From Candidatus Micrarchaeia archaeon (GTDB taxonomy: Archaea > Micrarchaeota > Micrarchaeia > Anstonellales > Anstonellaceae), in contig JBAYMR010000005.1 of the NCBI GenBank assembly GCA_041663445.1, positions 996 through 64,995 of the forward strand: a stretch of 64,000 nt of DNA. The letters are read 5' to 3'. Shown here piece by piece: positions 1-64,000 of this stretch. The translations under genes were made by a program, and so were the position numbers. A model generated the notes under the pieces. The model saw only the letters and a list, made by a program, of their open reading frames with translations. It did no database searches and was not told where the DNA came from. How positions within the stretch are numbered: position 1 is the first letter of the stretch; each line of letters begins with the position of its first letter.

Positions 1-1
1 C

Positions 2-1570
2 GCGGGCGCGACAACGCAATCCACTGTAACAGTAAAAGTGGGCACTGGAAACACCAACACCTCAAGCAACCTCCCGATAATTTCCAAGACGAGCGGCCCG
101 ACCTCGCTCTCCACGAGCCAGAGCGGCACATGGAGCATAAGCGCGTATGACCCCAACAGCAGGGCACTCACATACAGCGTAACCTGGGGCGATGGCAACA
201 ATGCGGTGCCGTCGGCATCGGATTCGGCAGCCTTGGCCCCAACGTTCCAGCACTCGTATTCGAGCGCAGGAATATACCCGATAACCTTTAGCGTGAAAAA
301 CAGCGAAGGCGTAACGGTATACAAGAGCACCGCGGTGACAGTCGGCAACCCAGGCAAGGCCATTCTCGGCAGGGTGTCCTACTGGTATGGCAAGGTGAAC
401 AGGCACAGCAACCTGAACGGCGAATGGTCTACGGACCCGGACGGGGTTTCTGGGGCAAACCTGGACATACTGACGTACTGCAAGAAATGGTTCTCCGGCA
501 CGACTGAAATCGTAGACGGCGGCACTGAAACCTCGTATGGATGGAAAGACAGGGGCAATGTCAACGACTACGTATCGTCCAAGCCGACTTACCTGTGCAT
601 TGCAGGCAAGGAAACGCAAAGCGACGGCAAGGTGAGCGTAACAGCGGACGTCACCCCGGCGGAAGTTGCCCAGTACAGCCAGGTGTACGTTACAGGCAAG
701 ATAACGTATGCGAACGCCGCGCAGGATGCCGACCAGAAGTTCAAGGTGGTCACGTCCCTCAGCAGCGCAAACGACGTGGCGTCTGACAGCAGCACAACGA
801 AAAAGACGTCCCAGGCGCAGGAGCGCGTTGATTACATAACGCTCAGCCCAGGAACGTCGAAGGAAGTGTCGGCGTACTTCACCGCGTACACGCTTGGCGC
901 AAACTACGCCGAGATAGACGTGTACCAGTACACATCGGACTGCATAACTGCAGTGGCATCGGCAAATCCGCAGTGCATAGATGGCTACAAGCTTGTGGCG
1001 TCTGCGGCGGACAAGGTGGTCGTGAAGGCGGCCGGAACCCCGCCCCAGAATGACACGGTGAAAATCGTGCTTGCGAAGGGATGGAACATGATATCCTCGC
1101 CCTCGACATCTGCAGTGAGCATCAAGGACATTGCAAGCAAATGCGACATATCCGCGAACGCATGGAGCTACGACACGTCAAAGAACCAGTATGTGGCGGC
1201 AAGCTACATCGGCGGAACCGCAGGCTTCTGGCTGCGCGCGAACGAGAAGTGCGAGTATGAGGTCGCTTCACCGTACGCAGACAGCTTCAGCGCAAACCTC
1301 AGGGCGGGCTGGAACATGATTGGAGGGATAGGCACCTCGGTGCTGCTCTCCGATTACATTGGCGACTGCAAGGTAACCTCGGGCCCGTGGAACTACTCGC
1401 CCTCGGCAAGCCAGTATGTCTACAGCTCGAAGCTCGAGCCAGGCAAGGGCTACTGGGTGAAGGTGAACGCGGACTGCACGCTTGGAGGGGACAGCATGCC
1501 TCCAAGCCCGCCGTCCAGCCAGCCATCTGCAACGAGCGCGGCGAAGGTTGCAACAACACAGGCAAATTAA
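2..1570 (+). CDS. secreted cell-surface protein with PKD-like repeat; 5' end runs off the window
   Basis: Frame is open from nt 2; the track start at 38 is an internal GTG. PKD-type motif YSVTWGDGN. Two GWNMI-containing repeats near the C-terminus. Ser/Pro-rich tail. Confidence 0.7.
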   Translation, partial: AGATTQSTVTVKVGTGNTNTSSNLPIISKTSGPTSLSTSQSGTWSISAYDPNSRALTYSVTWGDGNNAVPSASDSAALAPTFQHSYSSAGIYPITFSVKNSEGVTVYKSTAVTVGNPGKAILGRVSYWYGKVNRHSNLNGEWSTDPDGVSGANLDILTYCKKWFSGTTEIVDGGTETSYGWKDRGNVNDYVSSKPTYLCIAGKETQSDGKVSVTADVTPAEVAQYSQVYVTGKITYANAAQDADQKFKVVTSLSSANDVASDSSTTKKTSQAQERVDYITLSPGTSKEVSAYFTAYTLGANYAEIDVYQYTSDCITAVASANPQCIDGYKLVASAADKVVVKAAGTPPQNDTVKIVLAKGWNMISSPSTSAVSIKDIASKCDISANAWSYDTSKNQYVAASYIGGTAGFWLRANEKCEYEVASPYADSFSANLRAGWNMIGGIGTSVLLSDYIGDCKVTSGPWNYSPSASQYVYSSKLEPGKGYWVKVNADCTLGGDSMPPSPPSSQPSATSAAKVATTQAN

Positions 1571-1579
1571 GGTTGATGA

Positions 1580-1867
1580 TTGATGAAAACAACTTTGCTG
1601 ATGGTTGCGATTGCCGTTTCCCTTTTGTTTTTTTTCGGCTGCACGGGAAGCGGCAAGCCGTCGATAATGCCGGATAACGGCACGGTTGGCGCTGCAGGGC
1701 AGCAGGCATTGGCGCCGTCTGACATCCCGCCGCCGCCCTCTGACTCGGGCATGCCGCCAGCAGCCCCGTCCCAGCCAGCTGTAGCGGATAACGCCTCTTC
1801 GGCGCCGCTCGAAGGTGATGCCCCGCCGCCTGCGCCAGGCGGCGAGCTTCCAAGCCTTCCCGGCTAG
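1580..1867 (+). CDS. small Pro-rich putative lipoprotein
   Basis: N-terminal hydrophobic signal ending in lipobox-like FFGC, followed by a Pro/Ala/Ser-rich sequence. Lies 10 nt after the preceding surface-protein gene. Confidence 0.5.
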   Translation: MMKTTLLMVAIAVSLLFFFGCTGSGKPSIMPDNGTVGAAGQQALAPSDIPPPPSDSGMPPAAPSQPAVADNASSAPLEGDAPPPAPGGELPSLPG

Positions 1868-2008
1868 AAATAAGTGATTACATGGAAGATGATGAAGAAA
1901 ATAGCGTGAGCGCTGCCGTAGCCAAGGAGCGCCCAAAGGCGACATTGGCAGAGCTTCTGCTGGCCTCGCTTTTGTGATGCGCGCTTGAAGGGAGAGAGCT
2001 AGAGATGC

Positions 2009-2016
2009 TTTTTTAA
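2009..2016 (+). promoter_or_regulatory. TATA-like box (TTTTTTAA) upstream of the tRNA-Glu locus
   Basis: A/T box about 26-33 nt upstream of nt 2042. That is the 5' end of the upstream acceptor-mimic minihelix, not the tRNA 5' end at 2084. Confidence 0.35.
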
Positions 2017-2041
2017 CCCCTTCGCGGGCAAATGAAACCAG

Positions 2042-2078
2042 GCTCCCATCCGCTTGCCTGCTGGCAAGTCTGGGGGCA
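2042..2078 (+). repeat. tRNA-Glu acceptor-stem mimic minihelix (5' leader copy)
   Basis: GCTCCCA (2042-2048, identical to the tRNA 5' acceptor strand) pairs with TGGGGGC (2071-2077, one U.G pair). It encloses hairpin CTTGCC-TGCT-GGCAAG. Confidence 0.6.
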
Positions 2079-2083
2079 CAAGC

Positions 2084-2288
2084 GCTCCCATAGTCTAGCC
2101 CGGTAAGGACGCGGGCCTTTCATTGAACTCTTTTCGGCGTATCGAAAAGCTTTCACGGAAAGAAGAAAGCCTGTAACACGGGTTCAAAAGCGAATCTGGC
2201 AATGCCGCCAACCCCTCGCAGGGTTGACGAACCTGTCGTGCTGATGCACGGCAATTTGCCCGCTTCGCGGGCAATCCCGTTGGGAGCG
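2084..2288 (+). tRNA. tRNA-Glu(UUC) with two introns (37/38 and T-loop 59/60)
   Basis: Manual cloverleaf from three exons. Exon 1 is 2084-2122: GCTCCCA TA GTCT AGCCCGGTAA GGAC G CGGGC CTTTCA. Exon 2 is 2168-2188: A GCCTG TAAC ACGGG TTCAAA. Exon 3 is 2275-2288: T CCCGT TGGGAGC G. The mature RNA is 74 nt. Confidence 0.75.
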
Positions 2289-2298
2289 TTTTTTTTTT
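2289..2298 (+). terminator. oligo-T tract immediately after tRNA-Glu
   Basis: T10 run directly after the discriminator base. Archaeal termination typically occurs at oligo-T. Confidence 0.5.
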
Positions 2299-2312
2299 CT
2301 TTTGCCAATGGA

Positions 2313-2354
2313 GCTCACAGCAAGTTGTGCAGGAGCACAACTGCGTTGGGAGCA
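2313..2354 (+). repeat. tRNA-Glu acceptor-stem mimic minihelix (downstream copy)
   Basis: GCTCACA (2313-2319) pairs with TGGGAGC (2347-2353) with one mismatch. It encloses the 7-bp hairpin GTTGTGC-AGGA-GCACAAC and is followed by a T-rich tract. It aligns with the last ~45 nt of intron 2 plus exon 3, with compensatory stem changes. Confidence 0.6.
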
Positions 2355-2550
2355 TTTTTCTTTTTGCTTTTAACTTACTTTCATATGAAACACACCATTA
2401 ATCGCAACAAAATGACGTTTTGCGCAGCTTTTTGGGAGCCTTTGCGCAGATTAAAAAGCCTATGGGTCATATGGTGGTTGCGGCCTTGAATCGTATGAAG
2501 CTTAATCAGAATGAGATGAATTCGACCGAAGGCGCCCCGCTGCAAGCAGC

Positions 2551-2606
2551 CCACTTTTTCGCAGCAGCGAAAAAGGGGTCCCTTTTTGCCACGGGCAAAA
2601 AGTGGA
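2551..2606. repeat. two abutting related hairpins
   Basis: Hairpin 1 (2551-2578): CCACTTTTTCGC-AGCA-GCGAAAAAGGGG. Hairpin 2 (2579-2606): TCCCTTTTTGCC-ACG-GGCAAAAAGTGGA. Arm 1 also complements arm 4, and arm 2 complements arm 3. Confidence 0.55.
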
Positions 2607-2641
2607 CGGGGTATCATCACCATTCGGTCGAAATGTTGCCG

Positions 2642-2678
2642 GTTGGGCCCCGCCGCAAGCGGCGGGGTATCGCCCAAC
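2642..2678. repeat. nested double hairpin
   Basis: Outer stem is GTTGGGC/GCCCAAC (7 bp). Inner stem is CCCGCCG-CAAG-CGGCGGG (7 bp). A 5-nt 3' spacer GTATC separates them. Confidence 0.5.
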
Positions 2679-2718
2679 TGGCAATGAAGCTCAAGCATGA
2701 CGAGGCGCAGGTGGAAAA

Positions 2719-3300
2719 ATGTTCAACACGGCTTTCATAATGCAGATGTTCGCGCTGCTAAATCCGCTATCGTCGTTCCCGGTGCTTATGGCGGCATACA
2801 AGAAGAAGCTGGACGTGCGCGGGATTGCGGTGAAGGCGTCGGTCGTCGCCTACCTTGTCGCCATGTTCTGCCTGTTTTTCGGCCCGCAGTTCTTCAACCT
2901 TTACGGCGTGAGCGTGGACGCGTTCAGGCTGGCCGGAGGCGTGGTGCTGTTCCTGCTGGGGCTTGACACCGTGCGCCCCAAGCCGGTGCGCGAGGACGTG
3001 GGGGAGATGGACTCCCTCATCGCCATCATAGCCACCCCCCTCCTGACCGGCCCGGCGGTGATTTCATACCTCACCATAAAGGCTATGGAGGACGGTGCGG
3101 CGTCGCTCGTGCCGGACGTCACGGCGGCGTTTTTGGTGGTGGGCGTGATTTTCTTCGTGTTCTCGGTGCTGCTTCCGCGCATCAATGAGAAAGCGGTGGA
3201 AATCCTGTCGAAGATAATGGGGCTGTTCCTCATGGCGATTGCTGTCGAGATGATAGCGAATGGCATGAGCGTGCTGCTGTTTGCAAAGGCAGTGGCTTGA
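2719..3300 (+). CDS. MarC family (UPF0056) integral membrane protein
   Basis: N-terminal motif FALLNPLSSFPVLM plus a multi-pass hydrophobic profile typical of MarC/NAAT proteins. A paralog lies at 19961-20536. Confidence 0.8.
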   Translation: MFNTAFIMQMFALLNPLSSFPVLMAAYKKKLDVRGIAVKASVVAYLVAMFCLFFGPQFFNLYGVSVDAFRLAGGVVLFLLGLDTVRPKPVREDVGEMDSLIAIIATPLLTGPAVISYLTIKAMEDGAASLVPDVTAAFLVVGVIFFVFSVLLPRINEKAVEILSKIMGLFLMAIAVEMIANGMSVLLFAKAVA

Positions 3301-3567
3301 AAGCCGTTTCCGAGCGCAAGCCAATAACCGCCGGCATGCGGCAAGTTCAGGATGGGCTTGCCCGTAAATGGAGCCACAGCCCCCGGCGGGGCAAATTCCG
3401 CCCGCTTTTTGCGCAGCAGAACTTTGGCAGGCGTGGGGCGGCGCGCCGCCCCACCGGAACCCCACCCTGCGAATGTTTTTATATCGGCAAAAAGCCAAAC
3501 TCCAACCATGGACACGCGCGGGCAAAAGCAGTTTAAACCCATTGGTACACCAAGTGTAATAGGTGTA

Positions 3568-3816
3568 ATGATGGAATATGCCACAAAGAAAATACCCAAG
3601 GGGCTGGTGAATAGGATTGCGCGCCTCAAGGCGCGCTTGACCCTGAGCAATGACTGCAAGGTCACCGAAGGAGAAGTGATAGCACTGGCCATCTGCAGGC
3701 TCGAGGAAGACCTCAGCAGGCAATCCCGAACCCCATTCAGGGAGCTTGTCGGGATGGTTAAGGGAAAAGCGAAAAGCAACGCAGAAGAAATAGACCGCGT
3801 GGTATACGGAATATGA
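3568..3816 (+). CDS. vapB: VapB-like antitoxin
   Basis: Small ORF in frame with track ORF 3352-3816. The start is taken at MMEYATKK. Its stop overlaps the downstream PIN-domain gene start by 4 nt. Confidence 0.6.
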   Translation: MMEYATKKIPKGLVNRIARLKARLTLSNDCKVTEGEVIALAICRLEEDLSRQSRTPFRELVGMVKGKAKSNAEEIDRVVYGI

Positions 3817-4208
3817 GGCGGATTATGCTTTTTGCCGATACTTCATTCTTGGTCGCTTCCCTGCGCGTGAATGATGAAAACCATTTGAGAGCAAAAGCAA
3901 TCGCAGAGGGCATGAATGAGAAAATGATGATAAGCGACCATGTCCTCTCAGAGCTTCTGACTTTATTGGCATACAAGGAAGGGAATAAGACGGCGTACCA
4001 GGCTGGAAAGCGCCTGATTGGCAGCGATGTGCTGATTGTGTATGCCATCTCGGAAGACATCCCCCTGGCACTTGAACTGATGAAAACAACCCCAAAATTG
4101 AGCATGTGCGATGCCCTGTCTGCGACCATAATGAAAAAACTCAGGATTAAGAAAATTCTCTCGTTCGACTCTGATTTTGACGCGCTGGGCTTTGAGAGGA
4201 TTTGCTAA
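3813..4208 (+). CDS. vapC: PIN-domain ribonuclease toxin VapC
   Basis: Conserved acidic positions in FADTSFL, SELLTLL, CDALSA and SFDSDF. Size is 131 aa. Confidence 0.8.
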   Translation: MRRIMLFADTSFLVASLRVNDENHLRAKAIAEGMNEKMMISDHVLSELLTLLAYKEGNKTAYQAGKRLIGSDVLIVYAISEDIPLALELMKTTPKLSMCDALSATIMKKLRIKKILSFDSDFDALGFERIC

Positions 4209-4212
4209 TTGC

Positions 4213-5202
4213 CTAAAGGAGCGAGATGGAGTTGCCGCCTTTCTTCAGCACGACGTCCGAGCCGGGCGTGACAACGCCTATCCTTTGCGCGGCGATTCCG
4301 TGCTTTTTCGCAATGCCGATGACGGCGCTTTCCTGCGAGGCAGGGCAGGCGACCACCATGCCCACGCCGCAGTTGAACGTCCTGTACATCTCGTAGTCCG
4401 AGCCGAGCTTCTTCGAAAGTTCCGCCATCACGCCGCCCATTTCCGGCATGTTGTCAAGCAGGAAGCCCACATGCCCGTAAGAGCCTATCCTCGAGAGCTT
4501 GGAGTATGCGCCGCCCGTGATGTGCGCAAGCCCGTGGATGTCGCATCCGGCGAGCATTTCCATTATGGGCTTGACGTATATTTTCGTGGGCGCGAGCATC
4601 TGCTTGCCCCACTTTTTCGCGTCAAGCACTTTTCTCGCAAGCGTGTAGCCGTTAGAGTGTATCCCGCTGCTTTCCAGCCCTATTAATATGTCGCCCGGCT
4701 TCATTTTCGCGCCGGTGAGCGGCTCGCCTTCCACCACGCCCACGCAGGTGGCGGCAAGGTCAAAGGGCCTCTTGCCCCCTTTTATCATGTCGGGGAGGAT
4801 GGCGGTCTCGCCGCCGATGATGGCGCAGCCTGCCTGCTTTGCGCCCTCCTGGAGGCCCTTGAGCACCTGGGAAACAAGCTCGGCGTCCTCTTCGGCAAGC
4901 GCAAGGTAGTCCACCAAAACAAGCGGGCGCGCGCCCAGGCAGATGATGTCGTTCACGTTCATGGCAACCGCGTCAATGCCCACCGTGTCGAACCTGCCCA
5001 TCTCGTCTGCGACCAGCACCTTGCTTCCCACGCCGTCGCAGTGTATGGCAAGCACCTGGTTGCCTGACTTGAAAAGCCCGGCATAATGCCCCTTTATGGG
5101 AAGCACATAGTCGGGAAGCGAGGAAAATATGGCATCGTTTATCGCGCCATGTATGCCCTTCACTTTCCTGATGTCAACGCCGGATGAGGAGTAAGTTGCC
5201 AT
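4213..5202 (-). CDS. purM: phosphoribosylformylglycinamidine cyclo-ligase (AIR synthetase)
   Basis: Full-length similarity to PurM, for example DGVGSKV and GGETA motifs. 329 aa. Confidence 0.9.
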   Translation of the reverse strand: MATYSSSGVDIRKVKGIHGAINDAIFSSLPDYVLPIKGHYAGLFKSGNQVLAIHCDGVGSKVLVADEMGRFDTVGIDAVAMNVNDIICLGARPLVLVDYLALAEEDAELVSQVLKGLQEGAKQAGCAIIGGETAILPDMIKGGKRPFDLAATCVGVVEGEPLTGAKMKPGDILIGLESSGIHSNGYTLARKVLDAKKWGKQMLAPTKIYVKPIMEMLAGCDIHGLAHITGGAYSKLSRIGSYGHVGFLLDNMPEMGGVMAELSKKLGSDYEMYRTFNCGVGMVVACPASQESAVIGIAKKHGIAAQRIGVVTPGSDVVLKKGGNSISLL

Positions 5203-5402
5203 GGTGGGATTTGAAAGGGCAATTATTTAAAGCGCGCGCCGGTTGCCAATGGTGGGCGCCGGCGCATCGTTTATAAACTAGTCGGATATAACCATCCTCA
5301 GAGGGAGGCATGCTCTACTTGGAGTTTCCGGCTGCACAAGTCTGAAAATCTTTTGACAGGCATGCATACGCCCTATTTAAGCAAAGAAAGGAGTTGAGAT
5401 GA

Positions 5403-5624
5403 ATGGGATTTGGAAGAGGAGGATTCGGGAATGACATGCCAAAGCCGGTCAAGGTCGGCGACGAGCTAGACGTGACAATCGAGGCAGTGGCTGCCAAGGG
5501 CGACGGAATCGCCAAGAAGGAAGGATTCGTCATATTCGTCCCTGGGACAGCGGTCGGCGAGACGTGCAAGATCCGCATAACAGCGGTGAAGGCATCAAGC
5601 GCCGTCGCAGAGAAGGTTGTCTAA
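5403..5624 (+). CDS. TRAM-domain RNA-binding protein
   Basis: 73 aa. Contains PVKVGDELDVTIEAVAAKGDGIAKKEGFVIFVPG, typical of stand-alone archaeal TRAM proteins. Confidence 0.8.
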   Translation: MGFGRGGFGNDMPKPVKVGDELDVTIEAVAAKGDGIAKKEGFVIFVPGTAVGETCKIRITAVKASSAVAEKVV

Positions 5625-5751
5625 ACCTTCTTTTTTTCTTTTATTTTTTATTTCTTTTTAGCTGGTTTTTCTGCCTTTTAGCGCGCGCCGTGCGCATTGT
5701 TTCTCATTTTCCCGCTTTTAACCACCATCTTTATATACCCTTTGGCATATA

Positions 5752-5955
5752 ATGGCAAATAGTGGAAATATGGAAAGCAACAACGGGCCTTGGATGGAGA
5801 GGAGCATTGCGCTTGCCATGCGCGCGGGCAGGCTGCACGCCGCCAGCGAAGCCTTCATCCCGTTCGTGAGAGTGTCCGGGCAGACCTTTTACGCGAACGA
5901 GAAGCCGTGCATTGTGGTGGCTGGCAGGAAGCACATTGTGGAAGAAATCGTATAG
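5752..5955 (+). CDS. hypothetical small protein
   Basis: 67-aa ORF about 20 nt downstream of the TATA-like sequence TTTATATA (5729-5736). No recognisable family. Confidence 0.3.
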   Translation: MANSGNMESNNGPWMERSIALAMRAGRLHAASEAFIPFVRVSGQTFYANEKPCIVVAGRKHIVEEIV

Positions 5956-6000
5956 CCAGCCCTAGCGCCGTTTTTTAATTTCTCCTTCTGAAATACACCC

Positions 6001-7593
6001 ATGGCACAGCTGCAAATCACTTTATCGGACCTCAACGAGCTTGTTTCAATCGGCGAGCAGGAGGCGATTGACACCCTTACCATGCTGGGCTTCCCCACTG
6101 AGAAGATGGAAAATGGGGAGCTGAATGTGGAAGTGACCCCGAACAGGCCGGACGCGCTCTCCGTCGAGGGGATTGCGCGTGCGCTCCGCATCTACTTGAA
6201 AGGCGGGCAGGCGGCATACCCCATTGGCGAGTCGGGGGTGGAATTGACAGTCGATGCGTCCGTCACCGCGGTGCGCCCCTACTTCGGCGGCGCGGTGGTG
6301 AAGGGGATAACATTCAACGACAGCACGGTGCGCTCCATCATGCAGCTGCAGGAAAAGCTGCACGAGACCCTGGGCAGGAAAAGGCGCAAGGTGGCGATTG
6401 GCATCCATGACATGGACAAGGTGCATGCGCCTTTCCGCTATTTTGCGTGCGGAAGGGAAGGCGTGCGGTTTGTGCCGCTTGAAAGCGCCGAGAGCATGAC
6501 GCCCCTGGAAATCCTGCGCAGGCACCAAAAAGGCATGGCTTTCGAGCACCTTGTTGGCGAGCTTTGCCCGATTATCGAGGACAGCCGCCACGAGGTGCTT
6601 TCCTTCCCGCCCATCATCAACGGCGAGCTCACCAAGCTCACATCCGGCACGAAAAACGTTTTCATAGACTGCACTGGCACGAGCGAGGAAGCGGTGCGCC
6701 AGGCGGTCAACATCGTCGCATCCGCGCTTGCGGAGCGGGGAGGCGCGATTGAGAGGATTACGCTCAATGGCGCGCCATACCAGATACTTGCGGAAAAGAA
6801 GTGGCCGCTTCCCGTGAAGGAAAGCGGGCGGCTGCTTGGCGTGGCTTTTGCCCCTGAACAGGTTGGCGCCCTGCTTTCCAGGATGGGCTACAGGGTGGAG
6901 AACGGGTTTGCCTATTCCGCAGGATACAGGGCGGACGTGATGAACGAGGTTGACCTGATTGAGGACGTGGCAATCGCCTACGGATTCAACAACTTCGAGC
7001 CGACCCTCCCGTCCGTGCAGACAGTGGGAGGGCAAAAGCCGCAGGCGCCCTGCCATGAGCTGCTCGTGGGGATGGGCTTTGACGAGGCAATCACCTGGAC
7101 TTTTTCAAATGCGGCGCTTGAGAAAAAGGCGCGCGTGCCGCCAGGGGAACGGGTGGAGGTGGAAAACCCGCTCACCGAGGACTTTACGCGCTTCCGGGCT
7201 GCGATACTGCCCAATCTCCTGTCCGCGCTGGCCGAGAGCAAGAACGAGAAGCTGCCCATAAAGCTGTATGAGGCAGGGCCTGTTGCAGCGCCCGCCATTT
7301 CAGGTGGCGAGGGGCAAACGGGCCTTGTGGGGCTTTCGCAGTCGCTTTCCTTTGCCTCCATGCACTCCAAGGCGAACTTTTCGGAGATTAAGGGAGTGGT
7401 GATGGCGCTTATGGAAAACATGGGCAAGAGCGCGGATGTGAAAGCCGAAGATTACGGCGCGTTCCTGCCAGGCAGGTGCGCGGCGCTTTATGTCGGCGGG
7501 GATAAAATCGGCTACTTCGGAGAAATTGCGCCGGAAGTGCTGACTGCTTTTGGCCTGGAGCAGCCAGTCTGCGCGTGCGAAATTGCGCTGTAA
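6001..7593 (+). CDS. pheT: phenylalanine--tRNA ligase beta subunit (archaeal type)
   Basis: 530 aa with B3/4 and B5 domain-like regions. Contains NRPDALS and typical archaeal PheT sequence. Confidence 0.9.
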   Translation: MAQLQITLSDLNELVSIGEQEAIDTLTMLGFPTEKMENGELNVEVTPNRPDALSVEGIARALRIYLKGGQAAYPIGESGVELTVDASVTAVRPYFGGAVVKGITFNDSTVRSIMQLQEKLHETLGRKRRKVAIGIHDMDKVHAPFRYFACGREGVRFVPLESAESMTPLEILRRHQKGMAFEHLVGELCPIIEDSRHEVLSFPPIINGELTKLTSGTKNVFIDCTGTSEEAVRQAVNIVASALAERGGAIERITLNGAPYQILAEKKWPLPVKESGRLLGVAFAPEQVGALLSRMGYRVENGFAYSAGYRADVMNEVDLIEDVAIAYGFNNFEPTLPSVQTVGGQKPQAPCHELLVGMGFDEAITWTFSNAALEKKARVPPGERVEVENPLTEDFTRFRAAILPNLLSALAESKNEKLPIKLYEAGPVAAPAISGGEGQTGLVGLSQSLSFASMHSKANFSEIKGVVMALMENMGKSADVKAEDYGAFLPGRCAALYVGGDKIGYFGEIAPEVLTAFGLEQPVCACEIAL

Positions 7594-7618
7594 ATGGAGG
7601 CGTTGGCAGGGTGCGCCA

Positions 7619-9007
7619 TTACTTTTTTGCCGAGCTTAGAATCAGGCCGACTATGCCGCGCGCCTCGGCAGGCTTGCCGCACGTCCGCTTGCCAAGCACC
7701 AGCCGCTTCTTTTTCACGTCGTAGCGGTAGCCGAGCTTCATGAGGCACTCCTTTGTGCCGAGCTTTTTCTTTTCCTTGAGCTCGGCGAGGAGCTTTTGCG
7801 CGAATGCAAAGCTGCCTATGCTTGCAAGCTCGGCTGCGAGCCGCTCCTGCAGGAAAGTGCCGTCCTCCTCCTGGTCGGATGTCATGCCGAGCGCGGCTGC
7901 GAGCGCGACGTGGTAGTCCTTGGGGTGGAGCCTGAAATAGTAGCGGAGCATCTCGCGCACCGAGGCGAGCCGCACAACGGCCGAGTCCTGCGCGGTGCTG
8001 CGGAGCTTTTGGGGCACGAGCGCGAGCTTGGTGGCGCCGCCGTGCGGCTTGGACGACCCAACCCCGCCCTCCTCGCCGGACCACGCATCGTCCTCTATCA
8101 CGAGAAGGAGGGATGCCATCAAATCATCGGCCTGGAAGTTCGACGCCTGCAGGCTGTCGCGCAGGTCCCCGACCACTTTCCTCTCCTTTTCCGCGTTCCC
8201 GCGCGCGTAATCGCCAATCACAGGCGCCATTTGCTCGATTGCGCCTGAAACTTCGCCTGCCTTTTGCCCGTAGGCGGAAGAGAAATGAGACAATGACAGT
8301 GCGCCCTGGGCGGCATTTTGGCCCATTGACGCTTGGCTTGTTGGCAGTGATGACGCCATGCTTCGGCTTTTTGCCGCGCGGATTGTGATGGCGGCCCCGG
8401 TTGGCCCGCCGAACGCGCCGCCCTTTTTTTCCTCATCTGGCTTTTTGAAAAGCGAGCTGAATTTCCAGCCTGCAACCCCGGTTGCGCCTGTTGCCCCGTC
8501 GGCATGGGTGGCTCCGGCAGCCGCCTCGCCTGCGCTGGCAGCAATGCTCTCGCCTGCACCGGCAGCAACGCTCTCGCCCTTTTTGCCCTTTGCCTCCTCA
8601 GCCGCAGCCTGCCCCTGCTGCGCCTTCTTTTCCTCCGCCCTTTTCATCTCCACCCCAATCCAAGCCTGCCGCATCTCCTGCTCGATTGAGAATTTTTTCA
8701 TGTTCATTGCGGCGGCTGAAAGCGAGGCGGGGAGCACTATTTTCTTGCCGAGGGCCTCGGCGCGCGCGGATTGCTCCTTCCGCTGGGCGTGGAGCGACAG
8801 GAAGAGATAATCGAAGAAAAGGTTGCGCTGCCCGGTTGAAAGGTCGGAAAGGGGATTGCCCACGGGCGAGAAGGTCAGGAGGGAGAGAAGGGGAAGCGAG
8901 GCGTCCTTTGCGCTGGCGGCTGCTTTCGCGCTTGCAGGCGCCCTTGCAATTTCCTTTGCATCGGATGGCGCCTCAAGCTGGGGCATGACCTGCGAAGAGG
9001 ATGGCAT
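7619..9007 (-). CDS. hypothetical protein with Ala/Gly/Lys-rich central region
   Basis: 462-aa ORF with no recognisable domain. It is the longest frame here and other overlapping ORFs are shorter. The C-terminus is basic. Confidence 0.55.
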   Translation of the reverse strand: MPSSSQVMPQLEAPSDAKEIARAPASAKAAASAKDASLPLLSLLTFSPVGNPLSDLSTGQRNLFFDYLFLSLHAQRKEQSARAEALGKKIVLPASLSAAAMNMKKFSIEQEMRQAWIGVEMKRAEEKKAQQGQAAAEEAKGKKGESVAAGAGESIAASAGEAAAGATHADGATGATGVAGWKFSSLFKKPDEEKKGGAFGGPTGAAITIRAAKSRSMASSLPTSQASMGQNAAQGALSLSHFSSAYGQKAGEVSGAIEQMAPVIGDYARGNAEKERKVVGDLRDSLQASNFQADDLMASLLLVIEDDAWSGEEGGVGSSKPHGGATKLALVPQKLRSTAQDSAVVRLASVREMLRYYFRLHPKDYHVALAAALGMTSDQEEDGTFLQERLAAELASIGSFAFAQKLLAELKEKKKLGTKECLMKLGYRYDVKKKRLVLGKRTCGKPAEARGIVGLILSSAKK

Positions 9008-9173
9008 GGGATGAAAAAGCAGCTGAAATTTAAAACACTGCGCAACGTGGAGCCGCGCCAGTGTGTGGATACCCTATGCACTGTTCAATATTGCTCAACA
9101 TAATGCGCGCTATCAGGCATGCCAGGCGAGAAACGGCTTTTGCAGCGATGCCACCCGAGATGGCATGCCTGCG

Positions 9174-10421
9174 CTAACCGCTTCTTTCAAGCAGGAATTC
9201 CACTACGGGCTTGCGTTCCACCTTTCCGTCGCGCCCGCGCGCGTCGCGCGTGAGAATGAGCCCTCGCGGGCAGGAAAACCTGGCCATGAACTTTTCCATG
9301 CCCGATGAATCCGCTTTTTTTCCCCATTTTATCTCGACCGGTAGGGGCTTGCCGCCAGAATCGAGGACCATGTCCACCTCGTCCTTCTGCGGGGTGCGCC
9401 AGAAGAATTGCGCGCCTGAATGGAGCACGCATGCCGTTTCCACCAGCCTTGACGCGTGAAGCTCGTCCGCGGCAGGGGTGAGCGCGGAGCATGCGAATGC
9501 GGGGTAATATTTCTTCAGCTTGCGCTCGGTGGAAGTGCGGGATTTCGAGAAATTGTAAATCTTCCTCACCAGAAGCGAAGCCTCGAGTGCGTAGAGGTAT
9601 TTGGAAAGCGTCTGGCGAGAGACCCCCAGATCCTTGGACAGCGAGCTTGCCTCAACCAAAAGCCCGGGTGTTTCAATTATTATGTTCATCATTGCCTGCA
9701 TGATTGACGGCTCTTCTATGGAAAAAAGCCGCGGGACGTCCGAAAAAAGGACCTTTTCCAATATGGACTCGCGGACATACTTGCGCACCAATGCCGCGTC
9801 CTTGGCGCCCACAAGCTCAGGAAACCCGCCGGTGAGCAGGTATTCTGTAAAAAGGGCGCGGAGCTCCGCCGCATTCAGCCTTGGGTTCGCACCCAGGCCT
9901 GAGAAGGCGGCATATTCCGAAAAGGAAAGCGGTTTCAGCTGGAACTCGTATATCCTTCCGGCAAGGCTTTCGCGCGCCTTGCCTCTGATGAAGAGGGATT
10001 CCGAGCCTGAAAGGAATATCTTGTGCCGGCCGGAATCATAAAGGCGCTTGACCTTTTCCTGCCAGTTTGGCACTTTTTGTATTTCGTCGAAGAACAGGTA
10101 TTTCGGCTCAATGCCGTTTATCGCCTTTGCAATGGATGGCAGCCCGTGCGGGTCGGCATCGGCAAAGTCGTCAAATGAGAAATACATGATGGACGTCGCT
10201 TCGTTTTTTTTGAGAAGCTCGCCTATTGTCCTGTAGATGAGCATTGTCTTGCCGGTCCTGCGCAGGCCGGTGATGGCAATCATCTGGCGCTGCGGCAGGT
10301 ATTTTTCGATTTGGCCCGAAAGCTCGCGCGGAAATATGCCCTGCGCCGGCGCGCCGCCCTTCCACCATGGGTTGAGCTCCACTGCCGCGCGCTCCAATTT
10401 TATGTCATCCATAGTTAACAC
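9174..10421 (-). CDS. AAA+ ATPase (AAA_14 / DUF4143 family)
   Basis: Walker A motif GLRRTGKT, Walker B-like LFFDEIQ, and a C-terminal DUF4143-like region. Confidence 0.8.
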   Translation of the reverse strand: MLTMDDIKLERAAVELNPWWKGGAPAQGIFPRELSGQIEKYLPQRQMIAITGLRRTGKTMLIYRTIGELLKKNEATSIMYFSFDDFADADPHGLPSIAKAINGIEPKYLFFDEIQKVPNWQEKVKRLYDSGRHKIFLSGSESLFIRGKARESLAGRIYEFQLKPLSFSEYAAFSGLGANPRLNAAELRALFTEYLLTGGFPELVGAKDAALVRKYVRESILEKVLFSDVPRLFSIEEPSIMQAMMNIIIETPGLLVEASSLSKDLGVSRQTLSKYLYALEASLLVRKIYNFSKSRTSTERKLKKYYPAFACSALTPAADELHASRLVETACVLHSGAQFFWRTPQKDEVDMVLDSGGKPLPVEIKWGKKADSSGMEKFMARFSCPRGLILTRDARGRDGKVERKPVVEFLLERSG

Positions 10422-10518
10422 CGAATTAATTCTATGTTAGTTATACTTAACATAGATTTATAACGATTCTGGAAGCCCTGCCCGTGCGGAAAGGAATAAA
10501 AGTTTCGCCCCCCCCCCA

Positions 10519-11235
10519 ATGGATATGCAGCATTGTTTTCGCGGGCAGGAGGCAAATGAGTTGAGCTCTTGCTCAACTGCTCGCCCCCTACTCGGCCAAG
10601 GGGCGACTGAATATCTTGTCCTACTCGCAGTCGTACTAATCGTTGCACTTGTGTCAGTCGCGCTGCTTGGCTTTATGCCGGGAATGGCGTCGGATGCGCA
10701 GATGACACAGTCGCAGATATACTGGTCGAGCGCAAGCCCGATTGCTGTGAGCGAGATGGCGGCGAGATACAGCTCGGGTTGGGGGGCAGCTGTCATTTCA
10801 ATGAAGATGAAGAACCAGGGCGCATACCCAATAAGGATAACGAAGCTGATTGGCGGAAGCAAGTGTATGGCAACTGGAATGTACTGCGATTCAGGCAGAT
10901 GCGGCATAGATGGATACCATAATCTCAGCGACTACTACTACATTGGGGCTGGAGATGAAATAGTCATTGGCAGTTATTTTGGGGGGCAATACAAGTATGG
11001 GGCATCCCTGATTAGTTTAGATGCGCCCGGCAGCACAAGTTGCAATGCAACGGGAAGCTATCCATGGTATTTGTATGGGGCAAAAACCGTGTGCCAGAAC
11101 TCGAACTCAACACCAGGCACGCTGCAGATAGACAATTTTGGATTCGAGTACATCCAATACATGGAGGGGCAGCAAATAACGAAAAGGGAGATTGGAAACA
11201 AGCCGCTTGTCGTGAAATGCATTGAGCCGGACTAG
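10519..11235 (+). CDS. archaeal type IV pilin-like protein (class III signal peptide)
   Basis: LLGQGATEYLVLLAVVLIVALV matches the prepilin-peptidase site plus hydrophobic helix. The true start may be internal. Confidence 0.6.
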   Translation: MDMQHCFRGQEANELSSCSTARPLLGQGATEYLVLLAVVLIVALVSVALLGFMPGMASDAQMTQSQIYWSSASPIAVSEMAARYSSGWGAAVISMKMKNQGAYPIRITKLIGGSKCMATGMYCDSGRCGIDGYHNLSDYYYIGAGDEIVIGSYFGGQYKYGASLISLDAPGSTSCNATGSYPWYLYGAKTVCQNSNSTPGTLQIDNFGFEYIQYMEGQQITKREIGNKPLVVKCIEPD

Positions 11236-12806
11236 CCCATTATCTCCTGCGCGATTTTCTCCGGCTCGAACGGAATCAGGTCGGCATAAGCCTGCCCGAC
11301 GCCGAGATAGAGCACCGGGATGCCTGTTGACTTTGTGAGCGAGAGCGCGGTGCCGCCCTTGGCATCGCAGTCTATTTTCGTGAGTATGGCGCCGTCCATG
11401 CCTATCGCCTCGTCAAACGCGCGCACCTGGTCAAGAAGCGAGTTGCCGCCTATGCTCTCGCCGATGTAGATTTTGATGTCTGGCTTTGCCACGCGGCTTA
11501 TTTTCTTGAGCTCGTCCAGCAGGTTGGCGTTGGTGTCCTGCCTCCCTGCCGAGTCTATAAGGACAACGTCAATGCTGTGCGTGCGCGCGAAATTCACCGC
11601 GTCGAACGCCACCGACGCCGGGTCTGCGCCGTATTTGCTCTTCACCACCTTCACCCCGAGCTTTCCGGCATGCACCTCGGTCTGCTCGATTGCCGCCGCC
11701 CTGAAGGTGTCTGATGCCGAGAAAACGACAGTCATGCCGCTTTGCAGCAGCATGTGCGCGACCTTTGCCATCGTGGTCGTCTTGCCCGCCCCGTTGGGCC
11801 CCACGAAAAGTATCTTGGCTGGCTTTGGAAGGGAGCGCACGCGCGAGACAAGGTCGAACTTGCGCTCCGAAGTCATCACGCCCGCAAGCACTTCCTGTAT
11901 CGCCTCGCGCGTCTTCTCCTCCACCTTGCCCTTGGGCACCTTCATGCCCACCAGCCGGTTGCGGAGCTGCGAGGAGACGTCAAGCGAGACATCGTATGCG
12001 ACGTCGGCCTCGAGCAGGGAAAGCTCAAGCTCGGAAAGCAGCTCCGACACTTCGCCTTCGCCGATGGTTATTTCGTTCGAGAAAATCGATTTGAGCGCTG
12101 TGCCAATGCCTATCTTCGGCGCAATGTCCTTTTTGTCCGGTGCGGACGAGGCAGTGCGCTCCAGGCGCGAAAAATCGCGTTCCGCCTGCTTTGATATTTC
12201 CGGAAGAGCTTGCGCGGGTTCGGCAGGCACGGGAATTTTTTGGGGCAGGGCGGCTGGTTTTTGGATTTCAGCAGGCTTTGGCGCCGTTTGAATTGCTGGC
12301 TTGGGCTCTGACTTCCTAAAAAGAACGTCTATGATGGATTTTTTCTGCTCTTCTTTTTTTGGAGCGGCGTCGGCTTGCTTTGGAGGAATGGAAACGGGGG
12401 TTGGCTTTTGTTCTGGCACGGGTTCGGCTTGCCTTGTTACCTGCGGTTCGGGCTTTTTTTCCTCAACAGGCTCCGGGGCAGGCTTGGCCTCGACTGGTTT
12501 TGCATCGGCATGCCTTGATTTCCTTTCCGCTTTCAGTGTTTCTTTCTTCTCCGGCTTCGGCGCAGGCTCTTCCTTCTTTTTCATTTTTGGCGCTTCCTTC
12601 TTTTCCGGTTTTTTCACTTCGGCTGCCTTTTTTTCCCCGGCAACGACTGGCTTTGCTTCTTCAGGAGGCGCTGTTGCCGGGGTTGCCTTCGCTTTGCTTG
12701 GCAACTGCGCGCCATCCTCTGCCGAAGCTTGCGCTGCCTTTTGCTCTTCCTTGCCAGAAAGGCCCTTGATAAAACTAGCGAGCTTGTTCTTTAGAAGGCC
12801 GAACAT
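11232..12806 (-). CDS. ftsY: signal recognition particle receptor FtsY
   Basis: C-terminal NG domain with GPNGAGKTTT and DTAGR-like DSAGRQ motifs. About 220 aa of Lys/Pro/Glu/Ala-rich N-terminal extension. Confidence 0.9.
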   Translation of the reverse strand: MFGLLKNKLASFIKGLSGKEEQKAAQASAEDGAQLPSKAKATPATAPPEEAKPVVAGEKKAAEVKKPEKKEAPKMKKKEEPAPKPEKKETLKAERKSRHADAKPVEAKPAPEPVEEKKPEPQVTRQAEPVPEQKPTPVSIPPKQADAAPKKEEQKKSIIDVLFRKSEPKPAIQTAPKPAEIQKPAALPQKIPVPAEPAQALPEISKQAERDFSRLERTASSAPDKKDIAPKIGIGTALKSIFSNEITIGEGEVSELLSELELSLLEADVAYDVSLDVSSQLRNRLVGMKVPKGKVEEKTREAIQEVLAGVMTSERKFDLVSRVRSLPKPAKILFVGPNGAGKTTTMAKVAHMLLQSGMTVVFSASDTFRAAAIEQTEVHAGKLGVKVVKSKYGADPASVAFDAVNFARTHSIDVVLIDSAGRQDTNANLLDELKKISRVAKPDIKIYIGESIGGNSLLDQVRAFDEAIGMDGAILTKIDCDAKGGTALSLTKSTGIPVLYLGVGQAYADLIPFEPEKIAQEIMG

Positions 12807-13218
12807 TGCGCTCCTCCTCTACGCCTATAGCGCTTGCGCGCTTGGTGAGCGTGTCTATTGCGCTTATCACCTGCGCCATGTCCTCCTGCGCGGATTTCAT
12901 GGCGTCGGCAATCTTCTTTTGCCTCTCCACCAGGACGCCAAGCGCCTCCTCGGGCTTTTTCTGCACCATGACGCCTGCGCCGATGTTCATCACCACGTGG
13001 TCGAAATCCGGCTTCTGGCAGGAGAAGAATATGCCCGCGCCGATTGGCACCAGCGTGTCGCCCTTCACCTTCTTGATGTTCTGGAGCGCCTCCATTGCGG
13101 TGGAAATCTCAAGCGAGGAATTTTGCATTCCCTGTATCTGCTGGCGGATGGCTTCGCCGCGAGACTGCTGCATCTGAAGCTCGCCTTCTATGTTGTTAAG
13201 CTCCTCTTCATTTCCCAT
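12775..13218 (-). CDS. pfdA: prefoldin alpha subunit
   Basis: Coiled coils flank LVPIGAGIFF and NIGAGVMV beta hairpins. Start chosen at MGNEEEL; an alternative upstream start is at 13233. Confidence 0.8.
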   Translation of the reverse strand: MGNEEELNNIEGELQMQQSRGEAIRQQIQGMQNSSLEISTAMEALQNIKKVKGDTLVPIGAGIFFSCQKPDFDHVVMNIGAGVMVQKKPEEALGVLVERQKKIADAMKSAQEDMAQVISAIDTLTKRASAIGVEEERNVRPSKEQAR

Positions 13219-13253
13219 AAGCGCACCCCGCAACTTCCCGCAGCAAAGCGGAA

Positions 13254-13430
13254 TCAGATCTTGTCCACAGAGGCTATCTTGATGGCTGACCTTTTAATGC
13301 CTGCGTTGCTGCCGAAAAGCGAGTACGTCGTCTCACGCGCGAGCTTCTCGGAAGGGGCTTCGACCTGCTTTTCAAAAGGCCTTGCCACGCCGTCCGTGCT
13401 TGTCGTTCCCGTCACCAAAAATTTTGCCAT
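13254..13430 (-). CDS. rplX: 50S ribosomal protein LX (L18Ae/L20A)
   Basis: Not in the track (58 aa). Hand translation: MAKFLVTGTTSTDGVARPFEKQVEAPSEKLARETTYSLFGSNAGIKRSAIKIASVDKI. Sits in the expected operon position between aIF6 and prefoldin. Confidence 0.75.
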   Translation of the reverse strand: MAKFLVTGTTSTDGVARPFEKQVEAPSEKLARETTYSLFGSNAGIKRSAIKIASVDKI

Positions 13431-13448
13431 ATTATCACCATTTGAGCG

Positions 13449-14111
13449 TTATATCAGGTCAAGCCCCGAAACTGCGCGGCCCATCTCGAAGCCGGTGCAG
13501 GCTTCGCCGAAGAGCGCGTGCTTGGAGTTTGCCACCGCGCCAAGCGCGGGGAATGCCACGCCTGTGTTGAGCGTGCCGTTCACGCCCTGCACGTGAAGTA
13601 TTGAGTGAAGCTCTTTTAACTCTTCCTCGGAGCAGCGGTTGTGCGCCATGAAGCCCTTGTTGGTGGCCAAAATCGCGCTTCCCGACGTATTATAGCCGGC
13701 CACCGCCCTTCCCACCGCCTCGACGCCCAGGCAGTCGGATATTTTCCTTGCCATCTCCTTCGGGATTTCGGGGTTTATCACCGCGCCGAAGTCGTTTGCA
13801 GCCACGTTGTTGCCTGCCGCGCAGAACCTGCCTGGAAGGGAGAAAATATTGAGCCCGTGCGAGCGGAGGGCGGAGATTTCCGCCTTGTCGCAGAACGACG
13901 GGATGATTGCCCCTGTGGAGTTGAACGTTAGGTAGATGCCCACCAGCCCGCTGGAGCCGAATGACGCGTGCAGTATTGGGATTTCGAATGCCTCGAGCGC
14001 AGAAAGCATCTTTGGGGCGGCAGTGACGTCAGCCGCTATGAGCCTGTCTGATGCGCGCGCGAAAAGCCCTATGTGCGGGTTGCCAAAATTGCTTGTTTTC
14101 GGGAATTCCAT
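13449..14111 (-). CDS. eif6: translation initiation factor 6 (aIF6)
   Basis: 220 aa with the pentameric repeat pattern and typical aIF6 sequence. Conserved operon position. Confidence 0.9.
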   Translation of the reverse strand: MEFPKTSNFGNPHIGLFARASDRLIAADVTAAPKMLSALEAFEIPILHASFGSSGLVGIYLTFNSTGAIIPSFCDKAEISALRSHGLNIFSLPGRFCAAGNNVAANDFGAVINPEIPKEMARKISDCLGVEAVGRAVAGYNTSGSAILATNKGFMAHNRCSEEELKELHSILHVQGVNGTLNTGVAFPALGAVANSKHALFGEACTGFEMGRAVSGLDLI

Positions 14112-14172
14112 GAGAGCACCGGATTAGGATTGGCTGAAAAATAAAAAGAAAAATAAATGAGGGGAAAAGAAG

Positions 14173-14682
14173 CTACTTGGGCTTGGCAGCCCCGGGCGCC
14201 GAAGCAGCCGTTTTTGCAGGCGCGGATTGCGCCGGCTTCGCTGCTTGGGCGGATGCTGGAGCTGCTTGAGCCTTCGGCGATTGTGCGCCGCCCGCCGTTG
14301 CAGGCGCCGCCTTTGAGTCAGCCGTTTTCTTTTCCTCGGCCTTCTTCGCAGCCTCTCCACTCTTCTTCTTGTCCTCTGTTTCCTTCTTTTTCTTGTCGGC
14401 GGACGCCTTTATCGTTTCCTCTTCGCCGATAAGCCACACGCGCACGAGCGCGTCGTCGCCTTTCACCATGCGCACCTTTATCCTGCGCGGCGGCTTCTCT
14501 ATGCCGTCGCGGAGTATGGTGCTGTTCACGCCCTCGGAGACGCGCACGTCGTCAGCCTTCATGTGGCGGAGCGCGAATTCCTGTATGAGGCGGATTGCGC
14601 GCTTCCCGCGCTTGTTCCTTGGGTGCTCGAATGCATCACGAAGCGGTATTGTGTATATCCTTTCAAGATTTGCCATATCCAT
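14173..14682 (-). CDS. rpl31e: 50S ribosomal protein L31e with long Lys/Ala-rich C-terminal tail
   Basis: The N-terminal ~90 aa match L31e (ERIYTIPLR, RIKVRM). A further ~80 aa are low-complexity K/A/E/P sequence. Confidence 0.85.
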   Translation of the reverse strand: MDMANLERIYTIPLRDAFEHPRNKRGKRAIRLIQEFALRHMKADDVRVSEGVNSTILRDGIEKPPRRIKVRMVKGDDALVRVWLIGEEETIKASADKKKKETEDKKKSGEAAKKAEEKKTADSKAAPATAGGAQSPKAQAAPASAQAAKPAQSAPAKTAASAPGAAKPK

Positions 14683-14687
14683 TCACC

Positions 14688-14867
14688 TTAGTTGAGCCTG
14701 TGGCGCTTCTGCGAGCGCATTTTCAGCTTGTGGCTGCGCCACGCGCGGACCTCGCGGTTCTGCGTGACTTTCCTGTTTGTCTTTGCAATCACGAAAAGCG
14801 GGATGCGCCTGTTCCTCTTTATCATCTTGCCAAGCGTCGCTTTCGACCTGGTTGTTTTCTTGCTCAT
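14688..14867 (-). CDS. rpl39e: 50S ribosomal protein L39e
   Basis: Not in the track (59 aa). Hand translation: MSKKTTRSKATLGKMIKRNRRIPLFVIAKTNRKVTQNREVRAWRSHKLKMRSQKRHRLN. Confidence 0.85.
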   Translation of the reverse strand: MSKKTTRSKATLGKMIKRNRRIPLFVIAKTNRKVTQNREVRAWRSHKLKMRSQKRHRLN

Positions 14868-14885
14868 AAATTCACCTTTTGAACA

Positions 14886-15236
14886 TCAGCCTATGTAACT
14901 CTGCTGCGCCTGCTTCTCCTTGTTTTCGCGCTTGCTGCGCTTGTCGTGCACTTCCCTGTACTCCTGCCACATCTTCTCGGCCTGCTTGCCCTTGAGAATC
15001 TTCACTATCACGTTTCTTGGCACTGGGACGGACATGCCGCTTTCAGGGCGGTAGTCGCAAAGCACCAAGTCGCCCTCGCGCACTTTTTTCGCGAGTTTGG
15101 GCGCAACAATCATTGTGAGGACATTGTCGTCCCACATGTGGAGCGTAGCCTGCACCGACGCGTCGGCGGACGCTATTCCCTTGTCGGACGGCGACAGCAC
15201 TGCAACGATTTTTCCCGGGTGGTACATGGACATCAC
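14886..15236 (-). CDS. hypothetical protein embedded in the ribosomal superoperon
   Basis: 116-aa ORF abutting the upstream gene (15237) with no gap. No family recognised. Confidence 0.55.
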   Translation of the reverse strand: MMSMYHPGKIVAVLSPSDKGIASADASVQATLHMWDDNVLTMIVAPKLAKKVREGDLVLCDYRPESGMSVPVPRNVIVKILKGKQAEKMWQEYREVHDKRSKRENKEKQAQQSYIG

Positions 15237-15545
15237 TCATTTGGAGCGGAACTCAATCGAGGTTTCGCGCCGCTCGGTCATTTTCGCGAGCAGCGCATAA
15301 ATCTGCTCGTCGGAAATCTTTCCCATCTTCTTCCCGGACTGCGCGAGGTAGGCAAGCGAACTCACCACCTTGTTGTACAGCTCCGGGCTTGACATGCGCA
15401 CGTTTGACATGCGCTCGTACGCTTCCGGGGAAAGCATGTTCCTCAAAAGCTCCCTTTTCTGCATGTCGAGCTGAAGCGCCTGCAGCCTTTTTTGGTAAAG
15501 CTGCTGCGCAGACTCGTTTTCATCATCATCTTCTGGCAAATGCAC
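15237..15545 (-). CDS. PDCD5/TFAR19-like DNA-binding protein
   Basis: 102 aa. SPEAYERMSNVRMSSPELY matches the dsDNA_bind family. Conserved position next to S19e. Confidence 0.8.
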   Translation of the reverse strand: MHLPEDDDENESAQQLYQKRLQALQLDMQKRELLRNMLSPEAYERMSNVRMSSPELYNKVVSSLAYLAQSGKKMGKISDEQIYALLAKMTERRETSIEFRSK

Positions 15546-15549
15546 CGCC

Positions 15550-15957
15550 TCAGGAGGCCTCCTTTGCCGCGGCGTCCAGAAGCTTCTTCCCGGCTGCCGA
15601 GATTTCCCTGCCGGTCTTGCGCTTTACCATCAGGCCTGCCTTCTCCAGCGCCTGCATGCCCTTCCTTATGATTGCGCCGCCCGCCTTCCTCTTCTTCTCG
15701 GGCCTCACGCCGCGGATTTTCTTTCCGCCGAAGTGCGAGCGGAGGCTGCTTGTGCCCACCTTGCCGTTGACATAGGCATTCCTGAGGATGGCAGCGAGCC
15801 TTATGTACCAGAAGTTCTTCTGCTGGGGCATCCTTTCCCTGTGCGAGCCGGACTTCACCGTGCCCACCCAGGCGGGGGGCGCTATGCCCATGCCCTCGAG
15901 CTTTGCAGCCGTCTTTGCAACCAGCTTGTTTGGTACTACGTCGTAAACCGTCACCAT
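15550..15957 (-). CDS. rps19e: 30S ribosomal protein S19e
   Basis: 135 aa with typical S19e sequence (VKSGSHRERMPQQKNFWYIRLAAILR). Confidence 0.9.
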   Translation of the reverse strand: MVTVYDVVPNKLVAKTAAKLEGMGIAPPAWVGTVKSGSHRERMPQQKNFWYIRLAAILRNAYVNGKVGTSSLRSHFGGKKIRGVRPEKKRKAGGAIIRKGMQALEKAGLMVKRKTGREISAAGKKLLDAAAKEAS

Positions 15958-16128
15958 TCGAACACCTCATCTAGGAACATTGAAACTTTCTCATTTGCGC
16001 CGCGCTTGCAGCCGTTCAGCCGTTGCTTCCGGAAAGCCTGACAGAAGGCGAAACTCAGCCTCATCCGCTCCGGAAAAGCTGTGTTATACGGCGCGGATGG
16101 GTATATAAAACCATATCCCAGCCTGGCA

Positions 16129-17379
16129 TCAGGTAAAACCATCGCCTGATTTGCCGTCCTGCACGCCTTTCCTTTCTTTTTTGCCGCCCATTTTCTCAAC
16201 AATCTCAATGTCGTTGGCTACTGCTTCCCTCAACTCATCGTAACCCTGCTTGGCAAGAATTTTGTCCTGGGCGTCTTTTGAGAGGGGTTCGATGCTGGAA
16301 TTTCGAGCGGGTTGTGTGGGTTGCAGCGATACACCCATGCTCAACGCGAGCTTTTCATAAGCGCCAGTGCCAAAGGCGGAGTCGTATTCTTGCTTGAGTT
16401 GCTCGTCACTATAAGAGGAGATACGCTCGATAATTGTGTTATATTTTTCGGTGAGTTTGTTGGCTGACAGCGTTAAATTTACCGCAGTATCCGCGCCATA
16501 AAAAAATGAGCTGCCGTGTGCGACAATAGAACGCATTTCAGACAGGGACTCCTGCCTTGCTGGTTGGAATTCAACCAAGAACAAGTCCGCTGTGGCTTGG
16601 AGTTTAAAGATTTTGGTTCTTCGTTCATCAATATGGTCCGCCGTGGCTTGGAGGTTAAAGATTTTGGTTCGTTCATCCGTATTAATCGAAGAAATGGGCC
16701 CAAATAGCGCAGCAATTTTGGATTCAAGCAAAACGCTTACATAACTGTCCCAACTGATCATGTTGGAAACCAATGTGTTGATTTCAGCCTGTGATGGGCT
16801 TTTTCCCGTCTTTTCAAAAATCACATACTCTCCATTAGCCCCAGAAGTCAGAAGATACGCCTTGCCACTTTTGGAAATTTCGATTGACCCGATGGAGCCG
16901 TTGCCATACATTTTTAGGGATTTGTCTCCGGCAATTTGATATCCTCCATCCTTGAGCGCCTGTTGCAGTGATGAGCCATTGGGGACAGATAAAATGGAAG
17001 ATTGCCCGAGATCGTACGTTTCCTTGGCGATTTTTATATAGCGGGCCATCGCAGCGGGGTTATTGGCTGTTTTCCAGAATTTCTGTTCATAGCTTCCATG
17101 CTCAGAGGCAGTAAGCGGCCTAAAAACAAGGAACTCCTTAACAACATCGGCTTTTTGCGTTTCCTCCTGAGTGCAGATCACAACACACTTAATATTGATG
17201 TGTTTGCCAAATGAATTTGAAAGTGTTTGAAGGAGAAAATCACTAGAATTGTCTTTGAAATTGATGCCGGTGCGCGCACTCGAAGAAGCAACAATCAGTT
17301 TCCTTGCGTCATCGGCGCTCTTGATGTGAACCGGAACCAGGCCGGCTGCGTTCTCTTTGTAGACCTGGAATACAAGCAT
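16129..17379 (-). CDS. orphan protein in a visibly lower-GC segment
   Basis: 416-aa uninterrupted ORF with no TM segment, signal peptide or recognisable domain. Composition is AT-richer than the flanking genes. Contains an in-frame 51-nt tandem duplication. Confidence 0.6.
   Translation of the reverse strand: MLVFQVYKENAAGLVPVHIKSADDARKLIVASSSARTGINFKDNSSDFLLQTLSNSFGKHINIKCVVICTQEETQKADVVKEFLVFRPLTASEHGSYEQKFWKTANNPAAMARYIKIAKETYDLGQSSILSVPNGSSLQQALKDGGYQIAGDKSLKMYGNGSIGSIEISKSGKAYLLTSGANGEYVIFEKTGKSPSQAEINTLVSNMISWDSYVSVLLESKIAALFGPISSINTDERTKIFNLQATADHIDERRTKIFKLQATADLFLVEFQPARQESLSEMRSIVAHGSSFFYGADTAVNLTLSANKLTEKYNTIIERISSYSDEQLKQEYDSAFGTGAYEKLALSMGVSLQPTQPARNSSIEPLSKDAQDKILAKQGYDELREAVANDIEIVEKMGGKKERKGVQDGKSGDGFT
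16585..16677 (-). repeat. 51-nt in-frame tandem duplication inside the orphan gene
   Basis: Copy 1 is 16585-16629. Copy 2 is 16636-16677 and lacks 3 nt. They encode ERTKIFNLQATADHID / ERRTKIFKLQATADLF. Confidence 0.8.
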
Positions 17380-17411
17380 ATTTTCACCTTTCTAACCTTA
17401 TTTTACAACAT

Positions 17412-17711
17412 CTAGTATTTAAACCCCGCCGTCCTGCCGCAGGAACAGGCATATTCCGCCGTGCGCGTGCGCTTCCGAAGGCGCACGCGGGTGTTCTTCC
17501 CGATGATGCGCGGCATGCCGCAGGATTTGCAGAAGCGCGCGCGGTCATTTTTGGAAAAGCGGCAGTTGTAGCGGGTGGAGAGCTTGCGCGCGAGGAAGAC
17601 ATAGCGCTTGGCGTGCTTTTCGTCGCCTGCGCGCAATGCCTTTTCCGCAAGCGTAAGGAGTATGCCAATCCTTTCATAGACTATTTCGCGGATGCCAGTC
17701 TGCTGCGCCAT
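17412..17711 (-). CDS. rnp4: RNase P protein component 4 (Rpp21)
   Basis: The last 99 codons of track ORF 17412-18290, starting at MAQQTGIRE. Zn-ribbon CKSCG...CSCG and an Rpp21-like helical N-terminus. The upstream part of the track ORF runs through a tRNA gene. Confidence 0.8.
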   Translation of the reverse strand: MAQQTGIREIVYERIGILLTLAEKALRAGDEKHAKRYVFLARKLSTRYNCRFSKNDRARFCKSCGMPRIIGKNTRVRLRKRTRTAEYACSCGRTAGFKY

Positions 17712-17730
17712 GGGGAGGGATTTGCACCTG

Positions 17731-17743
17731 AGATTAATAAAAA
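17731..17743 (-). promoter_or_regulatory. TATA-like box (TTTTTATTAATCT) about 27 nt upstream of the rnp4 ATG
   Basis: The spacing is consistent with a leaderless transcript. Confidence 0.4.
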
Positions 17744-17795
17744 CGAGGGTAGAGGCAGCAAAAAGGGCGGGCTTGCTGCGGCTAAGATTGAAGAC

Positions 17796-17871
17796 AAGGA
17801 GAAAGTGGGCCCGACGATGGAGCGCGGCAGCGCGACAGATTTTGTGCAACAGCACAAAACAAAGGGCACAC
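17796..17871 (-). repeat. duplicate of the tRNA 3' end with acceptor-mimic fold
   Basis: The 22-mer AAGGAGAAAGTGGGCCCGACGA occurs at 17796-17817 and 17875-17896 (plus strand). On the minus strand the copy is preceded by GTGTGCCC (pairs with GGGCCCAC, one mismatch) and hairpin TTTTGTGC-TGTT-GCACAAAA. Confidence 0.6.
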
Positions 17872-17884
17872 TTTAAGGAGAAAG

Positions 17885-18110
17885 TGGGCCCGACGAGATT
17901 TTCGAGATGCCGCAAACATGGGGTTTGGGCTGTCATTCGAACTCGTGACCTACAGCTTTCCAAGACACAATCGTCTGTTCCGGAGGAACTGGCGAATTGC
18001 CGTGCGCTTGGCACGACATTTTTGCGAGAGCGTGTCATATAAGACGTGCGTCGGAGGAGACGCTTGCGCGACTCTTCCAATGCCGCTCTAACCAGCTGAG
18101 CTACGGGCCC
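17885..18110 (-). tRNA. tRNA, isotype unresolved, with a T-loop (59/60) intron and about 110 nt of further intervening sequence in the anticodon-arm region
   Basis: Minus strand reads GGGCCCG TA GCTC AGCTGGTTA GAGC G ... GCTGT AGGTC ACGAG TTCGAA [37-nt intron, 17899-17935] T CTCGT CGGGCCC A. The acceptor, D and T arms are perfect. The anticodon arm could not be assembled by eye. Confidence 0.6.
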
Positions 18111-18135
18111 ACTAAGAGGAGATTGAGTGAAAAAA

Positions 18136-18145
18136 GATTTAAACC
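18136..18145 (-). promoter_or_regulatory. TATA box (GGTTTAAATC) 26-35 nt upstream of the tRNA 5' end
   Basis: Sequence and spacing are typical of archaeal tRNA promoters. Confidence 0.5.
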
Positions 18146-18165
18146 AGCCTGCGGGAAGGCGCGCG

Positions 18166-18918
18166 CTAGTGTGCGGCGCGGTAAAGGCGCAGGAGCGCGG
18201 ACATGGAGATTGGCAGGTAAAAAAGCGGGATGTAAAACAGGCTGAAGACGGGCACGAGCGCCGGGATGGCAAGCGCGAAGGCGACAGCAAAGTAGATGGC
18301 GACCTGGAGCGGGTTGCGGACGCTTGCGGACACCGACGTCCTTATTGCGCTTATCGGCCCCTTGCTATCCACCACTACGGCGGGCATGGCGAATGCGAGA
18401 AGGAAGGCTGCAAAGGCGGCATAGAGGATGACGAGCAGGATGGCCGCCACGGAAAATATCTGCCCGAGCGACGGGGCGATGGCAACCGCGAACAGCAGGG
18501 GTGCGCCGACAAGCACGCAGCAGATTATGGAGATGAGCATGAGCGGGGTTGCGAATTTCGGCACGCAGAGGAAGAATGCGCCAAGCGATTGCTTGCGCTT
18601 GGAGATGAAGCCGTTGAGGGTGGAAAGGTAGGCGCCGTGCAGGCCGGACGACACCCAAAGGACGGCCAGGATGCCGATGGAAAGCGCAATCAGGGAAACG
18701 CTCAGCCCGACTGCCGCAACCCCGATGGTTCCGTCCGAGGCAACCAGGTTCGCCACGCTCCCGAGCGAAACGATGCCGAAGATGCCAAGGCAAAGCGCGG
18801 TGAAAAACGACAGCGCCGTGCCTATGGCGGCAACTATCACGGAATAGACCGCATAGTCCGCCACGGATTCGCGGTAGGACGAGAATGCTTCCGAAAATGC
18901 CTGTACTGCGCTTGCCAT
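18166..18918 (-). CDS. multi-pass membrane protein, unknown function
   Basis: About 6 hydrophobic helices. Start chosen at MASAVQAF; the track start at 18981 would overlap the divergent gene. Confidence 0.6.
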   Translation of the reverse strand: MASAVQAFSEAFSSYRESVADYAVYSVIVAAIGTALSFFTALCLGIFGIVSLGSVANLVASDGTIGVAAVGLSVSLIALSIGILAVLWVSSGLHGAYLSTLNGFISKRKQSLGAFFLCVPKFATPLMLISIICCVLVGAPLLFAVAIAPSLGQIFSVAAILLVILYAAFAAFLLAFAMPAVVVDSKGPISAIRTSVSASVRNPLQVAIYFAVAFALAIPALVPVFSLFYIPLFYLPISMSALLRLYRAAH

Positions 18919-18979
18919 TGCACCACCGACACGGGTTGGCAGGCAATGCATAAAACGTTTGTGCTGCAAAGCGGAGGGC

Positions 18980-19861
18980 ATGGGATTTTTCGAGGACTAT
19001 TTCATCAGCCCGATAATCGGGAGGACAGGGTACAACGCAATAAACACGCTGGCTTATGCCGCAATCGCGATTGGCGCGCTTTACCTGATATGGCGCTTCA
19101 TGAGCGGCAGGAAGTATGACTTTTCCTCTCGCGGCTTCCTTTTCGCGGTGGCGGCGTTCGTGCTTTTCGGCTCCACCTGCCGCGTGCTCACCGACCTGTC
19201 CGACGCTGGCGCGGTGGCAGGCATGGCGCTCGCACCAGGCCCGCTCGCCCCGCTCTACATGGCGCTCCACACGTCCGGCGTTTTCAAGTACGGTTTCCTC
19301 ACCGTAACGCCAGGAATATACCTCGTGACCGCGGCGCTTTTCCTGCTCTCGCTCGCCATTTCCCAGGCAATGAAAAAAGAGATGTTTGCGGCCTATGCGG
19401 GCTTTTTGCTCTGGCTGCCGATTTGCCTTCTCGTGCTGCCGTTCGCCTCGCACTGGTGGTTCGTGCTGCTCACGCTCGTTGTCGCATCAGCCGGCGCATA
19501 TGCCGCATTCTTCGCGCTTGAAAGGCTCGGGAAGATGAAGCTGTCGATTTATGAAAAGCTCGCGATAGGCGGGCAGGCGCTTGACGGCGCTGCGACGTTT
19601 GTCGTGATAGACGTTTTCTCGAAGGAGACCGGGAGGGATTATTTCGAGCAGCATGTGCTTTCCGCCGGCATCGGAGAGGCTACGCCGTTGGGTTTTTTCC
19701 TGTTCTTCCTCATAAAAATCGCGCTTGCGGGCGCGATAGTCTATTTCCTGAGGAAAGAGAAGATGGGCAAGTCCGACATTGCGCTTGTCCTCATAGTGGT
19801 TGCCATAATGGGCTTTGCGCCGGGCATCAGGGACGCGCTTAGGATGCTTTGCGGCACGTGA
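18980..19861 (+). CDS. DUF63-family archaeal membrane protein
   Basis: MGFFEDYFISPIIGRTGYNAINTLAYA resembles the DUF63 N-terminus. Multi-pass hydrophobic profile. Confidence 0.6.
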   Translation: MGFFEDYFISPIIGRTGYNAINTLAYAAIAIGALYLIWRFMSGRKYDFSSRGFLFAVAAFVLFGSTCRVLTDLSDAGAVAGMALAPGPLAPLYMALHTSGVFKYGFLTVTPGIYLVTAALFLLSLAISQAMKKEMFAAYAGFLLWLPICLLVLPFASHWWFVLLTLVVASAGAYAAFFALERLGKMKLSIYEKLAIGGQALDGAATFVVIDVFSKETGRDYFEQHVLSAGIGEATPLGFFLFFLIKIALAGAIVYFLRKEKMGKSDIALVLIVVAIMGFAPGIRDALRMLCGT

Positions 19862-19960
19862 AGAAAAGAAAAGCCGCGGCGCCAATCCGCATTGCCAAAG
19901 CCCCAAAAGCCGGGTTTTCAAATATGCCGACCATGGCTCGCCTTGGGGCACGCCGCGCGC

Positions 19961-20536
19961 CTAGAGCCCGAAGCCTTTCCTTATGTACTCCACCGCGAAT
20001 GCCGCAAGCAGCACGCCGGATACGCGCGAGAGTATCTCCAGCCCGTTCTTGCCAATCACGCGGTAGACGCGCGAGGAAAGGAGAAGGATGGCAAAGCTTG
20101 CAAGGCATGAAAGCACCCCCGCGGCAAGCACGTTCCAGAATCCGAATGAGTTTGAAAGCAGCACCGTGGTAAGCATGGTGCCGGGGCCTGAAAGCAGCGG
20201 CACGCCGATAATCACAGCCTCCACCGAGGTCTTCTGCTTGCCGCCGTAGTCTATGCCGAGCGCGAACGAGACTGCGATGAGCAGCATCAGTATGCCGCCG
20301 CCAATCTCGAAGCTTTCCATCCTTATGCCCATGACGGACAGCACCAGGGGCCCGATGAGGAGGAAACCCACAAGCACGCCGGTTGCGACAAGCGACGCGA
20401 TTTCTGCCGCTTCCCGCCGCGCAGCCGCCGGCATGCTCTTTGTAAGGGAGATGAAGACCGGCACCGATGAGAACGGGTCCATCACCACGAAGAGTGGGAT
20501 GAACGCGGAGAAGATTGCGGCAAGCGAAAGGTCCAT
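19961..20536 (-). CDS. MarC family (UPF0056) integral membrane protein
   Basis: FIPLFVVMDPFSSVPVF motif. Paralog of 2719-3300. Confidence 0.8.
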   Translation of the reverse strand: MDLSLAAIFSAFIPLFVVMDPFSSVPVFISLTKSMPAAARREAAEIASLVATGVLVGFLLIGPLVLSVMGIRMESFEIGGGILMLLIAVSFALGIDYGGKQKTSVEAVIIGVPLLSGPGTMLTTVLLSNSFGFWNVLAAGVLSCLASFAILLLSSRVYRVIGKNGLEILSRVSGVLLAAFAVEYIRKGFGL

Positions 20537-20615
20537 GCGCTGCTTTCGCGGCGAGCGCTTTTATTGCTTGGCTTGCTGGCCTGGGAAAGAAGGCGCTTGC
20601 CGGAAGGAAGGGTGC

Positions 20616-21380
20616 CTAGAGCGAGGAGAGGAACTCCTCCTCCAGGAAGTGGAGCCGGGCAGGCACGATGATGACGGCAGGCCCCTCGGAAGCGTCGTAT
20701 TTTGCAAGCTCTGATATCGCGCAGTATTTTTTTGCGGGGGCGCCCCAGCCGATTCCTTTGAGGAGCACGAGCTTTGTTTCCGGCGAAAACATTTTTTTCC
20801 CGCCTTCCTTTTCCATTGCCAGGAGCACATCCGCCGCGGAGGACGGCTTCATGGGGCCGAGCTTCTCGTCAATGTCAAGCAGGAGGAGGGTGTGGAGGTT
20901 GCGCGACAGGTTCTCGGAAATGACGTCGTAGGCTGCCATGGGCTTGTAGTTGTCGCGCCAGTAGGCGAGCGTCACCGTCTTGCCGAATTTGTATGCCTGC
21001 AGGCCGGCCTCGCCGATGGCGGCTGAAAGCACCGACGATGCGTGGATTACTTCCGTTTCAATCCCGCGCTTTTTCGCGGCAAGGAGAAGCGAGACGTGCG
21101 TGGTGGCAATCATCGGGTCGCCGGCGACAACAAGCGCCACCGCCCCGCCCTTGGCGGCATCCAAAAGCTCCTTTTCCCCCTCGACCTGCTCGCGCGAGAG
21201 GATGGCGATTTCCTTGCCGCAGAGCGCCTCGAGGCGCGTAAGCGTCCCTTCCGGCTGGAGGTTGGTGTAGCGCTCGGCGTATATTTTGCCGCACGCGCGC
21301 AGTGCCTCAAGCCCGGCAATGGAGATGTTCCTTTCATCCGCTATGCCGGTTCCGACCAGTATGAGCCTTGGTTTTGCCAT
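20616..21380 (-). CDS. dph5: diphthine synthase
   Basis: 254 aa with tetrapyrrole-methylase fold motifs (LVGTGI, VAGDPMIATTH) and typical DphB sequence. Confidence 0.9.
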   Translation of the reverse strand: MAKPRLILVGTGIADERNISIAGLEALRACGKIYAERYTNLQPEGTLTRLEALCGKEIAILSREQVEGEKELLDAAKGGAVALVVAGDPMIATTHVSLLLAAKKRGIETEVIHASSVLSAAIGEAGLQAYKFGKTVTLAYWRDNYKPMAAYDVISENLSRNLHTLLLLDIDEKLGPMKPSSAADVLLAMEKEGGKKMFSPETKLVLLKGIGWGAPAKKYCAISELAKYDASEGPAVIIVPARLHFLEEEFLSSL

Positions 21381-21442
21381 GCCTGCACCACCGGCATTTA
21401 GGCTGCGGATTTCTTATAAACCCGCGCGGGCAGAAGATTCGC

Positions 21443-22738
21443 ATGGCAAAGCTTTGCGACAACTGCAGGAGGCAGGGGAGGGTGTGGTGCCCGCACAACG
21501 CCGCATTGGAAATCAGGGCAAGGATTGCGCCCACCCTCAAGCGGGACATGTTCGGCCCCACGCCGCCGCACGTTTTCGTGGGGCACAACTTCTACCCCAA
21601 CGTGTATTGGGGCCCGCTTGTGTCAAGCGAAGCCGCAAGCGACGACCCGCGCGACATGTACGGCATGAGCCTGGAAAAAATAATCGAGAGCCGCGCCGGG
21701 ATTGTGCGGGGCATGAAGAGGGACAGCGTGAAAACAACCAGCAGGATGCTTGCCGAGGCGCAATCCGCTGTGATGAGCATAAAGCCTGTTGACGCCGAGG
21801 CGCACTTTTCGCGCGACCCCGTGTTTTCGCTGGAGATGGACGACGTAACGCACCCCATGGGCGCGTCGGCCCCGATTGAGAAGTTCAAGGTCGCGGACAA
21901 CCCGTCTGTCCCGAAGAAGGTGGATTCGCTCGCAAACGATTCCACCTTGGCAAACGATGCCATCGTGGAGCTGCTTCTTTCCGGGTTTGACGTGCATTAC
22001 CTGTCAAAGCTCCTGACGGCGGGCGTGCTGGGCAGGAAGGAGAACAAGAAGATGGTGCCAACGAAATGGGCGATTACCGCGACTGACGACATGGCTGCCA
22101 AGCACATGATGGATTCCGTGCGCGACAACCGCGAAATCGAGTGCCCGCTCGTCTACTCCAACACCTACCTCGACAACCATTTCGAGATACTTCTGCTGCC
22201 GGGCAGCTGGGAGTACGAGCAGTTCGAGGCTGCGCTTACCAGTGAGATTGAGGAGAGGAAAAGGAAGAGGGAAAAAGCGCTGGGGATTGGCGGGAAGGAT
22301 GGCAGGGGCGCGCAGGGCGGATTGGAAAAGAATTATGCGGAGGGCCTGCGGTTCGAGCATGCGCCGTGGGAAAAATGGAAAACTGACGGCACGGTGAATT
22401 TCTCCGAGGAGCACGAGCCATACGGGGGAAGAAGCGATTATGCCGAAAGCCAGGGCGGCGGCTATTATGCCGCGCGCCTGGGAGTGGTGGAGGCGCTTTA
22501 CAGGATGAGAAGGCAGGCGCGGGTGGTGCTGTTCCGCGAGATAGGCACGCAATACACCGTGCCTGTGGGCGTGTGGGAGGTGCGCGAGAACACGAGGCAT
22601 GCCCTTGCAGGCGAGCCGCAGAAATTCGCGACGAAAGACGAGGCGCTATCATGCATTGCCAGCCGGCTCGCGGTCCCGCTGGGGGAGTACATGCGGAAGA
22701 GCAAGGTGCTGCTACAGAGAAGGCTCACGGAATTTTAG
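21443..22738 (+). CDS. nreA: Nre-family DNA repair protein (DUF650/DUF651)
   Basis: N-terminal CxxC...C motif and FGPTPPHVFVGHNFYPNVYWGP. C-terminal QRRLTEF resembles a PIP box. Start taken at MAKLCDNC. Confidence 0.7.
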   Translation: MAKLCDNCRRQGRVWCPHNAALEIRARIAPTLKRDMFGPTPPHVFVGHNFYPNVYWGPLVSSEAASDDPRDMYGMSLEKIIESRAGIVRGMKRDSVKTTSRMLAEAQSAVMSIKPVDAEAHFSRDPVFSLEMDDVTHPMGASAPIEKFKVADNPSVPKKVDSLANDSTLANDAIVELLLSGFDVHYLSKLLTAGVLGRKENKKMVPTKWAITATDDMAAKHMMDSVRDNREIECPLVYSNTYLDNHFEILLLPGSWEYEQFEAALTSEIEERKRKREKALGIGGKDGRGAQGGLEKNYAEGLRFEHAPWEKWKTDGTVNFSEEHEPYGGRSDYAESQGGGYYAARLGVVEALYRMRRQARVVLFREIGTQYTVPVGVWEVRENTRHALAGEPQKFATKDEALSCIASRLAVPLGEYMRKSKVLLQRRLTEF

Positions 22739-22820
22739 GGAGAGCGCGGCAAGCGGGCATGCGCCGGGTTTTGCCCTGGATTTTCGCTCGTTTTAATAAT
22801 CTTGCACCCGAAAGTGGCGC

Positions 22821-23042
22821 ATGCAAACGCCTTCGCTTGTGGACGAGATAGAAAGCACAATCAGCGGCGCGGCAAGCGGGCAGAAAGTGACGCTCATCAT
22901 CCTGTCCGTGGGCAAGGGAGTATCCGTGGCAAAGGAGGAGATTGTGAAGCGCCTGGCCGGGAAATACCCAGGCGCAAGCATAGACATCCAGGATGGCGGC
23001 GCGGCAGGGAGCGCCACGGTGAAGGAGATTGAGGTCGAATAA
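22821..23042 (+). CDS. hypothetical small protein
   Basis: 73-aa ORF immediately upstream of rnhB. No family recognised. Confidence 0.4.
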   Translation: MQTPSLVDEIESTISGAASGQKVTLIILSVGKGVSVAKEEIVKRLAGKYPGASIDIQDGGAAGSATVKEIEVE

Positions 23043-23065
23043 CTTTTTGCAATCTGGCGGTTTTT

Positions 23066-23719
23066 ATGATTATAGGCGTGGACGAGGCCGGGAGGGGCTG
23101 CATCATCGGCCCAATGGTGATTTGCGCTGCGGCAATAAACCCGCTGGACGAGTACAAGATGAAGGAGATGGGCGTGAAAGATTCCAAGAAGCTCTCGCCT
23201 GCGCAGCGCGAGAAGCTCTACCCGAAAGTCGCGCACATGTGCAAGTACGCATGCGCAAAAGTCACCGCGCAGGAGCTCAACGTCCTCATGGACAAATATT
23301 CGCTCAACGAGATTGAGGCGATAAAGATTGCCGGGCTGATAGATTCCCTTGCGCTCCCCGGCGCAACCGTTTATGTGGACTCGCCCGACAACGTGCCCGC
23401 CAAGTTCGCGCGCAGGGTGGAAAAATACATGAAGACCAAGCACAAGATTGTGTCCGCCAACAAGGCGGACGACCTGTACCTCATCGTAGGCGCGGCGTCC
23501 ATTGTTGCGAAAGTCACGCGCGACCGCGAGATTGAGAAGATAAAGAAGGAGGTCGGCATTGACTTCAATTCCGGCTATACGTCGGACCCGGTCACGCAGA
23601 TGTACATAAAGAAACGGCACGAGTACCCGGCGCTGTTGCCCTACCTCCGCACGAAATGGTCCACGCTGCGCGTTGACACGCAGAAGAAGCTGCTTGATTT
23701 CGACGAAGCGAAATTATAG
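23066..23719 (+). CDS. rnhB: ribonuclease HII
   Basis: IGVDEAGRGCIIGPMV catalytic motif. 217 aa. Confidence 0.9.
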   Translation: MIIGVDEAGRGCIIGPMVICAAAINPLDEYKMKEMGVKDSKKLSPAQREKLYPKVAHMCKYACAKVTAQELNVLMDKYSLNEIEAIKIAGLIDSLALPGATVYVDSPDNVPAKFARRVEKYMKTKHKIVSANKADDLYLIVGAASIVAKVTRDREIEKIKKEVGIDFNSGYTSDPVTQMYIKKRHEYPALLPYLRTKWSTLRVDTQKKLLDFDEAKL

Positions 23720-23778
23720 TGCCCGACCTGCGCGCAAGCTCGCGCTAATTATCAAAAATGCCAGACGGAAAAAAGGAT

Positions 23779-23961
23779 TTACCTCATCACTACAAGCGGG
23801 ATTATGCCCGCGTCAAGCTCGTGCTTCGCCACGTCAATCGAGGACTCGCCTGCCTTGACTTCCAGGAGCGGCGGAGCGCCGTATGAAATCTGCAGCGCGC
23901 GCGCGCCTATGATGCGCGCGAGCTCGAACTTGTTGAGTGTGTTTATTGACATATGAACCAC
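23779..23961 (-). CDS. rpoK: DNA-directed RNA polymerase subunit K (Rpo6)
   Basis: NKFELARIIGARALQISYGAPPLL is the conserved RpoK core. Confidence 0.85.
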   Translation of the reverse strand: MVHMSINTLNKFELARIIGARALQISYGAPPLLEVKAGESSIDVAKHELDAGIIPLVVMR

Positions 23962-24028
23962 GTTATTTGAACTTGGGTGGGCACGGGTTTTTAATTGTGC
24001 TGGAAAACGCCCATTTTCAGGCGCGCGC

Positions 24029-24670
24029 CTATTCCTCCTCGGTTAGCGCAGAGTAGTCCCTGTCGTTGAACGAGTAGAGCGGCTTTCCGGACATGCGGAG
24101 CAGCGCCTCCTGCTCGCTTTCGCATACGGCCGGCTCGGCGCCCGAGTGCGCGGAAAGGTGGAACTTGCCGCCAAACGGGCAGAGCACGTAGGAATTCTTG
24201 GTGTTGGTGACGAAGATGCGCGCGTCCGGGGCGCCGAGGCTCCGCAGCAGGCTGCAAAGCAGGATGGACTTGTCAATCTCGTCCCCAGCCATTATGGACT
24301 GCATGTCGGAGAATGAGAGCCAGAATGCGACCGGGGGGGAGATGGTGGCAAACGAGGCGACATAAGAGCAGCACATTTTCGCGGCTGCAAGGAAATGCTC
24401 CTCGTATATGTAAGGGCGGAAGCCCTCAAGCAGCGAGTCGCGCGTCTTCGTGATTATTGGGTCGTGGGGGAGGACCATGCCTTTCAGGTCAGAGACGGAC
24501 TTGTTCTCATGCTCTTCTATGTCCTCGCGGTAGCGGTCAATTATCAGCTTGTAAAGCTTCACGCGCAGTTCGTCAGAGGGTTCGGATGGAAGTGCGGCAG
24601 GGGACGAAGCAGCAGGCGGGCTGTTGGGCTTCTCGGGTTTCTTCATCAGGTTTTCAAGAAGGGACGCCAT
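24029..24670 (-). CDS. hypothetical protein, possible transglutaminase-like fold
   Basis: 213 aa. DKSILLCSLLRSLGAPDARIF resembles the Cys-containing core of transglutaminase-like proteins. This is a weak call. Confidence 0.5.
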   Translation of the reverse strand: MASLLENLMKKPEKPNSPPAASSPAALPSEPSDELRVKLYKLIIDRYREDIEEHENKSVSDLKGMVLPHDPIITKTRDSLLEGFRPYIYEEHFLAAAKMCCSYVASFATISPPVAFWLSFSDMQSIMAGDEIDKSILLCSLLRSLGAPDARIFVTNTKNSYVLCPFGGKFHLSAHSGAEPAVCESEQEALLRMSGKPLYSFNDRDYSALTEEE

Positions 24671-24732
24671 ATTTGTTGTATTTGATGGCTGATATTATAA
24701 TAATGAGTGAAAAAGAGTGTTGTTTCGTGCAC

Positions 24733-27700
24733 TTACACAAAATACGAACAGGTGACTGGCTGCGCAGGTCCCTGGCAGATGAAAGTCTGCGTCCTGGCAT
24801 TGTTGTCATAGTCTGTTTCCCACTGCACGTGGGTTGGGTTTGCATTGACAGTGATGTTTTGCAGGCCAGCCACTTCGCATGTGCAGGCGAGGTCGGAATT
24901 GATGTCGGTTTCGTTGACGTCAAGATGCGGAAGGTCGTATTGCAGCAGACCGATAGGGGTGCAGCCGCTTGAGAAGGCTGCCTCGCTCGTGGAATCGTTG
25001 GTGGCGTTCACGTTGCCTATATTTTTCACGCTGACATTGAAATGCACCACCTGGCCCAAGCCCGCGGTTGAGTTGTCAGGGATTATTGACGTTACGGTAT
25101 AGTCAGGGCCCACTGGCCTTTCGGAAATGTCAAATCCGAGCTCGCAATGGAGGGGGATGGCAAGAAGCGTTGAAGCGACATTCACTTTCATGCCCAGCTG
25201 CTGCGGGGCGTTGTTGTGGACAAAGAGCGTGCTGTTCGGGTAGAATGATGCGCCTGTGTAAACCGGGTTCAGCTCTGTCTCGTTGGCAGTCTGGTTCCAA
25301 TAGAACGGAGGGCAAGCAGCTACCTGCCCCTTGCTTGTGCAGTTGGCGAGCACCACAACCAACTCAGATGGCTTGATGGTGCTGTTATGATTCACGAACG
25401 AGAGCGTGCAGCGGTCGGGGACCGGAGAGCAGATGATTGGCTGCTCCTGGAAATTGTCGCCCTCGATTGATTCATTTATGCTGTCCTGGAAGTCCACTCT
25501 CTCCGTGATATTGGAAGTGCCTGGGCTTGAGCAGGTGAATAGCCATGCATCATCCTGCCGGCTCCCGTTTGCAAGCGGGGCTATGCTGAAGTCGTGCACC
25601 ACAGACTGGAAAGCCGCGTGCGTGGTGGAGATGGCAGCTGCAGGCGCAAGGCCGATATTTTTAGTGGTGAAATTCGCCGCGAAAGGCACCCCCATGAAAG
25701 CGACTGGGGGCGCAGAGACGTTGGGAACATAGTTTGGCATGCTTAGGAACGGAACGCAGTGCACAGTGGTTGTGTTGATGTTGTTGTTCTCTCCTTGTTC
25801 GGAGATTGCAAAGCCTGCATCGGCATAAGACTGGAGGGTTACGTCGCCGGGCGTCCACGGGCAGCTTGCAGTGGTGATGTTTGTAACGGATGCGCCGATT
25901 GCAAGCGCTGGGACGTTGAAGTTGACCACTGATGGCTGGTTGGAGATTGACAGGTTGGTGATGGAGGAAACGGTTGCCGAAGCAGTGCCGATGTTTGTTG
26001 TGGTGACGCTTATGCTGAAGGGTATGCCAGTCAGCGCCTCTATTGGCGCGGTTATTGATGAGACATAGTCTGGCTGGTTGGCTGGCGGAATGCATTGCAC
26101 TGTGAATGTGTCGTTGTTGTCAAGCTCGTTTGATTCGCTTACATTCCCGTAGATGTCCGCTGAAGAGCCGAGTGTGATTGATGCCTGGTTGCATGCCACT
26201 GAGACATTGTCCAATCGCGAGCCGCCAACTGGGAGGGAAGGCACGTTGAAAAGCCAGCTTCCGCCGTTCGAGGCAAGGAGCTGCATCTGCGAGGCGTTTG
26301 CACCGGATGCCAGACCGATGTTGCTGGTGTTCACGGTGACGTTGAAGGAGGAGCCATACACTGCGGATGATGGCGCGGAGATTGTGGAGATGTAGTTTGG
26401 CTGGTTGGCGGGCTGGATACAGTGGACGGTGAGGTTCACGACGTTGTTGCTCTCGTTTTGCTCGCCTATCTGCCCCAGGAAATCCACAGTCTCGTTGAAG
26501 AGCATGCTGCCCTCGGATGTGCATGTGAATGATGATGAGCTGCAGACGGCAGTCGCGCCTGCTGCAAGCCCGGTCACGCTGCAGTCGCTAACCCAACCAT
26601 TGTTGCGCGCCAGGCGGGTGGTGGATGATATTGTTGTTCCGGCAGTGCCGTTGTTTTTCGTCTTGGGGGTCAGCGAAAAGCTCTGCCCGACATAAATCGG
26701 CGTGGTCGGCAAAACTTCAAGTATAGGGACGTAGTCTGGAAGGGATGATGGGCTGACAACCACGGTAAACGGGAAAGAGGTGGAACAGATTTTGGTCGCG
26801 CCCGAGCAGTCGGCAGTGGCGCTCGAGTAGTTCACTATGAGGTTGAAGTTGTATGTGCCAGGCGTGCTCGGGGCTGCAAGCGTGCCATACACTGGCGCGC
26901 TCCCCCCAATCGAGACTGTCGGCAGCCCGCTTGTCACGATGGGCTGCGAATATGCCCAGCTTGCATTCACCGCGGTGATTTTGGCAGGCTCGCCGTTTGT
27001 GGATGGATTGATGACTATAAACGAGAAGGAAAGCGGCTGCCCGGGCGGTACCGTGGCAGGCGTGAGCTGCGGGTTGGAGAACTGCACCGCGCTGCAGAGG
27101 AATGGGTTCTTGACGGTTATTGTCGTTGCTGGGCTGGTGAACGTGGTTGGCGAAGCGGAAAGGTTTTTGTAGAAGTACACCGTTGAAGCGCAAGGCGAGT
27201 TGAGGTATGTGGCTGCCGCGGCCAGGCAGCCATCAAGCGAGACTATGGTATTGAACGTGAAGGCTCCGGCTTGGTTCAGCACAATGGGATTGGAAAAAAC
27301 AGGGGATTGGCCAAGATACGGCACTGCCGCCTGATTGTAGGCCGGATTGGAGGAAGAGACGCTTGCCGTGGATTTGCAATAGATTCTAGAGGCAGCCTGG
27401 AAATACGTGTTGCCATTGATGTCCATTACGCCGCCATTGGCATTCATCAGGCGGGATTTCTCGTCTGAAAGTGTGGAAGGGACGTTAATGCCGCCCATGT
27501 AGGTTTGAAATGATGTTGGGCTTGGAAAATATGGGTTTGTGGTGGTCATGCCAGTGTATTGTGACGCAGACACCCATGTGATTGGTTGATTGGTATTCAC
27601 TGTAGTGTAAGGGATGGGGCAGCTTTCCTGGGTTGCCGCGTTTGAAAGCAGCGTGTCGTAGGTGTTGACATACCATGCAGACGATATTGACGCGGGATTG

Positions 27701-27885
27701 ATTTGCGAGCCAACGCAGTAGACCAGGCTGCCGGGCGAGAAGCTCGGGTCGGCTTTTATATCTGTGGAAATATAGCGCACCCATTGGTTCGGCGCGTATG
27801 TGAATGACTCGGTGATTGTCCCTGCAAACGATGCCGAGGCTAGGCAAAGAAGAAAGAAAATGGAAAGTTGCCTCTTGGATGCCAT
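24733..27885 (-). CDS. large secreted protein with multiple CARDB-like repeats
   Basis: Signal peptide MASKRQLSIFFLLCLASASFA. At least five units of the form P(D/N)Y...I.AP....G..F...V.T.NIG.A. The track start at 27897 is an upstream GTG overlapping the preceding stop. Confidence 0.8.
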   Translation of the reverse strand: MASKRQLSIFFLLCLASASFAGTITESFTYAPNQWVRYISTDIKADPSFSPGSLVYCVGSQINPASISSAWYVNTYDTLLSNAATQESCPIPYTTVNTNQPITWVSASQYTGMTTTNPYFPSPTSFQTYMGGINVPSTLSDEKSRLMNANGGVMDINGNTYFQAASRIYCKSTASVSSSNPAYNQAAVPYLGQSPVFSNPIVLNQAGAFTFNTIVSLDGCLAAAATYLNSPCASTVYFYKNLSASPTTFTSPATTITVKNPFLCSAVQFSNPQLTPATVPPGQPLSFSFIVINPSTNGEPAKITAVNASWAYSQPIVTSGLPTVSIGGSAPVYGTLAAPSTPGTYNFNLIVNYSSATADCSGATKICSTSFPFTVVVSPSSLPDYVPILEVLPTTPIYVGQSFSLTPKTKNNGTAGTTISSTTRLARNNGWVSDCSVTGLAAGATAVCSSSSFTCTSEGSMLFNETVDFLGQIGEQNESNNVVNLTVHCIQPANQPNYISTISAPSSAVYGSSFNVTVNTSNIGLASGANASQMQLLASNGGSWLFNVPSLPVGGSRLDNVSVACNQASITLGSSADIYGNVSESNELDNNDTFTVQCIPPANQPDYVSSITAPIEALTGIPFSISVTTTNIGTASATVSSITNLSISNQPSVVNFNVPALAIGASVTNITTASCPWTPGDVTLQSYADAGFAISEQGENNNINTTTVHCVPFLSMPNYVPNVSAPPVAFMGVPFAANFTTKNIGLAPAAAISTTHAAFQSVVHDFSIAPLANGSRQDDAWLFTCSSPGTSNITERVDFQDSINESIEGDNFQEQPIICSPVPDRCTLSFVNHNSTIKPSELVVVLANCTSKGQVAACPPFYWNQTANETELNPVYTGASFYPNSTLFVHNNAPQQLGMKVNVASTLLAIPLHCELGFDISERPVGPDYTVTSIIPDNSTAGLGQVVHFNVSVKNIGNVNATNDSTSEAAFSSGCTPIGLLQYDLPHLDVNETDINSDLACTCEVAGLQNITVNANPTHVQWETDYDNNARTQTFICQGPAQPVTCSYFV

Positions 27886-27896
27886 GGCTAAACACA

Positions 27897-30800
27897 CTAC
27901 TGCAAGTCTACGCCAAAACCTGCTTTGATGCTGAATGGATAGGCGCCTGCAATGTTTTTTTTCGTGCCCACCCCGGCACCGACATACGCGCCCAGCTGGC
28001 CATCGTGATAGCTAACCGTGCCCTGCACCTGGTCAACAGACGCCCTGTTTGGCGCAAGGTTCCTGTCAAGCAAGACCGAGACTTCCAAGCCTTTTATTGG
28101 CGTGACTTTGGTGCCTGCACGGAGGGAGCCGGTATAAGATGGATTGAATTCGCCCACGGCCATGCCAATGCCCCCGGACACTATGGCGCTGATGAACCGG
28201 TTGAAGCAATACTCCGCCACGGCGCCAGCATTTGCATTCGTCCAGAAACTTGAGTTGTTTCCCGCAGCGACCAGCCAGCTTTTGTCCTGCACACCCCTGG
28301 TGGTCTGGTATTGCTCGTTGATGTTGAGGTAAGGCTGGATGTTGAATTTGTCAAGCCCGCCCACGTCTATCCTTCCGACAAGCGTGGCTCCGGCAGAGAG
28401 CACGTTGGCCTTTTCCCCTGTGATTAGCATATAGCCGTCGTTCTGCAGGTAAAGGTAAAGTGCGGACGGGATGGCGGGGACGCTGAATACTGAATATTGC
28501 CCTTCTCCGCCTTTCACTATCGCATAGGTGCCGTCGTCGCCCTTTACATACACTTGGTCATTTTTGGCCTTGAGTTTGGCGGCCTTCTTTTGCTCCTTTG
28601 CGCTCACTCCAAGCGTGGAAAGCTCCGCCTGCAGCAATTCCTTGGTTTCAGCTTCGTTTGCCTCTTGCACAGTGACGATTTCCTTCGTCTTGCCCAGGTC
28701 TATCTGCATGCCGCCTGACACAGACCAGCTGTATTTTGACAGTTGGTACAGGTCAGCAGCATTGAATTTGGTGGAATGCCGGGTGGCGTTGGCCAAGCCA
28801 TCGAATGCCTGATAAAGCTCAGCCCGGCAGTCGGAATTCTGGTCTGAGTTCAGGTAGCCGCGGGCTTCGATGAAATTGGAGCTTTGTATCGCTTTTACAA
28901 ACGCCCCGTAGTTGGATTGGTCTGTCAGGTTGCTTAGTATGAACTCCTTGACGCCGGAAGCATCAAGCCATTCAGTGGTCGCGTTTCGGAGCCCGGTGAA
29001 AAACTCCACGGCCTGGCCGCCAGTCAGGCTCTTGGCCATCCGGTCAGGGTGGAAAAAGCCGTTGCTGTCCACCACAGGGTTGTTCTTGTCTGCCGAAAGC
29101 GAATTGTACAGCGGCTTGAGAGCACTGACGAGCACTGGAGAACCCTGCACGTCAATTGAAGAGGCAGGCATCCCGGGGATTGAGAGATCAACGGATACTC
29201 CTACCGGCTGGAACGAAGTCGGCATGTTATTAATGCGCTGCTCGACGGCTTTGCGGGTGGAAGTGATAACTTTGACTTTCGCAGGTGCCACAAGCTCTTC
29301 AACCGTGAACTTCTGCCCCACGAGCGACGTGGTTATCTTGCCGTCATCAGACTGCGCGTATGCGACTACGGAGTATTCGCCGGGCTTGAGGCCGCTTGCA
29401 GACCATTTGCCAGTCTTGTTGTTGAATGCCAATGGCGCCACTTTGCCTTCGCTGTCCACAACGTAGGCGTTGATGCGTGCGCCGATGCCGATTATGGAAG
29501 GGACGGCGACTATGCCAATCTCGATGCTTGCTCCTTCCCCTTTTTTCACTTCTATGCGGTTTTTTTCAAGCTCGTCCATGCCAACGGAAATGCTGGCTGG
29601 GAGCGAGGTGGAAATCGATGCCGAGCGGGAGCTTCCGTCCCCGCTGTTCTCAATCGCCTCGACAAGCAGGCTCTGGTTGCCGCGGTCTTCCACGCGCAGC
29701 CCTTCCTTGTTGCCAGGGGAGTAGCGCAGCCAGTACTTGTTCATGAGGGCGTAATCGTTTTTGCCAAGCGCATCTGACAGCTTCGTGTGAGCGTTGCGCA
29801 CGTCATCTTTTGGATTTTTCTCAAGGTAGGAAAGCACCGCGTCCATGTGTTCCTTGCCGTGCAGGCTTGCCTTGTTGGCCTTGAGCCAGTCCCGAAGGTC
29901 CGTAGGCAATGACTTGTCGGCCATCAGCCTGCCCATGACCTCAGGGGGCAGGTCCTGGAAAAAGTAAAGCGAAGGCTTGATGTCGGATTCCGAAATATTG
30001 ATGGTGGAAAGATTCTTGCCGGCAAGGCTGGCATTGAGGTCTTTTATGTAATTGTAGACCAGGCCCGCGCGCTCGCCGGCCAGCTTCCAGTTCTCCTTGA
30101 TGGCGTTTGCAAGCGAGCTGTAGTTCTTGCCGTCATAGAAAACCTCTATGCTCGCAGAGCCGTTGACCTGGGGGCTGTTCGCGTTGAGCTTTCCTATGAA
30201 ATTCTGGCCTTCGGGCTTTGCCAGGAAATTTTCAATGGGCTCCTGGAGCTCGGAGCCATACTTGATTGTGAGCCCTTGGAACGCAGACACTGTAAGCCGC
30301 TTGCCGATTTCCGCGTCTTTTTTCGGGTCAACCCTGTACTTTTGGCCATACCAAAGCTCGGCGTTGCCAGATATTTGGGCTATGCCTTTGCCGTTGCCTG
30401 CAAGCGACATTGCGCCTTGCGGGTAGCTGGAAATGTCATTATCGGAAAATGAATGGGACTCGCCGGTAATCTTGGAGGTGAGCCGCGTGGTCTTGCTGGT
30501 GCCGGTGAAGCCAGACTTGATGGAGGGTGCGGCGGCTTTTTGCTCTGGGAGTTCGCCTGTGTACTCGCAGGTGAACTCCACAGTATAGGAGTTTCCCGAA
30601 ATGCCCTTCCGCTCGACAAACTCTGAGCCGAAAATTTCCGAAGTCGTGCCGACCTTGGAATCGAATTTCGCAGGAAGCGACTTGAGGATGCTGTTGGCAA
30701 ACTCATCAGCCTGTTTCCTGTTCGCGAACACGAAGTAGTAGCGCTCGTTCTCGACTGTGCTTTCCGTCTGCTGTGCAGCCGCTGCATTTTGCACGGCGAT

Positions 30801-31190
30801 GTCAAGGACATTGGTGAGCTTGGCGAGTGGGACAGCTGGCAGCAGAAGCTGCCCGCCCTCTGAGCGCGAGGCGTCCAGCACCGCGAAATAATTCTGGTAG
30901 TGGACAAGGTTGCTTGCAAACTGCGCGTTTGTTTTGTTTGCATCGTACAGGTCAAGCAGGCTCTTCAGCCCGACGTCCTTGGCGCCTTTTTCCGTGAGCC
31001 AGGTGGCTGCAGCGCAGCAGAATGCCTTGCTTTTGTCATCCTTGTTTGCGGCGGCAAATGCCTGGACGTCTTTGGAAAATTCGATAAGCGACTTGGCATC
31101 CATTTTGAGGGAAATTAGCCGCGTTTCAAGGTCAGTGAGCGTTGTTGTTTTGCTGTCGGCAACGTTTTTGGATAACTGGAAAAGGAACAC
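27897..31190 (-). CDS. 1097-aa protein of unknown function with an Ig/transthyretin-like middle domain and a beta-rich C-terminus
   Basis: Uninterrupted ORF with no obvious signal peptide. The middle segment is GKVAPLAFNNKTGKWSASGLKPGEYSVVAYAQSDDGKITT. The last ~230 aa show alternating-polarity, Gly-rich strands ending in AGFGVDLQ. Confidence 0.75.
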   Translation of the reverse strand: MFLFQLSKNVADSKTTTLTDLETRLISLKMDAKSLIEFSKDVQAFAAANKDDKSKAFCCAAATWLTEKGAKDVGLKSLLDLYDANKTNAQFASNLVHYQNYFAVLDASRSEGGQLLLPAVPLAKLTNVLDIAVQNAAAAQQTESTVENERYYFVFANRKQADEFANSILKSLPAKFDSKVGTTSEIFGSEFVERKGISGNSYTVEFTCEYTGELPEQKAAAPSIKSGFTGTSKTTRLTSKITGESHSFSDNDISSYPQGAMSLAGNGKGIAQISGNAELWYGQKYRVDPKKDAEIGKRLTVSAFQGLTIKYGSELQEPIENFLAKPEGQNFIGKLNANSPQVNGSASIEVFYDGKNYSSLANAIKENWKLAGERAGLVYNYIKDLNASLAGKNLSTINISESDIKPSLYFFQDLPPEVMGRLMADKSLPTDLRDWLKANKASLHGKEHMDAVLSYLEKNPKDDVRNAHTKLSDALGKNDYALMNKYWLRYSPGNKEGLRVEDRGNQSLLVEAIENSGDGSSRSASISTSLPASISVGMDELEKNRIEVKKGEGASIEIGIVAVPSIIGIGARINAYVVDSEGKVAPLAFNNKTGKWSASGLKPGEYSVVAYAQSDDGKITTSLVGQKFTVEELVAPAKVKVITSTRKAVEQRINNMPTSFQPVGVSVDLSIPGMPASSIDVQGSPVLVSALKPLYNSLSADKNNPVVDSNGFFHPDRMAKSLTGGQAVEFFTGLRNATTEWLDASGVKEFILSNLTDQSNYGAFVKAIQSSNFIEARGYLNSDQNSDCRAELYQAFDGLANATRHSTKFNAADLYQLSKYSWSVSGGMQIDLGKTKEIVTVQEANEAETKELLQAELSTLGVSAKEQKKAAKLKAKNDQVYVKGDDGTYAIVKGGEGQYSVFSVPAIPSALYLYLQNDGYMLITGEKANVLSAGATLVGRIDVGGLDKFNIQPYLNINEQYQTTRGVQDKSWLVAAGNNSSFWTNANAGAVAEYCFNRFISAIVSGGIGMAVGEFNPSYTGSLRAGTKVTPIKGLEVSVLLDRNLAPNRASVDQVQGTVSYHDGQLGAYVGAGVGTKKNIAGAYPFSIKAGFGVDLQ

Positions 31191-31363
31191 ATGACCACCA
31201 CCAATAGATAGGCGGTTTCTCTTTAAAATGGTATTGTGCCTGAAGGGAAAGTCACGTCTATGGAAGCAGGTACATTAGTTGTAACAAATGGAATACCCCT
31301 GATTTGCTACTTCAAACCAAAGGTTTATAAAATGGATGTGCATAAATGGAAAAGCGTGGGAAT

Positions 31364-32194
31364 ATGGCAAACAAATTCAAGGCTACGGCAGTAATCGCAT
31401 CGGCAGTGCTCGTTATGGCATTTGCTGCACCAAAGATGGCAAATGCATCCAAGGCGGCATTCAGGCTGCCGGTGATGAATGAAGACACCATCCGCACGGC
31501 GTGCCAGCCGGGAAATGGCAGCAAGGCAACGCCATATGCCGATGCGCTTAAGGGGTTCGAGGCGCGACTGGCAATGGCGTATAAGGCGCTCGGTGTGGAA
31601 GCCCCAGCCAACAGCAATACCAGGGAGACAGGCATCTCTGCAAAATCGGAAGCGCAAACCGCGCTTTCGGAAGTCAAGGGGAAGATAGGCGCCATAAAAT
31701 CCGCATCGGACAGCGCGGGAATCGCAAATTTCTTCGGTCTTTTGGGCGAGTACGGCAACGTGCTTGGGAAAGATGGGATAAACGAGGCGAAAGCTGCTTT
31801 CAACGCCAAGATGGCTGAGCTGGGCGCGGCTCCTGTGAAAACGAATGTGGCAGCAGATTCCGCGCAGAAGCCGCAGGAAGTTCCGGCAGCAGTAACGGCG
31901 GATTCAGCGCCGCAGACCGGGGCACAGGCGCAGCGGACGGAAGAGGTTGCAGCGGTACAAACGGGCGCACAAGACGGTGCGCGCGCAGAGATTGCGGCGA
32001 TAAGGGCGGAGCTGGACTCGCTGAACAACGGGTTGAAGACGGCAAGCGACTCCACGTTTGCAATCGTTGAAAATAGGATAGTCACAGCTGAAGGCAAATG
32101 CGCAGGCAGCCTCGAGGCAGATGCGCCGCTTGCAGAGGAATTCACGGAATTGAAATCATACTACAACGCAGTGCGCATGAGCGCAAAGGAGTAA
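31364..32194 (+). CDS. secreted alpha-helical Ala-rich protein
   Basis: Signal peptide MANKFKATAVIASAVLVMAFAAPKMANA. Divergent from the 1097-aa gene. Confidence 0.65.
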   Translation: MANKFKATAVIASAVLVMAFAAPKMANASKAAFRLPVMNEDTIRTACQPGNGSKATPYADALKGFEARLAMAYKALGVEAPANSNTRETGISAKSEAQTALSEVKGKIGAIKSASDSAGIANFFGLLGEYGNVLGKDGINEAKAAFNAKMAELGAAPVKTNVAADSAQKPQEVPAAVTADSAPQTGAQAQRTEEVAAVQTGAQDGARAEIAAIRAELDSLNNGLKTASDSTFAIVENRIVTAEGKCAGSLEADAPLAEEFTELKSYYNAVRMSAKE

Positions 32195-32205
32195 GGGGTG
32201 GAAAC

Positions 32206-33702
32206 GTGTCAACAACAATACCATTTATTTTTGCTGCCGGAGCAGCGGCCTTGCCGGCTCCGAAGCCAGCCATCACAGTGCAGATAAAAACACAGGAAAG
32301 TGGAAAAGCCACAATCGCATGGAAGGACGCCGCCGCGCTTTTCCAGAACAAGGAGGTAACGGGCACCAGGGAAGGCGTCTCCGAAGGGACAAGGACAATC
32401 GGTTTTACCGACCCCGCAGGGAACCTCCGCGCGTTCGTGGTCAAGAAAGAGGTCATGCAGAAGTATTACGGCAAGGAAGGCGCGAAATTCGACAACGCAA
32501 ATGAGTGGATTGCGTCGCCAAAGCAGAAAATAAAGATTGGCGGTGAGGGATTTGAGATAACCGCCATTGCGAGCGAGAGGGGCGCGTTCGTCATCAAGGT
32601 CGCGGAAAAGGACAGCACCGCACAAAAAGCGCAGGTAATCTACCTGACAAACGGGATTTACAGGGGCAAGAGCGGCGATTTCGCGATGAACGTCAGCGAC
32701 CAAGGAATAGGCACTGTGGAAAAGGACGGCAACGGCGGCTACAGCGCTGTGGCGCGCCTCTGGAATGCATACGAGGGCGCAAACACATATGCTGCGGGCA
32801 TGGGATACCTTTCAGGGCAGGCGGCATCGGTTGAAATCACTAAGGAGGGCTTTTCAGCCAAGGTGGACACGCTGGCTGCGGTTGATTGCAGGTTCATAGG
32901 CATGCAGAAGGAAAGCCTCAAGGTGCGAGACAAGGCATATTCCAGCAGCAATTTCTTCGAGCAGTACGACGACGGCGGGGCGATTGTGGGGACAAACGAC
33001 TTCACCGCGGGCGCAACGCACTATGTCTGCCCGGAAAGAACGATGGAGCTGTTCGAAAGACAGGACAGCAGCTTCAGCGGCTTTGAAAGCAAGACCCGCG
33101 TGCTGAAGTATGAATACGCGGTTTCAAGCGGTGAAGGGAAGACAGCTGCCGTGGAAAAGGGAAGGGCATATGCGGTAATCGGCGCAGGCGAGGAAAGGAA
33201 GGGCGCGGCGCTTTTCATAGTGGGAAGCATGCAGGTGGATGGCTTCGCCTATGCGCTTACAGGCGAGAGCGTGGTTGCGCTTTCTCCACGCGTAAAGGGG
33301 GCGATAGGCAATTCCGGCGGGCAGGAAATAGGCTGCGCCTTCGCCAAGGGCCAGACATCCCAGTCATTTGCCCTTCTTAGCGTGGACAGCACTGATGCTT
33401 ACGCGCGCGTGGGCAGGATATATTTCCCGGACAACGGGAAGGGGATAGAAATCAGGACCGGCTCCGATGTGATGCTTGGAAGCGCGCCAGCGCCGCTTTC
33501 GGCGAAGGAGCAGAGGCGCAATGAAAGGAAGGGCATAGTTCAGCCCGAGACCGGCCCCGCAAATATCTCCGACCTGGCACTTGGAAGCAACGGGCTTTTC
33601 GTTATCCTTCCCGACAACAGCAAGACGTGCGTGCTGGGCTGGAACAGCGGCTTTGAGCAGCTGAGCCTGGCCAATGAAAACGACGCGCCAAAGCCAAAGT
33701 AA
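32206..33702 (+). CDS. hypothetical protein, probably exported
   Basis: GTG start 8 nt after a GGGGTGG Shine-Dalgarno-like site and 12 nt after the upstream stop. Short hydrophobic N-terminus TTIPFIFAAGAAALPAP. 498 aa with no family recognised. Confidence 0.6.
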   Translation: MSTTIPFIFAAGAAALPAPKPAITVQIKTQESGKATIAWKDAAALFQNKEVTGTREGVSEGTRTIGFTDPAGNLRAFVVKKEVMQKYYGKEGAKFDNANEWIASPKQKIKIGGEGFEITAIASERGAFVIKVAEKDSTAQKAQVIYLTNGIYRGKSGDFAMNVSDQGIGTVEKDGNGGYSAVARLWNAYEGANTYAAGMGYLSGQAASVEITKEGFSAKVDTLAAVDCRFIGMQKESLKVRDKAYSSSNFFEQYDDGGAIVGTNDFTAGATHYVCPERTMELFERQDSSFSGFESKTRVLKYEYAVSSGEGKTAAVEKGRAYAVIGAGEERKGAALFIVGSMQVDGFAYALTGESVVALSPRVKGAIGNSGGQEIGCAFAKGQTSQSFALLSVDSTDAYARVGRIYFPDNGKGIEIRTGSDVMLGSAPAPLSAKEQRRNERKGIVQPETGPANISDLALGSNGLFVILPDNSKTCVLGWNSGFEQLSLANENDAPKPK

Positions 33703-33802
33703 TTTTTTTCGGCAGCATGCGGATGAGGCAACGCCTATCCGCTTTGCCATTTTTCCAGGGGCAAGCGCGCGCTAGCCGCATTCTTTTCCTAGGCAGGAAG
33801 AA

Positions 33803-35029
33803 TCAACAGCAGCCGCAATCGTGCCCTTCAGGGGAATTGTCCTCCACTATTTTCACGCCTGGAAGCTCCTCGCCGGACAGGTATTCGATGAGCGCCTTGC
33901 CCGCCAGCGAAACATAGCCGAGCTTTGCTTTGCTTATCTGGAATTTGTCAAGCGCGGAGAGCGTGTGCCCGCCGCCGAACACGGAGAACGCCTTGCTGGC
34001 TTCGATGGCCTTGAGGAGCGTGCGCGTGCCGTACTCGAACTCCGGCTTTTCATAAACGCCCGCTGGCCCGTTCATCATCACCGTCTTGGCAGACGATATG
34101 CGCTTGGAGTACTCGGCTGCCGTTTTTTTGCCAATGTCCATTATGCCGCTTTTCGAAGGAAGGGAGGAGATGGGAATTTCCTTGCGCCTGCCGGCCTCGT
34201 CCACCGCAATGTCCTGCGGGAACAGTATCTTGCCAGGGTATTTTTCCAATAGCTCGCGCGCCTTTGGAAGGTAGGCAATCGCCTTCTTTTCCTTCAGGAA
34301 GTCAAGAGTCTTGCCCAGTTCCTTTCCAGATGCAAGCACGAACAGGTTGCCAAGCACGCCGCATGTGAGCGCGCAGTCTATTTTCCCCTCGGAGAGCCAG
34401 TTCTCCATTATGCCGATGGAATCGTCTGGCTTTGCCCCGCCGAAGATGAAGACGGCGGGGTGCGCTGGCTCGCGCAGCTTGTTGAGGGCGGCAAGCTCGC
34501 GCTCCATCACCCTGCCTGCGACAACCGGCTTTTTGTAAAAGCCCACTATGGATGCCTGCGCGCGGTGCGAGGCGGAGAACGCGTCCAGCACGAACACGTC
34601 GCAGTAGGGGGAAAGCTCCTTCACGAGCGTGGCGTTCGCGTTTTCCTCGATGGTCTTGTATTTTGCCTCGTCGTCAAGGAAGCGGACATTGTCAAGCAGG
34701 AGGATGCCGCCCGGCTTTAGCGCGCGGATGGCGTCCTTCGCCTTTTTCCCGCAAACGTCGTCCACGAACGCCACGGGCTTTTTCACCTCGGAGCCAAGAA
34801 GCAGCGCGTGCTGCGAAAGGGAGATGCAGTCGTAATCGCCCTTCCTTCCCTGGTGCGCAAGCACCACGACGCGCGCGCCCAAATCGGACAGCTCGCGCAC
34901 CGTCTGCGCATGCCCGGATATCCTTTCGCCTTTCTCCACCGCAAGGGTCTTTTCGTCCACGGGCGAGTTCAAATCCACGCGCACGAACGCAGTTTTTCCC
35001 TTGAAATTGTAATTGTCAAGCGTGAGCAT
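33803..35029 (-). CDS. pgk: phosphoglycerate kinase
   Basis: 408 aa. FVRVDLNSPV and GGAKPDD-type motifs typical of archaeal Pgk. Confidence 0.9.
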   Translation of the reverse strand: MLTLDNYNFKGKTAFVRVDLNSPVDEKTLAVEKGERISGHAQTVRELSDLGARVVVLAHQGRKGDYDCISLSQHALLLGSEVKKPVAFVDDVCGKKAKDAIRALKPGGILLLDNVRFLDDEAKYKTIEENANATLVKELSPYCDVFVLDAFSASHRAQASIVGFYKKPVVAGRVMERELAALNKLREPAHPAVFIFGGAKPDDSIGIMENWLSEGKIDCALTCGVLGNLFVLASGKELGKTLDFLKEKKAIAYLPKARELLEKYPGKILFPQDIAVDEAGRRKEIPISSLPSKSGIMDIGKKTAAEYSKRISSAKTVMMNGPAGVYEKPEFEYGTRTLLKAIEASKAFSVFGGGHTLSALDKFQISKAKLGYVSLAGKALIEYLSGEELPGVKIVEDNSPEGHDCGCC

Positions 35030-35083
35030 CCAACCACCGCAGGAAGAACTCGGCGAAAGTTTTAAACGCTTGAGCAGTGAAAG

Positions 35084-35872
35084 ATGCGTGTGGAGGGCGA
35101 AAACCGCATCTACACCGTTCTTTCACTCGCAGGCGGGCTGTTCTGCCTCGCTGCAAGCCTTTTTTTCGGCTCGGCACCCGCTGCCGCAGCAGGAGCGCTG
35201 TTCTTTTTCCTCTCGTTGCTTTTCTGGAAATACGGATATGCGCTTTACCCTTATTTTGCAAAGGGCGCGAAGATTGTCGAGGCCGGCAGGAACTTCGAGA
35301 TACCCCCGTCGCAGGACGTGGTGGTGGGAAAGGAGGGCGGAAGCTTCCTTGCAACCATTTTCCTTTCCGCGCGCCTGTATGAATCGGCCTCGGAAGGCAA
35401 TGCGGCTGGTGCGGGAAAGATGTTCGAGAAGGCGATTTCATCGTCGGGCTTCCCGTTCAAGGTGTGCTGTCTGGTCTGCCCGCTTTCCCTGCGCTCCGAG
35501 CTTGACGAGATGCGGGAGAAGCGGAGCCTTGCCGAGTCGCGGCGGGGGAAATTGGCCACCGGGAAAGGCAATGAGTCCGAGCGCGCGCGCCTTGAGCGCG
35601 AGATTGCCATGTGGGGCAGGCAGATAGAAAGGCTCTCGTCGGGCGAGCGCCCGCTCGAGGTCGTGTTCTATCTTTCCACCACGGCGGCGGGAAGGACGAA
35701 GGAGGAGGCCGTGTCCCGCGCGCGGGCGCAGTCGGAGGAGCTGTCCGTTGTTGTCGGGAGCGCGCTTTCCTGCGAGATAACGCCAATGAAGGGGGAGGAG
35801 ATGAAGCGCCTGTTCTGGTGGGATTTTTTCGGCCCGGTAAACAGGGAGGATTTGGCAGACCAGCTGTTCTGA
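35084..35872 (+). CDS. hypothetical membrane-anchored protein
   Basis: Two N-terminal hydrophobic helices followed by a charged, coiled-coil-like soluble domain. No family recognised. Confidence 0.5.
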   Translation: MRVEGENRIYTVLSLAGGLFCLAASLFFGSAPAAAAGALFFFLSLLFWKYGYALYPYFAKGAKIVEAGRNFEIPPSQDVVVGKEGGSFLATIFLSARLYESASEGNAAGAGKMFEKAISSSGFPFKVCCLVCPLSLRSELDEMREKRSLAESRRGKLATGKGNESERARLEREIAMWGRQIERLSSGERPLEVVFYLSTTAAGRTKEEAVSRARAQSEELSVVVGSALSCEITPMKGEEMKRLFWWDFFGPVNREDLADQLF

Positions 35873-35897
35873 TTCCGGCTTTGCCCTGGGTTTTTTT

Positions 35898-36641
35898 CTA
35901 CCGTGTTATTGCAAGCGCCAGCGAAAGCCCGCAGGCAATCGCGGCGCCTAGCAGGAACACGAGCGCCGCCTTTGCCTTGCCTCCGGCGCGGAGCGCGTCG
36001 GGCATCAGCTCGGAGAAAGTCACGAACGCCATTGCGCCCGAGGAGAATGCAAGCGCGAATGGGGTGGCAGGCGCCACCGCAGACAGGAAAAGGAAGCCGG
36101 CTATCGCGGCAAGGAACTCCACGAAGCCTGAAAATGCGCCCCAGAAAAATGAGTGGCGCGTGCCCAAGCCGTAAGCCATGAGCGGCGCGGAAACGATAAG
36201 CCCCTCGGGAAAGTCCTGGATGGCCATCGTGCCCGCCACCAGCCAGCCAAGCTGGGGCGAGGCTGCGAATGCCGATGCTATGGCAAAGCCCTCGGGAATG
36301 TTATGGAGCGTGATGGTGCCCGCCAGGAGCGCGGCTTTCCTCTTTTCATTTTCCATGGGCGCGCGCCTTACAAAGGCATGCACGTGCGGCAGCACGCGGT
36401 CAAGGGCGAGGAACGCGCACAGGCCGAGAGCAAGCCCTGCAAGCGCGACTATGTCGCCGGAGACCGCATGCGACTGCAGGAGCATCTCAAGCGCGGAAAA
36501 AGCCATTACACCCCCTGAAAATGCAGCAAGGAGCGCGAAGAGCTTTCCGCGCACGCCCTTCAGGGGAAGCACCAGCGCGGCGCCCGCAGTGGTGGCGGCA
36601 AACGCGAGCGATGCGCCTAGGAAGAGGTTGAAAAAAGCCAT
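35898..36641 (-). CDS. ZIP family metal transporter
   Basis: LHNIPEGFAIA and QDFPEGL motifs. Start chosen at MAFFNLFLG. Confidence 0.85.
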   Translation of the reverse strand: MAFFNLFLGASLAFAATTAGAALVLPLKGVRGKLFALLAAFSGGVMAFSALEMLLQSHAVSGDIVALAGLALGLCAFLALDRVLPHVHAFVRRAPMENEKRKAALLAGTITLHNIPEGFAIASAFAASPQLGWLVAGTMAIQDFPEGLIVSAPLMAYGLGTRHSFFWGAFSGFVEFLAAIAGFLFLSAVAPATPFALAFSSGAMAFVTFSELMPDALRAGGKAKAALVFLLGAAIACGLSLALAITR

Positions 36642-36684
36642 AAGAGCGCCTTGGGATTGGATTGGTTGGGGTGCCGCTTGCGGA

Positions 36685-37281
36685 CTAGCCAGCCTTGGCA
36701 TACATGTTGCAAAGGTCAAAGTCAGCGCTGCCGGAAAGCGGGGCGCACACATCAGGCGCCTTCACCTGCTGGGCCACCTGCACGATGCAGCTTGAGCGCG
36801 TCGAGGTGTCGCCTATTGTCGTGCACTGCGCCATGTTGTTTGCAGCCACTGCCTGCGTGTAGGCCTGGGAATCGGCTTCGGACACTCCGGCTGGCGGGTT
36901 CACGGTTGCAGCTTCGGGCTCGGTGCCGGAGTCCGGCTGCCCGCCCACGATGGAAATTGCGTTGGTGCCGTTTATGCCGTAAGCATCAATCGCCCCGGAG
37001 ATTGCCGCGAATACCTTTGCGCGCTCTTCGGGGGTCATCTGCTCAAGCAGCTTCTTTGCCGAGGAGTCTGACGAGTCGCGCAGGCACTTCTCCTTCTGCA
37101 CGCTGTTGTTGAGGGAATAGCAGTCATACGGGTTTTGCTCAAGCACGGCATTCGTGTAGACGCAGTTTGCAATCGTGCTCATGGTCGAGTTTGCGCAGGC
37201 CGCCGGGATGCCGCCCTGGGTGCAGCCAAAAAGGGCGAGCAGCAGCGCGAGCGACAGGACGGGAAGGGTAAAATGCCTCAT
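36685..37281 (-). CDS. putative lipoprotein, Cys-rich
   Basis: MRHFTLPVLSLALLLALFGC signal plus lipobox. Several paired Cys residues. Confidence 0.6.
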   Translation of the reverse strand: MRHFTLPVLSLALLLALFGCTQGGIPAACANSTMSTIANCVYTNAVLEQNPYDCYSLNNSVQKEKCLRDSSDSSAKKLLEQMTPEERAKVFAAISGAIDAYGINGTNAISIVGGQPDSGTEPEAATVNPPAGVSEADSQAYTQAVAANNMAQCTTIGDTSTRSSCIVQVAQQVKAPDVCAPLSGSADFDLCNMYAKAG

Positions 37282-37335
37282 GCATGCATTGTCGCTGCGA
37301 GAGTTTAAATTAATTCTCGACAAAAATGCGGCTTT

Positions 37336-37911
37336 ATGTTCAAAGACCTGTTTTACCCAAGGCAGGCGGTGCTTGTCACCGCGGCCTCAAGCGAGAAATC
37401 GAACGTCACTGCGGTGGAGTGGATTACGCCCATCGGCGAAAAGCCGCCCATGCTTGCCCTGTCGCTCCACAACACCTCGCTCACGCTGGACCTGCTTTCC
37501 ACGTCGATGGAGTTCGTGGTGGCAATCCCGACTGAAAAATTGCGCGACGCAGTATTGTTGTGCGGGGCGACTTCAGGGAAGTTCATAGACAAATTCTCCG
37601 AGGCGAACCTCACCCAGGTGAAGGCGAAGAGGGTGGCTGCGCCGCTCATCATGGAGGCGGCGGCAAACGTCGAGTGCAAGGTGCTCAATTACACGAGCGC
37701 GGGCGACCACACGCTGGTCGTCGGCGAGGTCGTGGAAGTCACGCTGTCGAAGGAGAACGGGGAATTCGCGCCTGTCATGTTCGGGGTTGCTGAAAGGAAG
37801 GCCAAGGGGCAGGAAAAGCCAGCTGAGAGGGTTTTGGAAAAGTCTGAAAAGCAGCCAGACAGGGGGCAGGAAAAGCAGGCTGAGAAAGGTGCTCCTGAAA
37901 AAACGGCCTAA
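37336..37911 (+). CDS. flavin reductase-like (FMN-binding split-barrel) protein
   Basis: Typical flavin_reduct sequence over about 140 aa, followed by a Lys/Glu/Gln-rich tail. Confidence 0.8.
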   Translation: MFKDLFYPRQAVLVTAASSEKSNVTAVEWITPIGEKPPMLALSLHNTSLTLDLLSTSMEFVVAIPTEKLRDAVLLCGATSGKFIDKFSEANLTQVKAKRVAAPLIMEAAANVECKVLNYTSAGDHTLVVGEVVEVTLSKENGEFAPVMFGVAERKAKGQEKPAERVLEKSEKQPDRGQEKQAEKGAPEKTA

Positions 37912-37930
37912 GCCTTGGTTCCCTGATTGA

Positions 37931-39958
37931 TTAATTGTAGCCGCATTCGAAGTAGTCATAGCTCCGGCTGTATTCGTTATAGGGCCCGTTGATGCAGCAG
38001 GGAATCGCGGTGCAGCCAGTTGCAATGTAGTCGCTGAAGTTCGCATACCCTTCCTTGGGCTTTGGCACGTTGCAGTTGCCACCGAAATATTCTTGCCAGT
38101 GCATCCTATAGAACTCGGTGTCGCGGTCGGTGCAGAACCAGACCAGGTGCTCCGGAAAATATGTCGTGTATTTGTGGAAGTACTTGAAAGTGATTGCAGC
38201 AGTGGAGTTGTTTGCCGCGCTTGTCGCGTTGGTCGTGTTTTTTGCAGTGGTGTTGTTGGTTGCATTTGTGGAGTTTGTCGTGTTGGCATGAGTGGTGTTG
38301 GTTTTTACCGTAGTGTTTGTTTTCACAGTTGTGTTTGTAGTGTTGGTTTTCACGGTGCTGTTTGTTGTGTTGGTTGGCAGGGTTGTGTTGGCAGCAGAGG
38401 CAGGATTCAGAAGCGTGAGGTTTGCCGAAATGTTGCTCGGGAGCATGGCCAAGTACATCTTTCCACTGCAGTCTGCCCCGGACAGGTCGTTTGAAGAATA
38501 GTCGCCCGCCTTCCAATTGGAAAGCAGCGCGGGCAGGCGGCTGGCGTCGAATGCGCAGGTTCCGCTCGCACCGATTGCCGCCTTTGCCTGCGCAGTGGAT
38601 GCCGCTTCCTGCGCCCGTATTTCAGTAATGGTCACCCCTCTTGCAAGCGCGGAGGCGAGCGTGGAGTCGCTAAGCTTGACGGATGAATCCAACGTCAGCG
38701 AGTAAAGCGAGCATTTGCCTGTCTTGGATGCATTTTTTATTTCCATGTACGAGGTGCTGGAGATGAGCAGGCCCGAAACGTCCACGACGGAGCTGTGGGT
38801 CACGTTTGCAGGCTGGCATGTGCCTGATGCCCGGATGAAGCAATCCATGTCAGTGCCGCAATCAATCGGGCTGGCTGCCAGCGGAACAGGAGTGGAAGGA
38901 GTGGCATTCTGGACCGGGGTGATGGGCTGGCTTGGCACCAAAGGCGCGCTGTTTGCAGGCGCTATCACAAAAACGTAATATGCCCCGGCTGCAACCAGGA
39001 TGAGGGCAAGCGCGATGATTGGCAGAAACTTCATTATTCCTGCCGCGGGTTTTGCTGGTGCGGCAGGCTGGGAGGGCGCCTGGGGTGCCGCTGGCGCTTG
39101 CTGGGCAGAGATGGGTTGCGTTTGCTGCGCCAAGGGGGATGCCGTGCCAGCAGGCATGGCGCTCGCACCCGGCCGGGAAGGGGCGCCTACAAATGTTGGA
39201 AGTGTTGATTGCCCCTGCGCAGCAGGCTGTGAGGAAGAGACTGGCGGCTGATTGGCAGGTGGGCGCGGGAAAATAGGCGGCCTTGCAACTGGCACGGATG
39301 GCGGTTGTACAGGCGCGCCCTGTTGCTGCGCAGGCGGAACTGGCTGCGAGGGCAGTGGCGAAGCAGGCTGCGCGCTTGCCGCTTGCGGCTGAAGCTGTTT
39401 TTTGCCAAATAAAGACGAGAAGAATGACTTTTTCTGGGCTGGAAGCTGGATTGGGCTTGCAGGCGGAATGGGGGATTGTTGGGCGGGCTGAAGAGGAGGC
39501 ATGACAGGCGGCATTTGAGCCTGCGGCATTGCCGGCGCCTGCTGCGCGGGAGAGGCTGCGGATGGCGGCTGGGTGGTTTGCACGGCTTCAGGAGATGCAG
39601 ACGAGGATTGCTGCTGGGTGGAAGAAACAGGTGCAGTTTGCTGCTGCGATGCCGCTGTCTGTGCAGATGATTGCGTTGCAGGCAGGGCAGGCGGGGCTGT
39701 TGCGGCAGGCTTTACCCAGGGGGGCGCAGTCTGGGCGGGCTGGGTTGCTGCTTGGGCTTGCGCCGCCTTGGCAGCTTGCGCGGCAGTGGGGGCAGCCAGC
39801 TTTTGGGATTTTATCGCTGAAAATGCGTCGGATACCGCTTCCTGCTTCCAGCCAACCGAGAGCAGCTGCTGGGTTATCTGGTCGTCATTCCTCTTGTTCT
39901 GGCGCGCTTTGAGGATGAATGCGATTAGTTTTTCGCTGACCATCAGACCACAGGGCAA
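37931..39958 (-). CDS. single-pass membrane protein with Pro/Ala/Gln-rich cytoplasmic region, N-x-T-rich stalk and Cys-rich C-terminal module
   Basis: TM helix FLPIIALALILVAAGAYYVFVIA. Run of NTT/NST sequons. The C-terminal ~75 aa carry several Cys, including a CC pair. The start may be MVSEKL at 39943. Confidence 0.65.
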   Translation of the reverse strand: MPCGLMVSEKLIAFILKARQNKRNDDQITQQLLSVGWKQEAVSDAFSAIKSQKLAAPTAAQAAKAAQAQAATQPAQTAPPWVKPAATAPPALPATQSSAQTAASQQQTAPVSSTQQQSSSASPEAVQTTQPPSAASPAQQAPAMPQAQMPPVMPPLQPAQQSPIPPASPIQLPAQKKSFFSSLFGKKQLQPQAASAQPASPLPSQPVPPAQQQGAPVQPPSVPVARPPIFPRPPANQPPVSSSQPAAQGQSTLPTFVGAPSRPGASAMPAGTASPLAQQTQPISAQQAPAAPQAPSQPAAPAKPAAGIMKFLPIIALALILVAAGAYYVFVIAPANSAPLVPSQPITPVQNATPSTPVPLAASPIDCGTDMDCFIRASGTCQPANVTHSSVVDVSGLLISSTSYMEIKNASKTGKCSLYSLTLDSSVKLSDSTLASALARGVTITEIRAQEAASTAQAKAAIGASGTCAFDASRLPALLSNWKAGDYSSNDLSGADCSGKMYLAMLPSNISANLTLLNPASAANTTLPTNTTNSTVKTNTTNTTVKTNTTVKTNTTHANTTNSTNATNNTTAKNTTNATSAANNSTAAITFKYFHKYTTYFPEHLVWFCTDRDTEFYRMHWQEYFGGNCNVPKPKEGYANFSDYIATGCTAIPCCINGPYNEYSRSYDYFECGYN

Positions 39959-40001
39959 ATACGATATCCCAACTTATAAATTTGCCTGAGGAAAGAAAAA
40001 C

Positions 40002-40790
40002 ATGCGCCCGCTCGTAGTGATTGCCACTGAAAACCAGGCAAGCCTGAACATAAAAAATGCGCTTCTTTCCCTTGTGCCGGCTCTTCGGCAGCAGGGGACC
40101 GGCTTTTGGTCATCGCCTGAGTTTGACATGGCAGAGTACCCGGGCAGGATAATTGACATTGTGCCAACGCATGAGGCAGAATGCTATATTTTTGCAAGCA
40201 CGCACAGGAGCGAAAGCGCAAAGCCGTGCTTTACCGCGCACACCCCGGGCAATTGGGGCGCGGCGGCCATGGGCGGCGAGCCGCGCACGCTGAACATCGC
40301 ATCCGCTTCGCGCCTGTCTGCGGCAGTGCGCAGGATGAAGGAACTTTCAGATGCATCCTCCCTGAAATGGGAGGTTGCCGTGGAAGTGGACCACCACGGC
40401 CCGAGCCTGGGAAAGCCGGTGCTGTTCGTGGAGATTGGCAGCTCTGAAAAGGAATGGGGCATCCTGGAAGCGGGCATCATCTGCGCACAGGGAATAATCG
40501 CAGCCGCCACCGCCGAGCCTGTTTCCGAGGCGTGCGTGGGGTTCGGCGGCACGCATTACTGCCCGAAGTTCACGCGCACCATACTGTCAGGAGTTCCGCT
40601 GGGGAATATCGTTTCAGGCTACTCGCTGGAGAGGGACGGGGCGGATGGGGCAATGGTGCGCCAGGCAATCGAGAAAAACGACTGCAAAATCTCGCGCGCC
40701 CTGCTTGACTGGAAAGGGATAAAGGGGGAAAAGAGGCGCGAGCTTGTCGCCTGCCTGGATGCGCTTGGCGTGAAGTGGGAGAAGGCGTAG
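40002..40790 (+). CDS. dtdA: D-aminoacyl-tRNA deacylase (archaeal DtdA type)
   Basis: 262 aa. GGTHYCPKFT and the overall tRNA_deacylase family pattern. Confidence 0.8.
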   Translation: MRPLVVIATENQASLNIKNALLSLVPALRQQGTGFWSSPEFDMAEYPGRIIDIVPTHEAECYIFASTHRSESAKPCFTAHTPGNWGAAAMGGEPRTLNIASASRLSAAVRRMKELSDASSLKWEVAVEVDHHGPSLGKPVLFVEIGSSEKEWGILEAGIICAQGIIAAATAEPVSEACVGFGGTHYCPKFTRTILSGVPLGNIVSGYSLERDGADGAMVRQAIEKNDCKISRALLDWKGIKGEKRRELVACLDALGVKWEKA

Positions 40791-40874
40791 CAGCCGCCAG
40801 CACTCAAGCACGGAGAGCGCACCGGCATCCTGCCTCCGCACTGATTTTAAACCCTAGAATGCATATTTGGCGGC

Positions 40875-41846
40875 ATGGCGGACTTGCTCTTCTGCTCGCA
40901 CTACCCATTTTCTTCTGCTGCCAAGGCATACGTGAGCGAGCGCGGAATGGAAATCGTCTCCTCCTACGTTGAGAAGTCCGAGGAGCGCGTGCGCGAGGCG
41001 ATAATGTCGGGCAAGGTGGGAAAGGTGCCCGCCATTTCGGATGCGCAGGAGGAGGAGCTGGCGCTCTACGCGATTGCGCGCATGATAGTTTCGTGCGCGA
41101 ACAACAGGTACCTCATCAACAGGTATGCTGTCGCGGAGGCGAAGAAAACAAGCGACTACCTGTCGTCCGATTCTTCCGCGCACCCGGAGTATGTTGATGC
41201 TGTTGCCGCGGAATTCGGGATAAAATTCGAGAAGGCTGGCGCGCAGTTCCTGGTGCCGCTCGGCAAGTATCTTGCCTACACCCCGCGCTCAACCGACTAC
41301 AAGCTGGCGAACAGGGAAGTCCTTGCGGGAAAGGTGAGGGTGAGCAGCCATGAGCGCGTGCGCATGCTTGAGGAGGCGGTGAAAAAGAAAATCGAGCGCG
41401 AGCTTCCCATCCGCGCGGCTTTCCCCGACGAGGTGAAAGCGTCCGGCGCGCGGGCGCTTGCGCTCCTCCCCAAGCTAGAGGCGAACGTGGTGAAGGTGGG
41501 GCAGGAGAATTACCCGCCCTGCGTGAGAAGGATGATTGAGGAATTGGCGCTCAACGTGAATTTGCCGCACACCGCGCGCGTGGCGCTTGGCATCTACCTG
41601 GTGAAGGCCGGCTTGCCGACAGACAAGATAATGGACATTTTCAGGGGCGCGCCTGACTTTTCCGAGAAAACGACGCGCTACCAGGTGGAATACCTGCGCA
41701 CCAAGGGGTATTCCATGCCCTCGTGCGCCACCATGGACAGCTATGGCGTGTGCGTGGCTGAGTGCAGGTGCGGCACGCCCCTGAATTACCGCGCCAGCAT
41801 CCACGGAAGATGGCTGAAGCAGGCGGAAGACGAAGGCAAGAAATAA
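40875..41846 (+). CDS. priL: DNA primase large subunit
   Basis: PPCVRRMI, Fe-S cluster Cys residues near the C-terminus, and typical PriL sequence. Confidence 0.85.
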   Translation: MADLLFCSHYPFSSAAKAYVSERGMEIVSSYVEKSEERVREAIMSGKVGKVPAISDAQEEELALYAIARMIVSCANNRYLINRYAVAEAKKTSDYLSSDSSAHPEYVDAVAAEFGIKFEKAGAQFLVPLGKYLAYTPRSTDYKLANREVLAGKVRVSSHERVRMLEEAVKKKIERELPIRAAFPDEVKASGARALALLPKLEANVVKVGQENYPPCVRRMIEELALNVNLPHTARVALGIYLVKAGLPTDKIMDIFRGAPDFSEKTTRYQVEYLRTKGYSMPSCATMDSYGVCVAECRCGTPLNYRASIHGRWLKQAEDEGKK

Positions 41847-41852
41847 GATGGA

Positions 41853-42986
41853 TTGGAGAGAGGCAAGACAATGAGTTCGCTCGTGCAGACACCGGAGGAA
41901 AAGTTCCTGAGGAAAAAGTTTTCCGATTACTATGGCGGCAGCACAGTCGCTGTGCGCGGGCTTGAGAAGCGCGAGTTCGGCTTTGGCGGCTGGGAGAAGA
42001 AAATAGAGTTCAGGCACCTCGCCTTCAAGAACGAGGGGGAGCTTCGCGCGCGGCTGGTTGCCGAGGCGCCGCTCTACATTTCCCATTCCGTCGCATACTA
42101 CGAGTTCCCGGACGCGCGCCCCATGCCGCGCAAGAACTGGCTCGGCTCCGACCTGATATTCGACCTGGATGCGGAGGGGCACTCGTGCGGGAAGTTCACC
42201 TGCCAAAAATGCCTGGACGAAGTGAAGGCGGACGCGATAAAGCTCATCGAGGAATTTTTGCTGCCGGACTTTGGCTTTTCAAAAAGCGAATTGGCGGTGA
42301 ATTTCTCGGGAAGCCGAGGCTACCACGTGCACGTGGTGTCCGATGCGGTTTATGACCTGGACAGGGAGGCGCGGCGCGAGATTGCGGATTACGTTTCCGG
42401 CACCGGGCTGTCGTTTGAAAGGCTGTTCTGGAACGACGGCAAGAAGTTCTTCGGCCCGACGCCGTCGCAGGGCGGGTTTGGCGGGAAGTTCGCGCGCGCG
42501 TTTGCCGCAAAGCTGTCCGATGATTCGTTTGCATTGTCAATTGCGCGCAAGCTGAAGAAGCCCGAGGAGAAAGAGAAATTGAAAAGCGCGATTGCGAACG
42601 GCAACTGGGACAACATCGGCATAACCAACCGCGAGAAAAAGCTGGGGGAAAAGTTTGACGGGATGAAGCTCACGATGGCGGGAAGGATTGACGCCAATGT
42701 CACCGCAGACACCAGCAAGCTGATTCGCATGCCGGATTCCATACACGGGGGGAGCGGGTTTGCCGCCAAGCGCCTATCCTCGCCGGATGCCATAACGGAG
42801 TTTGAGCCCATGCGAAGCGCGCCAGTGTTTGGCAGCGCGCCGCTGCGCGTGAAGGCTACTGAGGCCGTGCCTGCGCTTTCCATCCGCGACTTTTCATTCG
42901 GCCCGATTCCCGCAGGCGAGGCGCGCGAGCTTCCGGAGGCGTGCGCCATCTACCTTCTTTGCAAAAAAGCCGCAGTGCTTGCCTAG
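41853..42986 (+). CDS. priS: DNA primase small (catalytic) subunit
   Basis: DLIFDLDAE and SGSRGYHVHV catalytic motifs. The start may be MSSLVQ at 41871. Confidence 0.9.
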   Translation: MERGKTMSSLVQTPEEKFLRKKFSDYYGGSTVAVRGLEKREFGFGGWEKKIEFRHLAFKNEGELRARLVAEAPLYISHSVAYYEFPDARPMPRKNWLGSDLIFDLDAEGHSCGKFTCQKCLDEVKADAIKLIEEFLLPDFGFSKSELAVNFSGSRGYHVHVVSDAVYDLDREARREIADYVSGTGLSFERLFWNDGKKFFGPTPSQGGFGGKFARAFAAKLSDDSFALSIARKLKKPEEKEKLKSAIANGNWDNIGITNREKKLGEKFDGMKLTMAGRIDANVTADTSKLIRMPDSIHGGSGFAAKRLSSPDAITEFEPMRSAPVFGSAPLRVKATEAVPALSIRDFSFGPIPAGEARELPEACAIYLLCKKAAVLA

Positions 42987-44216
42987 TTACGCCCCAAAAA
43001 GCCCGCCCTTGAGCACTTCTTCCATGCCGCCTTTTCCGCCGGGGCGCGGCTGGCTCCCCCTCTTGCCTTTTTTCCTGAAGACAAGCGCCGTGGAAATCGC
43101 GTTCGTGAAAAATATCGTGAAGAGCGCGAGGAGCTGAAGGTCCATGGGAAGCGAGGCTGCGGGAAGCTCGCCTGCCGCGATGACTGCGATGACCGCGCAA
43201 GTCAGCCCCCTGCCCGAGAAAGTCTCGAGCAGCCTGTCCTCCTTCGCGGAGCTGTCAACGAGGCGCACCAGCTTTCCCGAGAGGAGGCGCGCGGCTGCGA
43301 GCAGGAGCGAAAGGGCGAGCGCGAAGAGCGCGACATCGGCAGGCTTTGCCGAGTGGAACAGGAGCGCGCCCAGGTACACGAAGAAAAAGGTGCGGAGGAA
43401 AAAGCCTATTTCCGACTGGAAGCGGCGCACCTCGGCAATTGATGAGTGCGACGTGTTGCCAAGCAGGAAGGCGAATGCGAAAACCGCTATTACCCCGTTT
43501 GCCCCGACTGCCCCGGAGAGCGCATAGAGGAGCGCGGCCAGCCCGATGACAAGCAGGTGCGTGTTCTCGTGCTCCATCTTGGAGAAGATGGCTTTCCATA
43601 TCGCCGCAAAGATGCCGCCGAGCGCAAGCGAAAGCAGGAAGATGAACGCGAGCTGGAGGGGAAGGTCGGAGACTGGAAAGGCCGCCTTCACAAGCATTGC
43701 GGAGATTATGGTAAGCGAGAGGATTACCGAGAGCGCCTCTGAAAAGACGGTTTCAAGCTCGCCGATGCCCTTCACGCTTTCGGATGTCCCGATGCCGGAC
43801 AGGAAGCCCGAGAGGAGCTCGGGCGCGACGGAGGCGAACATGGCGCCGATGAGAATGGAGAACAGCAGGGGGAAGCCGGCTATGAAATAGAACAGGCCTG
43901 CGCCAAGCGAGAATGACAGGAGGAAGGAAACCGCGCCGAAAATGAATGCCTTGTGCACGTGCTTGTGGAGGTTCTCGAAGGGGATGAGCATGCCTTCTTC
44001 CAGCATTATCATGAGGAGCGCGACAGCGCCGAGCGGGAGCATGATGCCCTGCATGCCCGCAACCGCGCCACCAGGAAGCACGGCGCCGGCGGCGACGCCC
44101 AGGAGCATGAGGAGGAATACGTCTGATATCCCGGTCATCTTGAGAAACGCGCGCGAGAACACCCCTGCAAGTATGAGCACCCCAAGCGCGCCTATTGCTG
44201 CTTCCTGCCCTGCCAT
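42987..44216 (-). CDS. cation:proton antiporter (Na+/H+ exchanger family)
   Basis: 409 aa with about 11 TM helices and a CPA-type sequence pattern. Confidence 0.8.
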   Translation of the reverse strand: MAGQEAAIGALGVLILAGVFSRAFLKMTGISDVFLLMLLGVAAGAVLPGGAVAGMQGIMLPLGAVALLMIMLEEGMLIPFENLHKHVHKAFIFGAVSFLLSFSLGAGLFYFIAGFPLLFSILIGAMFASVAPELLSGFLSGIGTSESVKGIGELETVFSEALSVILSLTIISAMLVKAAFPVSDLPLQLAFIFLLSLALGGIFAAIWKAIFSKMEHENTHLLVIGLAALLYALSGAVGANGVIAVFAFAFLLGNTSHSSIAEVRRFQSEIGFFLRTFFFVYLGALLFHSAKPADVALFALALSLLLAAARLLSGKLVRLVDSSAKEDRLLETFSGRGLTCAVIAVIAAGELPAASLPMDLQLLALFTIFFTNAISTALVFRKKGKRGSQPRPGGKGGMEEVLKGGLFGA

Positions 44217-44238
44217 GATGGCAATGCGGAAAGCACTG

Positions 44239-44246
44239 ATTTAAAA
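44239..44246 (+). promoter_or_regulatory. TATA box (ATTTAAAA) 27-34 nt upstream of tRNA-Gln
   Basis: Sequence and spacing fit an archaeal tRNA promoter. Confidence 0.5.
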
Positions 44247-44272
44247 CCATACTGCATACAAAAAAACCTGGT

Positions 44273-44380
44273 AGCCCCATCGTCCAGTGGTCAAGGATAC
44301 GAGGCTCTGACGAACCGGATCTTGCCCGCCTTTCGGGGCGGAGATACCTCGGGACATCGGTTCGAATCCGATTGGGGCTA
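44273..44380 (+). tRNA. tRNA-Gln(CUG) with a 35-nt canonical intron
   Basis: AGCCCCA TC GTCC AGTGGTCAA GGAT A CGAGG CTCTGA [intron] A CCTCG GGAC ATCGG TTCGAAT CCGAT TGGGGCT A. Has the A1:U72 pair typical of archaeal tRNA-Gln. Bulge-helix-bulge geometry: CTCT pairs with GGAG, flanked by 3-nt bulges. Confidence 0.85.
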
Positions 44381-44403
44381 CTCTTTTCTTTACATTAGGT
44401 TTC

Positions 44404-44449
44404 GCCCCAATTCTCGCCACCCTTCGGGTGACGATCCGATTGGGGCTAC
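44404..44449 (+). repeat. tRNA-Gln 3'-end copy folded as a minihelix (unit 1)
   Basis: GCCCCAAT (44404-44411) pairs with ATTGGGGC (44439-44446). It encloses hairpin GCCACCC-TTC-GGGTGAC. ATCCGATTGGGGCTAC is identical to the tRNA from T-loop position 59 to 2 nt past the discriminator base. Confidence 0.6.
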
Positions 44450-44477
44450 TTTATCTTTCCTCTTTCCATTAGCTGCC

Positions 44478-44515
44478 GCCCCAATTCCCGCGGGGCTCGG
44501 CTGGATTGGGGCTAT
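44478..44515 (+). repeat. tRNA-Gln 3'-end copy folded as a minihelix (unit 2)
   Basis: GCCCCAAT (44478-44485) pairs with ATTGGGGC (44505-44512) and is followed by a T-rich tract. A collapsed third unit, GCCCAAATCGGGGC, lies at 44534-44547. Confidence 0.55.
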
Positions 44516-44547
44516 TCATTTTTTTACTTTCTTGCCCAAATCGGGGC

Positions 44548-44739
44548 ATGGCAAGGCACCACCCCCGGCGCTCAAGGACAAGCGGGAAAAAAATCGTCTA
44601 CATCACGCCGTACCGGAACCTTGCGGTGGAAATGAAGCAGATGTACGAGAAGAAAGGGGAGCATGCCGAAGTCGGGTCAGAGACGGACCGGGGCGGCACC
44701 ACGCTGTTCATGGTTTATGTATTCGAGAAAGGATATTGA
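44548..44739 (+). CDS. hypothetical small basic protein
   Basis: 63-aa ORF starting at MARHHPRRSR, directly after the third repeat remnant. No family recognised. Confidence 0.35.
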   Translation: MARHHPRRSRTSGKKIVYITPYRNLAVEMKQMYEKKGEHAEVGSETDRGGTTLFMVYVFEKGY

Positions 44740-44745
44740 GATGAT

Positions 44746-45012
44746 TTGATGGAAAATGGCAGGCGCGCGGCGGTTTTGAGGAAGGGCGAGGTGGACATAC
44801 GCCTCAAGCGGATGGGAATGTACCAGGTGCTGCCCTTCAAGATAGAACGGGTTGACACTCCGACAGGCAAGGTGCCTTACCTGTGCAGCGACCGCGCGAT
44901 TGAGATGCCCGAGCTTTTGAGGATTGCGACGGAATTTGACCTTCCCGTCTGCGCGCAGAAGAACAGGGTAGTCCCGCGCGGGAAGATGGAAAAGGATTTT
45001 GTAGGGCTGTAG
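44746..45012 (+). CDS. hypothetical small protein
   Basis: 88-aa ORF 6 nt after the previous one. No family recognised. Confidence 0.4.
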   Translation: MMENGRRAAVLRKGEVDIRLKRMGMYQVLPFKIERVDTPTGKVPYLCSDRAIEMPELLRIATEFDLPVCAQKNRVVPRGKMEKDFVGL

Positions 45013-45600
45013 TCAGCCGGAAAGAGCCTTGCGTATCTTCTCGCCCGTGATTGCCTCGCGCATGAGCGCGTCCGGGAACGACACGCGCGCGTGTTTCTTG
45101 GTCTTCCCCGAGATGATTGCCTCCGCCTCCTTCTGCACCTGCGCAAGCGTTTTTCCAGTCGTGTCAATTTCCCACACCTTGCGTGCGCCAAAATTCTTCT
45201 CGGACTGCACGGTGCAGTAGTCAAGGGCCTCGGAAAGAGCATTCTGCGAAAGCTTGGAGGGGGAATAGCTGCGCGGCGACAGGCGCTGCCGGAGCTCCTT
45301 GGGGTCGCAGCGGAGCACCAGCACCTTCTGCACGGGAAGCTTCATCTCGCAGCCAAGGTGCCCCTCGGCGACAATGCTTTTCTTTTCGGATTTTATCGCC
45401 TCGGCCAACTCGCGCGAAAGGGCGGGAAGCTTCACCACCTTTGCCCCGTCGCTCTCGTCGGTGTGCGAGTAAAGCCCGAGCAGCTCCGCAAGCTCGTTTA
45501 TCTCAAGAAGGGAGGCGCCCGATTTTTTGCAGATGGAATGCGCGAGCGTGGTCTTGCCCGTGCCCGGAACGCCGGTGATTAGTGTTGCGGTGCGCGCCAT
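45013..45600 (-). CDS. Fap7-like adenylate kinase / nucleoside-triphosphatase
   Basis: P-loop GVPGTGKTT, followed by sequence typical of archaeal AK6/Fap7 homologs. Confidence 0.75.
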   Translation of the reverse strand: MARTATLITGVPGTGKTTLAHSICKKSGASLLEINELAELLGLYSHTDESDGAKVVKLPALSRELAEAIKSEKKSIVAEGHLGCEMKLPVQKVLVLRCDPKELRQRLSPRSYSPSKLSQNALSEALDYCTVQSEKNFGARKVWEIDTTGKTLAQVQKEAEAIISGKTKKHARVSFPDALMREAITGEKIRKALSG

Positions 45601-45604
45601 GGAA

Positions 45605-46042
45605 TCACAGCTTCTTGGCAAGCGAGGACAGCAGCTTCTTGCCCTCGGACAGCGCTTTTTTGCCCGCCGGCGTGAGCGCGTAGTACTTGCGCCTGCCTTC
45701 GAATTTCGAGGAAATCAGTTTTTCCTCCTCAAGCTTGTAAAGCACGAAATAGGCCATGAGCTTGGATGGCTTGTAGCCGAATGCGCGCGAAATCTCGCCG
45801 GGAAGGGCATAGGCGTATGCCTTGCGCCTGTGCATGAGCGAAAGCGCGGCAAGCCATATGTTCCCGTGCGTAAGCGAATAGTTGAGGCGGTTCATCGGCT
45901 TGCTTTCGTTTGCTGGCATAGGATTGCCCCGTTTGCGCGCGGGTTTGGCATGCTTGCCGGCGCGCTCGTATTTGTCAGTGCACTCTCCATTGCTGGCGCG
46001 CCAGCGCTTTGCGGCTGCGCCCGTGCTGGCTGGTGCGCTCAT
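45605..46042 (-). CDS. PadR-family transcriptional regulator
   Basis: Winged-helix core YALPGEISRAFGYKPSKLMAYFVLYKLEEEKLISS...RRKYYALTPAGKKAL. The start overlaps the purF stop as ATGA. An internal start at 45919 is possible. Confidence 0.7.
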   Translation of the reverse strand: MSAPASTGAAAKRWRASNGECTDKYERAGKHAKPARKRGNPMPANESKPMNRLNYSLTHGNIWLAALSLMHRRKAYAYALPGEISRAFGYKPSKLMAYFVLYKLEEEKLISSKFEGRRKYYALTPAGKKALSEGKKLLSSLAKKL

Positions 46043-47508
46043 TCCTGCTCTTCCCAGGCGCGGATTCCACTCTTGTTGCCTGCGGATTTCATTTTCCTGG
46101 CAATGTCAATGCCGATTTGCGTCGGATACGCCTCGTCAAGGCACCCAGTGCAAAGCTCCTCCTTTTTCATGCCGATTGCCTGCACAAGGCCATCCATTGC
46201 CTGGTAGACGAGCGAGTCCGCGCCCACTGCCTTGCGGATTTCCTCCACGCTTTTCCTCGTGGCGATAAGCTCCTTGTAGGTGGGCATGTCCACTCCGTAG
46301 AAGCAGGGCGCCATGATGGGCGGGCTCGTGATTCTCAAGTGTATTTCCTTTGCGCCCGCCTCGCGCACGAGCTTCACGATAGGGCCCATGGTGGTGCCGC
46401 GCACGATGGAATCGTCAATGAGCACCACGCGCTTGCCGTCCAGCACGTGCCGCACCGCGTTGAGCTTGAGGCGTATCGCGTCCTCGCGCTTTTTCTGCGA
46501 CGGCATGATGAATGTCCTGCCGATGTAGCGGTTCTTTATCAGCCCTTCGGCGACAGGTATGCCGCTTTCCTGCGAATAGCCCTCCACTGCGGAGCGCGCG
46601 GTGTCCGGCACCGCGACAACCACGTCCGCCTTCACCGGCGCCGCCCGCGCGAGCGCGCGCCCAAGGCTGTGGCGCACCTCGTATACCCATTTGCCGTCGA
46701 TTTTCGAGTCGGGGCGCGCGAAATAAACGTACTCGAACATGCAGTGGCGCGGGTTGCTGCCGCCCACTGTTTTGCGCTTCACAACGCCGTTTGAGACGAC
46801 CACCACTTCGCCGGGCGCAACGTCGCCCTTCAGCGGGCATTTGATGATGTCGAGCGCCACCGACTCCGAGGCGAAGACAATCTTGTCGTCGTCCCTGCCC
46901 CAGCAGAGCGGGCGGATGGAATGCGGGTCGCGGAAGGCGACCAGGTCGCCATCGTCGGTTATGAAAACCACGGAATATGAGCCGTCAAGCGTCTTCATGA
47001 GCGCCGCGGCGGCCTCGAAATAGTCCGGCTTCTTGTTGTATTGGGCGACATACTCGGCGAGTATGAGCTCGGCGTCGCAGGTGGAGCAGAATTTCGCCCC
47101 CGCATCCTCCATTGCCTTGCGCGCCCTGCCGTAGTTTGAGATGTTGCCGTTGTGCGCAAGCGCGAATTTCTTCCCGTTAATCTCAGCCATGAATGGCTGC
47201 GCGTCCTCCGCGCCGCCTGCGCCGATGGTGGGATAGCGCACATGCCCGATGCCCACGTGCCCTGGGAGCGACTCGATTGCCTTTGGGCTGAGCACGTCCG
47301 GAACAAAGCCCAGGCCGCGCACCGTGGTTATTTTCTTGCCGTCCGATGTGGAGGCGCCTGCGGAGTCCTGGCCGCGGTGCTGGAGGTTCATGAGGCCGAA
47401 ATAGATGTCGCCTGCAACGTCCTTGCCTGAAAAGGAATAGATGCCGAAGGCGCCGCAGTATTCGCGCTTGTCCGCGTCCGAGTGGATAGGCTGGGAGGAG
47501 GTTACCAT
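46039..47508 (-). CDS. purF: amidophosphoribosyltransferase
   Basis: Ntn Cys in CGAFGIY after a short propeptide, plus a PRTase motif VLIDDSIVRGTT. Confidence 0.9.
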   Translation of the reverse strand: MVTSSQPIHSDADKREYCGAFGIYSFSGKDVAGDIYFGLMNLQHRGQDSAGASTSDGKKITTVRGLGFVPDVLSPKAIESLPGHVGIGHVRYPTIGAGGAEDAQPFMAEINGKKFALAHNGNISNYGRARKAMEDAGAKFCSTCDAELILAEYVAQYNKKPDYFEAAAALMKTLDGSYSVVFITDDGDLVAFRDPHSIRPLCWGRDDDKIVFASESVALDIIKCPLKGDVAPGEVVVVSNGVVKRKTVGGSNPRHCMFEYVYFARPDSKIDGKWVYEVRHSLGRALARAAPVKADVVVAVPDTARSAVEGYSQESGIPVAEGLIKNRYIGRTFIMPSQKKREDAIRLKLNAVRHVLDGKRVVLIDDSIVRGTTMGPIVKLVREAGAKEIHLRITSPPIMAPCFYGVDMPTYKELIATRKSVEEIRKAVGADSLVYQAMDGLVQAIGMKKEELCTGCLDEAYPTQIGIDIARKMKSAGNKSGIRAWEEQE

Positions 47509-47552
47509 ACGGATAATTGGAAGGAAAAGCTTTTGAAGCTAGTTTCCCAACG

Positions 47553-48362
47553 ATGGACATGGACAAACTTCTTTGCATGCCGCGCCCGAAAAGGGGGAGC
47601 CACAAGGGGCAGAACGGCGTGGTGCTCATAATCGGCGGGAGCGGGACATACCATGGCGCGCCCGTGCTGGCTGCGCGCGCAGCCGTCAGGTTTTGCGACC
47701 TGGTTTACTTCTTTTCCAGCCCTGAAAACCAGTCCGTGGTCAGGAAAATGAAATTCTCCACGGCAAACGTCATCTGCGTGCCGAAAAGCAAATTCAGTTT
47801 CGCGCTTGCGCACGCCACTTGCGTGCTGGTGGGGAACGGGATGGACACGGGCGCTGCCACGCGCGCAATGGCATCCCGCGTGCTGAAAAGCGGCAAGCGC
47901 TGCGTAATTGATGCTGCAGCCTTGCGCGTGCTGCCAGTGAAACTTCTGCACAAGGGCGTAATTTTGACGCCGCACATGCGGGAGTTTGCGGCTGCATTCG
48001 GCTGCGAGGCAGATGAGGGGAATGTGAAAAGGATGGCGGAAAAATACGGCTGCACCATACTTCTCAAAGGGGAGCGCGATTCCGTTGCCGCGCCGGGAAA
48101 GTTTGCAAGGGTGAAGGGCGGCAATGCGGGCATGACAAAAGGCGGCACGGGAGACGTGCTTGCAGGCCTGTGCGCTGCGCTGTTTTCGCGATGCGATGAC
48201 CCGATGCGCGCGGCATACACGGCTTCGGCGCTGAACAAGCGGGCGGGGGAGCTGCTTTTCAAGCGATACAAATACAACTTCTCATCCGAGGATTTGGCGG
48301 ACGGGCTTGCCTGCGCAGCCATCTTTTTGCAGGGCAAAAAGCGGGCGGCCCGTGCGCCTTAG
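47553..48362 (+). CDS. nnrD: ADP-dependent NAD(P)H-hydrate dehydratase (YjeF C-terminal type)
   Basis: GSHKGQNGVVLIIGGS...YHGAPVLAA and GGTGDVLAG motifs. Confidence 0.85.
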   Translation: MDMDKLLCMPRPKRGSHKGQNGVVLIIGGSGTYHGAPVLAARAAVRFCDLVYFFSSPENQSVVRKMKFSTANVICVPKSKFSFALAHATCVLVGNGMDTGAATRAMASRVLKSGKRCVIDAAALRVLPVKLLHKGVILTPHMREFAAAFGCEADEGNVKRMAEKYGCTILLKGERDSVAAPGKFARVKGGNAGMTKGGTGDVLAGLCAALFSRCDDPMRAAYTASALNKRAGELLFKRYKYNFSSEDLADGLACAAIFLQGKKRAARAP

Positions 48363-48808
48363 CCGAGTTTCATTGCGGTTGCGCGATGGAAAAGCCCTTC
48401 CGCAAATTCAAGCGCGCCTTCAACGTCCTTTTCCTCGAATGAGCCATACCTGTAGCCCGCTTGGTGCAGCTTTGCAGCATAGGAAAAATATTTGTCGTAG
48501 TCGGGCCTCGTTATCAGTTTCCTATTCAGCAAATTGTCCCGGACCAAAAACTGCAATGCCATCCTCCCGGTGAATTCCTTTTCCCTGCCAGGGTAGGCAA
48601 TCTTATCCACCCCTTGGAGATAAAGCATCGCCTCGAGTGAATTTTCTATTGCGCGAAATGCCTCTTCGGCAGCGACGAACATGTGGTCTTCCCCTAAATT
48701 ATATCTTGATGATTGCAGGTATTGCTCGGCTTTTTGCAGCGCCCAGCCAGCCATTGCCGCCCTGTCAGGCTTGGCGGGCGGCTGCGAACCTTCTTGGTTT
48801 TTTGCCAT
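48359..48808 (-). CDS. HEPN-domain protein (partner of the upstream nucleotidyltransferase)
   Basis: Four-helix HEPN-like pattern (AEQYLQSSRYNL...AAEEAFRAIENSLEAML). I could not see a clear Rx4-6H motif. Overlaps the MNT gene by 44 nt. Confidence 0.65.
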   Translation of the reverse strand: MAKNQEGSQPPAKPDRAAMAGWALQKAEQYLQSSRYNLGEDHMFVAAEEAFRAIENSLEAMLYLQGVDKIAYPGREKEFTGRMALQFLVRDNLLNRKLITRPDYDKYFSYAAKLHQAGYRYGSFEEKDVEGALEFAEGLFHRATAMKLG

Positions 48809-49370
48809 AAAGCTCCACCCCCTCTGCTTGAACGCTTACCGCAAATCGCTCCTGCTTTTTCAGGTCAGCCAGGTATTCGTCCTGCGTGAACACCACAGGA
48901 TAGCACGAAATGCCGTATTTGGCTGCCACTTCCCCATCCACGTATGGAACCAGCGCGTTGAAAAGTTGCTCTTTTTCCTTTTCAGCCTTCACTATAAAGA
49001 CCATGTCTATGTCGCTTGGCGCGCCCACCAAATCCTGGCGCACCTGTTGCCTTGCCGCACTTCCAGCAAGGAGGACTGCCTTGATGCCGGGTGTTGATGA
49101 AACTGCGAACTTGCATATTTCATCAGCCGCTTCCCGATAAGCCGCATTCAGGCTCATAAAAAGCTTTTTGAGTGCCGGCGTGAGGAAGTGCCTTTCATTG
49201 ATTTGGTATAGCTTGCCCTTTCCAACACGCTCCATTTTTACAAGCCCGGCCTGGACAAGGGAGGGCATTTGCCTGTTCACTTCCGACACCGCCATGTTTG
49301 CTTTCGATGCCAGTGCAGACTCGAGGAATCGCTGGCCCGGGTTGTTCAGGAGCACGTCCAGCGCAGCCAC
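48765..49370 (-). CDS. wHTH plus minimal nucleotidyltransferase (MNT) domain protein
   Basis: GSAARQQ...SDIDMVFIV matches the GS-x-x-R...DxD nucleotidyltransferase motif. N-terminal winged-helix-like segment. Confidence 0.7.
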   Translation of the reverse strand: MAALDVLLNNPGQRFLESALASKANMAVSEVNRQMPSLVQAGLVKMERVGKGKLYQINERHFLTPALKKLFMSLNAAYREAADEICKFAVSSTPGIKAVLLAGSAARQQVRQDLVGAPSDIDMVFIVKAEKEKEQLFNALVPYVDGEVAAKYGISCYPVVFTQDEYLADLKKQERFAVSVQAEGVELYGKKPRRFAAARQA

Positions 49371-49513
49371 CCTGGTGCGCGTACCGATTATTCGTTCAAG
49401 ATACAGACACTCACCTTTTGGTTTTCAGAAAACGTTTTCGGAAAAAGGAAATATAAAGGTTTCCCTTGCGGGAATGGCACGCTTTTATACCCCTATCAAG
49501 CCTAATCCGCCAT

Positions 49514-50500
49514 ATGGACAAAAACGTGTCTTTCAAGAGGAAGATAAGCTCGCGCGCCATCAGGGGCTCGGCGCTGATGCCAATCAAGGGCTTTGCGCTC
49601 AGCCCGGGCATCACGGCAGAAGAGCTGCTCGCGGCCTATTCGTCCATAGGCTTCCAGGCAAGCCACCTTGGGAAAGCCGCAAAAATCGTGCGCAGGATGC
49701 AGGACGACAAGACCACCATTTTCCTTTCCTTTACCTCGAACATGGTGTCGTCCGGCCTGCGCGAGATAATAGCCCAGCTTTGCGAGAGGAAGCTGGTGCA
49801 GGCCATCATCACATCCACCGGCTCAATCGAGGAGGACGTGATGAAGTGCTCGGAGCTTTTCACGCTGGGAAGCTTCACTGCCGACGACACGCAGGTGAAG
49901 GCGAACGGCATGAACAGGATTGGCAACATTTTCGTAAAGGACGAGCAGTATGCCAACTTCGAAAAATTCCACCTCGCATTCATGGACGAGATGCACAAGA
50001 AACACAACGGGAAGATGTGCATGAGCGAATACGTTGCAGAGCTTGGCGCGCGCCTTGACGACAGGAACTCCTTCCTTTACTGGTGCTCGAAAAACAGGAT
50101 ACCCGTCTTCCTGCCAGGCCCGCTGGACGGGGCGATGGGCGACCATTTCTATTTCTTCAACAAGTCGCATTCCAGCCAGCCGTTCGTCATTGACGCCGCC
50201 GAGGAAATCCGCCGCTTCTACGACATCATGCTCCTTGCGGACAAGACGTCGGGCATAATACTTGGCGGCGGGATTGCGAAGCACCACCTCATCGGCGCGG
50301 CAATATTGAGGAACGGGCTGGACTATGCGGTTTACCTCTCCACCGGCACCGAGGGGGACGGCTCGCTTTCCGGCGCGCGCCCGCGCGAGGCGGTGTCCTG
50401 GAACAAGCTCAAGCGCGAGGAGGATTCGGCGTTCGTGGAAGGCGACGCCACGCTCACTTTCCCGCTTTTGGCGTGCTCCATGCTTCCGAGGGAAAAGTAG
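49514..50500 (+). CDS. dys: deoxyhypusine synthase
   Basis: Typical Dys sequence including GGGIAKHH. Start taken at MDKNVSF. Confidence 0.9.
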   Translation: MDKNVSFKRKISSRAIRGSALMPIKGFALSPGITAEELLAAYSSIGFQASHLGKAAKIVRRMQDDKTTIFLSFTSNMVSSGLREIIAQLCERKLVQAIITSTGSIEEDVMKCSELFTLGSFTADDTQVKANGMNRIGNIFVKDEQYANFEKFHLAFMDEMHKKHNGKMCMSEYVAELGARLDDRNSFLYWCSKNRIPVFLPGPLDGAMGDHFYFFNKSHSSQPFVIDAAEEIRRFYDIMLLADKTSGIILGGGIAKHHLIGAAILRNGLDYAVYLSTGTEGDGSLSGARPREAVSWNKLKREEDSAFVEGDATLTFPLLACSMLPREK

Positions 50501-50590
50501 CATTCTGCCGGCGTGGCGCCAGAGGGCGAATGTGAAGCTTTTTAAATTTGAATAGGCTACTTATGCCAGACAGCTAACAAAGGTGAGCTC

Positions 50591-50845
50591 ATGGTGAAAA
50601 TAGTTATCGCAAAACAGCTTGCAGGCAAGAAGATAATCACGAATGACGGCGAGGACCTGGGAAGGCTCATTGACCTTGAGATTTCCGAAGGCTCAGGCAA
50701 GATTGAGAACCTCCTTTTGGAGCCCAACCTCGACAACCCGACTGCAAGGCGCCTCAACAAGGAGGACGGCCTGCTCGTGGTGCCCTACTCATCCGTGCTT
50801 GCGGCTTCCGACCACATCATCGTGGACAAGAAGACGATTGGCTGA
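50591..50845 (+). CDS. PRC-barrel domain protein
   Basis: 84 aa. GKKIITNDGEDLGRLIDLEI...LLVVPYSSV is typical of PRC-barrel proteins. Confidence 0.75.
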   Translation: MVKIVIAKQLAGKKIITNDGEDLGRLIDLEISEGSGKIENLLLEPNLDNPTARRLNKEDGLLVVPYSSVLAASDHIIVDKKTIG

Positions 50846-50950
50846 TTTCCTGCTTTTTGGTTATTTTTTCCGCCCCTTAGCGTGCGCGCTGCGGCGTTTT
50901 CAAGCCGGTTTTTAATCCTAGCCCCCATAAATGCACCGGGAGGTAATGCT

Positions 50951-51511
50951 ATGGCCCTTGAAATTGCCCTGATGATAATCGGCGCGGTGATTTTGCTTCT
51001 GGCGCTCTTCTTCGTGCTCGCCTACAATTCGCTCGTCACGATGCGCAACAGGATTGACAATGCCTGGTCGCAGATTGACGTGCAGCTGAAGAAGAGGCAC
51101 GACCTCATACCCAACCTCGTGGAGACCGTGAAGGGATATACCAAGCACGAGAAGACGGTGTTCGAGGGCGTGACAAAGGCGCGCGCGGCTGCGCTTGGCG
51201 CGCAGTCGGTTTCCGAGAAGGCAAGGGCTGAAGGGCAGCTTTCCCAGGCGCTCAAGAGCGTTTTCGCGGTTGCCGAGGCATACCCGAAGCTCGAGGCAAG
51301 CGCAAACTTCAAGATGCTCCAGGAGGAGCTGTCGGGCATCGAGGGGAAAATCGCCTACGCGCGCCAGTTCTACAACGACACCGTGATGTCCTACAACACT
51401 TCCATCCAGACCGTGCCCACCAACATGGTGGCAGGCATGTTCAACTTCAGCGCGCGCGACTTCTTCAAGGCCGACGAGGGCGAGCGCGAGAACGTGAAAG
51501 TGAAGTTCTAG
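50951..51511 (+). CDS. LemA family protein
   Basis: N-terminal TM helix followed by [33 protein letters not shown]-type LemA sequence. Confidence 0.85.
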
Positions 51512-51626
51512 CGTTCCGCTTTTTGTTTTTCTTTTACCGGTTCAGCGTGCGCCGGTTCTTTTTTTTTAGGGCGAAAGCAATGCCTGGCGCGCGCTAGCTT
51601 TTCTTTTTTCAAGCCAGCATCCATTT

Positions 51627-52394
51627 TCAGCGGATGTAGGAAAGGTCGTGCTTGTGCGGCTCGGCCTGGGGCGCCATTCCCTTCGCCGCGAGGGCTTCCT
51701 TTTCCATCTTCTTCGCGAACGCCTCGCTTTCGCGCGCGCGCTGGTCAAGCTTCTTCAGGTCCAGCTTGATGTCGAGTATCTTGCAGAGCACTTCGAGCTG
51801 CGCCTGCGCGCTCTTCGGGTCCACGAAGCTGCCGTGCGTCTCGCCCATGAGGCAGATGCCCTGCATGCCGCGTATCTTGCCCAAGCCGAGCAGCAGGCCT
51901 GCCGCGCCGATTATGGAGCCGCGGCACTCGCCGAAAATCACGCCGTATTTTTTGTATGGCTCCACCATCTTCTTGTGGCTGGCTATCCCGAACACGCGCG
52001 GCTTGTCATGCACTTTTCCCGTGCCATAGCCGCCGAGCGTGATTATGAGCTTGACGCCTTTTTTCTGGCAGTAGTCCAGCATCTTGCCCGTCGCCTCGTA
52101 CTGCGCCTCGGACGTGACGGCCTGGACGTCGCCCGCAAGGATAAGGAGGTCGTGCTTCTTCCCCTTCACGACGTAGAATCGGTTCTTTATCATGCGCATT
52201 ACGCCGTTCTTCTGCATGATTACCTGGTGCGGGAAGTGCGGCGAGTAAAGCTCCGCCACCTTCTCGGCCTTCAGCTCGGCAATCATGTGCGCGGCGGCGA
52301 TTTTCCCCACCAGGCCGATGCCCGGCAGGCCCTCAATCAGGATGGGGTCGCGCAGCTTCACCTTGCCTTTCTCCACGATGGTTGTTTCAATCAT
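51627..52394 (-). CDS. proteasome assembly chaperone (PAC2) family protein
   Basis: LIEGLPGIGLVGKIAAAHMI motif. Conserved position after nop10. Confidence 0.8.
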   Translation of the reverse strand: MIETTIVEKGKVKLRDPILIEGLPGIGLVGKIAAAHMIAELKAEKVAELYSPHFPHQVIMQKNGVMRMIKNRFYVVKGKKHDLLILAGDVQAVTSEAQYEATGKMLDYCQKKGVKLIITLGGYGTGKVHDKPRVFGIASHKKMVEPYKKYGVIFGECRGSIIGAAGLLLGLGKIRGMQGICLMGETHGSFVDPKSAQAQLEVLCKILDIKLDLKKLDQRARESEAFAKKMEKEALAAKGMAPQAEPHKHDLSYIR

Positions 52395-52398
52395 GCAA

Positions 52399-52551
52399 TC
52401 AGTTCCCTTCCTGGAAATTCATGCGGCGGTATGCGGCGTATTTGTCCTCTATCGAGAATTTTGGCGGGTGCGGGCTGCTTGTGGGCACGCCGCAGTGCAG
52501 CGCATCGAGCGTGTAGGCCTTGCAGATTCCGCACTTCCTCATCCGCTTCAT
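52399..52551 (-). CDS. nop10: H/ACA RNP protein Nop10
   Basis: Not in the track (50 aa). Hand translation: MKRMRKCGICKAYTLDALHCGVPTSSPHPPKFSIEDKYAAYRRMNFQEGN. Sits in the expected position between eif2a and PAC2. Confidence 0.8.
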   Translation of the reverse strand: MKRMRKCGICKAYTLDALHCGVPTSSPHPPKFSIEDKYAAYRRMNFQEGN

Positions 52552-52654
52552 TTTTCGCCTCTTGACTGCGTCTAATTTGAGTGAGGGGTTTAAATAGGCT
52601 GCTCATTTCGTGCAGCGGGAAAAAATGCGCATTTTGCAGTGCCAGCGCCGTGCC

Positions 52655-53428
52655 TTAAGCTTCAATCTTCGCGAATTCAAGCGAGGACGGGAACGGCTTT
52701 GCAGCTGCGGTAAGCATTGCGACAATGTCCTCAAGCACCTTGTCCGCAGACTTGAAGTCGTCGGCCACCACGCGTATCTGGTAGCGGGGCGCGCCAAGGT
52801 AGAGGAATTCGACATCCGCGCCCGCCGGCTTTTTTACGGAGGAGAAAATCTTGCCGATGGCTTCCACGCCGTCGGATGAGAAAACGGTGAGCGAGAGGAT
52901 GCCATTGACTTCCGCGCGCGCCTTCTTCATGCTCTTGGACGCGACTTCAAGGAGCGCCTTGCCAAGCCCCTTCTCGATTTTCAGGCCGGCTATTGCGGAT
53001 TCTCCCTGGTCGGACAGCGCCTCTATCGCATCAATCAGGCTGCCGTGCTTTTCAATGAGGGCGGAGCGCGCCGCGATTTCCTCGCCCTTCGTGGATTTTG
53101 CAATCTTGAGCGCGACCTCGAAGAGCTTGTCCGCGCGCTTCTCGCGGCGGTTGCCCTCGACCTTCGCCTTCTTCTCGCTTTCGGTGACGCGCTTGAGCGA
53201 CAGGTCAATCTGGCTTTTCTCCAGGTCAACGTGGTAGACTTTCGCGACGAGCTTCTGCCCCTCGCGCAGGAATTCGTGGATGTTCTTTATCCAGCGCGGC
53301 GCGACCTCGGAGATGTGGACGAATGATTCCTTGGCGCCGTACTCGTCAAGCGAGCAGAACGCGCCGTAGGGCATGATTTTCTTTACTGTTACCAGCACCA
53401 GTTCGTCCTGCTCGGGCATATCGGCCAT
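52655..53428 (-). CDS. eif2a: translation initiation factor 2 alpha subunit
   Basis: S1 domain (LVLVTVKKIMPYGAFCSLDEY...HISEV) plus the full aIF2-alpha architecture. Confidence 0.9.
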   Translation of the reverse strand: MADMPEQDELVLVTVKKIMPYGAFCSLDEYGAKESFVHISEVAPRWIKNIHEFLREGQKLVAKVYHVDLEKSQIDLSLKRVTESEKKAKVEGNRREKRADKLFEVALKIAKSTKGEEIAARSALIEKHGSLIDAIEALSDQGESAIAGLKIEKGLGKALLEVASKSMKKARAEVNGILSLTVFSSDGVEAIGKIFSSVKKPAGADVEFLYLGAPRYQIRVVADDFKSADKVLEDIVAMLTAAAKPFPSSLEFAKIEA

Positions 53429-53450
53429 GTTTAATCAACCTTTCAAAGAT

Positions 53451-53615
53451 TCAAAGCACTTTGAGGACTTTGCAGCCTTCGGCGACCTCGACGCGCGAGC
53501 CAGACGGCCTGGCAAGGACTTCGTTGCACACCAGGCAGGAGACCGCGGTTGCGGCATTGCCGAAAACGTTCTGCTCGTTCCCGCACTTGCATTTTACCCT
53601 TAGGAATTTGCTCAT
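53451..53615 (-). CDS. rps27e: 30S ribosomal protein S27e
   Basis: Not in the track (54 aa). Hand translation: [54 protein letters not shown]. Has the C4 zinc ribbon. Confidence 0.85.
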
Positions 53616-53624
53616 CAAAACACC

Positions 53625-53903
53625 TTAGTTGAATTCGAGTTTCTTCTTCGTGCGCGTGCCAATCACGCGTTCCTGCTTCTTCTTGCACACCGAGCATTCA
53701 AGCGTTATCTTCTGGCGCTTGCCCTGCTTCTTCACGGTCTTTTCTCCCGCGCGCTTTCCGCCGTGGCCGAACAGGCTGGCTTCGTGCTTGCGGTTGCCGA
53801 TTGCCATCGGGCGCGCCTTGCCCTTCCCTGCAAGCTTCGCCTTGTGCGGCGTGTGCTTGCGGCATTTGGGGCAGTATGCATTCACTTCCTTCGGATACTT
53901 CAT
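53625..53903 (-). CDS. rpl44e: 50S ribosomal protein L44e
   Basis: MKYPKEVNAYCPKCRKHTPHK...CSVCKKK zinc-ribbon L44e sequence. The track start at 53936 is probably too far upstream. Confidence 0.85.
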   Translation of the reverse strand: MKYPKEVNAYCPKCRKHTPHKAKLAGKGKARPMAIGNRKHEASLFGHGGKRAGEKTVKKQGKRQKITLECSVCKKKQERVIGTRTKKKLEFN

Positions 53904-53936
53904 GGTAACACCTGTCGTTCGTGGCCTTGACGCCAC

Positions 53937-54512
53937 CTATATCGTTTCCGCGATTTTCTGGCGCAAGAGAAGCTCAGCCTCCTGCGAGGGCATGTCGGAT
54001 TCCTGCCCGGCCTTGAAGGGGCCGAACCTTTCCCTGTTCATGCCGACGTATTCCTGCACTTCCTTCGTGAACCTCACGCGCTGGACATCTGGCTTTTCCG
54101 GCGCGGCGGCGGCTTTCTGCCCGTCGCCGGCATTCTCCTTTTTCCTGGACTCGAAGCGGGAAAGCAGGGAATCCAGCTTCCCGTTCTCCTCCTGCACGAT
54201 GCCCCGGAAGCGGTCGTACACGTCGTACTCCTCCCGCGTCATTTCCTCCACCTTGGCATCCTGCCCGCCGCTCCGAATCACGCGGAACAGCAGCTTCTGC
54301 TGCCGTATGAGCACGATTTCGCGGATTGTTGCAGCCGCGTTCTCGAACTCGCGCATCTGGAGCACGGAGCGGTTGGACTCCATCTCCGAGAATTTCGAAG
54401 ACAGGAATGCCTGCACAGACGGATAGAAATCATCGGGGAGCTTCCCAAGCCCTGGCTGCGCCTTCTCTTCCCGCGCAAAATCGCGCAGGCTCTTGTAGGT
54501 CAAATCAGCCAT
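53937..54512 (-). CDS. GINS subunit (Gins51/Psf-like)
   Basis: YKSLRDFAREEK...LPDDFY...IREIVLIRQQKLL follows the archaeal GINS A-domain pattern. This is a moderate call. Confidence 0.55.
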   Translation of the reverse strand: MADLTYKSLRDFAREEKAQPGLGKLPDDFYPSVQAFLSSKFSEMESNRSVLQMREFENAAATIREIVLIRQQKLLFRVIRSGGQDAKVEEMTREEYDVYDRFRGIVQEENGKLDSLLSRFESRKKENAGDGQKAAAAPEKPDVQRVRFTKEVQEYVGMNRERFGPFKAGQESDMPSQEAELLLRQKIAETI

Positions 54513-54578
54513 GCTCGCATCCCGTTGCAGTTGCAGCCGTCTAGGGAGGCTGCGCTACAGTTCCAGTTCAAAAGGTAT

Positions 54579-54939
54579 AAAAAACAACCTCTTGTGTTGT
54601 TTTTTAGATTTGGAAGTGGAGGCGCACTTCCAAACAGAGGACAAATTTCCAGAGAAATTTGTCCGCATATGGAAATCCGATAGGATTTACATATACAATG
54701 AAAAACTTCCAGAGAAGTTTTTCAGCAGTGGAATTATAGAAATTCCACTACAATAAAAACCAGAGCGTAGCGATGGTTTTTAGAAGCCGGGCGAAGTTCA
54801 GCCGTGATGCCCCCACGCATGAGGCGCGGTTTTTTAGCATTGGAACGGGTGGATTCCATTCCAACCGGAAAAATGCGCGCCAACGCGCATTTTATAAACA
54901 ATTGGGGTCATTAAAAGCCAGCTCTATTCTGAGCTTGGC
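54579..54939. repeat. array of about ten consecutive, sequence-diverse, near-perfect hairpins in an AT-rich intergenic region
   Basis: Stems are 9-12 bp and loops 4-7 nt, except one 11-nt loop. Hairpin spans: 54579-605, 54609-634, 54639-664, 54667-694, 54699-724, 54727-749, 54754-782, 54813-829, 54840-864, 54870-893, 54917-939. Confidence 0.8.
54891..54898 (+). promoter_or_regulatory. TATA box (TTTATAAA) upstream of aIF5A
   Basis: Lies about 60 nt upstream of the TTG start at 54957. The GGTGAT Shine-Dalgarno-like site is at 54948-54953. Confidence 0.4.
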
Positions 54940-54956
54940 ATTGGAAAGGTGATTTC

Positions 54957-55346
54957 TTGAGCAAGATATTCTCATCAGCAAAGGAACTGAAGGAAGGAAA
55001 GTACGTCATAATAGAGGACATCCCTTGCAGGATTGTCAACATAGACTCGTCAAAGCCCGGGAAGCACGGCGCCGCGAAGATGCGCGTGACCGGCATCGGC
55101 GTGTTCGACAGCCAGAAAAAGATGCTTCTCGTCCCGTCCGACGCAGACGTGGAAGTGCCAATCATCGAGAGGCAGACAGCGCAGGTGGTGGCAGTGAACG
55201 GCAACACCGCGCAGCTCATGGACACCACGACTTACGAGGTGTTCGAGCTCTCCATCCCGGAGGAGATAATGAAGGACGCTGCAGCCGGGAAAGAGGCGGA
55301 CCTCATGTGCGCCATGGACCGCAAGGTAATTACAAGAATACACTAA
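54957..55346 (+). CDS. eif5a: translation initiation factor 5A
   Basis: The hypusine loop STSKPGKHG is present as DSSKPGKHGAAK. 129 aa. TTG start preceded by AGGTGAT. Confidence 0.9.
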   Translation: MSKIFSSAKELKEGKYVIIEDIPCRIVNIDSSKPGKHGAAKMRVTGIGVFDSQKKMLLVPSDADVEVPIIERQTAQVVAVNGNTAQLMDTTTYEVFELSIPEEIMKDAAAGKEADLMCAMDRKVITRIH

Positions 55347-55357
55347 GGGTTGATTGC

Positions 55358-55678
55358 ATGCAGGTAAACGTGAAGGACAAGAAGGAAAACAAGTCGCTCT
55401 CAAGGCAGGAAATCACCTGCGAGATATCGTTCGAGAAGGCAATGCCTTCGAGAAAGGATCTCCGCGAGGCAATATGCACGGCAACGGGCATCGCGCCCGA
55501 GCTGCTGGTCATCGTTTCCTCGAAAGGGAGCTTTGGGCAGAAGTGCGGGACAGTGCTCGCGCACGCATATGCCAGCAAGGAAGCGCTTGCCGTCGAGAAG
55601 AAACACCTGCTTGTGCGCGACGGGCTGATGGAGAAGAAAAAGAAAGAGGGCAAGAAAGCCGCGGCAAAGAAAAAGTAA
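55358..55678 (+). CDS. rps24e: 30S ribosomal protein S24e
   Basis: MQVNVKDKKENKSLSRQEITCEISF... is typical S24e sequence with a Lys-rich tail. It is the in-frame internal part of track ORF 55025-55678. Confidence 0.85.
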   Translation: MQVNVKDKKENKSLSRQEITCEISFEKAMPSRKDLREAICTATGIAPELLVIVSSKGSFGQKCGTVLAHAYASKEALAVEKKHLLVRDGLMEKKKKEGKKAAAKKK

Positions 55679-55692
55679 CGTAGGGTGAAAAT

Positions 55693-55839
55693 ATGGCTGA
55701 CGCAAAACCAAAACCTGCAAAGAAAATCAAGCCCTACAAGGCAACAAAGCCCTGCCCGAAGTGCGGCTCAAGCGTAAGGCTCGCAGAGCACAAGGACAGG
55801 CGTGCATGCGGCAAGTGCGGCTATTTCGAAAAGAAGTAG
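55693..55839 (+). CDS. rps27ae: 30S ribosomal protein S27ae
   Basis: Not in the track (48 aa). Hand translation: [48 protein letters not shown]. Has the C4 zinc ribbon. Confidence 0.8.
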
Positions 55840-55855
55840 CTGCGGCAACGGGGGC

Positions 55856-56515
55856 ATGAGGGAAGTGGAAAGGCTTGCTGCAGTTTCCATCCTAATCCTG
55901 CTCATCCTCTCAGTTTTTATCTTTCCCATAGGCAACGCCAGCTCAAGCGTATTTTACACCTCCATTGCGTTTGCAGCCTGCGCGCTTTTCCTCGCATCCT
56001 GGAACACTGACATTAAGCGCGGGCTCGCGTATTTGCGCCTCGCGCCAAAGTGGAAAGACGCGCCGCCCCTTGCTTGGCAGTCGCTGCTGCTTTTTGCCGC
56101 CTGCGCAATCGTGACCGTCGCCATTACGGGAATTTTCATGCTCGCAGGCGCGCTTGACACGGACAAGGTCTATGGCAAGATGGTCCTCCTTCCCTTGCCG
56201 GTGCTTGTGCTTGCATTCACGCTTGCCCCGCTGGGCGAGGAGATGTTCTTCAGGGGCTTTCTCTTCAGGAAGGCAGGCGAGTGGGCGGGCGCAAGGCTTG
56301 GGGGCGCGCCGGCATGGGCAGTGGGGGCGCTGTTTTCCTCGCTCCTGTTTTCGCTCATGCATGCGGCCTATGGCTCGCTTGCAGAGCTTGCGGTTGCGTT
56401 TGCAGTGGGCGTGGTGCTATGCATCGGCGTGAAAAGGACAGGCTCGCTCGTGCCCGCCGTGCTTGCACACGCTGCTTTTAACCTTGTCTCCGTTTTCATG
56501 GCGGTGTTCCTTTGA
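55856..56515 (+). CDS. CPBP-family intramembrane metalloprotease (CAAX protease/Abi)
   Basis: EEMFFRGFLF, FSLMHA and AHAAFN motifs. Confidence 0.85.
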   Translation: MREVERLAAVSILILLILSVFIFPIGNASSSVFYTSIAFAACALFLASWNTDIKRGLAYLRLAPKWKDAPPLAWQSLLLFAACAIVTVAITGIFMLAGALDTDKVYGKMVLLPLPVLVLAFTLAPLGEEMFFRGFLFRKAGEWAGARLGGAPAWAVGALFSSLLFSLMHAAYGSLAELAVAFAVGVVLCIGVKRTGSLVPAVLAHAAFNLVSVFMAVFL

Positions 56516-57549
56516 TTTGCCTGGGGATTGAAAGCACTGCGCACACGCTTGGTGTGGGGATTTGCGAGCTGCAAGGCGGCAAGCGAACAAGGGGCGGCGG
56601 CATCCGTGTTCTTGCAAACGAGAAAAGCATGTACAGGCCGCCCGCGGGGCAGGGCATACTGCCGCGCGCTGCAGCAGACCACCACGGCGAAAATTTTTTG
56701 CCGGTCCTTGCCAGGGCGATGGCGAGCGCGGGGATAGCGCTTCGCGACGTGGACTTGTTTTCCTTTTCGCAGGGGCCAGGCATCGGGCAGTGCCTCCGCG
56801 TGTCGTGCACCGGCGCAAAATACCTTGCCTTGAAATGCGGCAAGCCCATCGTCGGCGTGAACCACTGCGCAGCGCACCTTGAGATTTCGCGCGGGCTTCT
56901 GGGCATGCGCGACCCGCTTTATGTTTACGTGAGCGGGGCGAACACGCAGCTCATCGCAGGAAACAGCGCAGGCGCGCGGAAAGGGCGCGCGGATGGCTTG
57001 GCGCGTGGCGCCCGCGGTTATTCCGTGCTTGGCGAAACGATGGATATGGGGCTGGGCAACCTGTTCGATGTTTTCGCGCGCGAGGCGGGCTTTGCCTACC
57101 CCCATGGAAGCGAGGTCGCAAGGCTCGCCGAAAAGGGGAGATATTTCCCGCTCCCTTACACCGTGAAGGGGATGAATTTCGCATTTGCAGGCCTGCTCAC
57201 CTCGGCAGTGCGGGAAGTGGGCAGGAAAAGGGCAGAGGACATCTGCCATTCGCTCATGGAAACCGCCTTCGCGGAGATTTGCGAGGCGTCCGAGCGCGCA
57301 TTATGCCTCACCGGCAAGAAAGAGATGGCGGTGTGCGGGGGCGTGGCGCAGAATGCGCGCTTCTGCGAAATGCTTTCCATTGTCGCGTCCGAGCACGGCG
57401 CGAGGTTCGGGGTGGCGGCGCCGGAGTACAATGCAGACAACGGCGCGATGATTGCCTACCTCGGGATAGTGCAGCAGGCGCGCGGAAGGAAAAAAGGCAT
57501 AAGCTCGCTTGCGCCAAACGGGTATTGGAGGATAGACGAAGTGGCTTAG
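56512..57549 (+). CDS. kae1: tRNA N6-adenosine threonylcarbamoyltransferase Kae1
   Basis: MICLGIESTAHTLGVGI plus the full-length Kae1 pattern, with no fused Bud32 domain. The start overlaps the upstream stop by 4 nt. Confidence 0.9.
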   Translation: MICLGIESTAHTLGVGICELQGGKRTRGGGIRVLANEKSMYRPPAGQGILPRAAADHHGENFLPVLARAMASAGIALRDVDLFSFSQGPGIGQCLRVSCTGAKYLALKCGKPIVGVNHCAAHLEISRGLLGMRDPLYVYVSGANTQLIAGNSAGARKGRADGLARGARGYSVLGETMDMGLGNLFDVFAREAGFAYPHGSEVARLAEKGRYFPLPYTVKGMNFAFAGLLTSAVREVGRKRAEDICHSLMETAFAEICEASERALCLTGKKEMAVCGGVAQNARFCEMLSIVASEHGARFGVAAPEYNADNGAMIAYLGIVQQARGRKKGISSLAPNGYWRIDEVA

Positions 57550-57600
57550 GCGGAAAGTTGGATGGGAAACGCGGAAATGGCGCATGGCTGGGAGATATTG

Positions 57601-58479
57601 ATGGCAAATTTCTATGACAGGATGGAGGAGAACAGGCGCAACTCATACATCCTGGTTGCGCTTGTGTTTTGCGTGTGCCTTGCTGCGGTGTGGGGCATTT
57701 CGGTGCTGTTTTTCGGCGACAGCGGGCTCGGCTTTGCCCTGGGCGCGCTTTTCTCCGGGGGCTATGTCGCCGCCACTTATTTCGCTGCGGACGGAATGAT
57801 TCTCGGGGTGTCCGGCGCGCGCGAGGCGAAAAAGGAGGAGTTCCCCTATCTCGTCAATGTTGTCGAGGGGCTTTCCATTGCGGCGGGCGTGCCCATGCCG
57901 AAAATATATGTGATTGACGACCCTGCGCCAAATGCGTTCGCAGTCGGCACGTCGCCCGAGAAAGCGTCGGTTGCATTCACCACGGGGCTGCTTTCCATGA
58001 TGGGCCGCGCGGAGCTGGAAGGCGTTGCAGCGCATGAGCTGTCGCACATCAGGAATCTGGATTCGAGGATGGCGACCATGGCGGTTGCAATGGTTGGCTT
58101 GATTGCCATACTTTCCGACCTTGGCCTGCGCTCCATGTTCTGGGGGGGAAGGGGGAACAGCAGGGGCGGGCGGGGAGGAAGCGGGCTTGCCATTGTCGGC
58201 CTGATAATAATCATTCTCGCGCCAATAGCATCCCAGCTCGTGAGGCTGGCGCTCTCGCGCCAGAGGGAATATTTGGCAGATGCAAGCGGCGCGGAGCTCA
58301 CGCGCTACCCGGAAGGATTGGCATCCGCGCTTGGGAAGATGGAAAAATCCGGCACCATGGTGCGGAAAGCCACCGACGCCACGGCATCGCTTTATTTCGC
58401 CAATCCACTTTCCATGGGCGGCTTGCTCTCCACCCACCCGCCAATCAAGGAAAGGATAAGGCGGCTGAAGGAGATGTAG
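57601..58479 (+). CDS. htpX: HtpX-like M48 zinc metalloprotease
   Basis: HELSHIRNLD zinc motif and a 4-TM topology. Confidence 0.9.
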   Translation: MANFYDRMEENRRNSYILVALVFCVCLAAVWGISVLFFGDSGLGFALGALFSGGYVAATYFAADGMILGVSGAREAKKEEFPYLVNVVEGLSIAAGVPMPKIYVIDDPAPNAFAVGTSPEKASVAFTTGLLSMMGRAELEGVAAHELSHIRNLDSRMATMAVAMVGLIAILSDLGLRSMFWGGRGNSRGGRGGSGLAIVGLIIIILAPIASQLVRLALSRQREYLADASGAELTRYPEGLASALGKMEKSGTMVRKATDATASLYFANPLSMGGLLSTHPPIKERIRRLKEM

Positions 58480-58497
58480 CTATTTCTGCAGCAGAAG

Positions 58498-59502
58498 CTA
58501 AACCGAAGAAAAGTAGGGAAGGAAAATCGGCGCGGAGAGCAGCCTGTAAAGCTCGAACGCCGCCACCATGGAAACCGCGAGCGCGAGCAGGGGATAGATG
58601 GCAAGGTCGGCAATGGAAAGCGCAAGCGCGCGCATCGCGGAGGGGAGGAGCGGCTGCGCCTCGCCGCCAAAATCGCCGGATGAAAGCTCGTCTATTTTGT
58701 CCTTGACAGCGGATGTTTCGTCAAGCTCGAGCAGCGGGAGGGATGCGAACTTGCCATCGAACTCCGACGCAAGCTGGGAGGCCGCGGCAAGCTCCTTTTG
58801 CGTGCCGCTCACCGAGAAGGTGTAGGTGAAAAGCAGCGGATAGACGGCATACGCCGCGATTGCAATCGCCATCGCAGCTGCGCCAAGCTTGCGCGTGGCG
58901 AAAAAGGTGCGGAGCAACAGGCCGGCTGGAAGGAAGACGGCAAGCGCGGATGACTGGATGAAGCCTGCCAGCTCAAGCTCAAGGAAGGAGAGGGCTGATG
59001 AGATATAGAGCATGTTGGAGGCGCCTGAGAGCTGCTGCGAAAGAGATTGGAGCGCGAAAAAAGGCTGGGCGGACACCACGCCCAATGAAAGCTGGAGGGA
59101 GGAGGCGAACCCGGTGATGTCTGAGGCGCGGAAAAGCAGGGAGGCGAGAGAGCGCTGCGAAAGCTCGAGCGCGGCAAGATTGCAGGCAAGATAGGCGTGC
59201 GGCGATGATTGGGGGTTGGCAATTTGCGGGCAGGAAGGCGGCACGGGAATCGGAAGGGACGAGAAAGTGGCCTGCAAAAGGAGCGCAAATGACATCACGC
59301 AGCCGAGCATTGCGGCGGAGATTATGCCCTGCCCGAGTTCCTCGGCGCCAAGCAGGCGCAGCCTGCGCACGGAAAAGCCCAGCCCCACGCCGAACAATAT
59401 CCCGCCGATGAGTATGGATATGGTGGCGGCAGTTATCGCTAAGTCAAAGTTGGCAGAAGACGCGGACATGTCAAATGTCTGCTGCATAAGCTTGCAAGCC
59501 AA
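58498..59502 (-). CDS. multi-pass membrane protein, unknown function
   Basis: 334 aa with about 8 hydrophobic helices. No family recognised. Confidence 0.6.
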   Translation of the reverse strand: MACKLMQQTFDMSASSANFDLAITAATISILIGGILFGVGLGFSVRRLRLLGAEELGQGIISAAMLGCVMSFALLLQATFSSLPIPVPPSCPQIANPQSSPHAYLACNLAALELSQRSLASLLFRASDITGFASSLQLSLGVVSAQPFFALQSLSQQLSGASNMLYISSALSFLELELAGFIQSSALAVFLPAGLLLRTFFATRKLGAAAMAIAIAAYAVYPLLFTYTFSVSGTQKELAAASQLASEFDGKFASLPLLELDETSAVKDKIDELSSGDFGGEAQPLLPSAMRALALSIADLAIYPLLALAVSMVAAFELYRLLSAPIFLPYFSSV

Positions 59503-59572
59503 TCAACTGCCAGGGCTGCGTGCCGGGCAGGTCGGGCCATAAGGCGCGGCGGCATGCGTTGACTTTAGCGCC

Positions 59573-59932
59573 TTAGGAAGTGAACTTGACCACAAGAGCG
59601 CCGCCGAGCGCGGCGAGCAGTGTGTCAAGGCCGATGGTTACGAACAGCACCACTGCCACCATCAGGGTGGAGGAGACCGCATCGCCCAGCGGGTTCTTGT
59701 TGAGCAGGGCGAGTATGAGAAGGACGATGGATGACGTGAATGCGCCGAAGAACCCGGCAAGCGCGCCCACCAGCGCGCCCCGCTTTATGCCCATTGGCGC
59801 CTTGCGCAGCTTCTCAAACACTATCGCCGCAAGCGCGCCTGCGAGCAGGGGAAGCAGGCAGATTACGGGCACGAAAGTTATTGACATTAGGGGCGTGTCC
59901 GTCATGAAAAGCACTGCGGCTTCGGACGCCAT
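59573..59932 (-). CDS. small membrane protein; the N-terminus may lie upstream
   Basis: 119 aa with 3-4 TM helices. The same frame stays open for 106 further codons up to the stop of the upstream hydrolase gene. Confidence 0.5.
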   Translation of the reverse strand: MASEAAVLFMTDTPLMSITFVPVICLLPLLAGALAAIVFEKLRKAPMGIKRGALVGALAGFFGAFTSSIVLLILALLNKNPLGDAVSSTLMVAVVLFVTIGLDTLLAALGGALVVKFTS

Positions 59933-60250
59933 GAAAAAGAGGAAAAGCAGCAGTCCGCCCGCAATGGCGGCAACTAGGTGCTCTGCAACGCTCCTTATCC
60001 TGCCAGCAGGCAGGAAGGAAAGCAGGGGCTTTTCAGGCGCGGACGATTTCCGCGGCTCTGAGATGATTGGCTTTTGCTGCTCTGATGCCTTGTGAACGTC
60101 AATGGCTGGCTGCTTGTAAGATGGAACGGGCAGAATATCACCAGGCTGACTTTTGGATGCAAGGTATAAAGGCTTATCGGCAGGCAGGATGGCGATAGTA
60201 TGGCTTTGGTTGTTATGGCAGGCGGGAGTGCGGCACGGAAAACTGCGGCG

Positions 60251-60877
60251 TTACTGCGTGAGTATCCTCACGTCCGTCCTGTTGCCCGGGGTTGCATCCA
60301 CCGCCGCCTTGAACGCGAGCGGGTCTGCGCGCGTGTCGGACAGGTAGTTGTAGTGTATCGGGATTGCCACCTTCGGCTTTATGCGCGCGACGGCCTCCGC
60401 CGCCTCCTTCACATCCATGGTGTAGGTGCCGCCGATGGGAAGGAGCGCGATGTCGCAGTCAATGCCGGACATTTCAGGAATCAGGTCGGTGTCGCCTGCG
60501 AAATAGACGCGCGCGGACTTGAAGCGGATGATGAAGCCCGCCCCCTTGTCGCGCGGGTGGAATGGCTTGCCGATGTTGTAGGCGTGCACGGCCTCGATTG
60601 CCACGTGCCCCACCATTTCCTTTCCGCCGATTTCTATTATGCGGACCGGGAGCTTGCAGTTGTTGCCGATGAGGATGGTGCGCGGCGTGGTGACGGAAGG
60701 CGCTGCAACCGCGTGGTCGGTGTGCCCGTGGGAGTAGAGTATGGCGTCCGCCGCGGGGTAGCCGCGCGGAAGCACGAACGGGTCTATGTATATCCTCAGC
60801 CCGTCAGCCTCGAGCATCACGCTGGAGTGGCCGAACCATACCACGCGTACGCCTGAAAAAACCGTGCTGTTTGCCAT
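60251..60877 (-). CDS. metallo-beta-lactamase-fold hydrolase (UPF0173 type)
   Basis: HSHGHTDH motif. Start taken at MANSTVF. Confidence 0.8.
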   Translation of the reverse strand: MANSTVFSGVRVVWFGHSSVMLEADGLRIYIDPFVLPRGYPAADAILYSHGHTDHAVAAPSVTTPRTILIGNNCKLPVRIIEIGGKEMVGHVAIEAVHAYNIGKPFHPRDKGAGFIIRFKSARVYFAGDTDLIPEMSGIDCDIALLPIGGTYTMDVKEAAEAVARIKPKVAIPIHYNYLSDTRADPLAFKAAVDATPGNRTDVRILTQ

Positions 60878-60946
60878 GCGCTTAACTTGGGGGCGTGCGT
60901 TTTTATTAGTTATGAAGAGAAATGGCTCCACGGTGCTGGTGATTTG

Positions 60947-62173
60947 ATGTCAGAGAACATTTTCTACGATTGCATAGTTGTCGGGGCTGGCCCCGGCGGC
61001 TCCACGGCAGCCTCGCTGCTCTCAAAAAAGGGGAAGCGCGTGCTTCTCATTGACAAGGAGAAGTTCCCGCGCGACAAGACGTGCGGCGACGCGATTTCCG
61101 GCAAGGCGCTCTCCATCCTCGAGGAGCTGGGGCTGGTCGGCGCAGTAGAGAAATCCGACCACGGCGAGATTGACGGCGTGCTTTTCTCCTCGCCCAACGG
61201 CACTGTCGCGTCCATCCCGTTCGGCAGGAGCGGGGAGCAAATCTCCAAGGGCTACACGTGCAGGCGCCAGGTGTACGACAACCTGCTTTTCCAGAACGCG
61301 AAGAAAGGCTGCGACGCGCTGGAAGGCATGGCGGCAACCGCGCTTGTGAAGGAGAACGGCACCGTCGCCGGAGTGAAGGCGAAGGGCGCTGACGGGAAGG
61401 AATACGAGTTCCGCGGGAAGATGGTGATTGGCGCGGACGGCGTGAATTCCATGGTGGCGCGCGAAATCCGCGGCAGCGAGGTGGACCCCAAGCACACCTG
61501 CATCGCGTACCGCGCGTATTACTCGGGCATTTCGGGCATGAGCGGCAAATTGGAAATCCATTTCGTGAAGTCCATAATGCCGGGCTACTTCTGGATATTC
61601 CCCATGGAAAACGGGCTGGCAAACGTCGGCGTGGGAATGGTGATGGACGACATGAAGAAGCATGGCACCGACCTCGGCAGGGCGATGGAGGCGATGCTCA
61701 AGGAGAACCCGCTTTTCAAGGAGAGGTTTGCAAACGCGAAGATGGTGTCGCCGCTGAAGGCATGGCAATTGCCGTTCGGCTCGAAAAAGAGGAAGCTGCA
61801 CGCGCAGAACGCGCTTCTTGTTGGCGACGCGGCAGGCCTTGTGGACCCGTTCTCCGGGGAGGGCATTGGGAATGCCATGCTGTCCGGCAAGCTCGCGGCA
61901 GAGGTTGCATACGAGGCGCTGGCAACAGGCGACACGAGCGAGGCGTTCCTTTCGCGCTATGATGAAAGGGTCTGGAACACGGTGTGGAACGAGCTTGAGC
62001 TGAGCTACAAGATGCAACGGCTCGGCAAGGTGGAGTTCCTGCTGAATTTCGTGGTGGGCAAGGCGGCGAAAAGCCCCAAGGCGCGCGAGGCGATTTGCGG
62101 GACGATGTCAAACAAGGAGGCGAAGAGCGGGTATGCCTCGCCCCTGTTCTACCTGAAGCTCCTGTTCGAGTAG
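60947..62173 (+). CDS. geranylgeranyl reductase family protein
   Basis: DCIVVGAGPGGSTAA FAD-binding motif, GDAAGLVDPFSGEGI, and about 400 aa length. Confidence 0.85.
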   Translation: MSENIFYDCIVVGAGPGGSTAASLLSKKGKRVLLIDKEKFPRDKTCGDAISGKALSILEELGLVGAVEKSDHGEIDGVLFSSPNGTVASIPFGRSGEQISKGYTCRRQVYDNLLFQNAKKGCDALEGMAATALVKENGTVAGVKAKGADGKEYEFRGKMVIGADGVNSMVAREIRGSEVDPKHTCIAYRAYYSGISGMSGKLEIHFVKSIMPGYFWIFPMENGLANVGVGMVMDDMKKHGTDLGRAMEAMLKENPLFKERFANAKMVSPLKAWQLPFGSKKRKLHAQNALLVGDAAGLVDPFSGEGIGNAMLSGKLAAEVAYEALATGDTSEAFLSRYDERVWNTVWNELELSYKMQRLGKVEFLLNFVVGKAAKSPKAREAICGTMSNKEAKSGYASPLFYLKLLFE

Positions 62174-62177
62174 GCAT

Positions 62178-63269
62178 ATGGAAACCAACATACTTGGCGC
62201 CGGCCCCGCAGGGCTTTGCGCTGCGATAAACCTTGCGCGCGCTGGGAAAAGCGTCAAAGTGCATGAAAAGCGCGAAGGGGCGGGGATGCGCTTTTGCCCC
62301 AACCTGCAGGGGTTGCGCTATCTTTACATGCCGCCAGGGGAATTCCTGCGGCAGGTGGGCGTGGAAGCTGGCGTGGAATTCCGCTACTTTTCGCGCGCGG
62401 TCATTTGCACAAGAGGCAGGAAAATGGAGCTGGACTGCTCGGGCGGAAGCCAGATGCCCTTTGTGCTGCGTGGCAGCGGCGGGAAGCTGGGGGATGGAAC
62501 GCTTGATGCCGCGCTCTTTTCGGAAGCAAGAAGGCTCGGCGTGGAATTCGAGTTCAATTCGCGCGCAACCGAGCGCGACGCGCAGATAGTGGCGACGGGC
62601 AGCAGGGGCGAGCCGGACCAGGCCGCGCTTGGAAGCGTGTTTGAGAACAGCGATTTCCCGCGCGACTGCCAGCTTGTCATGTTTGACGACAGGTATTCGC
62701 CGCGAGGCTGGTACTCTTACATATTGCCCTTGGGCAAGGACGAAATCGAGTTTGTCACCTGCGTGTCAAAGCCGCACATCCCGTTGCTTTCGCAACTGCA
62801 TGCAAAGGCGATGGAAGGGAGGAAGGAAATTTCCGATGCTGTTGGCGGCAGGAAAAAAATCGCTTCCTTCGGAGGCTCGGCGTCCTCGCGCATCCCGAAA
62901 AGCGCGTTTGTTGGCGGCAAATATTTTGTCGGCGAGGCAGCCGGCTTCCAGGACCCGTACATGGGCTTCGGGATTGCCTACGCGCTGCGGAGCGGGCATC
63001 TTGCGGCGCGCGCAATGATTGAGGGAGAGGATTATGATGCGCTTTGGAAGCGCGAGTTCGGCTATTACCTGAGGAAGGACGCCGCCTACAGGTTTACGAT
63101 GTGGCTGGCGGGCGATTCGGCTGCATCGCTCGTGATGTCAAAGTACAAGGACCATCAGCGCGCGAACCTGTCCGCCGCGCTCCCTGAAAAAAATCCCGCT
63201 TACCGCGCGCTCGTCGAGGGAGTGTCGCTGCTCGCGCGGGCAAAAAAAAGAGCGAGCGGAAGCTGGTAG
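62178..63269 (+). CDS. FAD-dependent oxidoreductase (geranylgeranyl reductase-like)
   Basis: ILGAGPAGLCAA dinucleotide-binding motif and GEAAGFQDPYMGFGI. Confidence 0.75.
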   Translation: METNILGAGPAGLCAAINLARAGKSVKVHEKREGAGMRFCPNLQGLRYLYMPPGEFLRQVGVEAGVEFRYFSRAVICTRGRKMELDCSGGSQMPFVLRGSGGKLGDGTLDAALFSEARRLGVEFEFNSRATERDAQIVATGSRGEPDQAALGSVFENSDFPRDCQLVMFDDRYSPRGWYSYILPLGKDEIEFVTCVSKPHIPLLSQLHAKAMEGRKEISDAVGGRKKIASFGGSASSRIPKSAFVGGKYFVGEAAGFQDPYMGFGIAYALRSGHLAARAMIEGEDYDALWKREFGYYLRKDAAYRFTMWLAGDSAASLVMSKYKDHQRANLSAALPEKNPAYRALVEGVSLLARAKKRASGSW

Positions 63270-63409
63270 GTTCGCAGCAAGCCGCCCTATTTTTCGGCGC
63301 ACCGAAAAATGGACATCTTGTGCGTTGCGACGCACAAGACCGTCCGCTGGGACGGGATTCGCCCGCCCTGAACACTACACACTGGCCATTTTCGCGTGGC
63401 AGATTCTCC

Positions 63410-64000
63410 CTATAGTGGTTTTTTTGTTTGCTGCGGAGCACTGGCGCCACCGGCTTGAATGGTGGTTTTCTGTTTCCGGGCCATTGCAGTCCGCTCCTTC
63501 AAGTCGCCTCGTTGCCTTTCGGGATCCATTGAATAATTCAAGTAGTCCATCTGTTTTTGTATCGTCTTGCGGATGTCCTCGCCTGCGATTTTCTCGCAGA
63601 TGTAAAGCCCCAAGTCAATCGAAGACGTCACCCCGCGCGCGGTTATGACGTTCCCATCATCTACAATCCTCTCATTAGACACTTCTTTTGCAAATTTACG
63701 CAGATAATCTATGAGGGCAGGGTGAGTGGTGGCTTTTTTGCCATCCAAACCCCCTGCCACGCCAAGCAGTATGCTCCCGCCGCAAACAGCAGCTATTTTC
63801 GCGTCCTTGTCCGTGTTTTTGAGCCAGAGTATGAACTTCGCGTCCTTTACGAGTGTCCCTATCGAGTTCCCGCCTGGCACTATCACATAATCGTAGCCTG
63901 AAAGATTGTTTTTCACTCTGGATGGGAGAATCTCGAGCCCCTCCCATGATTTTACCTTTTCGCTGAACGCGCACACGTCCCATTCCAAGTCAGGAACAAA
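63410..64000 (-). CDS. DJ-1/PfpI family protein; N-terminus beyond the window end
   Basis: AAVCGGSILLG nucleophile elbow. The frame is open to nt 64000. Carries a basic C-terminal tail. Confidence 0.8.
   Translation of the reverse strand, partial: FVPDLEWDVCAFSEKVKSWEGLEILPSRVKNNLSGYDYVIVPGGNSIGTLVKDAKFILWLKNTDKDAKIAAVCGGSILLGVAGGLDGKKATTHPALIDYLRKFAKEVSNERIVDDGNVITARGVTSSIDLGLYICEKIAGEDIRKTIQKQMDYLNYSMDPERQRGDLKERTAMARKQKTTIQAGGASAPQQTKKPL

Follow-up and report, generated by a model that had tools for sequence, protein, structure and literature searches.

Organisation of the locus

The locus lies on the minus strand of the window (the whole 64-kb stretch of DNA that was analysed) and consists, from 5′ to 3′, of a TATA-box-like element, a candidate tRNA gene of 226 nt, a trailing unit that ends in a second copy of the tRNA 3′ end, and the gene for the RNase P protein Rpr2 (Table 1). 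The neighbouring genes comprise those for eIF6, L31e, L39e and S19e in addition to Rpr2, and homologs of this Rpr2 come from sources named Candidatus Micrarchaeia, Micrarchaeota and Anstonellaceae, which places the window in a DPANN archaeon. Just 3′ of Rpr2 is an ORF of 416 aa (16129-17379, minus strand) that had no match in a Pfam search. It contains an internal tandem repeat (16592-16670), and the stretch that it occupies has the lowest GC content of the window (0.49 vs. about 0.57).

Table 1. Coordinates of the features assigned in and around the candidate tRNA-Ile gene, and of the tRNA-Gln locus in the same window.
Feature	Position	Strand	Description
TTTAAAT	18137..18143	minus	TATA-box-like; ends 27 nt upstream of tRNA position 1
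Putative tRNA-Ile(UAU) gene	18110-17885	minus	226 nt
Exon 1	18110-18081	minus	tRNA nt 1-29: acceptor 5′ strand, D arm, G26, anticodon-stem G27-A29
Intron 1	18080-18046	minus	35 nt, non-canonical position 29/30
Exon 2 (micro-exon), GTCTTATA	18045-18038	minus	8 nt, tRNA nt 30-37
Anticodon T34 A35 T36	18041-18039	minus	within exon 2
Intron 2	18037-17958	minus	80 nt, canonical position 37/38
CGCTCT in intron 2	18032-18027	minus	complementary to A21-G26 (18089-18084), i.e., D-stem 3′ strand and G26
Exon 3	17957-17936	minus	tRNA nt 38-59: A38, GCTGT, AGGTC, T stem 5′ strand, T-loop TTCGAA
Intron 3	17935-17899	minus	37 nt, T-loop position 59/60
Exon 4	17898-17885	minus	tRNA nt 60-73: T60, T stem 3′ strand, acceptor 3′ strand, discriminator A73
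Trailing unit	17806..17884	minus	T-rich trailer, GTGTGCCC, two hairpins, second tRNA 3′-end copy TCGTCGGGCCCA
Rpr2/Rpp21 RNase P protein gene	17412..17711	minus	Pfam PF04032; downstream of tRNA-Ile
tRNA-Gln(CUG) locus	44273-44514	+	gene 44273-44380 with 37-nt canonical intron; two units 44381-44514

Exon assignment and tRNA identity

The gene escapes standard detection. ARAGORN in its default (intron-free) mode reported no tRNA anywhere in the window, and Rfam yielded no family at the tRNA-Ile locus even at E ≤ 10, the only tRNA it recognised across the window being the tRNA-Gln at 44273-44380. When the three introns listed in Table 1 were excised, a 74-nt cloverleaf remained, which ARAGORN identified as tRNA-Ile(tat) for the window sequence and for 17 orthologs. 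We therefore consider, with a probability of roughly 0.9, that the locus is a tRNA-Ile(UAU) gene of Micrarchaeota (DPANN) interrupted by three bulge-helix-bulge (BHB) introns, an assignment drawn from sequence and comparison. Its minus-strand sequence starts with GGGCCCGTAGCTCAGCTGGTTAGAGCG and ends with ACGAGTTCGAA, the 37 nt of intron 3 and TCTCGTCGGGCCCA; CCA is not encoded. After intron removal, the molecule has class I features, with an acceptor stem of 7 bp, a D stem of 4 bp, an anticodon stem and a T stem of 5 bp each, a variable loop of 5 nt and the sequence TTCGAAT. The spliced anticodon arm reads GCAGT-CTTATAA-GCTGT and has a 7-nt loop with U33 and a purine at position 37. The four exons are co-linear on one strand inside 226 nt, and the gene is thus neither split nor permuted.

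A preliminary description of this DNA had recognised the outer parts of the tRNA, and the acceptor stem (GGGCCCG/CGGGCCC), the D arm (GCTC/GAGC), G26 at 18084 and the T stem (ACGAG/CTCGT) are indeed as it gave them. The same holds for the insert in the T-loop, 37 nt long at 17935-17899, in which TTCG pairs with CGAA in all four positions and both bulges are AA|T. The distance between G26 and GCTGT, described as about 125 nt, is 127 nt. GCTGT represents the 3′ strand of the anticodon stem and the adjoining AGGTC the variable loop, and the span from G27 to T43 amounts to 132 nt, of which introns make up 115 nt.

The apparent absence of a contiguous anticodon arm from this span was borne out by an exhaustive search of the window sequence alone, which returned not a single solution with one intron. 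One very long structured intron, which had been offered as an explanation, is thereby rejected. Allowing two introns and requiring a 5-bp stem, U33 and a purine at position 37, the search returned 113 formal arms, and only one of them, GCA|GTCTTATA|AGCTGT, had BHB geometry at both introns. The earlier suggestion of two or more further introns leaving a micro-exon was therefore correct: BHB introns at 29/30 and 37/38 flank an exon of 8 nt. A blind BHB scan of a single sequence produced too many chance matches, and BHB geometry became decisive once a proper anticodon arm was also required.

A different splice assignment would alter the isotype. If the intron were shifted by 3 nt, for example, the loop would become CUUGAAA and the product tRNA-Ser(UGA), and ARAGORN in intron mode did return Ser(tga), i(36,80), on the window sequence minus introns 1 and 3, and Ser(tga) again on the distant ortholog L070. 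Inspection of the sequence, however, revealed neither an outer nor an inner BHB helix at the shifted junction. Moreover, intron 2 ends in C in roughly half of the orthologs, which would place a pyrimidine at position 37, and the variable loop has 5 nt, whereas archaeal tRNA-Ser has a long variable arm. Only the UAU solution passed the BHB test at both introns. We accord next to no probability to a different isotype, and the ARAGORN intron-mode assignments Ser(tga) and Phe(gaa) were discarded. The second copy of the tRNA 3′ end (17817-17806) was also tried as an alternative 3′ exon and rejected: it is preceded by GCTCCA, so that the CGAA helix is lost and the T stem is mismatched.

Two sequence features that had been singled out in the insert take on another meaning under the tRNA-Ile(UAU) assignment. 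The TATA-like TCTTATATGA was rejected as a promoter, being the anticodon loop (C32-A37 at 18043-18038) together with the first bases of intron 2, and it was invariant in the 18 aligned orthologs. The direct repeat TTGGAA at the borders of the insert is coincidental. Its 3′ copy consists of TTGG from the central helix of the second BHB motif and the bulge of that motif; its 5′ copy is replaced in orthologs by TCAGTC, ATCCAG and other sequences, and this lack of conservation rules out a target-site duplication.

Conservation in orthologous loci

A search of public genomes and metagenomes with Rpr2 yielded about 70 loci, and 51 orthologs were parsed for BHB motifs. Every Micrarchaeota locus that reached far enough upstream carried the same tRNA just 5′ of the Rpr2 gene. 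The length of the orthologous tRNA gene ranged from 132 to 310 nt, and the alignment consisted of four constant blocks (GGGCCC...GAGCGGCA, GTCTTATA, AGCTGTAGGTCACGAGTTCGAA and TCTCGTCGGGCCCA) separated by variable inserts. Aligning the orthologous loci, a check that the preliminary description had itself proposed, thus resolved the exons and gave the anticodon as UAU (Ile). In the 18 loci that were spliced, the mature sequence was identical or differed by one compatible substitution, and the exon pattern was near-invariant across the approximately 50 parsed loci, with exon 2 itself nearly invariant. Rpr2 protein identity, by comparison, was 47%–91% overall, falling to 61% among the parsed orthologs and to 47% for L070. 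Judged from these alignments, the exons are under purifying selection in the relatives.

None of the 51 parsed orthologs, which are close or mid-distance relatives, lacked intron 1 or intron 2. Intron lengths were 30–39 nt for intron 1, 28–130 nt for intron 2 and 0–124 nt for intron 3. The distant ortholog L070 has no intron 1 and reads GAGCGGCAGTCTTATA (GCAGT-CTTATA) without interruption, which directly confirms the 29/30 junction; its canonical intron, the only one in that gene, is 27 nt long. The Rfam tRNA model scored 47–49 bits on orthologs that lack the T-loop intron, and its alignment of one of them (L017) paired GCA (27-29) with TGT (41-43). Substitutions at paired positions also agree with the proposed stems: the 27-43 pair changes from G-U to G-C in L010 and L014, and a T-stem variant, GGGAG/CTCCC, is fully compensatory in L022, L041 and L043.

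Geometry of the three BHB motifs

In the BHB register used here, a central 4-bp helix lies between two 3-nt bulges on opposite strands, each cut 3′ of its second base, with an outer and an inner helix beyond them. One such register fitted each intron in all 51 parsed orthologs. On this basis, the inserts would be archaeal BHB introns at 29/30, 37/38 and 59/60, with predicted endonuclease cleavage sites at these junctions.

Intron 1 has the bulges CA|T and AC|G. In its central helix, G24-G26 pair with CGC; three of the four positions are paired in the window (the exception being a G27-A mismatch) and three to four in the orthologs. The outer helix joins A21-A23 to U31-U33 (3 bp), and the inner helix (4 bp) forms part of a hairpin capped by GCAA. 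In the inner helix, 184 of 228 cells across the orthologs were paired, vs. 81–116 of 228 with slid partners, and each position showed three to six pair types, the sequence being fully changed between lineages while pairing was kept. Covariation cannot arise in helices that involve bases of the exons, which are invariant.

For intron 2, the bulges are TA|T and AA|A, and CTTA pairs with TTGG in the central helix at three of four positions (U34-U mismatch), or at all four where TTGG is replaced by TAGG. The inner helix, GACAC/GTGTC, has 5–6 bp in the window and 4–6 bp over the orthologs, and the outer helix, 2 bp long in the presence of intron 1, extends to 5 bp after that intron has been excised. 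The intron additionally contains a clade-specific hairpin extension of 50 nt. Intron 3 combines a fully paired central helix (TTCG/CGAA, 4/4) with the 5-bp T stem as the outer helix. The inner helix has just one G-U pair (2 bp if slipped by 1 nt), so that the motif belongs to the relaxed hBH type; the ‘textbook’ geometry previously ascribed to it holds for the central helix and bulges but not for the inner helix. Measured against the strict hBHBh′ form, with flanking helices of at least 2 bp, intron 1 has 3 + 4 bp, intron 2 reaches an outer helix of 5 bp only after the loss of intron 1, and intron 3 has an h′ of one pair.

The 226-nt RNA folded better than its shuffled counterparts (z = −4.4; 0 of 200 shuffles were as good). 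Nearest-neighbour folding assigned the BHB helices a probability near 0 and also failed to predict the D stem. It favoured instead a helix AGAGCG:CGCUCU, which would block the first BHB motif. Hairpins that had been listed in the insert, AGAC/GTCT and GCGTC/GACGC, can indeed pair, yet they compete with the helices supported by comparison.

The strong structure of the anticodon-arm insert, and an invariant motif, CACGCTCT, that goes beyond what BHB pairing explains, could alternatively point to a separate functional RNA, either a box C/D guide like that in the euryarchaeal tRNA-Trp intron or a self-splicing intron. None of the introns, however, contains an RUGAUGA or CUGA box, no Rfam family matched across the region even at E ≤ 10, and the distal part of intron 2 is missing in many orthologs, in which the intron has only 28–32 nt. 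A separate RNA is thus extremely improbable, and we retain the reading of two BHB introns around a micro-exon.

Intron turnover and the CGCUCU motif of intron 2

The T-loop intron was present in about 32 of the 51 parsed orthologs, and its presence differed among close relatives. The T-loop introns fell into at least four unrelated families, at positions 56/57, 58/59 and 59/60 and with lengths of 37–124 nt. One form, of 73 nt, occurs in L005, L006 and L020, and the 37-nt intron 3 of the window looks like a deletion derivative of it, arisen between two GCCCAA repeats. Enlargement was also evident: nested hairpin insertions have lengthened intron 2 in L041 and L043 and the T-loop introns in L004, L021 and L044. 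In a BLAST comparison, neither the introns nor the trailing unit had further copies within the 64-kb window, which thus gave no sign of intron transposition. Turnover of a lineage-specific kind was observed again in tRNA-Gln genes of distant Micrarchaeota, where L123 and L124 both have a D-loop intron around 20/21, which is accompanied by a canonical intron in L123 and stands without one in L124.

The CGCUCU motif in intron 2 was invariant in the 18-ortholog alignment and also occurs in L070, which is without intron 1. It copies the 5′ strand of the D stem and adds one pair on each side. Its helix with A21-G26 had a median predicted probability of 0.82 over 42 distinct pre-tRNAs, and in the precursor this helix is predicted to dominate, prevailing over the D stem; it would also compete with the first BHB motif. 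A tentative idea, to which we give considerably less than even odds, is that CGCUCU serves as a pseudo D-stem strand. If true, the motif may keep the precursor from folding into a cloverleaf before it is spliced.

Trailing units and a viral match

The trailing unit downstream of the tRNA-Ile gene contains an element, GTGTGCCC, that is complementary to the 3′-end copy and forms a closing stem with it. The copy is part of an exact 22-nt direct repeat, comprising the tRNA 3′ end and 10 nt of the trailer, which is located at 17875-17896 and 17796-17817, 79 nt apart. The repeat was not classed as a pair of att sites: the 22-nt copies are present, but the spacer between them is gene-free and only 57 nt long.

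One to three trailing units of 62–194 nt follow tRNA-Ile in about half of the orthologs (L003, L004, L005, L010, L012, L023-L028, L031-L036, L044, L047-L052, L060, L063 and L064). Each of them consists of a T-rich leader, a strand that is complementary to the 3′ copy and closes a stem with it, two hairpins and a terminal copy of the tRNA 3′ end, (T)CTCGTCGGGCCCA, corresponding to roughly nt 60-73. The number and order of units vary between close strains, and the hairpins within them show compensatory changes (hairpin 1). Similar units follow the tRNA-Gln(CUG) gene of the window and are built on the 3′ end of tRNA-Gln itself: an exact repeat of 17 nt lies at 44366-44382 and 44434-44450, a third copy lies at 44503-44514, and in each unit GCCCCAAT is complementary to ATTGGGGC. 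Close orthologs of this tRNA-Gln gene (L120 and L122) also have units, and the distant L123 and L124 are without them.

As to their nature, the units might constitute tRNA-specific cassette arrays (62–194 nt), an undescribed element trailing tRNA genes, although we regard this as a speculative and rather doubtful proposal. The order of such a cassette would be a T-rich leader, a strand complementary to the tRNA 3′ end, one to several covarying hairpins and a copy of approximately nt 60 to 73. The copied segment begins where the T-loop introns sit. The cassettes may act as decoy attachment sites or represent mini integrative cassettes, and T-loop introns may originate from them; a comparison of the T-loop introns with the trailing units for homology gave matches of 11–12 nt only. 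Other possible identities for the units are relics of integration and functional RNA structures.

Elsewhere in the window, a double hairpin on the plus strand (2551-2608; ctttttcgc..gcgaaaaag and ccctttttgcc..ggcaaaaag) matches a module in the 194-nt units of L025 and L026, with 92%–95% identity over 41 nt. This suggests, at the sequence level, that small palindromic modules spread between non-coding sites.

A viral contig (L096, IMGVR_UViG_3300035547_000267) contained at 10294-10325 an exact 31-nt copy of tRNA-Ile(UAU), covering nt 44-73 and one base of the trailer. The contig belongs to a tailed virus, encoding Terminase_6, a portal protein, a prohead protease and an HK97-type capsid. The 5′ half of the tRNA was not nearby, and the examined part of the contig revealed no integrase. 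The 31-nt copy resembles an attachment site, and tRNA-Ile may be an integration target.

These observations might also be taken to mean that the tRNA-Ile gene is a disrupted pseudogene, broken by small hairpin modules or integration events, with a functional copy elsewhere; the preliminary description had likewise listed an insertion-disrupted gene among its options. Hairpin modules do accumulate in the trailer and in the introns, the longest intron 2 measuring 130 nt and the longest T-loop intron 124 nt; a duplicate of the tRNA 3′ end lies 79 nt downstream, and the viral copy suggests an integration target. A gene decaying in this way is nevertheless very unlikely, since the exons are near-invariant while the Rpr2 proteins are only 47%–91% identical. 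In about 50 loci of diverged genomes, the exons are essentially identical while the inserts diverge, and a perfect cloverleaf is restored by the BHB register that every insert has kept. Conservation extends to the presumed promoter element, and no second tRNA-Ile was found in the 64-kb window. The retained splice geometry and nearly identical exons led us to reject disruption in favour of an intact, intron-containing tRNA-Ile(UAU) gene.

Proposed expression, splicing and decoding

TTTAAAT upstream of the gene would fit an archaeal promoter that leaves a transcript leader only a few nucleotides long, and elements of the TTTAAAT/TATAA type were found at an equal distance in the orthologous loci. 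Transcription from this TATA-box promoter would give a precursor of at least 226 nt. The splicing endonuclease would then cut out the three BHB introns and an RNA ligase would join the exons; the ends would be trimmed by RNase P and 3′ processing enzymes before the addition of CCA. The expected product is a 74-nt class I tRNA with the anticodon loop CUUAUAA. By analogy with the literature on the phylum and with Candidatus Micrarchaeum acidiphilum ARMAN-2, the endonuclease is presumably of the broad-specificity epsilon2 type. This enzyme cleaves relaxed hBH as well as strict BHB motifs, among them the 37/38 motif of the ARMAN-2 pre-tRNA-Ile(UAU) and a 59/60 intron (PMC3239211).

The order of cleavage may be constrained by the structure of the precursor. 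The first BHB motif occupies U31-U33 and the 3′ strand of the D stem, and the second requires C32-A35 together with an intact anticodon stem. Because the two are mutually exclusive, splicing would have to be stepwise. Under this structural model, intron 1 is probably spliced before intron 2, and splicing of the T-loop intron would be independent of both.

ARMAN lineages have neither TiaS nor tRNA-Ile(CAU) and use tRNA-Ile(UAU) (PMC3239211). By analogy, the tRNA-Ile(UAU) described here would read the AUA codon in lineages without the agmatidine system, and the gene is probably the only AUA decoder of the organism. Standard annotation would then show tRNA-Ile as missing in such DPANN archaea: because ARAGORN in default mode and the Rfam tRNA model miss the gene, DPANN annotations would seem to be without a tRNA-Ile.

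Comparison with known multi-intron tRNA genes

The closest known counterpart is the pre-tRNA-Ile(UAU) of ARMAN-2, which likewise belongs to the Micrarchaeota, has UAU instead of CAU with agmatidine and carries a BHB motif at 37/38 (PMC3239211). The ARMAN-2 gene contains a single canonical intron of 25 nt with a strict hBHBh′ motif (PMC3239211). The gene reported here differs from it by the additional introns at 29/30 and 59/60, by a canonical intron of 80 nt and by one mismatch in the central helix. A relaxed 59/60 T-loop intron with a poor inner helix is also known and is cleaved in vitro, but it is 13 nt long and resides in another tRNA, whereas the T-loop intron here has 37 nt.

Genes with several introns have been described in Thermoproteales, in which tRNA genes contain up to three (Sugahara 2008; Fujishima 2010; reviewed in PMC4033280, PMC4090602), the known maximum per archaeal tRNA gene (PMC4033280). 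Positions 29/30, 37/38, 56/57 and 59/60 are all published archaeal intron sites (PMC4090602). The present locus resembles the Thermoproteales genes in having three BHB introns in one gene, relaxed motifs and fast gain and loss among relatives. It differs in its host, which is a DPANN archaeon with a presumed epsilon2 endonuclease rather than a crenarchaeote with an (alpha-beta)2 enzyme.

The tRNA-Thr locus of Caldiarchaeum subterraneum offers a further parallel, since intron presence varies there among close relatives and a tRNA fragment lies beside the gene (PMC3293823). In that case, intron gain and fragments have been attributed to the integration of mobile elements (PMC3293823). The Caldiarchaeum fragment, however, is a 5′ piece at a distance of 1.8 kb, and a recombinase gene lies within this interval, in contrast to the copies of the 3′ end described here, which are 62–194 nt apart and separated by gene-free, structured spacers.

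Each element of the gene is thus already known, including three introns, their positions and a tRNA-Ile(UAU) with a canonical intron in ARMAN-2, and the gene is therefore a further case of the known multi-intron tRNA genes. What is notable here is the host phylum, the 8-nt micro-exon bearing the anticodon, the 80-nt canonical intron and the failure of ARAGORN in default mode and of Rfam to detect the gene. Three-intron tRNAs, which have been described as a speciality of Thermoproteales, would be extended to Micrarchaeota. The gene would also provide a natural set of epsilon2 substrates, in which strict, mismatched and hBH motifs occur in one transcript and splicing is forced to be stepwise. 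Finally, the comparison of roughly 50 genomes, in which T-loop introns have been gained, lost, replaced and enlarged at a single locus, bears on the origin of BHB introns.

Follow-up and report, generated by a model that had tools for sequence, protein, structure and literature searches.

When DNA integrates at a tRNA gene in archaea, the tRNA end is left as direct repeats, and attP and attB can exchange mismatches or introns (PMC3293823). Fragments of tRNAs from integrated elements have also been reported (10.1101/2022.07.05.498093), and tRNA flanks are rearrangement hot spots with cargo between repeats (PMC3293823, PMC3218864, 10.1101/2022.07.05.498093). In Micrarchaeum, a broad-specificity epsilon2 endonuclease occurs together with tRNA introns at position 59/60 (PMC3239211). 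Mobile-element integration and 'intron transposition' have been proposed as routes to the non-canonical introns, splitting and rearrangement of archaeal tRNA genes, a field in which few intermediates have been observed. Plant mitochondrial t-elements and tRNA-sRNA dicistrons are tRNA-like processing elements. Here we compare these systems with an array of tRNA 3' ends in a window of 64 kb (the whole stretch of DNA analyzed, 64,000 nt), which belongs to the chromosome of a Candidatus Micrarchaeia (DPANN) host.

The closest likeness is to the att repeats (attL/attR) of integrative elements with SSV-type or pNOB8-type integrases and to their tandem accretion. As in those systems, what is repeated is the 3' part of a tRNA, beginning in the T-loop and reaching or passing the 3' end, the tRNA itself is intact with older copies displaced downstream, and occupied and empty sites alternate, with cargo between the repeats in some genomes. 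On the other hand, only 52-54 nt lie between the repeats of the window, a closing helix is conserved in every module, together with a hairpin that shows compensatory changes, modules accompany every tRNA examined in the genome (one of them on the 5' side), and the searches turned up neither an integrase or split int gene nor an episomal form.

The array follows a tRNA-Gln(CUG) gene (Table 1) with a 37-nt insertion at the anticodon loop according to Rfam (44310-44346), which corresponds to a canonical anticodon-loop intron plus two loop nucleotides. The T-arm is intact and without a T-loop intron. Rfam recovered one of the three tRNAs in the window; ARAGORN missed tRNA-Gln and called 0 tRNAs in the window in all. 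Core copy 1, ATCCGATTGGGGCTAC, spans from T-loop A59 through the T-stem 3' strand and the acceptor 3' strand to the discriminator A plus 1 nt, and is the 3' end of the working tRNA-Gln. An earlier reading of the DNA made from the sequence alone (hereafter the sequence-only reading) had reported a 16-nt exact repeat of this segment beginning at T-loop position 59, and we recovered it with a start shifted by one nucleotide. Its two exact occurrences in 64 kb are core copies 1 and 2, and no further match was found in the window with up to 3 mismatches allowed. The more degraded third copy that had been described is also present (GATTGGGGCTAT), as are the T-rich tracts said to close each unit (T4, T3 and T7 behind copies 1, 2 and 3, respectively). 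The number of units, given as three in tandem, had to be corrected to two units plus a native trailer. Tandem Repeats Finder reported no tandem array at the locus, the units being too divergent. The array is not an assembly artefact, because an independent Logan assembly is identical at this position.

Table 1. Features of the tRNA-Gln array and of the two other tRNA loci in the window
Feature	Position	Strand	Basis or remark
tRNA-Glu, two introns	2084-2288	+	T-loop intron at about 59/60
Upstream module at tRNA-Glu, GCTCCCA-hairpin-TGGGGGC	2042..2077	+	Fold -24.5 kcal/mol, z = -4.9
Downstream module at tRNA-Glu, T-rich leader + GCTCACAGC + hairpin + GCGTTGGGAGCA	2289..2354	+	Fold z = -4.3
Third tRNA, multi-intron	18110-17885	-	T-loop intron at about 59/60
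Downstream module of third tRNA	17796..17884	-	Leader, hairpins, 22-nt exact repeat TCGTCGGGCCCACTTTCTCCTT at 17817-17796
tRNA-Gln(CUG) gene	44273..44380	+	Rfam RF00005, 50.2 bits, E = 8.8e-8; anticodon CTG
Core copy 1, ATCCGATTGGGGCTAC	44366..44381	+	Exact 16-mer, present twice in window
Leader A, T-rich spacer TCTTTTCTTTACATTAGGTTTC	44382..44403	+	Sequence; relatives
5' arm of unit 1, GCCCCAAT	44404..44411	+	Acceptor 5' strand nt 2-7 + AT; reverse complement of ATTGGGGC
Inner hairpin of unit 1, CGCCACCC-TTCG-GGTGACG	44415..44433	+	Predicted fold; relatives
Core copy 2, ATCCGATTGGGGCTAC	44434..44449	+	Exact repeat of core copy 1
Leader B, TTTATCTTTCCTCTTTCCATTAGCTGCC	44450..44477	+	Sequence; relatives
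5' arm of unit 2, GCCCCAAT	44478..44485	+	Sequence match to unit-1 arm
Interior of unit 2, TCCCGCGGGGCTCGGCTG + GGAT	44486..44507	+	Alignment with L024
Core copy 3, GATTGGGGCTAT	44504..44515	+	12-nt repeat; tRNA-derived part is TGGGGCTAT only
Native trailer and downstream-gene leader	44516..44547	+	Orthologous trailers in L024, L022, L028, L062
63-aa conserved ORF	44548..44739	+	Relatives; no Pfam match

In the window, the DNA between copies consists of a T-rich leader, an inverted copy of the acceptor strand and a hairpin, and it contains no ORF. Both downstream copies are preceded by GCCCCAAT, which pairs with the copy around a hairpin. The perfect 8-bp pairing noted previously was confirmed in units 1 and 2 (8/8 between GCCCCAAT and ATTGGGGC). 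Unit 1 folds strongly (-26.2 kcal/mol, z = -5.2 to -6.2 vs. shuffles): in the minimum free energy structure, the closing helix has 9 bp and is followed by a single-nucleotide bulge facing a 3-nt UCC bulge, and then by the inner stem. Unit 2 folds weakly (z = -1.3 to -1.6). The Rfam check that had been suggested along with folding, run at gathering and E-value thresholds on the window plus nine loci, returned tRNA matches only and placed units and inserts in no family. Homologues of the unit-1 inner hairpin in relatives preserve pairing despite changes on both sides; MAFFT set the two hairpin subfamilies in different registers, and the unit-1-type compensatory changes were read by eye. The resemblance of the unit-1/core junction TGACGATCCG to a canonical intron start, TGACGAACCG, was dismissed as chance, relatives having GGCGATCCG or GTCGATCCG.

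Comparison of the tRNA-Gln locus across genomes, as the sequence-only reading had proposed, revealed 0, 1 or 2 modules at each of about 35 related loci (numbered with the prefix L). No unit was present in L028, L023, L034, L007-9, L017, L018, L044, L058, and L061; one was present in L005, L002, L057, L013, L022, L024, L029, and L047; two were present in the window and in L004, L025, L026, L031, and L048. Even close relatives differ in whether the site is empty or occupied, and the junctions fall inside the repeat core. Leader and hairpin modules are common to several genomes in differing order and combination: leader A holds the second position in L026 and L031, and leader B the first in L002, L024, L025, L026, L029, L031, and L057. 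The identity block starts at G53/T54 elsewhere (L013, L022, L025), repeats in relatives measure 14-22 nt, and the duplicated length ranges from 8 to 22 nt. In the L002 clade, the entire segment of tRNA and unit is inverted.

In several relatives, the position of the hairpin is taken by 0.65-2.4 kb of genes, bounded by the 3' end of tRNA-Gln on one side and by a partial repeat of it on the other. An outcome of this kind had been named in advance as pointing to att scars; no integrase was found. The statement that the spacing leaves no room for cargo is right for this genome only. Specifically, the cargo is a 168-aa ORF in L062, UbiA and MFS in L063 and L051, and a 436-aa protein in L004 and L031. 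The cargo genes are ordinary ones (UbiA, MFS, amidohydrolase-like, response regulator). The far repeat of these versions has only 4-8 nt, a length that fits illegitimate junctions as well as old att sites. Among the ORFs flanking the arrays in eight loci (2.5-10 kb flanks) and in the cargo, no integrase or recombinase was identified. An attP pattern scan of IMG/VR produced four matches, all in bacterial phages and three within coding sequence, that we attribute to chance, and GenBank phages and plasmids gave no match. DPANN mobile elements are poorly sampled.

The reading that we favor, with a probability of about 0.5, sees the array as superseded 3' ends of tRNA-Gln, stacked by repeated att-type recombination between T-loop position 59 and the 3' end. 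Incoming DNA with its own tRNA 3' segment would have recombined with the chromosomal gene, twice in this lineage, inside a shared segment running from T-loop position 59 through the discriminator and the start of the T-rich trailer. Each time, the incoming 3' end would have completed the tRNA, and the one it replaced would have moved downstream. The original end is core copy 3, followed by its T7 trailer and then the 63-aa ORF; it once held a structured insert of which ...GGCTGGAT alone is left. A first event would have brought unit 2 (leader B and 5' arm), and a later one unit 1 (leader A, 5' arm and hairpin), which lies nearest the tRNA, an order that seems probable to us. Core copy 2 would be an earlier tRNA-Gln 3' end that has since been displaced. 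To judge from its limits, A59 to the 3' end plus 1 nt, the identity block is typical of tRNA att sites of the T-loop class. We infer site-specific (integrase-type) recombination rather than another duplicating insertion, and we leave the mechanism at that level because neither an integrase nor an episomal attP was found and the hairpins bear compensatory changes. The modules would now be dispensable passengers; transcription probably continues past the weak T3-T4 tracts as far as the T7 run. The nested att scars that had been offered earlier as an alternative agree with the cargo between repeats and the empty and occupied sites, but not with the lack of an integrase.

Several features sit uneasily with att-type recombination. 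A 68-bp unit is implausible as free circular dsDNA, and therefore miniaturization by deletion or mobilization in trans has to be assumed. Many genomes share an identical junction between leader and 5' arm, an odd result if the deletions were independent. Decay would also be expected of scars, yet the 8-10-bp closing helix and the inner hairpins are kept, the latter with changes on both sides. The duplicated block could moreover be host-derived (resembling a target-site duplication, TSD) rather than element-borne, because the leader starts resemble native trailers. A bolder reading, which we consider rather unlikely, is that Micrarchaeota harbor a kind of very small mobile module that has not been described so far, depends on structure and has tRNA genes as its target. 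Such a module would enter at the T-loop/3' end or at the 5' end, bring a replacement terminus with it, stack into arrays, capture genes in its hairpin position, and turn into 59/60 and other non-canonical introns by secondary deletion or transposition.

Other classes of repeats were considered and rejected. Integron attC sites and REP-BIME clusters are likewise tandem imperfect hairpins between genes, with an outer stem, an internal loop, an inner stem and a small loop, and the outer boxes GCCCCAAT/ATTGGGGC resemble the RYYYAAC/GTTRRRY of attC. However, the boxes read AAT/ATT and not AAC/GTT, the arms change with each tRNA, the spacers have 25-30 nt, there is no intI gene, and cargo lies inside the hairpin and not between hairpins. 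The neighbors of the tRNA-Gln array are a primase, an antiporter, small ORFs, a kinase, and PurF. A CRISPR array was rejected on the grounds of only three copies of a 12-16-nt tRNA-derived repeat, 'spacers' that share the leader and 5' arm, and the negative Tandem Repeats Finder result. The footprint of a MITE or DNA transposon was rejected since the arms match each local tRNA, the duplication length varies from 8 to 22 nt, and the interiors are unrepeated in the window.

Judging from its flanks, core copy 3 is the ancestral tRNA-Gln 3' end. It has a T after the discriminator (CTAT) as in the unit-free L028, and it retains the native trailer and the conserved small ORF, as do unit-free loci. 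The 63-aa ORF follows tRNA-Gln across Micrarchaeota with units present or absent, and therefore marks the native 3' flank. The T7 run (44519-44525) may be a terminator and a TATA-like tract at once. A collapsed unit remnant had been proposed to abut the ATG of this ORF. The sequence in question, GCCCAAATCGGGGC at 44534-44547, exists but its origin from a unit was not borne out: because unit-free relatives have GCGYAAAGCCTTGCC in its place, directly before the same ATG, it is most simply taken as a diverged native leader. In relatives, the terminal copy is interrupted by a structured insert of 50-110 nt, belonging to a family restricted to last copies. Its layout is hpA-GGACAGAC-hpB-GGAT, between ATCCGAT and TGGGGC of the terminal copy, and compensatory changes occur in 7/16 pairs. 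In the comparison with L024 (...GTCGACTGGAT followed directly by TGGGGC), GGAT is the 3' end of the insert, and unit 2 of the window is a deleted remnant of this family. Core copy 3 looks 'degraded' because the GGAT upstream of it is the 3' end of the deleted insert. A covariance model of the insert family (R1) detected no intact copy in the window and matched no functional tRNA body.

These inserts bear on the suggestion of the sequence-only reading that the units derive from a T-loop-intron hairpin plus a 3' exon. In this explanation, a unit is the 3' part of an older allele (T-loop intron or structured insert plus 3' exon), left as a relic after an intron-less 3' end arose upstream; or the units are the raw material of 59/60 introns, which would arise when the first copy is deleted. 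What moves would be small structured elements, occurring sometimes as introns and sometimes within 3' modules. The systems to compare are the non-canonical introns with a bulge-helix-bulge (BHB), the splice signal of archaeal introns, and the 'intron transposition' of Thermoproteales and of ARMAN-2/Micrarchaeum with its epsilon2 endonuclease. The 59/60 boundary is a major intron site in the phylum, related structured sequences recur across tRNAs and positions, and some module interiors fall in the families of genuine introns. The terminal copies of L022, L024, L025, L029, L031, L047, and L048, and both tRNA-Val relics of L048, consist of T-loop/T-stem, insert and 3' exon (e.g., GTTCGAATCCGAT[insert]TGGGGCTAC in L022/L025 and CCAGGTTCGA[insert]TTCTACTCGGGCCCA in L048 tRNA-Val), and removal of the insert restores the tRNA 3' sequence. 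In L015 and L016, a true intron interrupts tRNA-Gln at exactly 59/60. The L073 unit has an interior homologous to a genuine intron that the same tRNA carries elsewhere, in other genomes: the linker hp-GGCAATTYGCC-hp occurs in the body intron of the third tRNA, in the T-loop intron of tRNA-Glu and in the L073 3' unit, while the L073 gene is without that intron. An element TGGGGGTGAACCCTCAGGGGG...GCCCCCTAGGG is shared by the 3' modules of tRNA-Asp and tRNA-Val and the canonical tRNA-Gln intron of L055, and it was the only match (L011/L048 to L055) when unit interiors were searched with blastn against all collected tRNA gene bodies.

Unit 1 and its relatives speak against such an origin. They are unlike any intron in the data set and have no recognizable BHB: by inspection, no staggered bulge pair was found in MFE folds, where the sole internal loop is 1 nt opposite the 3-nt UCC bulge. 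The units are also not part of the mature tRNA: they have a 3' exon copy of their own and play no role in restoring the gene, as tRNA-Gln is complete without them; only the inserts in the displaced terminal copies of relatives sit within a tRNA sequence that their removal restores. Genuine T-loop introns here pair their end segment with the 5'-exon T-loop and have no 5' arm. Model R1 matches no functional tRNA body, and the intron-less 3' end needs a separate event, that is, the recombination of the main explanation. The suggestion has support in the terminal copies of relatives, L073 and the unit-2 remnant, but not in unit 1, and as an account of the whole array we think it unlikely.

The pattern is repeated at other tRNAs. 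Modules occur at all three tRNAs of the window and at tRNA-Asp (L011) and tRNA-Val (L020, L048), and module interiors are not repeated elsewhere in the window. The repeat boundary coincides, as had been stated, with the T-loop intron site of the two other tRNAs. The upstream module at tRNA-Glu sits between the promoter and the gene and duplicates the 5' acceptor strand. At the third tRNA, the repeat reaches 8-10 nt into the trailer (22 nt); among its loci, L072 is empty and L068-L071 and L073 are occupied. Its 416-aa neighbor is an orphan protein, and Rpp21 (an RNase P subunit gene) lies directly after its unit. Extension of the contig past both window ends (L074, L075) yielded no further recognizable tRNA.

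The arms of these modules could also be seen as what remains of tandem tRNA-gene duplicates, generated by unequal crossing-over or transcript-sized duplication, that lost positions 8-48/58 and decayed into minihelix pseudogenes of acceptor 5' strand, T-arm remnants and 3' end. The 5' arm does read as the 5' strand of the acceptor joined to that of the T-stem (GCCCCA+ATCGG+T in L027, L063, and L026; GCCCG+ACG at the third tRNA in L070), A1 is included in some units (AGCCCCAAT in L057 and L048), and each period opens with a tRNA-like 5' end and closes where a T-rich trailer stops. The arm is not discriminating, however, since it equals the reverse complement of the core. The 22-nt spacer is unlike a tRNA 5' flank or promoter, no unit contains D-arm or anticodon-arm sequence, the same precise loss of 8-48 must recur at several tRNAs, and cargo and upstream modules (2042-2077) are unexplained. 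We consider decayed duplicates very improbable.

Conserved folding raises the question of function. The modules might be co-transcribed acceptor-stem-like minihelices (3' NAC, U-tract) that act as fail-safe terminators or stabilizers, or as RNase P, RNase Z or CCA-enzyme signals by which the tRNA is released from the small-ORF mRNA, in the manner of plant mitochondrial t-elements or tRNA-sRNA dicistrons. By analogy with these, a closing helix of 8-10 bp resembling an acceptor stem may be recognized, followed by discriminator and U-rich tail, and the position downstream of a tRNA and upstream of an mRNA would agree. The units fold far better than shuffles (z = -2.8 to -7.5), unit 2 of the window less so (z = -1.3 to -1.6), the closing helix is kept where its T-stem part has changed on both strands (tRNA-Glu unit), and inner stems show compensatory changes. 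Short internal T-runs (T3-T4) and a long last one (T7) suggest read-through, the small ORF of unit-free relatives starts only about 35 nt past the tRNA, which makes co-transcription plausible, and the Rpp21 gene follows the unit of the third tRNA. Nevertheless, the presence of units is not conserved, close relatives lacking them even in the same synteny (L028, L072), and copy number, order and interior sequence vary freely, with kilobases of genes inside some units. The units do not match minihelices or t-elements in detail: the closing stem and 3' UAC are present, but inner loops are of UUCG/GCA type without the TTCRA of a T-loop motif, and position 1 is mostly C opposite U72, a C.U mismatch. 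The units belong to no Rfam family, and none was called by a scan for bacterial-type terminators and promoters. A functional role of this kind seems improbable to us.

Repeats of tRNA 3' ends are a known kind of outcome of integration; what differs here is that they come as miniature hairpin modules with compensatory changes. The modules look like leftovers of repeated DNA insertion at the tRNA 3' end that share building blocks with the unusual tRNA introns of this lineage. Their partial 3' copies can be mis-annotated as tRNAs or mislead att-site predictions. Within one phylum they form a dense natural series: a given tRNA may lack modules, have one or two, have a module that contains genes, and be with or without a T-loop intron, and one intron family turns up inside the gene in some cases and within the 3' module in others. 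With such a series, population genomics and RNA-seq can test the order of events. If the mobile-module reading were true, the arrays would be DNA-level intermediates of archaeal tRNA intron gain and loss.

The units at tRNA-Gln are real and of wider occurrence than the sequence-only reading could see. The source names on its proteins identify the window as chromosomal sequence of Candidatus Micrarchaeia (DPANN), and its housekeeping genes include both primase subunits, a Na+/H+ antiporter, PurF, and PurM. ARAGORN called no tRNAs in the window; the tRNA preceding the units was identified as tRNA-Gln from its CTG anticodon. The 16 nt forming its 3' end, including one base past the gene (ATCCGATTGGGGCTAC), are repeated exactly at 44434-44449, and no further match was found in the 64 kb at up to three mismatches. 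The sequence-only reading had described this repeat, an upstream arm pairing over 8 bp with the tRNA 3' segment in both units, and a T-rich tract ending each unit, all of which were confirmed. The 5' arm GCCCCAAT precedes copies 2 and 3 of this core (starts 44404 and 44478), and all 8 of its bases pair with ATTGGGGC. T-runs of T4, T3, and T7 follow the three copies. Unit 1 folds around an inner hairpin closed by a 9-bp helix (-26.2 kcal/mol, z about -5 to -6) and unit 2 only weakly. The region was identical in an independent assembly. As to how the array formed, we infer, at roughly even odds, that it would be a stack of superseded tRNA-Gln 3' ends built by att-type recombination, the reading that we rank first.

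Using the adjacent antiporter as an anchor, 60 related loci (L handles) and longer contexts were fetched, in which about 35 distinct tRNA-Gln loci were readable. A conserved 63-aa ORF follows tRNA-Gln within about 35 nt in loci from across the phylum (L007, L008, L009, L017, L018, L028, L044, L058, L061), and this is the ancestral arrangement. Variable modules lie between the two: none in some loci, one in L005, L002, L057, L013, L045, L022, L024, L029, and L047, and two in the window, L004, L025, L026, L031, and L048. From 5' to 3', a module consists of a T-rich leader of ~22 nt, the 5' arm GCCCCAAT (frequently lengthened to GCCCCAATCGG(T)), a single or double inner hairpin, and a repeat of the tRNA 3' end. 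In other genomes the window's leaders A and B stand in reverse order and are joined to other hairpins. Inner stems vary on both strands (CGCCACCC/GGGTGACG in the window, CGCCAGCC/GGCTGGCG in L005, CGCCAAC/GTTGTCG in L057, GCAAAGC/GCTTTGC in L026 and L031, GCAATGC/GCATTGC in L048). All modules fold far more stably than shuffled sequence (z = -2.8 to -7.5), as would a functional read-through RNA serving as a minihelix-like terminator or processing signal; the free presence and absence of modules is at odds with that reading, which we place behind att-type recombination. We rank there also the derivation of the units from decayed duplicates of the whole tRNA gene, which agrees with the 5' arm and with nothing else. 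Two small ORFs, of 63 and about 87 aa, are preceded by tRNA-Gln throughout Micrarchaeota and neither has a Pfam match. In many relatives a perfect palindrome of 18 nt (GCCTTGCCATGGCAAGGC) contains the start codon of the first; the window has it in degraded form.

The native trailer and small ORF always come after the last copy. The window trailer (TCATTTTTTTAC...ATGGCAAGG) can be aligned to those of L024, L022, and L028, and a T follows the discriminator (CTAT) in both the window's last copy and L028, which is unit-free. The last core copy is the original tRNA-Gln 3' end. In L022, L024, L025, L027, L029, L031, L004, L047, and L048, this copy and no other is split, between ATCCGAT and TGGGGC, by a structured insert of 50-110 nt built as hairpin A - GGACAGAC - hairpin B - GGAT. 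The consensus of eight members has two hairpins with compensatory changes in 7/16 pairs. A covariance model made from these eight found 13 copies, none of them in the window; all lie within displaced 3' copies of tRNA-Gln or tRNA-Val or within other 3' modules. The unit 2 interior (...CGCGGGGCTCGGCTGGAT followed by TGGGGCTAT) aligns to the L024 insert at its 3' end (...CGCGGTTCGAGTCGGTCGACTGGAT followed by TGGGGCTAC); thus, copy 3, which had been called more degraded, is indeed shorter but represents the ancestral end with its insert mostly deleted. The supposed collapsed remnant at 44534-44547 was not upheld: unit-free relatives carry GCGYAAAGCCTTGCC at the same place before the same ATG, and the segment is best read as a diverged native leader. 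A second type of module (hairpin - GTGGACCAC - hairpin - TCGG) is present in L022, L024, and L048, and in L004 extra hairpins are nested within hairpin loops. Rfam has no family for the insert, the second module type, or the nested hairpins.

Some loci carry genes. In L062, tRNA-leader-GCCCCC and GGGGCTAT enclose a 168-aa ORF (0.65 kb), and the native trailer comes next. In one clade (L002, L057) the entire tRNA and unit segment is inverted, and leader plus GCCCCAAT(CGG) is followed by 1.4-2.4 kb of genes, which encode UbiA and MFS (L063, L051) or a 436-aa protein (L004, L031). The far end of this cargo is a truncated core beside the antiporter promoter (8, 7, 7, and 5 nt in L063, L051, L004, and L031, respectively), so the cargo sits at the inner-hairpin position. 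In L027 the core beside the antiporter promoter is truncated to 4 nt. No integrase domain was seen among the cargo genes named above or in the flanks examined (2.5-10 kb). In L002, L057, L003/L063, L004, L031, L051, and L027, the tRNA-Gln and module segment, together with its bidirectional TATA region, stands inverted with respect to the antiporter gene, for which the last module's T-rich tail (CTACTTATTTTAAT) now acts as the apparent TATA region. In the more distant relative L048, and also in L059, a 297-aa ORF separates the antiporter gene from tRNA-Gln; in L048 it contains AEFYGIMLGDG, a candidate LAGLIDADG-like homing-endonuclease motif.

Two other tRNAs of the window, detected solely by a custom scan, also have modules. 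At the third tRNA, the tRNA 3' end and trailer recur as an exact 22-nt repeat that closes the module, and relatives show every combination of T-loop intron and module: neither in L072, one module with its core from position 59 and no T-loop intron in L073, and both in L068-L071. Modules were also found at tRNA-Asp (L011) and tRNA-Val (L020, L048). Of two further hairpin-rich regions, the one at the 3' side of a 363-aa oxidoreductase-like ORF gave a weak Burkholderia sRNA match in Rfam (31 bits, below threshold), which probably reflects nothing more than a hairpin-rich 3' region. The other, in L075 (the same contig just past the window end), has internal repeats (CATTTCCTAGGAA; ACTTGCTCT) and no Rfam match, and may represent one more ncRNA gene that carries a 3' module.

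Features of the tRNA loci and adjoining regions (window positions unless a locus is named)
Feature	Position	Strand	Remarks
tRNA-Gln	44273-44380	+	Rfam, 50.2 bits; 37-nt insertion in anticodon loop; only tRNA detected in the window by Rfam
Third core copy	44504-44515		GATTGGGGCTAT
Small ORF, 63 aa	44548-44739	+	
Small ORF, about 87 aa	44746-45012	+	
tRNA-Glu(UUC)	2084-2288	+	Introns in anticodon loop and T-loop (about 59/60); missed by ARAGORN and Rfam
tRNA-Glu downstream hairpin module	2289-2354	+	Repeats tRNA 3' end, GTTGGGAGC
tRNA-Glu upstream module	2042-2077	+	Repeats 5' acceptor strand; between promoter and gene
Third, multi-intron tRNA	18110-17885	-	GGGCCCG...CGGGCCCA; T-loop intron; 3' module to 17796
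RNase P Rpr2/Rpp21 subunit gene	17714-17412	-	Directly downstream of third tRNA and module
416-aa ORF	16129-17379	-	Sole match among 5.8 billion clustered proteins is itself
Hairpin-rich 3' region	63241-63356	-	Three GC-rich hairpins, then T8 run
Intergenic region, 436 nt	L075 6277-6712		Strong TATA-like box, several hairpins
297-aa ORF	L048 93-986		Reversed upstream region
TGGGGGTGAACCCTCAGGGGG...GCCCCCTAGGG element	L011 about 5940-5990	-	
TGGGGGTGAACCCTCAGGGGG...GCCCCCTAGGG element	L048 4621-4672		
TGGGGGTGAACCCTCAGGGGG...GCCCCCTAGGG element	L055 about 90-140	-	
TGGGGGTGAACCCTCAGGGGG...GCCCCCTAGGG element	L018 about 5198	-	
TGGGGGTGAACCCTCAGGGGG...GCCCCCTAGGG element	L043 about 3994	-	

The modules share sequences with tRNA introns. 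The L073 module interior (GCCGAGC..GCTCGGCAATTCGCCAG-hairpin-C.G.CGAT) corresponds to a true body intron that the same third tRNA carries in the window and L068-L072 but not in L073 itself, and its linker GGCAATTYGCC is also in the tRNA-Glu T-loop intron. A palindromic element (TGGGGGTGAACCCTCAGGGGG...GCCCCCTAGGG) is found in the L011 tRNA-Asp module, in reverse in the L048 tRNA-Val module, and in a canonical tRNA-Gln intron of L055. Copies of this element, roughly 50 nt long, lie beside or within different tRNA genes of various Micrarchaeota in both orientations. In L015 and L016, tRNA-Gln has a true intron at 59/60, the start point of the window repeat. Micrarchaeum is noted for an epsilon2 splicing endonuclease of broad specificity and for its many disrupted tRNA genes, some with introns at 59/60 (PMC3239211), and in Thermoproteales intron sequences common to different tRNAs have been described as 'intron transposition' (PMC4033280). 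The earlier proposal that the units derive from a T-loop-intron hairpin plus 3' exon accounts for the terminal copies and for interiors of intron-family sequence, but it does not account for unit 1, whose folds on inspection show no recognisable bulge-helix-bulge and which resembles none of the tRNA introns compared, and it additionally requires a recombination step; we rank it, too, after att-type recombination.

Att-type recombination is ranked first because recombination at tRNA attachment sites would give identity blocks of this shape, sites that are empty in some genomes and occupied in others, stacks whose oldest copy lies last, versions with cargo, and hot-spot behaviour, and because archaeal tRNA-gene integration is documented to leave such tRNA-end repeats and to move introns between attP and attB sites (PMC3293823; 10.1101/2022.07.05.498093; PMC3218864). 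Outside this model stand the failure to find a recombinase gene among the cargo genes and flanks examined, or an episomal attP in IMG/VR and in GenBank phages and plasmids, the tiny size of the inserted DNA, and a leader/arm junction that is the same across genomes; the closing helix and hairpins, which are evidently maintained, are likewise left unexplained. The arrays belong to an already known kind, in which tRNA genes prone to recombination are partly duplicated. What is unusual here is that miniature hairpin modules occur at all tRNAs examined in the genome and that some of their sequence families are shared with tRNA introns.

Follow-up and report, generated by a model that had tools for sequence, protein, structure and literature searches.

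The 64-kb window, by which we mean the whole stretch of DNA analyzed, comes from a Micrarchaeia (DPANN) archaeon and contains two divergent operons separated by a 444-nt spacer. On the minus strand, a Gins51-type GINS gene, whose product is 100% identical to a Candidatus Micrarchaeia protein, heads an operon called as GINS-L44e-S27e-aIF2alpha-Nop10-PAC2. On the plus strand, aIF5A heads the operon aIF5A-S24e-S27ae-Rce1-like-Kae1/TsaD. The initial annotation of this DNA had described about ten different hairpins with short linkers, many sharing a GGAA/TTCC core, that fill an AT-rich region between diverging genes of a GC-rich genome, and that description is accurate. The opposite orientation of the GINS and aIF5A open reading frames bears out the divergence, and the spacer is 45% GC compared with ~57% for the window. 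All eight hairpins quoted in the annotation were found as written, and with the imperfect hairpins H8 and H9 they make about ten. From H1 to H7 the hairpins are separated by linkers of 2-4 nt, and the stems do differ, with the GGAA/TTCC core present in several. The features of the locus are as follows.

53937..54512, minus strand: GINS (Gins51-type) gene, open reading frame with Pfam Gins51_C
54561..54583, minus strand: GINS core promoter, TTCCAGTTCAAAAGGTATAAAAA on the plus strand; TTTTTATA box plus 15 nt on the minus strand
54578-54606: H1, type A, TAAAAAACAAC-ctcttgt-GTTGTTTTTTA, 11-bp stem, 7-nt loop
54609-54634: H2, type B, TTTGGAAGTG-gaggcg-CACTTCCAAA, 10-bp stem, 6-nt loop
54639-54664: H3, A-like, GGACAAATTTC-caga-GAAATTTGTCC, 11-bp stem, 4-nt loop
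54667-54694: H4, B-like, ATATGGAAATCC-gata-GGATTTACATAT, 12-bp stem with one mismatch, 4-nt loop
54699-54724: H5, type A, TGAAAAACTTC-caga-GAAGTTTTTCA, 11-bp stem, 4-nt loop
54727-54749: H6, type B, AGTGGAATT-ataga-AATTCCACT, 9-bp stem, 5-nt loop
54754-54782: H7, type A, TAAAAACCA-gagcgtagcga-TGGTTTTTA, 9-bp stem, 11-nt loop
about 54783-54837: H8, degenerate GC-rich module, imperfect GC-rich fold at about 54783-54833, 3' end GCGCGGTTTTTTAG
54840-54864: H9, type B, imperfect, TTGGAACGG-gtggatt-CCATTCCAA, one C.A mismatch on the plus strand; core of inverted repeat I1
54870-54893 (feature to 54898), plus strand: H10, A-type palindrome, AAAATGCGCG-ccaa-CGCGCATTTT, 10-bp stem, 4-nt loop
54957..55346, plus strand: aIF5A gene, TTG start, Shine-Dalgarno sequence AGGTGAT at 54948-54954

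The same 444-nt spacer is present, letter for letter, in an independent ENA assembly (L064), and it is therefore not an assembly artifact. Another assembly, L065, stops within the array; the spacer breaks assemblies. The TATA boxes of both promoters sit in the two outermost A-type palindromes: the A-arm of H1 is the GINS TATA box on the minus strand, and the T-arm of H10 continues into the aIF5A TATA box TTTTATAAA. The GINS core promoter is kept in all close relatives and is still recognizable at ~50% GINS identity as TTTCCnnTTnnnAAAGKATAAAAA, always ~35-65 nt from the GINS start.

Hairpins are enriched in this spacer far above chance. The whole 64 kb contains 16 distinct perfect hairpins (stem of at least 9, loop of 3-12), and seven of them fall within the 316 nt from 54578 to 54893, whereas 1,000 dinucleotide-preserving shuffles of 54560-54900 yielded a mean of 0.03 such hairpins per shuffle. 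Folding z-scores were -10.4 for plus-strand RNA, -11.1 for minus-strand RNA, and -12.6 for DNA, and the plus and minus strands of the array fold equally well. The non-coding DNA of DPANN archaea is barely known. In genomes as small and densely packed as theirs, 300 nt of maintained hairpins between two core operons stand out.

The array consists of alternating type A and type B hairpins in modules of ~55 nt. The same alternation was found in the window and in at least 20 relatives, with an A-to-A spacing of 51-61 nt. Type A hairpins have the form (G)ATAAAAA(A), GC stem, loop, GC stem, TTTTT(T)AG, with a 9-13-bp stem that includes the A:T extension and a loop of 3-11 nt, and they put a T5-7 tract on each strand. 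Type B hairpins have a conserved stem base, AGTNGR...YCNACT, a variable top, and no T-tract behind them; T3, G5, and their partners are invariant, and the half-sites are separated by a variable 16-24 nt. The stems have no recognition sequence in common other than the A/T runs and AGTNGR. Tandem Repeats Finder returned no match in the window, L028, or L022. Since the modules share only their junctions and hairpin geometry, the periodicity had to come from parsing the junction motifs.

Both hairpin classes covary. In type A arms, 7 of 12 pairs changed on both sides (42 cells), a value that none of 500 shuffles reached; in type B arms the figure was 5 of 7 pairs (33 cells), again with 0 of 500 shuffles. 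The covariation is almost purely Watson-Crick, with one G.U cell in type A and three in type B. Few G.U pairs, together with the equal folding of the two strands, are expected of a signal that works on both strands or as DNA. Imperfect pairs are few and, judged by eye, one favors the plus strand and three favor the minus strand.

Individual hairpins could be traced to other genomes and to one another. Homologous alleles of H1 occur in L023 and L027, and alleles related to H2 in L028, L029, and L036. H3 is paralogous to H5, from which it differs by three compensated differences, and the distant L059 contains hairpins similar to H3 (AGACAAATTTT-cgc-AAAAATTTGTCT) and H4 (TGGAAATTC). L022 has alleles of both H5 (TGAAAAATTTC-caga-GAAATTTTTCA) and H6 (ATTGGAAT...ATTCCAAT). 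The 29-mer of H7, loop included, is identical in L028 (twice) and L038, and in L001 the last base alone differs. The 3' end of H8 is an orphan 3' arm of a type A hairpin; it matches ...CGCGGTTTTTTAG in alleles of L038, L033, and L003 and is also the outer arm of I1. H10 is kept, with loop variants, in L002, L003, L006, L024, L028, L035, and L060. Its 5' arm is missing in L001, L030, L027, and L039, which retain GCGCATTTTATAAACAA.

The hairpins form a fast-evolving, dispensable cluster of terminator-shaped palindromes between two promoters. The divergence of GINS and aIF5A is kept in 22 related Micrarchaeia loci, where the hairpin block ranges from 0 to ~6 modules. Because the syntenic close relatives L002, L031, L035, L060, and L026 have no modules, the function of the array cannot be essential. 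L003 and L038, whose GINS genes are 97.1% identical at the nucleotide level, have no unit in common, and a single promoter-proximal module is all that separates L028 from L029. In genomes whose GINS genes are no more than 88% identical, the same hairpin alleles reappear in a new order, and A+B units still lie upstream of GINS at 62% and 47% GINS identity (L040 and L059, respectively). The 29-nt unit TAAAAACCAGAGCGTAGCGATGGTTTTTA is identical, including its loop, across diverged genomes, which suggests constraint or exchange and not drift. The module content of the spacer may be a fine-scale strain marker.

Whatever the neighboring gene, the position of the array upstream of the GINS operon promoter does not change, nor does its polarity to GINS. 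In L006, L033, L034, and L036, it is located between the stop codon of a GINS-oriented pilin-like gene and the GINS TATA box, and in L059 the gene upstream of the array also shares the direction of GINS. In the 409 kb searched (the window plus relatives, of which 64 kb come from this genome), this locus is the only one where A/B modules were found, and type A units occur almost solely upstream of GINS. The spacer is an insertion hotspot in relatives. A T-first double hairpin, another ~55-nt module class, lies at 2554-2602 of the window, and a related copy is inserted inside a type B loop of L034. Pilin-like genes also contain hairpin pairs in their 5' coding region, where two copies of a QGA motif flank them, and B-like hairpins occur at pilin-like gene 5' ends as well.

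Several known classes of element were considered and rejected. ARAGORN found no tRNA in the whole window. A C/D-box sRNA in the GC-rich island at 54783-54830 has a C-box-like GTGATGC but, by eye, neither a D box nor a C'/D' arrangement. An integron attC array was set aside on inspection, since units of 26-30 nt are too short and we saw no cassette ORFs and no integrase; for a CRISPR, a constant repeat is absent. A viral or plasmid origin of the units was rejected as well: the one match to a viral contig is an ordinary terminator-shaped phage hairpin, and the other pattern was unmatched. We also considered an "empty pilin cassette" model, in which the modules are relics of a lost B hairpin, pilin gene, and A hairpin. 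This model is not supported: in L006, a B-like hairpin is missing from the 5' end of the array-adjacent pilin-like gene, and the sequence 3' of the stop codon of this gene recurs in L002, where a pilin-like gene is absent. As the host is an archaeon, a sigma-70 promoter and terminator scan was of little use.

The lead reading of the initial annotation was a replication origin with ORB-like dyads. A chromosomal origin or DNA-unwinding element beside a replication gene would suit an AT-rich intergenic region (45% versus 57% GC) that adjoins GINS between divergent genes and contains several dyads with TGGAA/TTCCA, and in the distant relative L017 an Orc1/Cdc6 gene does lie 5.5 kb from GINS. However, neither an ORB nor a mini-ORB consensus is repeated in the array. 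The ORB core TTCCAGTGGAAAC, allowing up to 3 mismatches, matched 19 times in the window compared with 15.4 expected, which is not an enrichment, and its sole match in the region (3 mismatches) is the GINS core promoter, outside the hairpins. The ORB-like core reported for two hairpins, TTCCAGAGAA, proved to be the stem top plus the CAGA loop of two paralogous hairpins. Similarly, the motif TGGAA belongs to the type B stem base, as a local variant of AGTNGR; most relatives have AGTTGGC, AGTCGAAC, or AGTGGGC in its place. The AT-rich sequence lies wholly within hairpins, leaving no long unstructured AT-rich stretch, and the hairpins are not conserved, being missing in syntenic relatives and unlike between 97% identical strains. 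The annotation had listed no orc1/cdc6 in the window, and a Walker-A scan and tblastn with a Micrarchaeota Orc1 fragment agree; Orc1/Cdc6 was also not found 7-10 kb past either window end (~-62 kb to +19 kb of the array). GC skew stays positive on either side of the region, dipping slightly at 45-55 kb without changing sign; at 64 kb, the window is too short for this to weigh much. A query with the Orc1 fragment of L017, aimed at the Orc1 locus of close relatives, gave no more than three short partial proteins and did not locate the true origin. We regard an origin at this site as very improbable, and a false origin candidate is thereby removed.

Our tentative reading, which we consider plausible though short of probable, is that 54578-54893 is a locus-specific BIME-like palindrome cluster whose T-tracts on both strands would block transcription between strong divergent operons. 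From sequence features, we infer that the array would function in termination or insulation. Archaeal terminators are U4-U7 tracts, and more tracts give higher efficiency (PMC8716108). In Haloferax, hairpins precede about one-third of termination sites, and one tested hairpin terminated transcription in vivo (PMC7237163); in bacteria, clustered hairpins have been reported to act as units of termination (Gupta and Pal 2021, PMC8355165). A GC stem with a short loop and a run of at least five T directly 3' is present on both strands in H1, H5, H7, and H10, and likewise on both strands in 35 distinct type A alleles of relatives. The phage contig L066 contains a hairpin of type A form, ATAAAAAAGCACC-tacg-GGTGCTTTTTTAG, between convergent ORFs and directly after a sigma-factor-like gene. 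Within the GINS operon, a palindrome plus T-run follows the aIF2alpha stop codon (AAAATGCGCATTTTTT, ~52615-52640, minus strand) and is kept at ~+1915 in five relatives; a signal of this kind also follows the LemA stop codon. The initial annotation had argued that the hairpins are not terminators because the flanking genes diverge. The genes do diverge, but excluding terminators was too strong, because half of the hairpins are shaped exactly as bidirectional intrinsic terminators and the arrays of several relatives directly follow a GINS-oriented pilin-like gene.

Under this barrier reading, the repeated T-tracts would act as the archaeal termination signal, strengthened by hairpins that can fold on either strand. 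The spacer would then be a two-way transcription barrier against upstream-antisense and read-through transcripts of the two divergent operons, and in relatives the same barrier would separate inserted pilin-like genes from the GINS promoter. Whole modules are gained, lost, and reshuffled, presumably by recombination or slippage at the shared A-run, T-run, and AGAAGT junctions, in a BIME/REP-like manner. Several observations stand against a barrier. In the window no gene runs toward the array, as both neighbors face away, and 5-6 modules exceed the apparent need of any barrier. Close relatives with syntenic loci dispense with it, and termination leaves the type B hairpins unexplained. Of the 11 hairpin-plus-T5 signals in the 64 kb, five are in the array; such signals are rare outside it, and this genome is therefore not a general user of hairpin-T5 terminators. 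T-tracts alone are the known archaeal signal, and archaeal termination works without hairpins (PMC8716108). Finally, templated quasi-palindrome correction could yield perfect, "compensated" palindromes without selection.

Template switching of this kind would keep the palindromes perfect if the array were a selfish or neutral palindromic minisatellite, in which duplicative or mobile double-hairpin modules pile up at a permissive site without host function. We consider this possible, if rather unlikely. It would account for copy numbers of 0 to ~6 among syntenic relatives, for the complete replacement of units between L003 and L038 and the single-module difference between L028 and L029, and for the shuffled recurrence of alleles. 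The additional ~55-nt double-hairpin modules, such as the T-first element with its copy in a type B loop, the hairpin pairs within pilin-like genes, and the insertion hotspot in relatives all point the same way. Unlike dispersed REP or MITE families, however, the A/B modules occupy a single locus in 409 kb, their polarity to GINS is invariable, A+B units persist upstream of GINS down to 47% identity, and TAAAAACCAGAGCGTAGCGATGGTTTTTA is unchanged across diverged genomes.

A second group of explanations treats the hairpins as structures in DNA or RNA. Protein-binding palindromes were among the proposals of the initial annotation; its picture of dense, near-perfect hairpins stands, and an array of palindromes recognized as structures is one possibility. 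Structure-specific binding or extrusion sites, where a putative protein reads hairpin or cruciform stem bases or, alternatively, cruciforms absorb negative supercoils between the promoters and so tune GINS and aIF5A expression, are in our view unlikely. The invariant stem-base positions of type B combined with a variable half-site distance are easier to reconcile with recognition of the folded hairpin than with a dimer of fixed geometry bound to duplex DNA. Near-pure Watson-Crick covariation, the DNA fold z-score, the embedding of both TATA boxes in the outermost palindromes, the B-like hairpins at pilin-like gene 5' ends, and the constant position upstream of the GINS operon promoter are also consistent with such sites, whereas close relatives do without the array and its stems and loops are very diverse. 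Somewhat less likely still is the broader idea that the array works at the DNA level as a device, or is a mere by-product, specific to the strongly negatively supercoiled zone between two highly expressed divergent operons. In one possible version, an AT-based cruciform stack or protein-recognized hairpins would buffer supercoiling or gate the embedded TATA boxes. In another, the ~55-nt double hairpins are possibly "nano-elements," tiny modules of DPANN archaea, site-specific and either mobile or duplicative, that would form a class not yet described and may be related to the hairpin pairs in the 5' regions of pilin-like genes and to the T-first double hairpin in the type B loop. Tandem tiny RNA genes, or one multi-hairpin non-coding RNA, seem improbable to us. 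Here the T-rich arm of type A (TTTTTTATC on the GINS strand) would serve as a TATA box and the next T-run as a terminator, giving RNAs of ~30-55 nt. Internal units do repeat the GINS TATA-like TTTTTTAT(C/A) in GINS orientation, and the GC-rich stem before this sequence looks like the GC-rich BRE position found in promoters of this genome; the TATA-to-next-A-run distance is ~25 nt, and the stems are strongly structured and covary. Nevertheless, an Rfam search gave nothing at the gathering score and, at E<=10, only chance-level matches below 17 bits. Moreover, the lack of strand preference and near absence of G.U pairs are unusual for selected RNA helices, content turns over fully between near-identical strains, and the promoters would face one another across type B hairpins of ~25 bp.

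Compared with known systems, the array resembles an archaeal oriC in being AT-rich, intergenic, and beside a replication gene, with TGGAA in some dyads. In archaeal origins, ORB or mini-ORB repeats flank an AT-rich unwinding element, usually but not obligatorily beside orc1/cdc6. In contrast, the half-sites of the array are everted (TGGAA...TTCCA, not TTCCA-N-TGGAA), and it lacks a repeated ORB consensus, conservation, and a nearby Orc1/Cdc6. Closer in form are REP/BIME elements, which likewise consist of short imperfect palindromes in tandem, with two types in alternation, conserved junctions, strain-variable copy number, and stems that stay complementary though their sequence varies. Enterobacterial BIMEs have roles in transcript 3'-end formation or attenuation and in gyrase binding, roles that resemble those proposed for the array. 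Enterobacterial REPs exist as hundreds of dispersed copies mobilized by RAYT transposases, unlike the A/B modules with their one locus in 409 kb (64 kb of this genome) and constant polarity. If the modules are selfish double hairpins, the array would be an archaeal counterpart of REP/BIME elements. Mycobacterial MIRUs, which are intergenic minisatellites (VNTRs), share tandem intergenic units of ~50-60 nt and strain-variable copy number, but the units of the array are too divergent for Tandem Repeats Finder.

Type A units, with A-tract, GC hairpin, and T-tract, match bidirectional intrinsic (rho-independent-type) terminators. They differ in that their host is an archaeon, that they are stacked up to ~6 between divergent promoters in alternation with type B, and that the outermost units double as carriers of TATA boxes. 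If the barrier reading is true, some archaea would use stacked bacterial-style hairpin and U-tract signals as promoter insulators, which would bear on how archaeal termination signals differ among phyla. Like bacterial hairpin clusters (PMC8355165) and consecutive archaeal termination sites (PMC8716108, PMC7237163), the array has adjacent hairpins and U-tracts that would act together; those clusters, however, lie 3' of stop codons and usually comprise two hairpins, whereas the array comprises about ten and lies between promoters.

A protein from a Candidatus Micrarchaeia (DPANN) metagenome-assembled genome matches the window's GINS protein at 100% identity. The hairpin array (54578-54893) sits in the 444-nt spacer separating the divergent GINS and aIF5A operons, both apparently highly expressed:

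53937-54512, - strand: GINS, first gene of the operon GINS-L44e-S27e-aIF2alpha-Nop10-PAC2
54957-55346, + strand: aIF5A, first gene of the operon aIF5A-S24e-S27ae-Rce1-like-Kae1

All hairpins quoted in the initial annotation were located where it had placed them, and its total of about ten is reached by adding two imperfect ones, H9 and a GC-rich fold (hairpins are numbered H1-H10 in coordinate order). Seven of the 16 perfect hairpins in the 64 kb (stem of at least 9 bp, loop 3-12) fall within the array, and dinucleotide-preserving shuffles of this stretch (n = 1,000) yielded a mean of 0.03. Folding z-scores were -10.4 for + strand RNA, -11.1 for - strand RNA, and -12.6 for DNA. An independent assembly from another sample (L064) contains an identical 444-nt spacer. 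Given the hairpin counts, shuffles, fold z-scores, and other assemblies, the array is therefore real and well above chance level. For the same strain, a Logan assembly (L065) terminates within the array just past H3, with its position 1 corresponding to approximately window 54667; the array thus breaks short-read assemblies.

Between two conserved promoter elements lies a variable number of ~55-nt modules (A-to-A spacing, 51-61 nt), each containing one type A and one type B hairpin. Type A reads (G)ATAAAAA(A), GC stem, loop, GC stem, TTTTT(T)AG, and type B reads AG(A)-AGTNGR...loop...YCNACT. The window array is organized as follows:

H1, H2: A-B
H3, H4: A'-B'
H5, H6: A-B
H7, H8: A plus a degenerate stretch (H8, the imperfect GC-rich fold, ~54783-54833)
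H9: half A plus B (imperfect hairpin, 54840-54864)
H10: promoter palindrome

The GGAA/TTCC core previously noticed in many stems is the form that the type B stem base takes in the window (AGTGGAA, TTTGGAA, TATGGAA, TTGGAA), in place of which most relatives carry AGTTGGC, AGTCGAAC, or AGTGGGC. On the GINS side, the element conserved in close relatives is TTCC(A/G)GTTCAAAAGGTATAAAAA, comprising the GINS TTTTTATA box and 15 nt downstream on the - strand; it is recognizable down to 50% GINS identity, always ~35-65 nt from the start codon. The aIF5A-side element, GCGCATTTTATAAACAA, is the aIF5A TATA box, which is usually the 3' arm of a palindrome (AAAATGCGCG-N4-CGCGCATTTT) belonging to the type A class. 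The GINS TATA box and the first type A hairpin have an A-run in common.

We gathered 63 related loci (L001 onward) through the GINS protein, including 22 close relatives with 77-90% GINS identity. GINS/aIF5A divergence is kept in close relatives whose contigs extend far enough upstream, and the module count across loci ranges from 0 to ~6:

0 modules: L002, L031, L035, L060, L026
1 module: L003, L027, L039, L005
2-3 modules: L001, L006, L007/L032, L023, L024, L030, L034, L036, L038
4 modules: L022, L028, L029, L033
~6 modules: the window

L003 and L038 have GINS genes that are 97.1% identical and no units in common; L024 and L033 (95.6%) have three in common, with the L033 array extended at both ends. 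L028 and L029 (94.7%) differ by exactly one additional promoter-proximal module. Single alleles recur in shuffled order among genomes whose GINS genes are at most 88% identical, and the 29-mer TAAAAACCAGAGCGTAGCGATGGTTTTTA is identical, including the loop, in the window, L028 (twice), and L038. The array would have been constructed and remodelled through recombination of entire modules.

In relatives, the spacer is also a hotspot for gene insertion between the array and the aIF5A promoter (at 902-1540 in L006, 745-2717 in L034, and 1485-2120 in L027):

GINS strand: one or two pilin-like genes in L006, L033, L034, and L036
aIF5A strand: membrane-protein gene (211-235 aa) in L027 and L034; L023 and L038 contain sequence homologous to it

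At the same site, L031 carries ~300 nt of unrelated additional sequence.

A survey of 409 kb (the window and all loci) for A-first hairpins with stems of at least 8 found 50, of which 43 fall in the GINS-aIF5A spacer, a count that covers the aIF5A promoter palindrome. There, ATAAAAA...TTTTTAG matches have one polarity throughout. Five others are a conserved palindrome-plus-T-run past the aIF2alpha stop, and the remaining two are at unrelated sites in L024 and L062. A+B units also occur upstream of GINS, beside other neighbour genes, in the distant L040 (62% GINS identity) and L059 (47%); the latter has five AT-rich hairpins there, two of them H3- or H4-like. Because A-first hairpins concentrate in the spacer and A+B units lie upstream of GINS in distant lineages, the array is, within the available sequence, linked to the GINS operon promoter and is not a dispersed repeat.

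Both hairpin classes covary. Among 26 distinct type A alleles, both sides changed at 7 of 12 pairs (42 cells), and 90.7% of cells were paired (46-60% once partners were slid; one G.U cell). Type B (23 distinct alleles) showed both-side changes at 5 of 7 pairs (33 cells), with 91.9% of cells paired (13-46% once slid; three G.U cells) and T3 and G5 invariant. None of 500 shuffles reached these values in either class. H3 and H5 are paralogues with a common CAGA loop and three differences, all compensated; L022 holds an intermediate form.

Type A hairpins are indistinguishable from bidirectional intrinsic terminators. Scanning viral contigs with a type A pattern gave one match, ATAAAAAAGCACC-tacg-GGTGCTTTTTTAG, on a phage contig, flanked by two convergent ORFs and immediately past a sigma-factor-like gene. 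In the window, the stop codons of aIF2alpha and LemA are followed by comparable signals, a palindrome plus a T-run, the aIF2alpha one as listed:

52615-52640, - strand: palindrome-plus-T-run GCAAAATGCGCATTTTTTCC, with the aIF2alpha stop on one side and the Nop10 TATA box (TATTTAAA) on the other

This palindrome, which resembles the one at the aIF5A promoter, is conserved in relatives at ~+1915 relative to the GINS start: L010 and L035 have TGAAAAAATGC-agcg-GCATTTTTTCA, and L003, L037, and L038 have a version with a shorter stem, TGAAAAAAT-accgcagc-ATTTTTTCA. Four relatives have the array immediately between the GINS TATA box and the stop of a pilin-like gene. Termination by archaeal RNA polymerase occurs at U4-U7 tracts, with more tracts giving higher efficiency (PMC8716108). 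In Haloferax, hairpins precede a subset of termination sites, and the one hairpin tested terminated in vivo (PMC7237163); in bacteria, hairpin clusters are reported as joint termination units (PMC8355165).

Other palindromic sequences were observed outside the array. A "T-first" double hairpin (CTTTTTCGC-agca-GCGAAAAAG gggtcc CTTTTTGCC-acg-GGCAAAAAG; window 2554-2602) has a closely related copy at ~2810-2870 of L034, inserted into a type B loop and interrupting GTTGAAC...GTTCAAC; it has the look of a tiny, mobile palindromic element of MITE-like type. Further T-first hairpins, single or paired, are at window 48323-48341, 17840-17859, and 63289-63339. In pilin-like genes (class III signal peptide, QGATEYLVLLAVVLIVALVSVALLGF), the 5' coding region contains two or three hairpins:

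window 10500-10700 (gene ~10519-11235, + strand)
L003 6560-6760
L034 4870-5070
L036 1-200

The first is B-like (AGTYGAGS-tctk-SCTCRACT), and in another the QGA(T) codons themselves form the 3' arm. Two QGA motif copies flank the hairpins in three of the four loci (all except the window), as if a ~55-nt module had been inserted with duplication. A ten-C run immediately upstream of the window's pilin-like gene start (CGCCCCCCCCCCAATGG, 10507-10517) could be phase-variable. An intron-containing tRNA (44273-44380) was detected by Rfam and missed by ARAGORN; its 3' end, GATTGGGGCTAC, has two more copies (44438-44449 and 44504-44515), each in a small hairpin, and across 44273-44515 these look like stacked att-site remnants of elements integrated into the tRNA gene.

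Our tentative preference is for a barrier or insulator that would act on transcription in both directions between the two strong divergent promoters. Among single explanations, this reading is rated best because the array carries four T5-6 runs on each strand and the literature on archaeal and bacterial termination is consistent with such a role. Against it, no gene in the window runs into the array, close relatives lack it, hairpin-plus-T5 signals are scarce in the rest of the window (of 11 overall, 5 lie in the array), and termination leaves type B hairpins unexplained. A selfish or neutral palindromic minisatellite is a less probable contender, favoured by the extreme turnover, by further ~55-nt double-hairpin modules such as the T-first element with its related copy in a type B loop, and by the hairpin pairs within pilin-like genes. 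Binding by a structure-specific protein, or buffering of supercoils through cruciforms, seems unlikely. The conserved type B stem bases are 16 to 24 nt apart, a variation that disfavours a dimer of fixed geometry on duplex DNA, and any type B recognizer would more likely target the folded hairpin. Tiny RNA genes or a single multi-hairpin RNA are less likely still: the array matched no Rfam family, and the near-exclusively Watson-Crick covariation, together with two strands that fold equally well, argues against an RNA made from one strand. The same pattern fits a signal that has to act on both strands, a structure at the DNA level, or templated correction of palindromes.

The replication origin first proposed, with ORB-like dyads (origin recognition boxes) in the hairpins, is very improbable. 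The ORB core shows no enrichment in the window (19 matches against 15.4 expected), the region's only match is the GINS promoter element, and no repeated ORB-like element was found in the array region. GC skew is positive to both sides, neither the window nor the 7-10 kb past each end was found to contain an Orc1/Cdc6 gene, and the array is dispensable and unconserved among relatives. Because its AT-rich sequence is wholly within hairpins, a free unwinding stretch is absent. The array fails the defining features of archaeal origins as tested. In L017, a distant Micrarchaeota locus (50% GINS identity), an Orc1/Cdc6 gene lies at 3-698 (- strand), ~5.5 kb from GINS; the promoter region common to it and its divergent neighbour has one bidirectional TTTTATAA box and measures only ~70 nt, too little for a classical ORB-flanked origin.

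Because it has no upstream gene in the window and dispersed copies were not found, the array differs from terminators and from enterobacterial BIME/REP clusters, respectively, and stands outside both families in the strict sense. It is nevertheless alike in form to stacked bidirectional intrinsic terminators and alike in architecture and dynamics to BIME/REP clusters, and is relevant chiefly to archaeal termination and insulation biology and to the palindromic elements of DPANN genomes.
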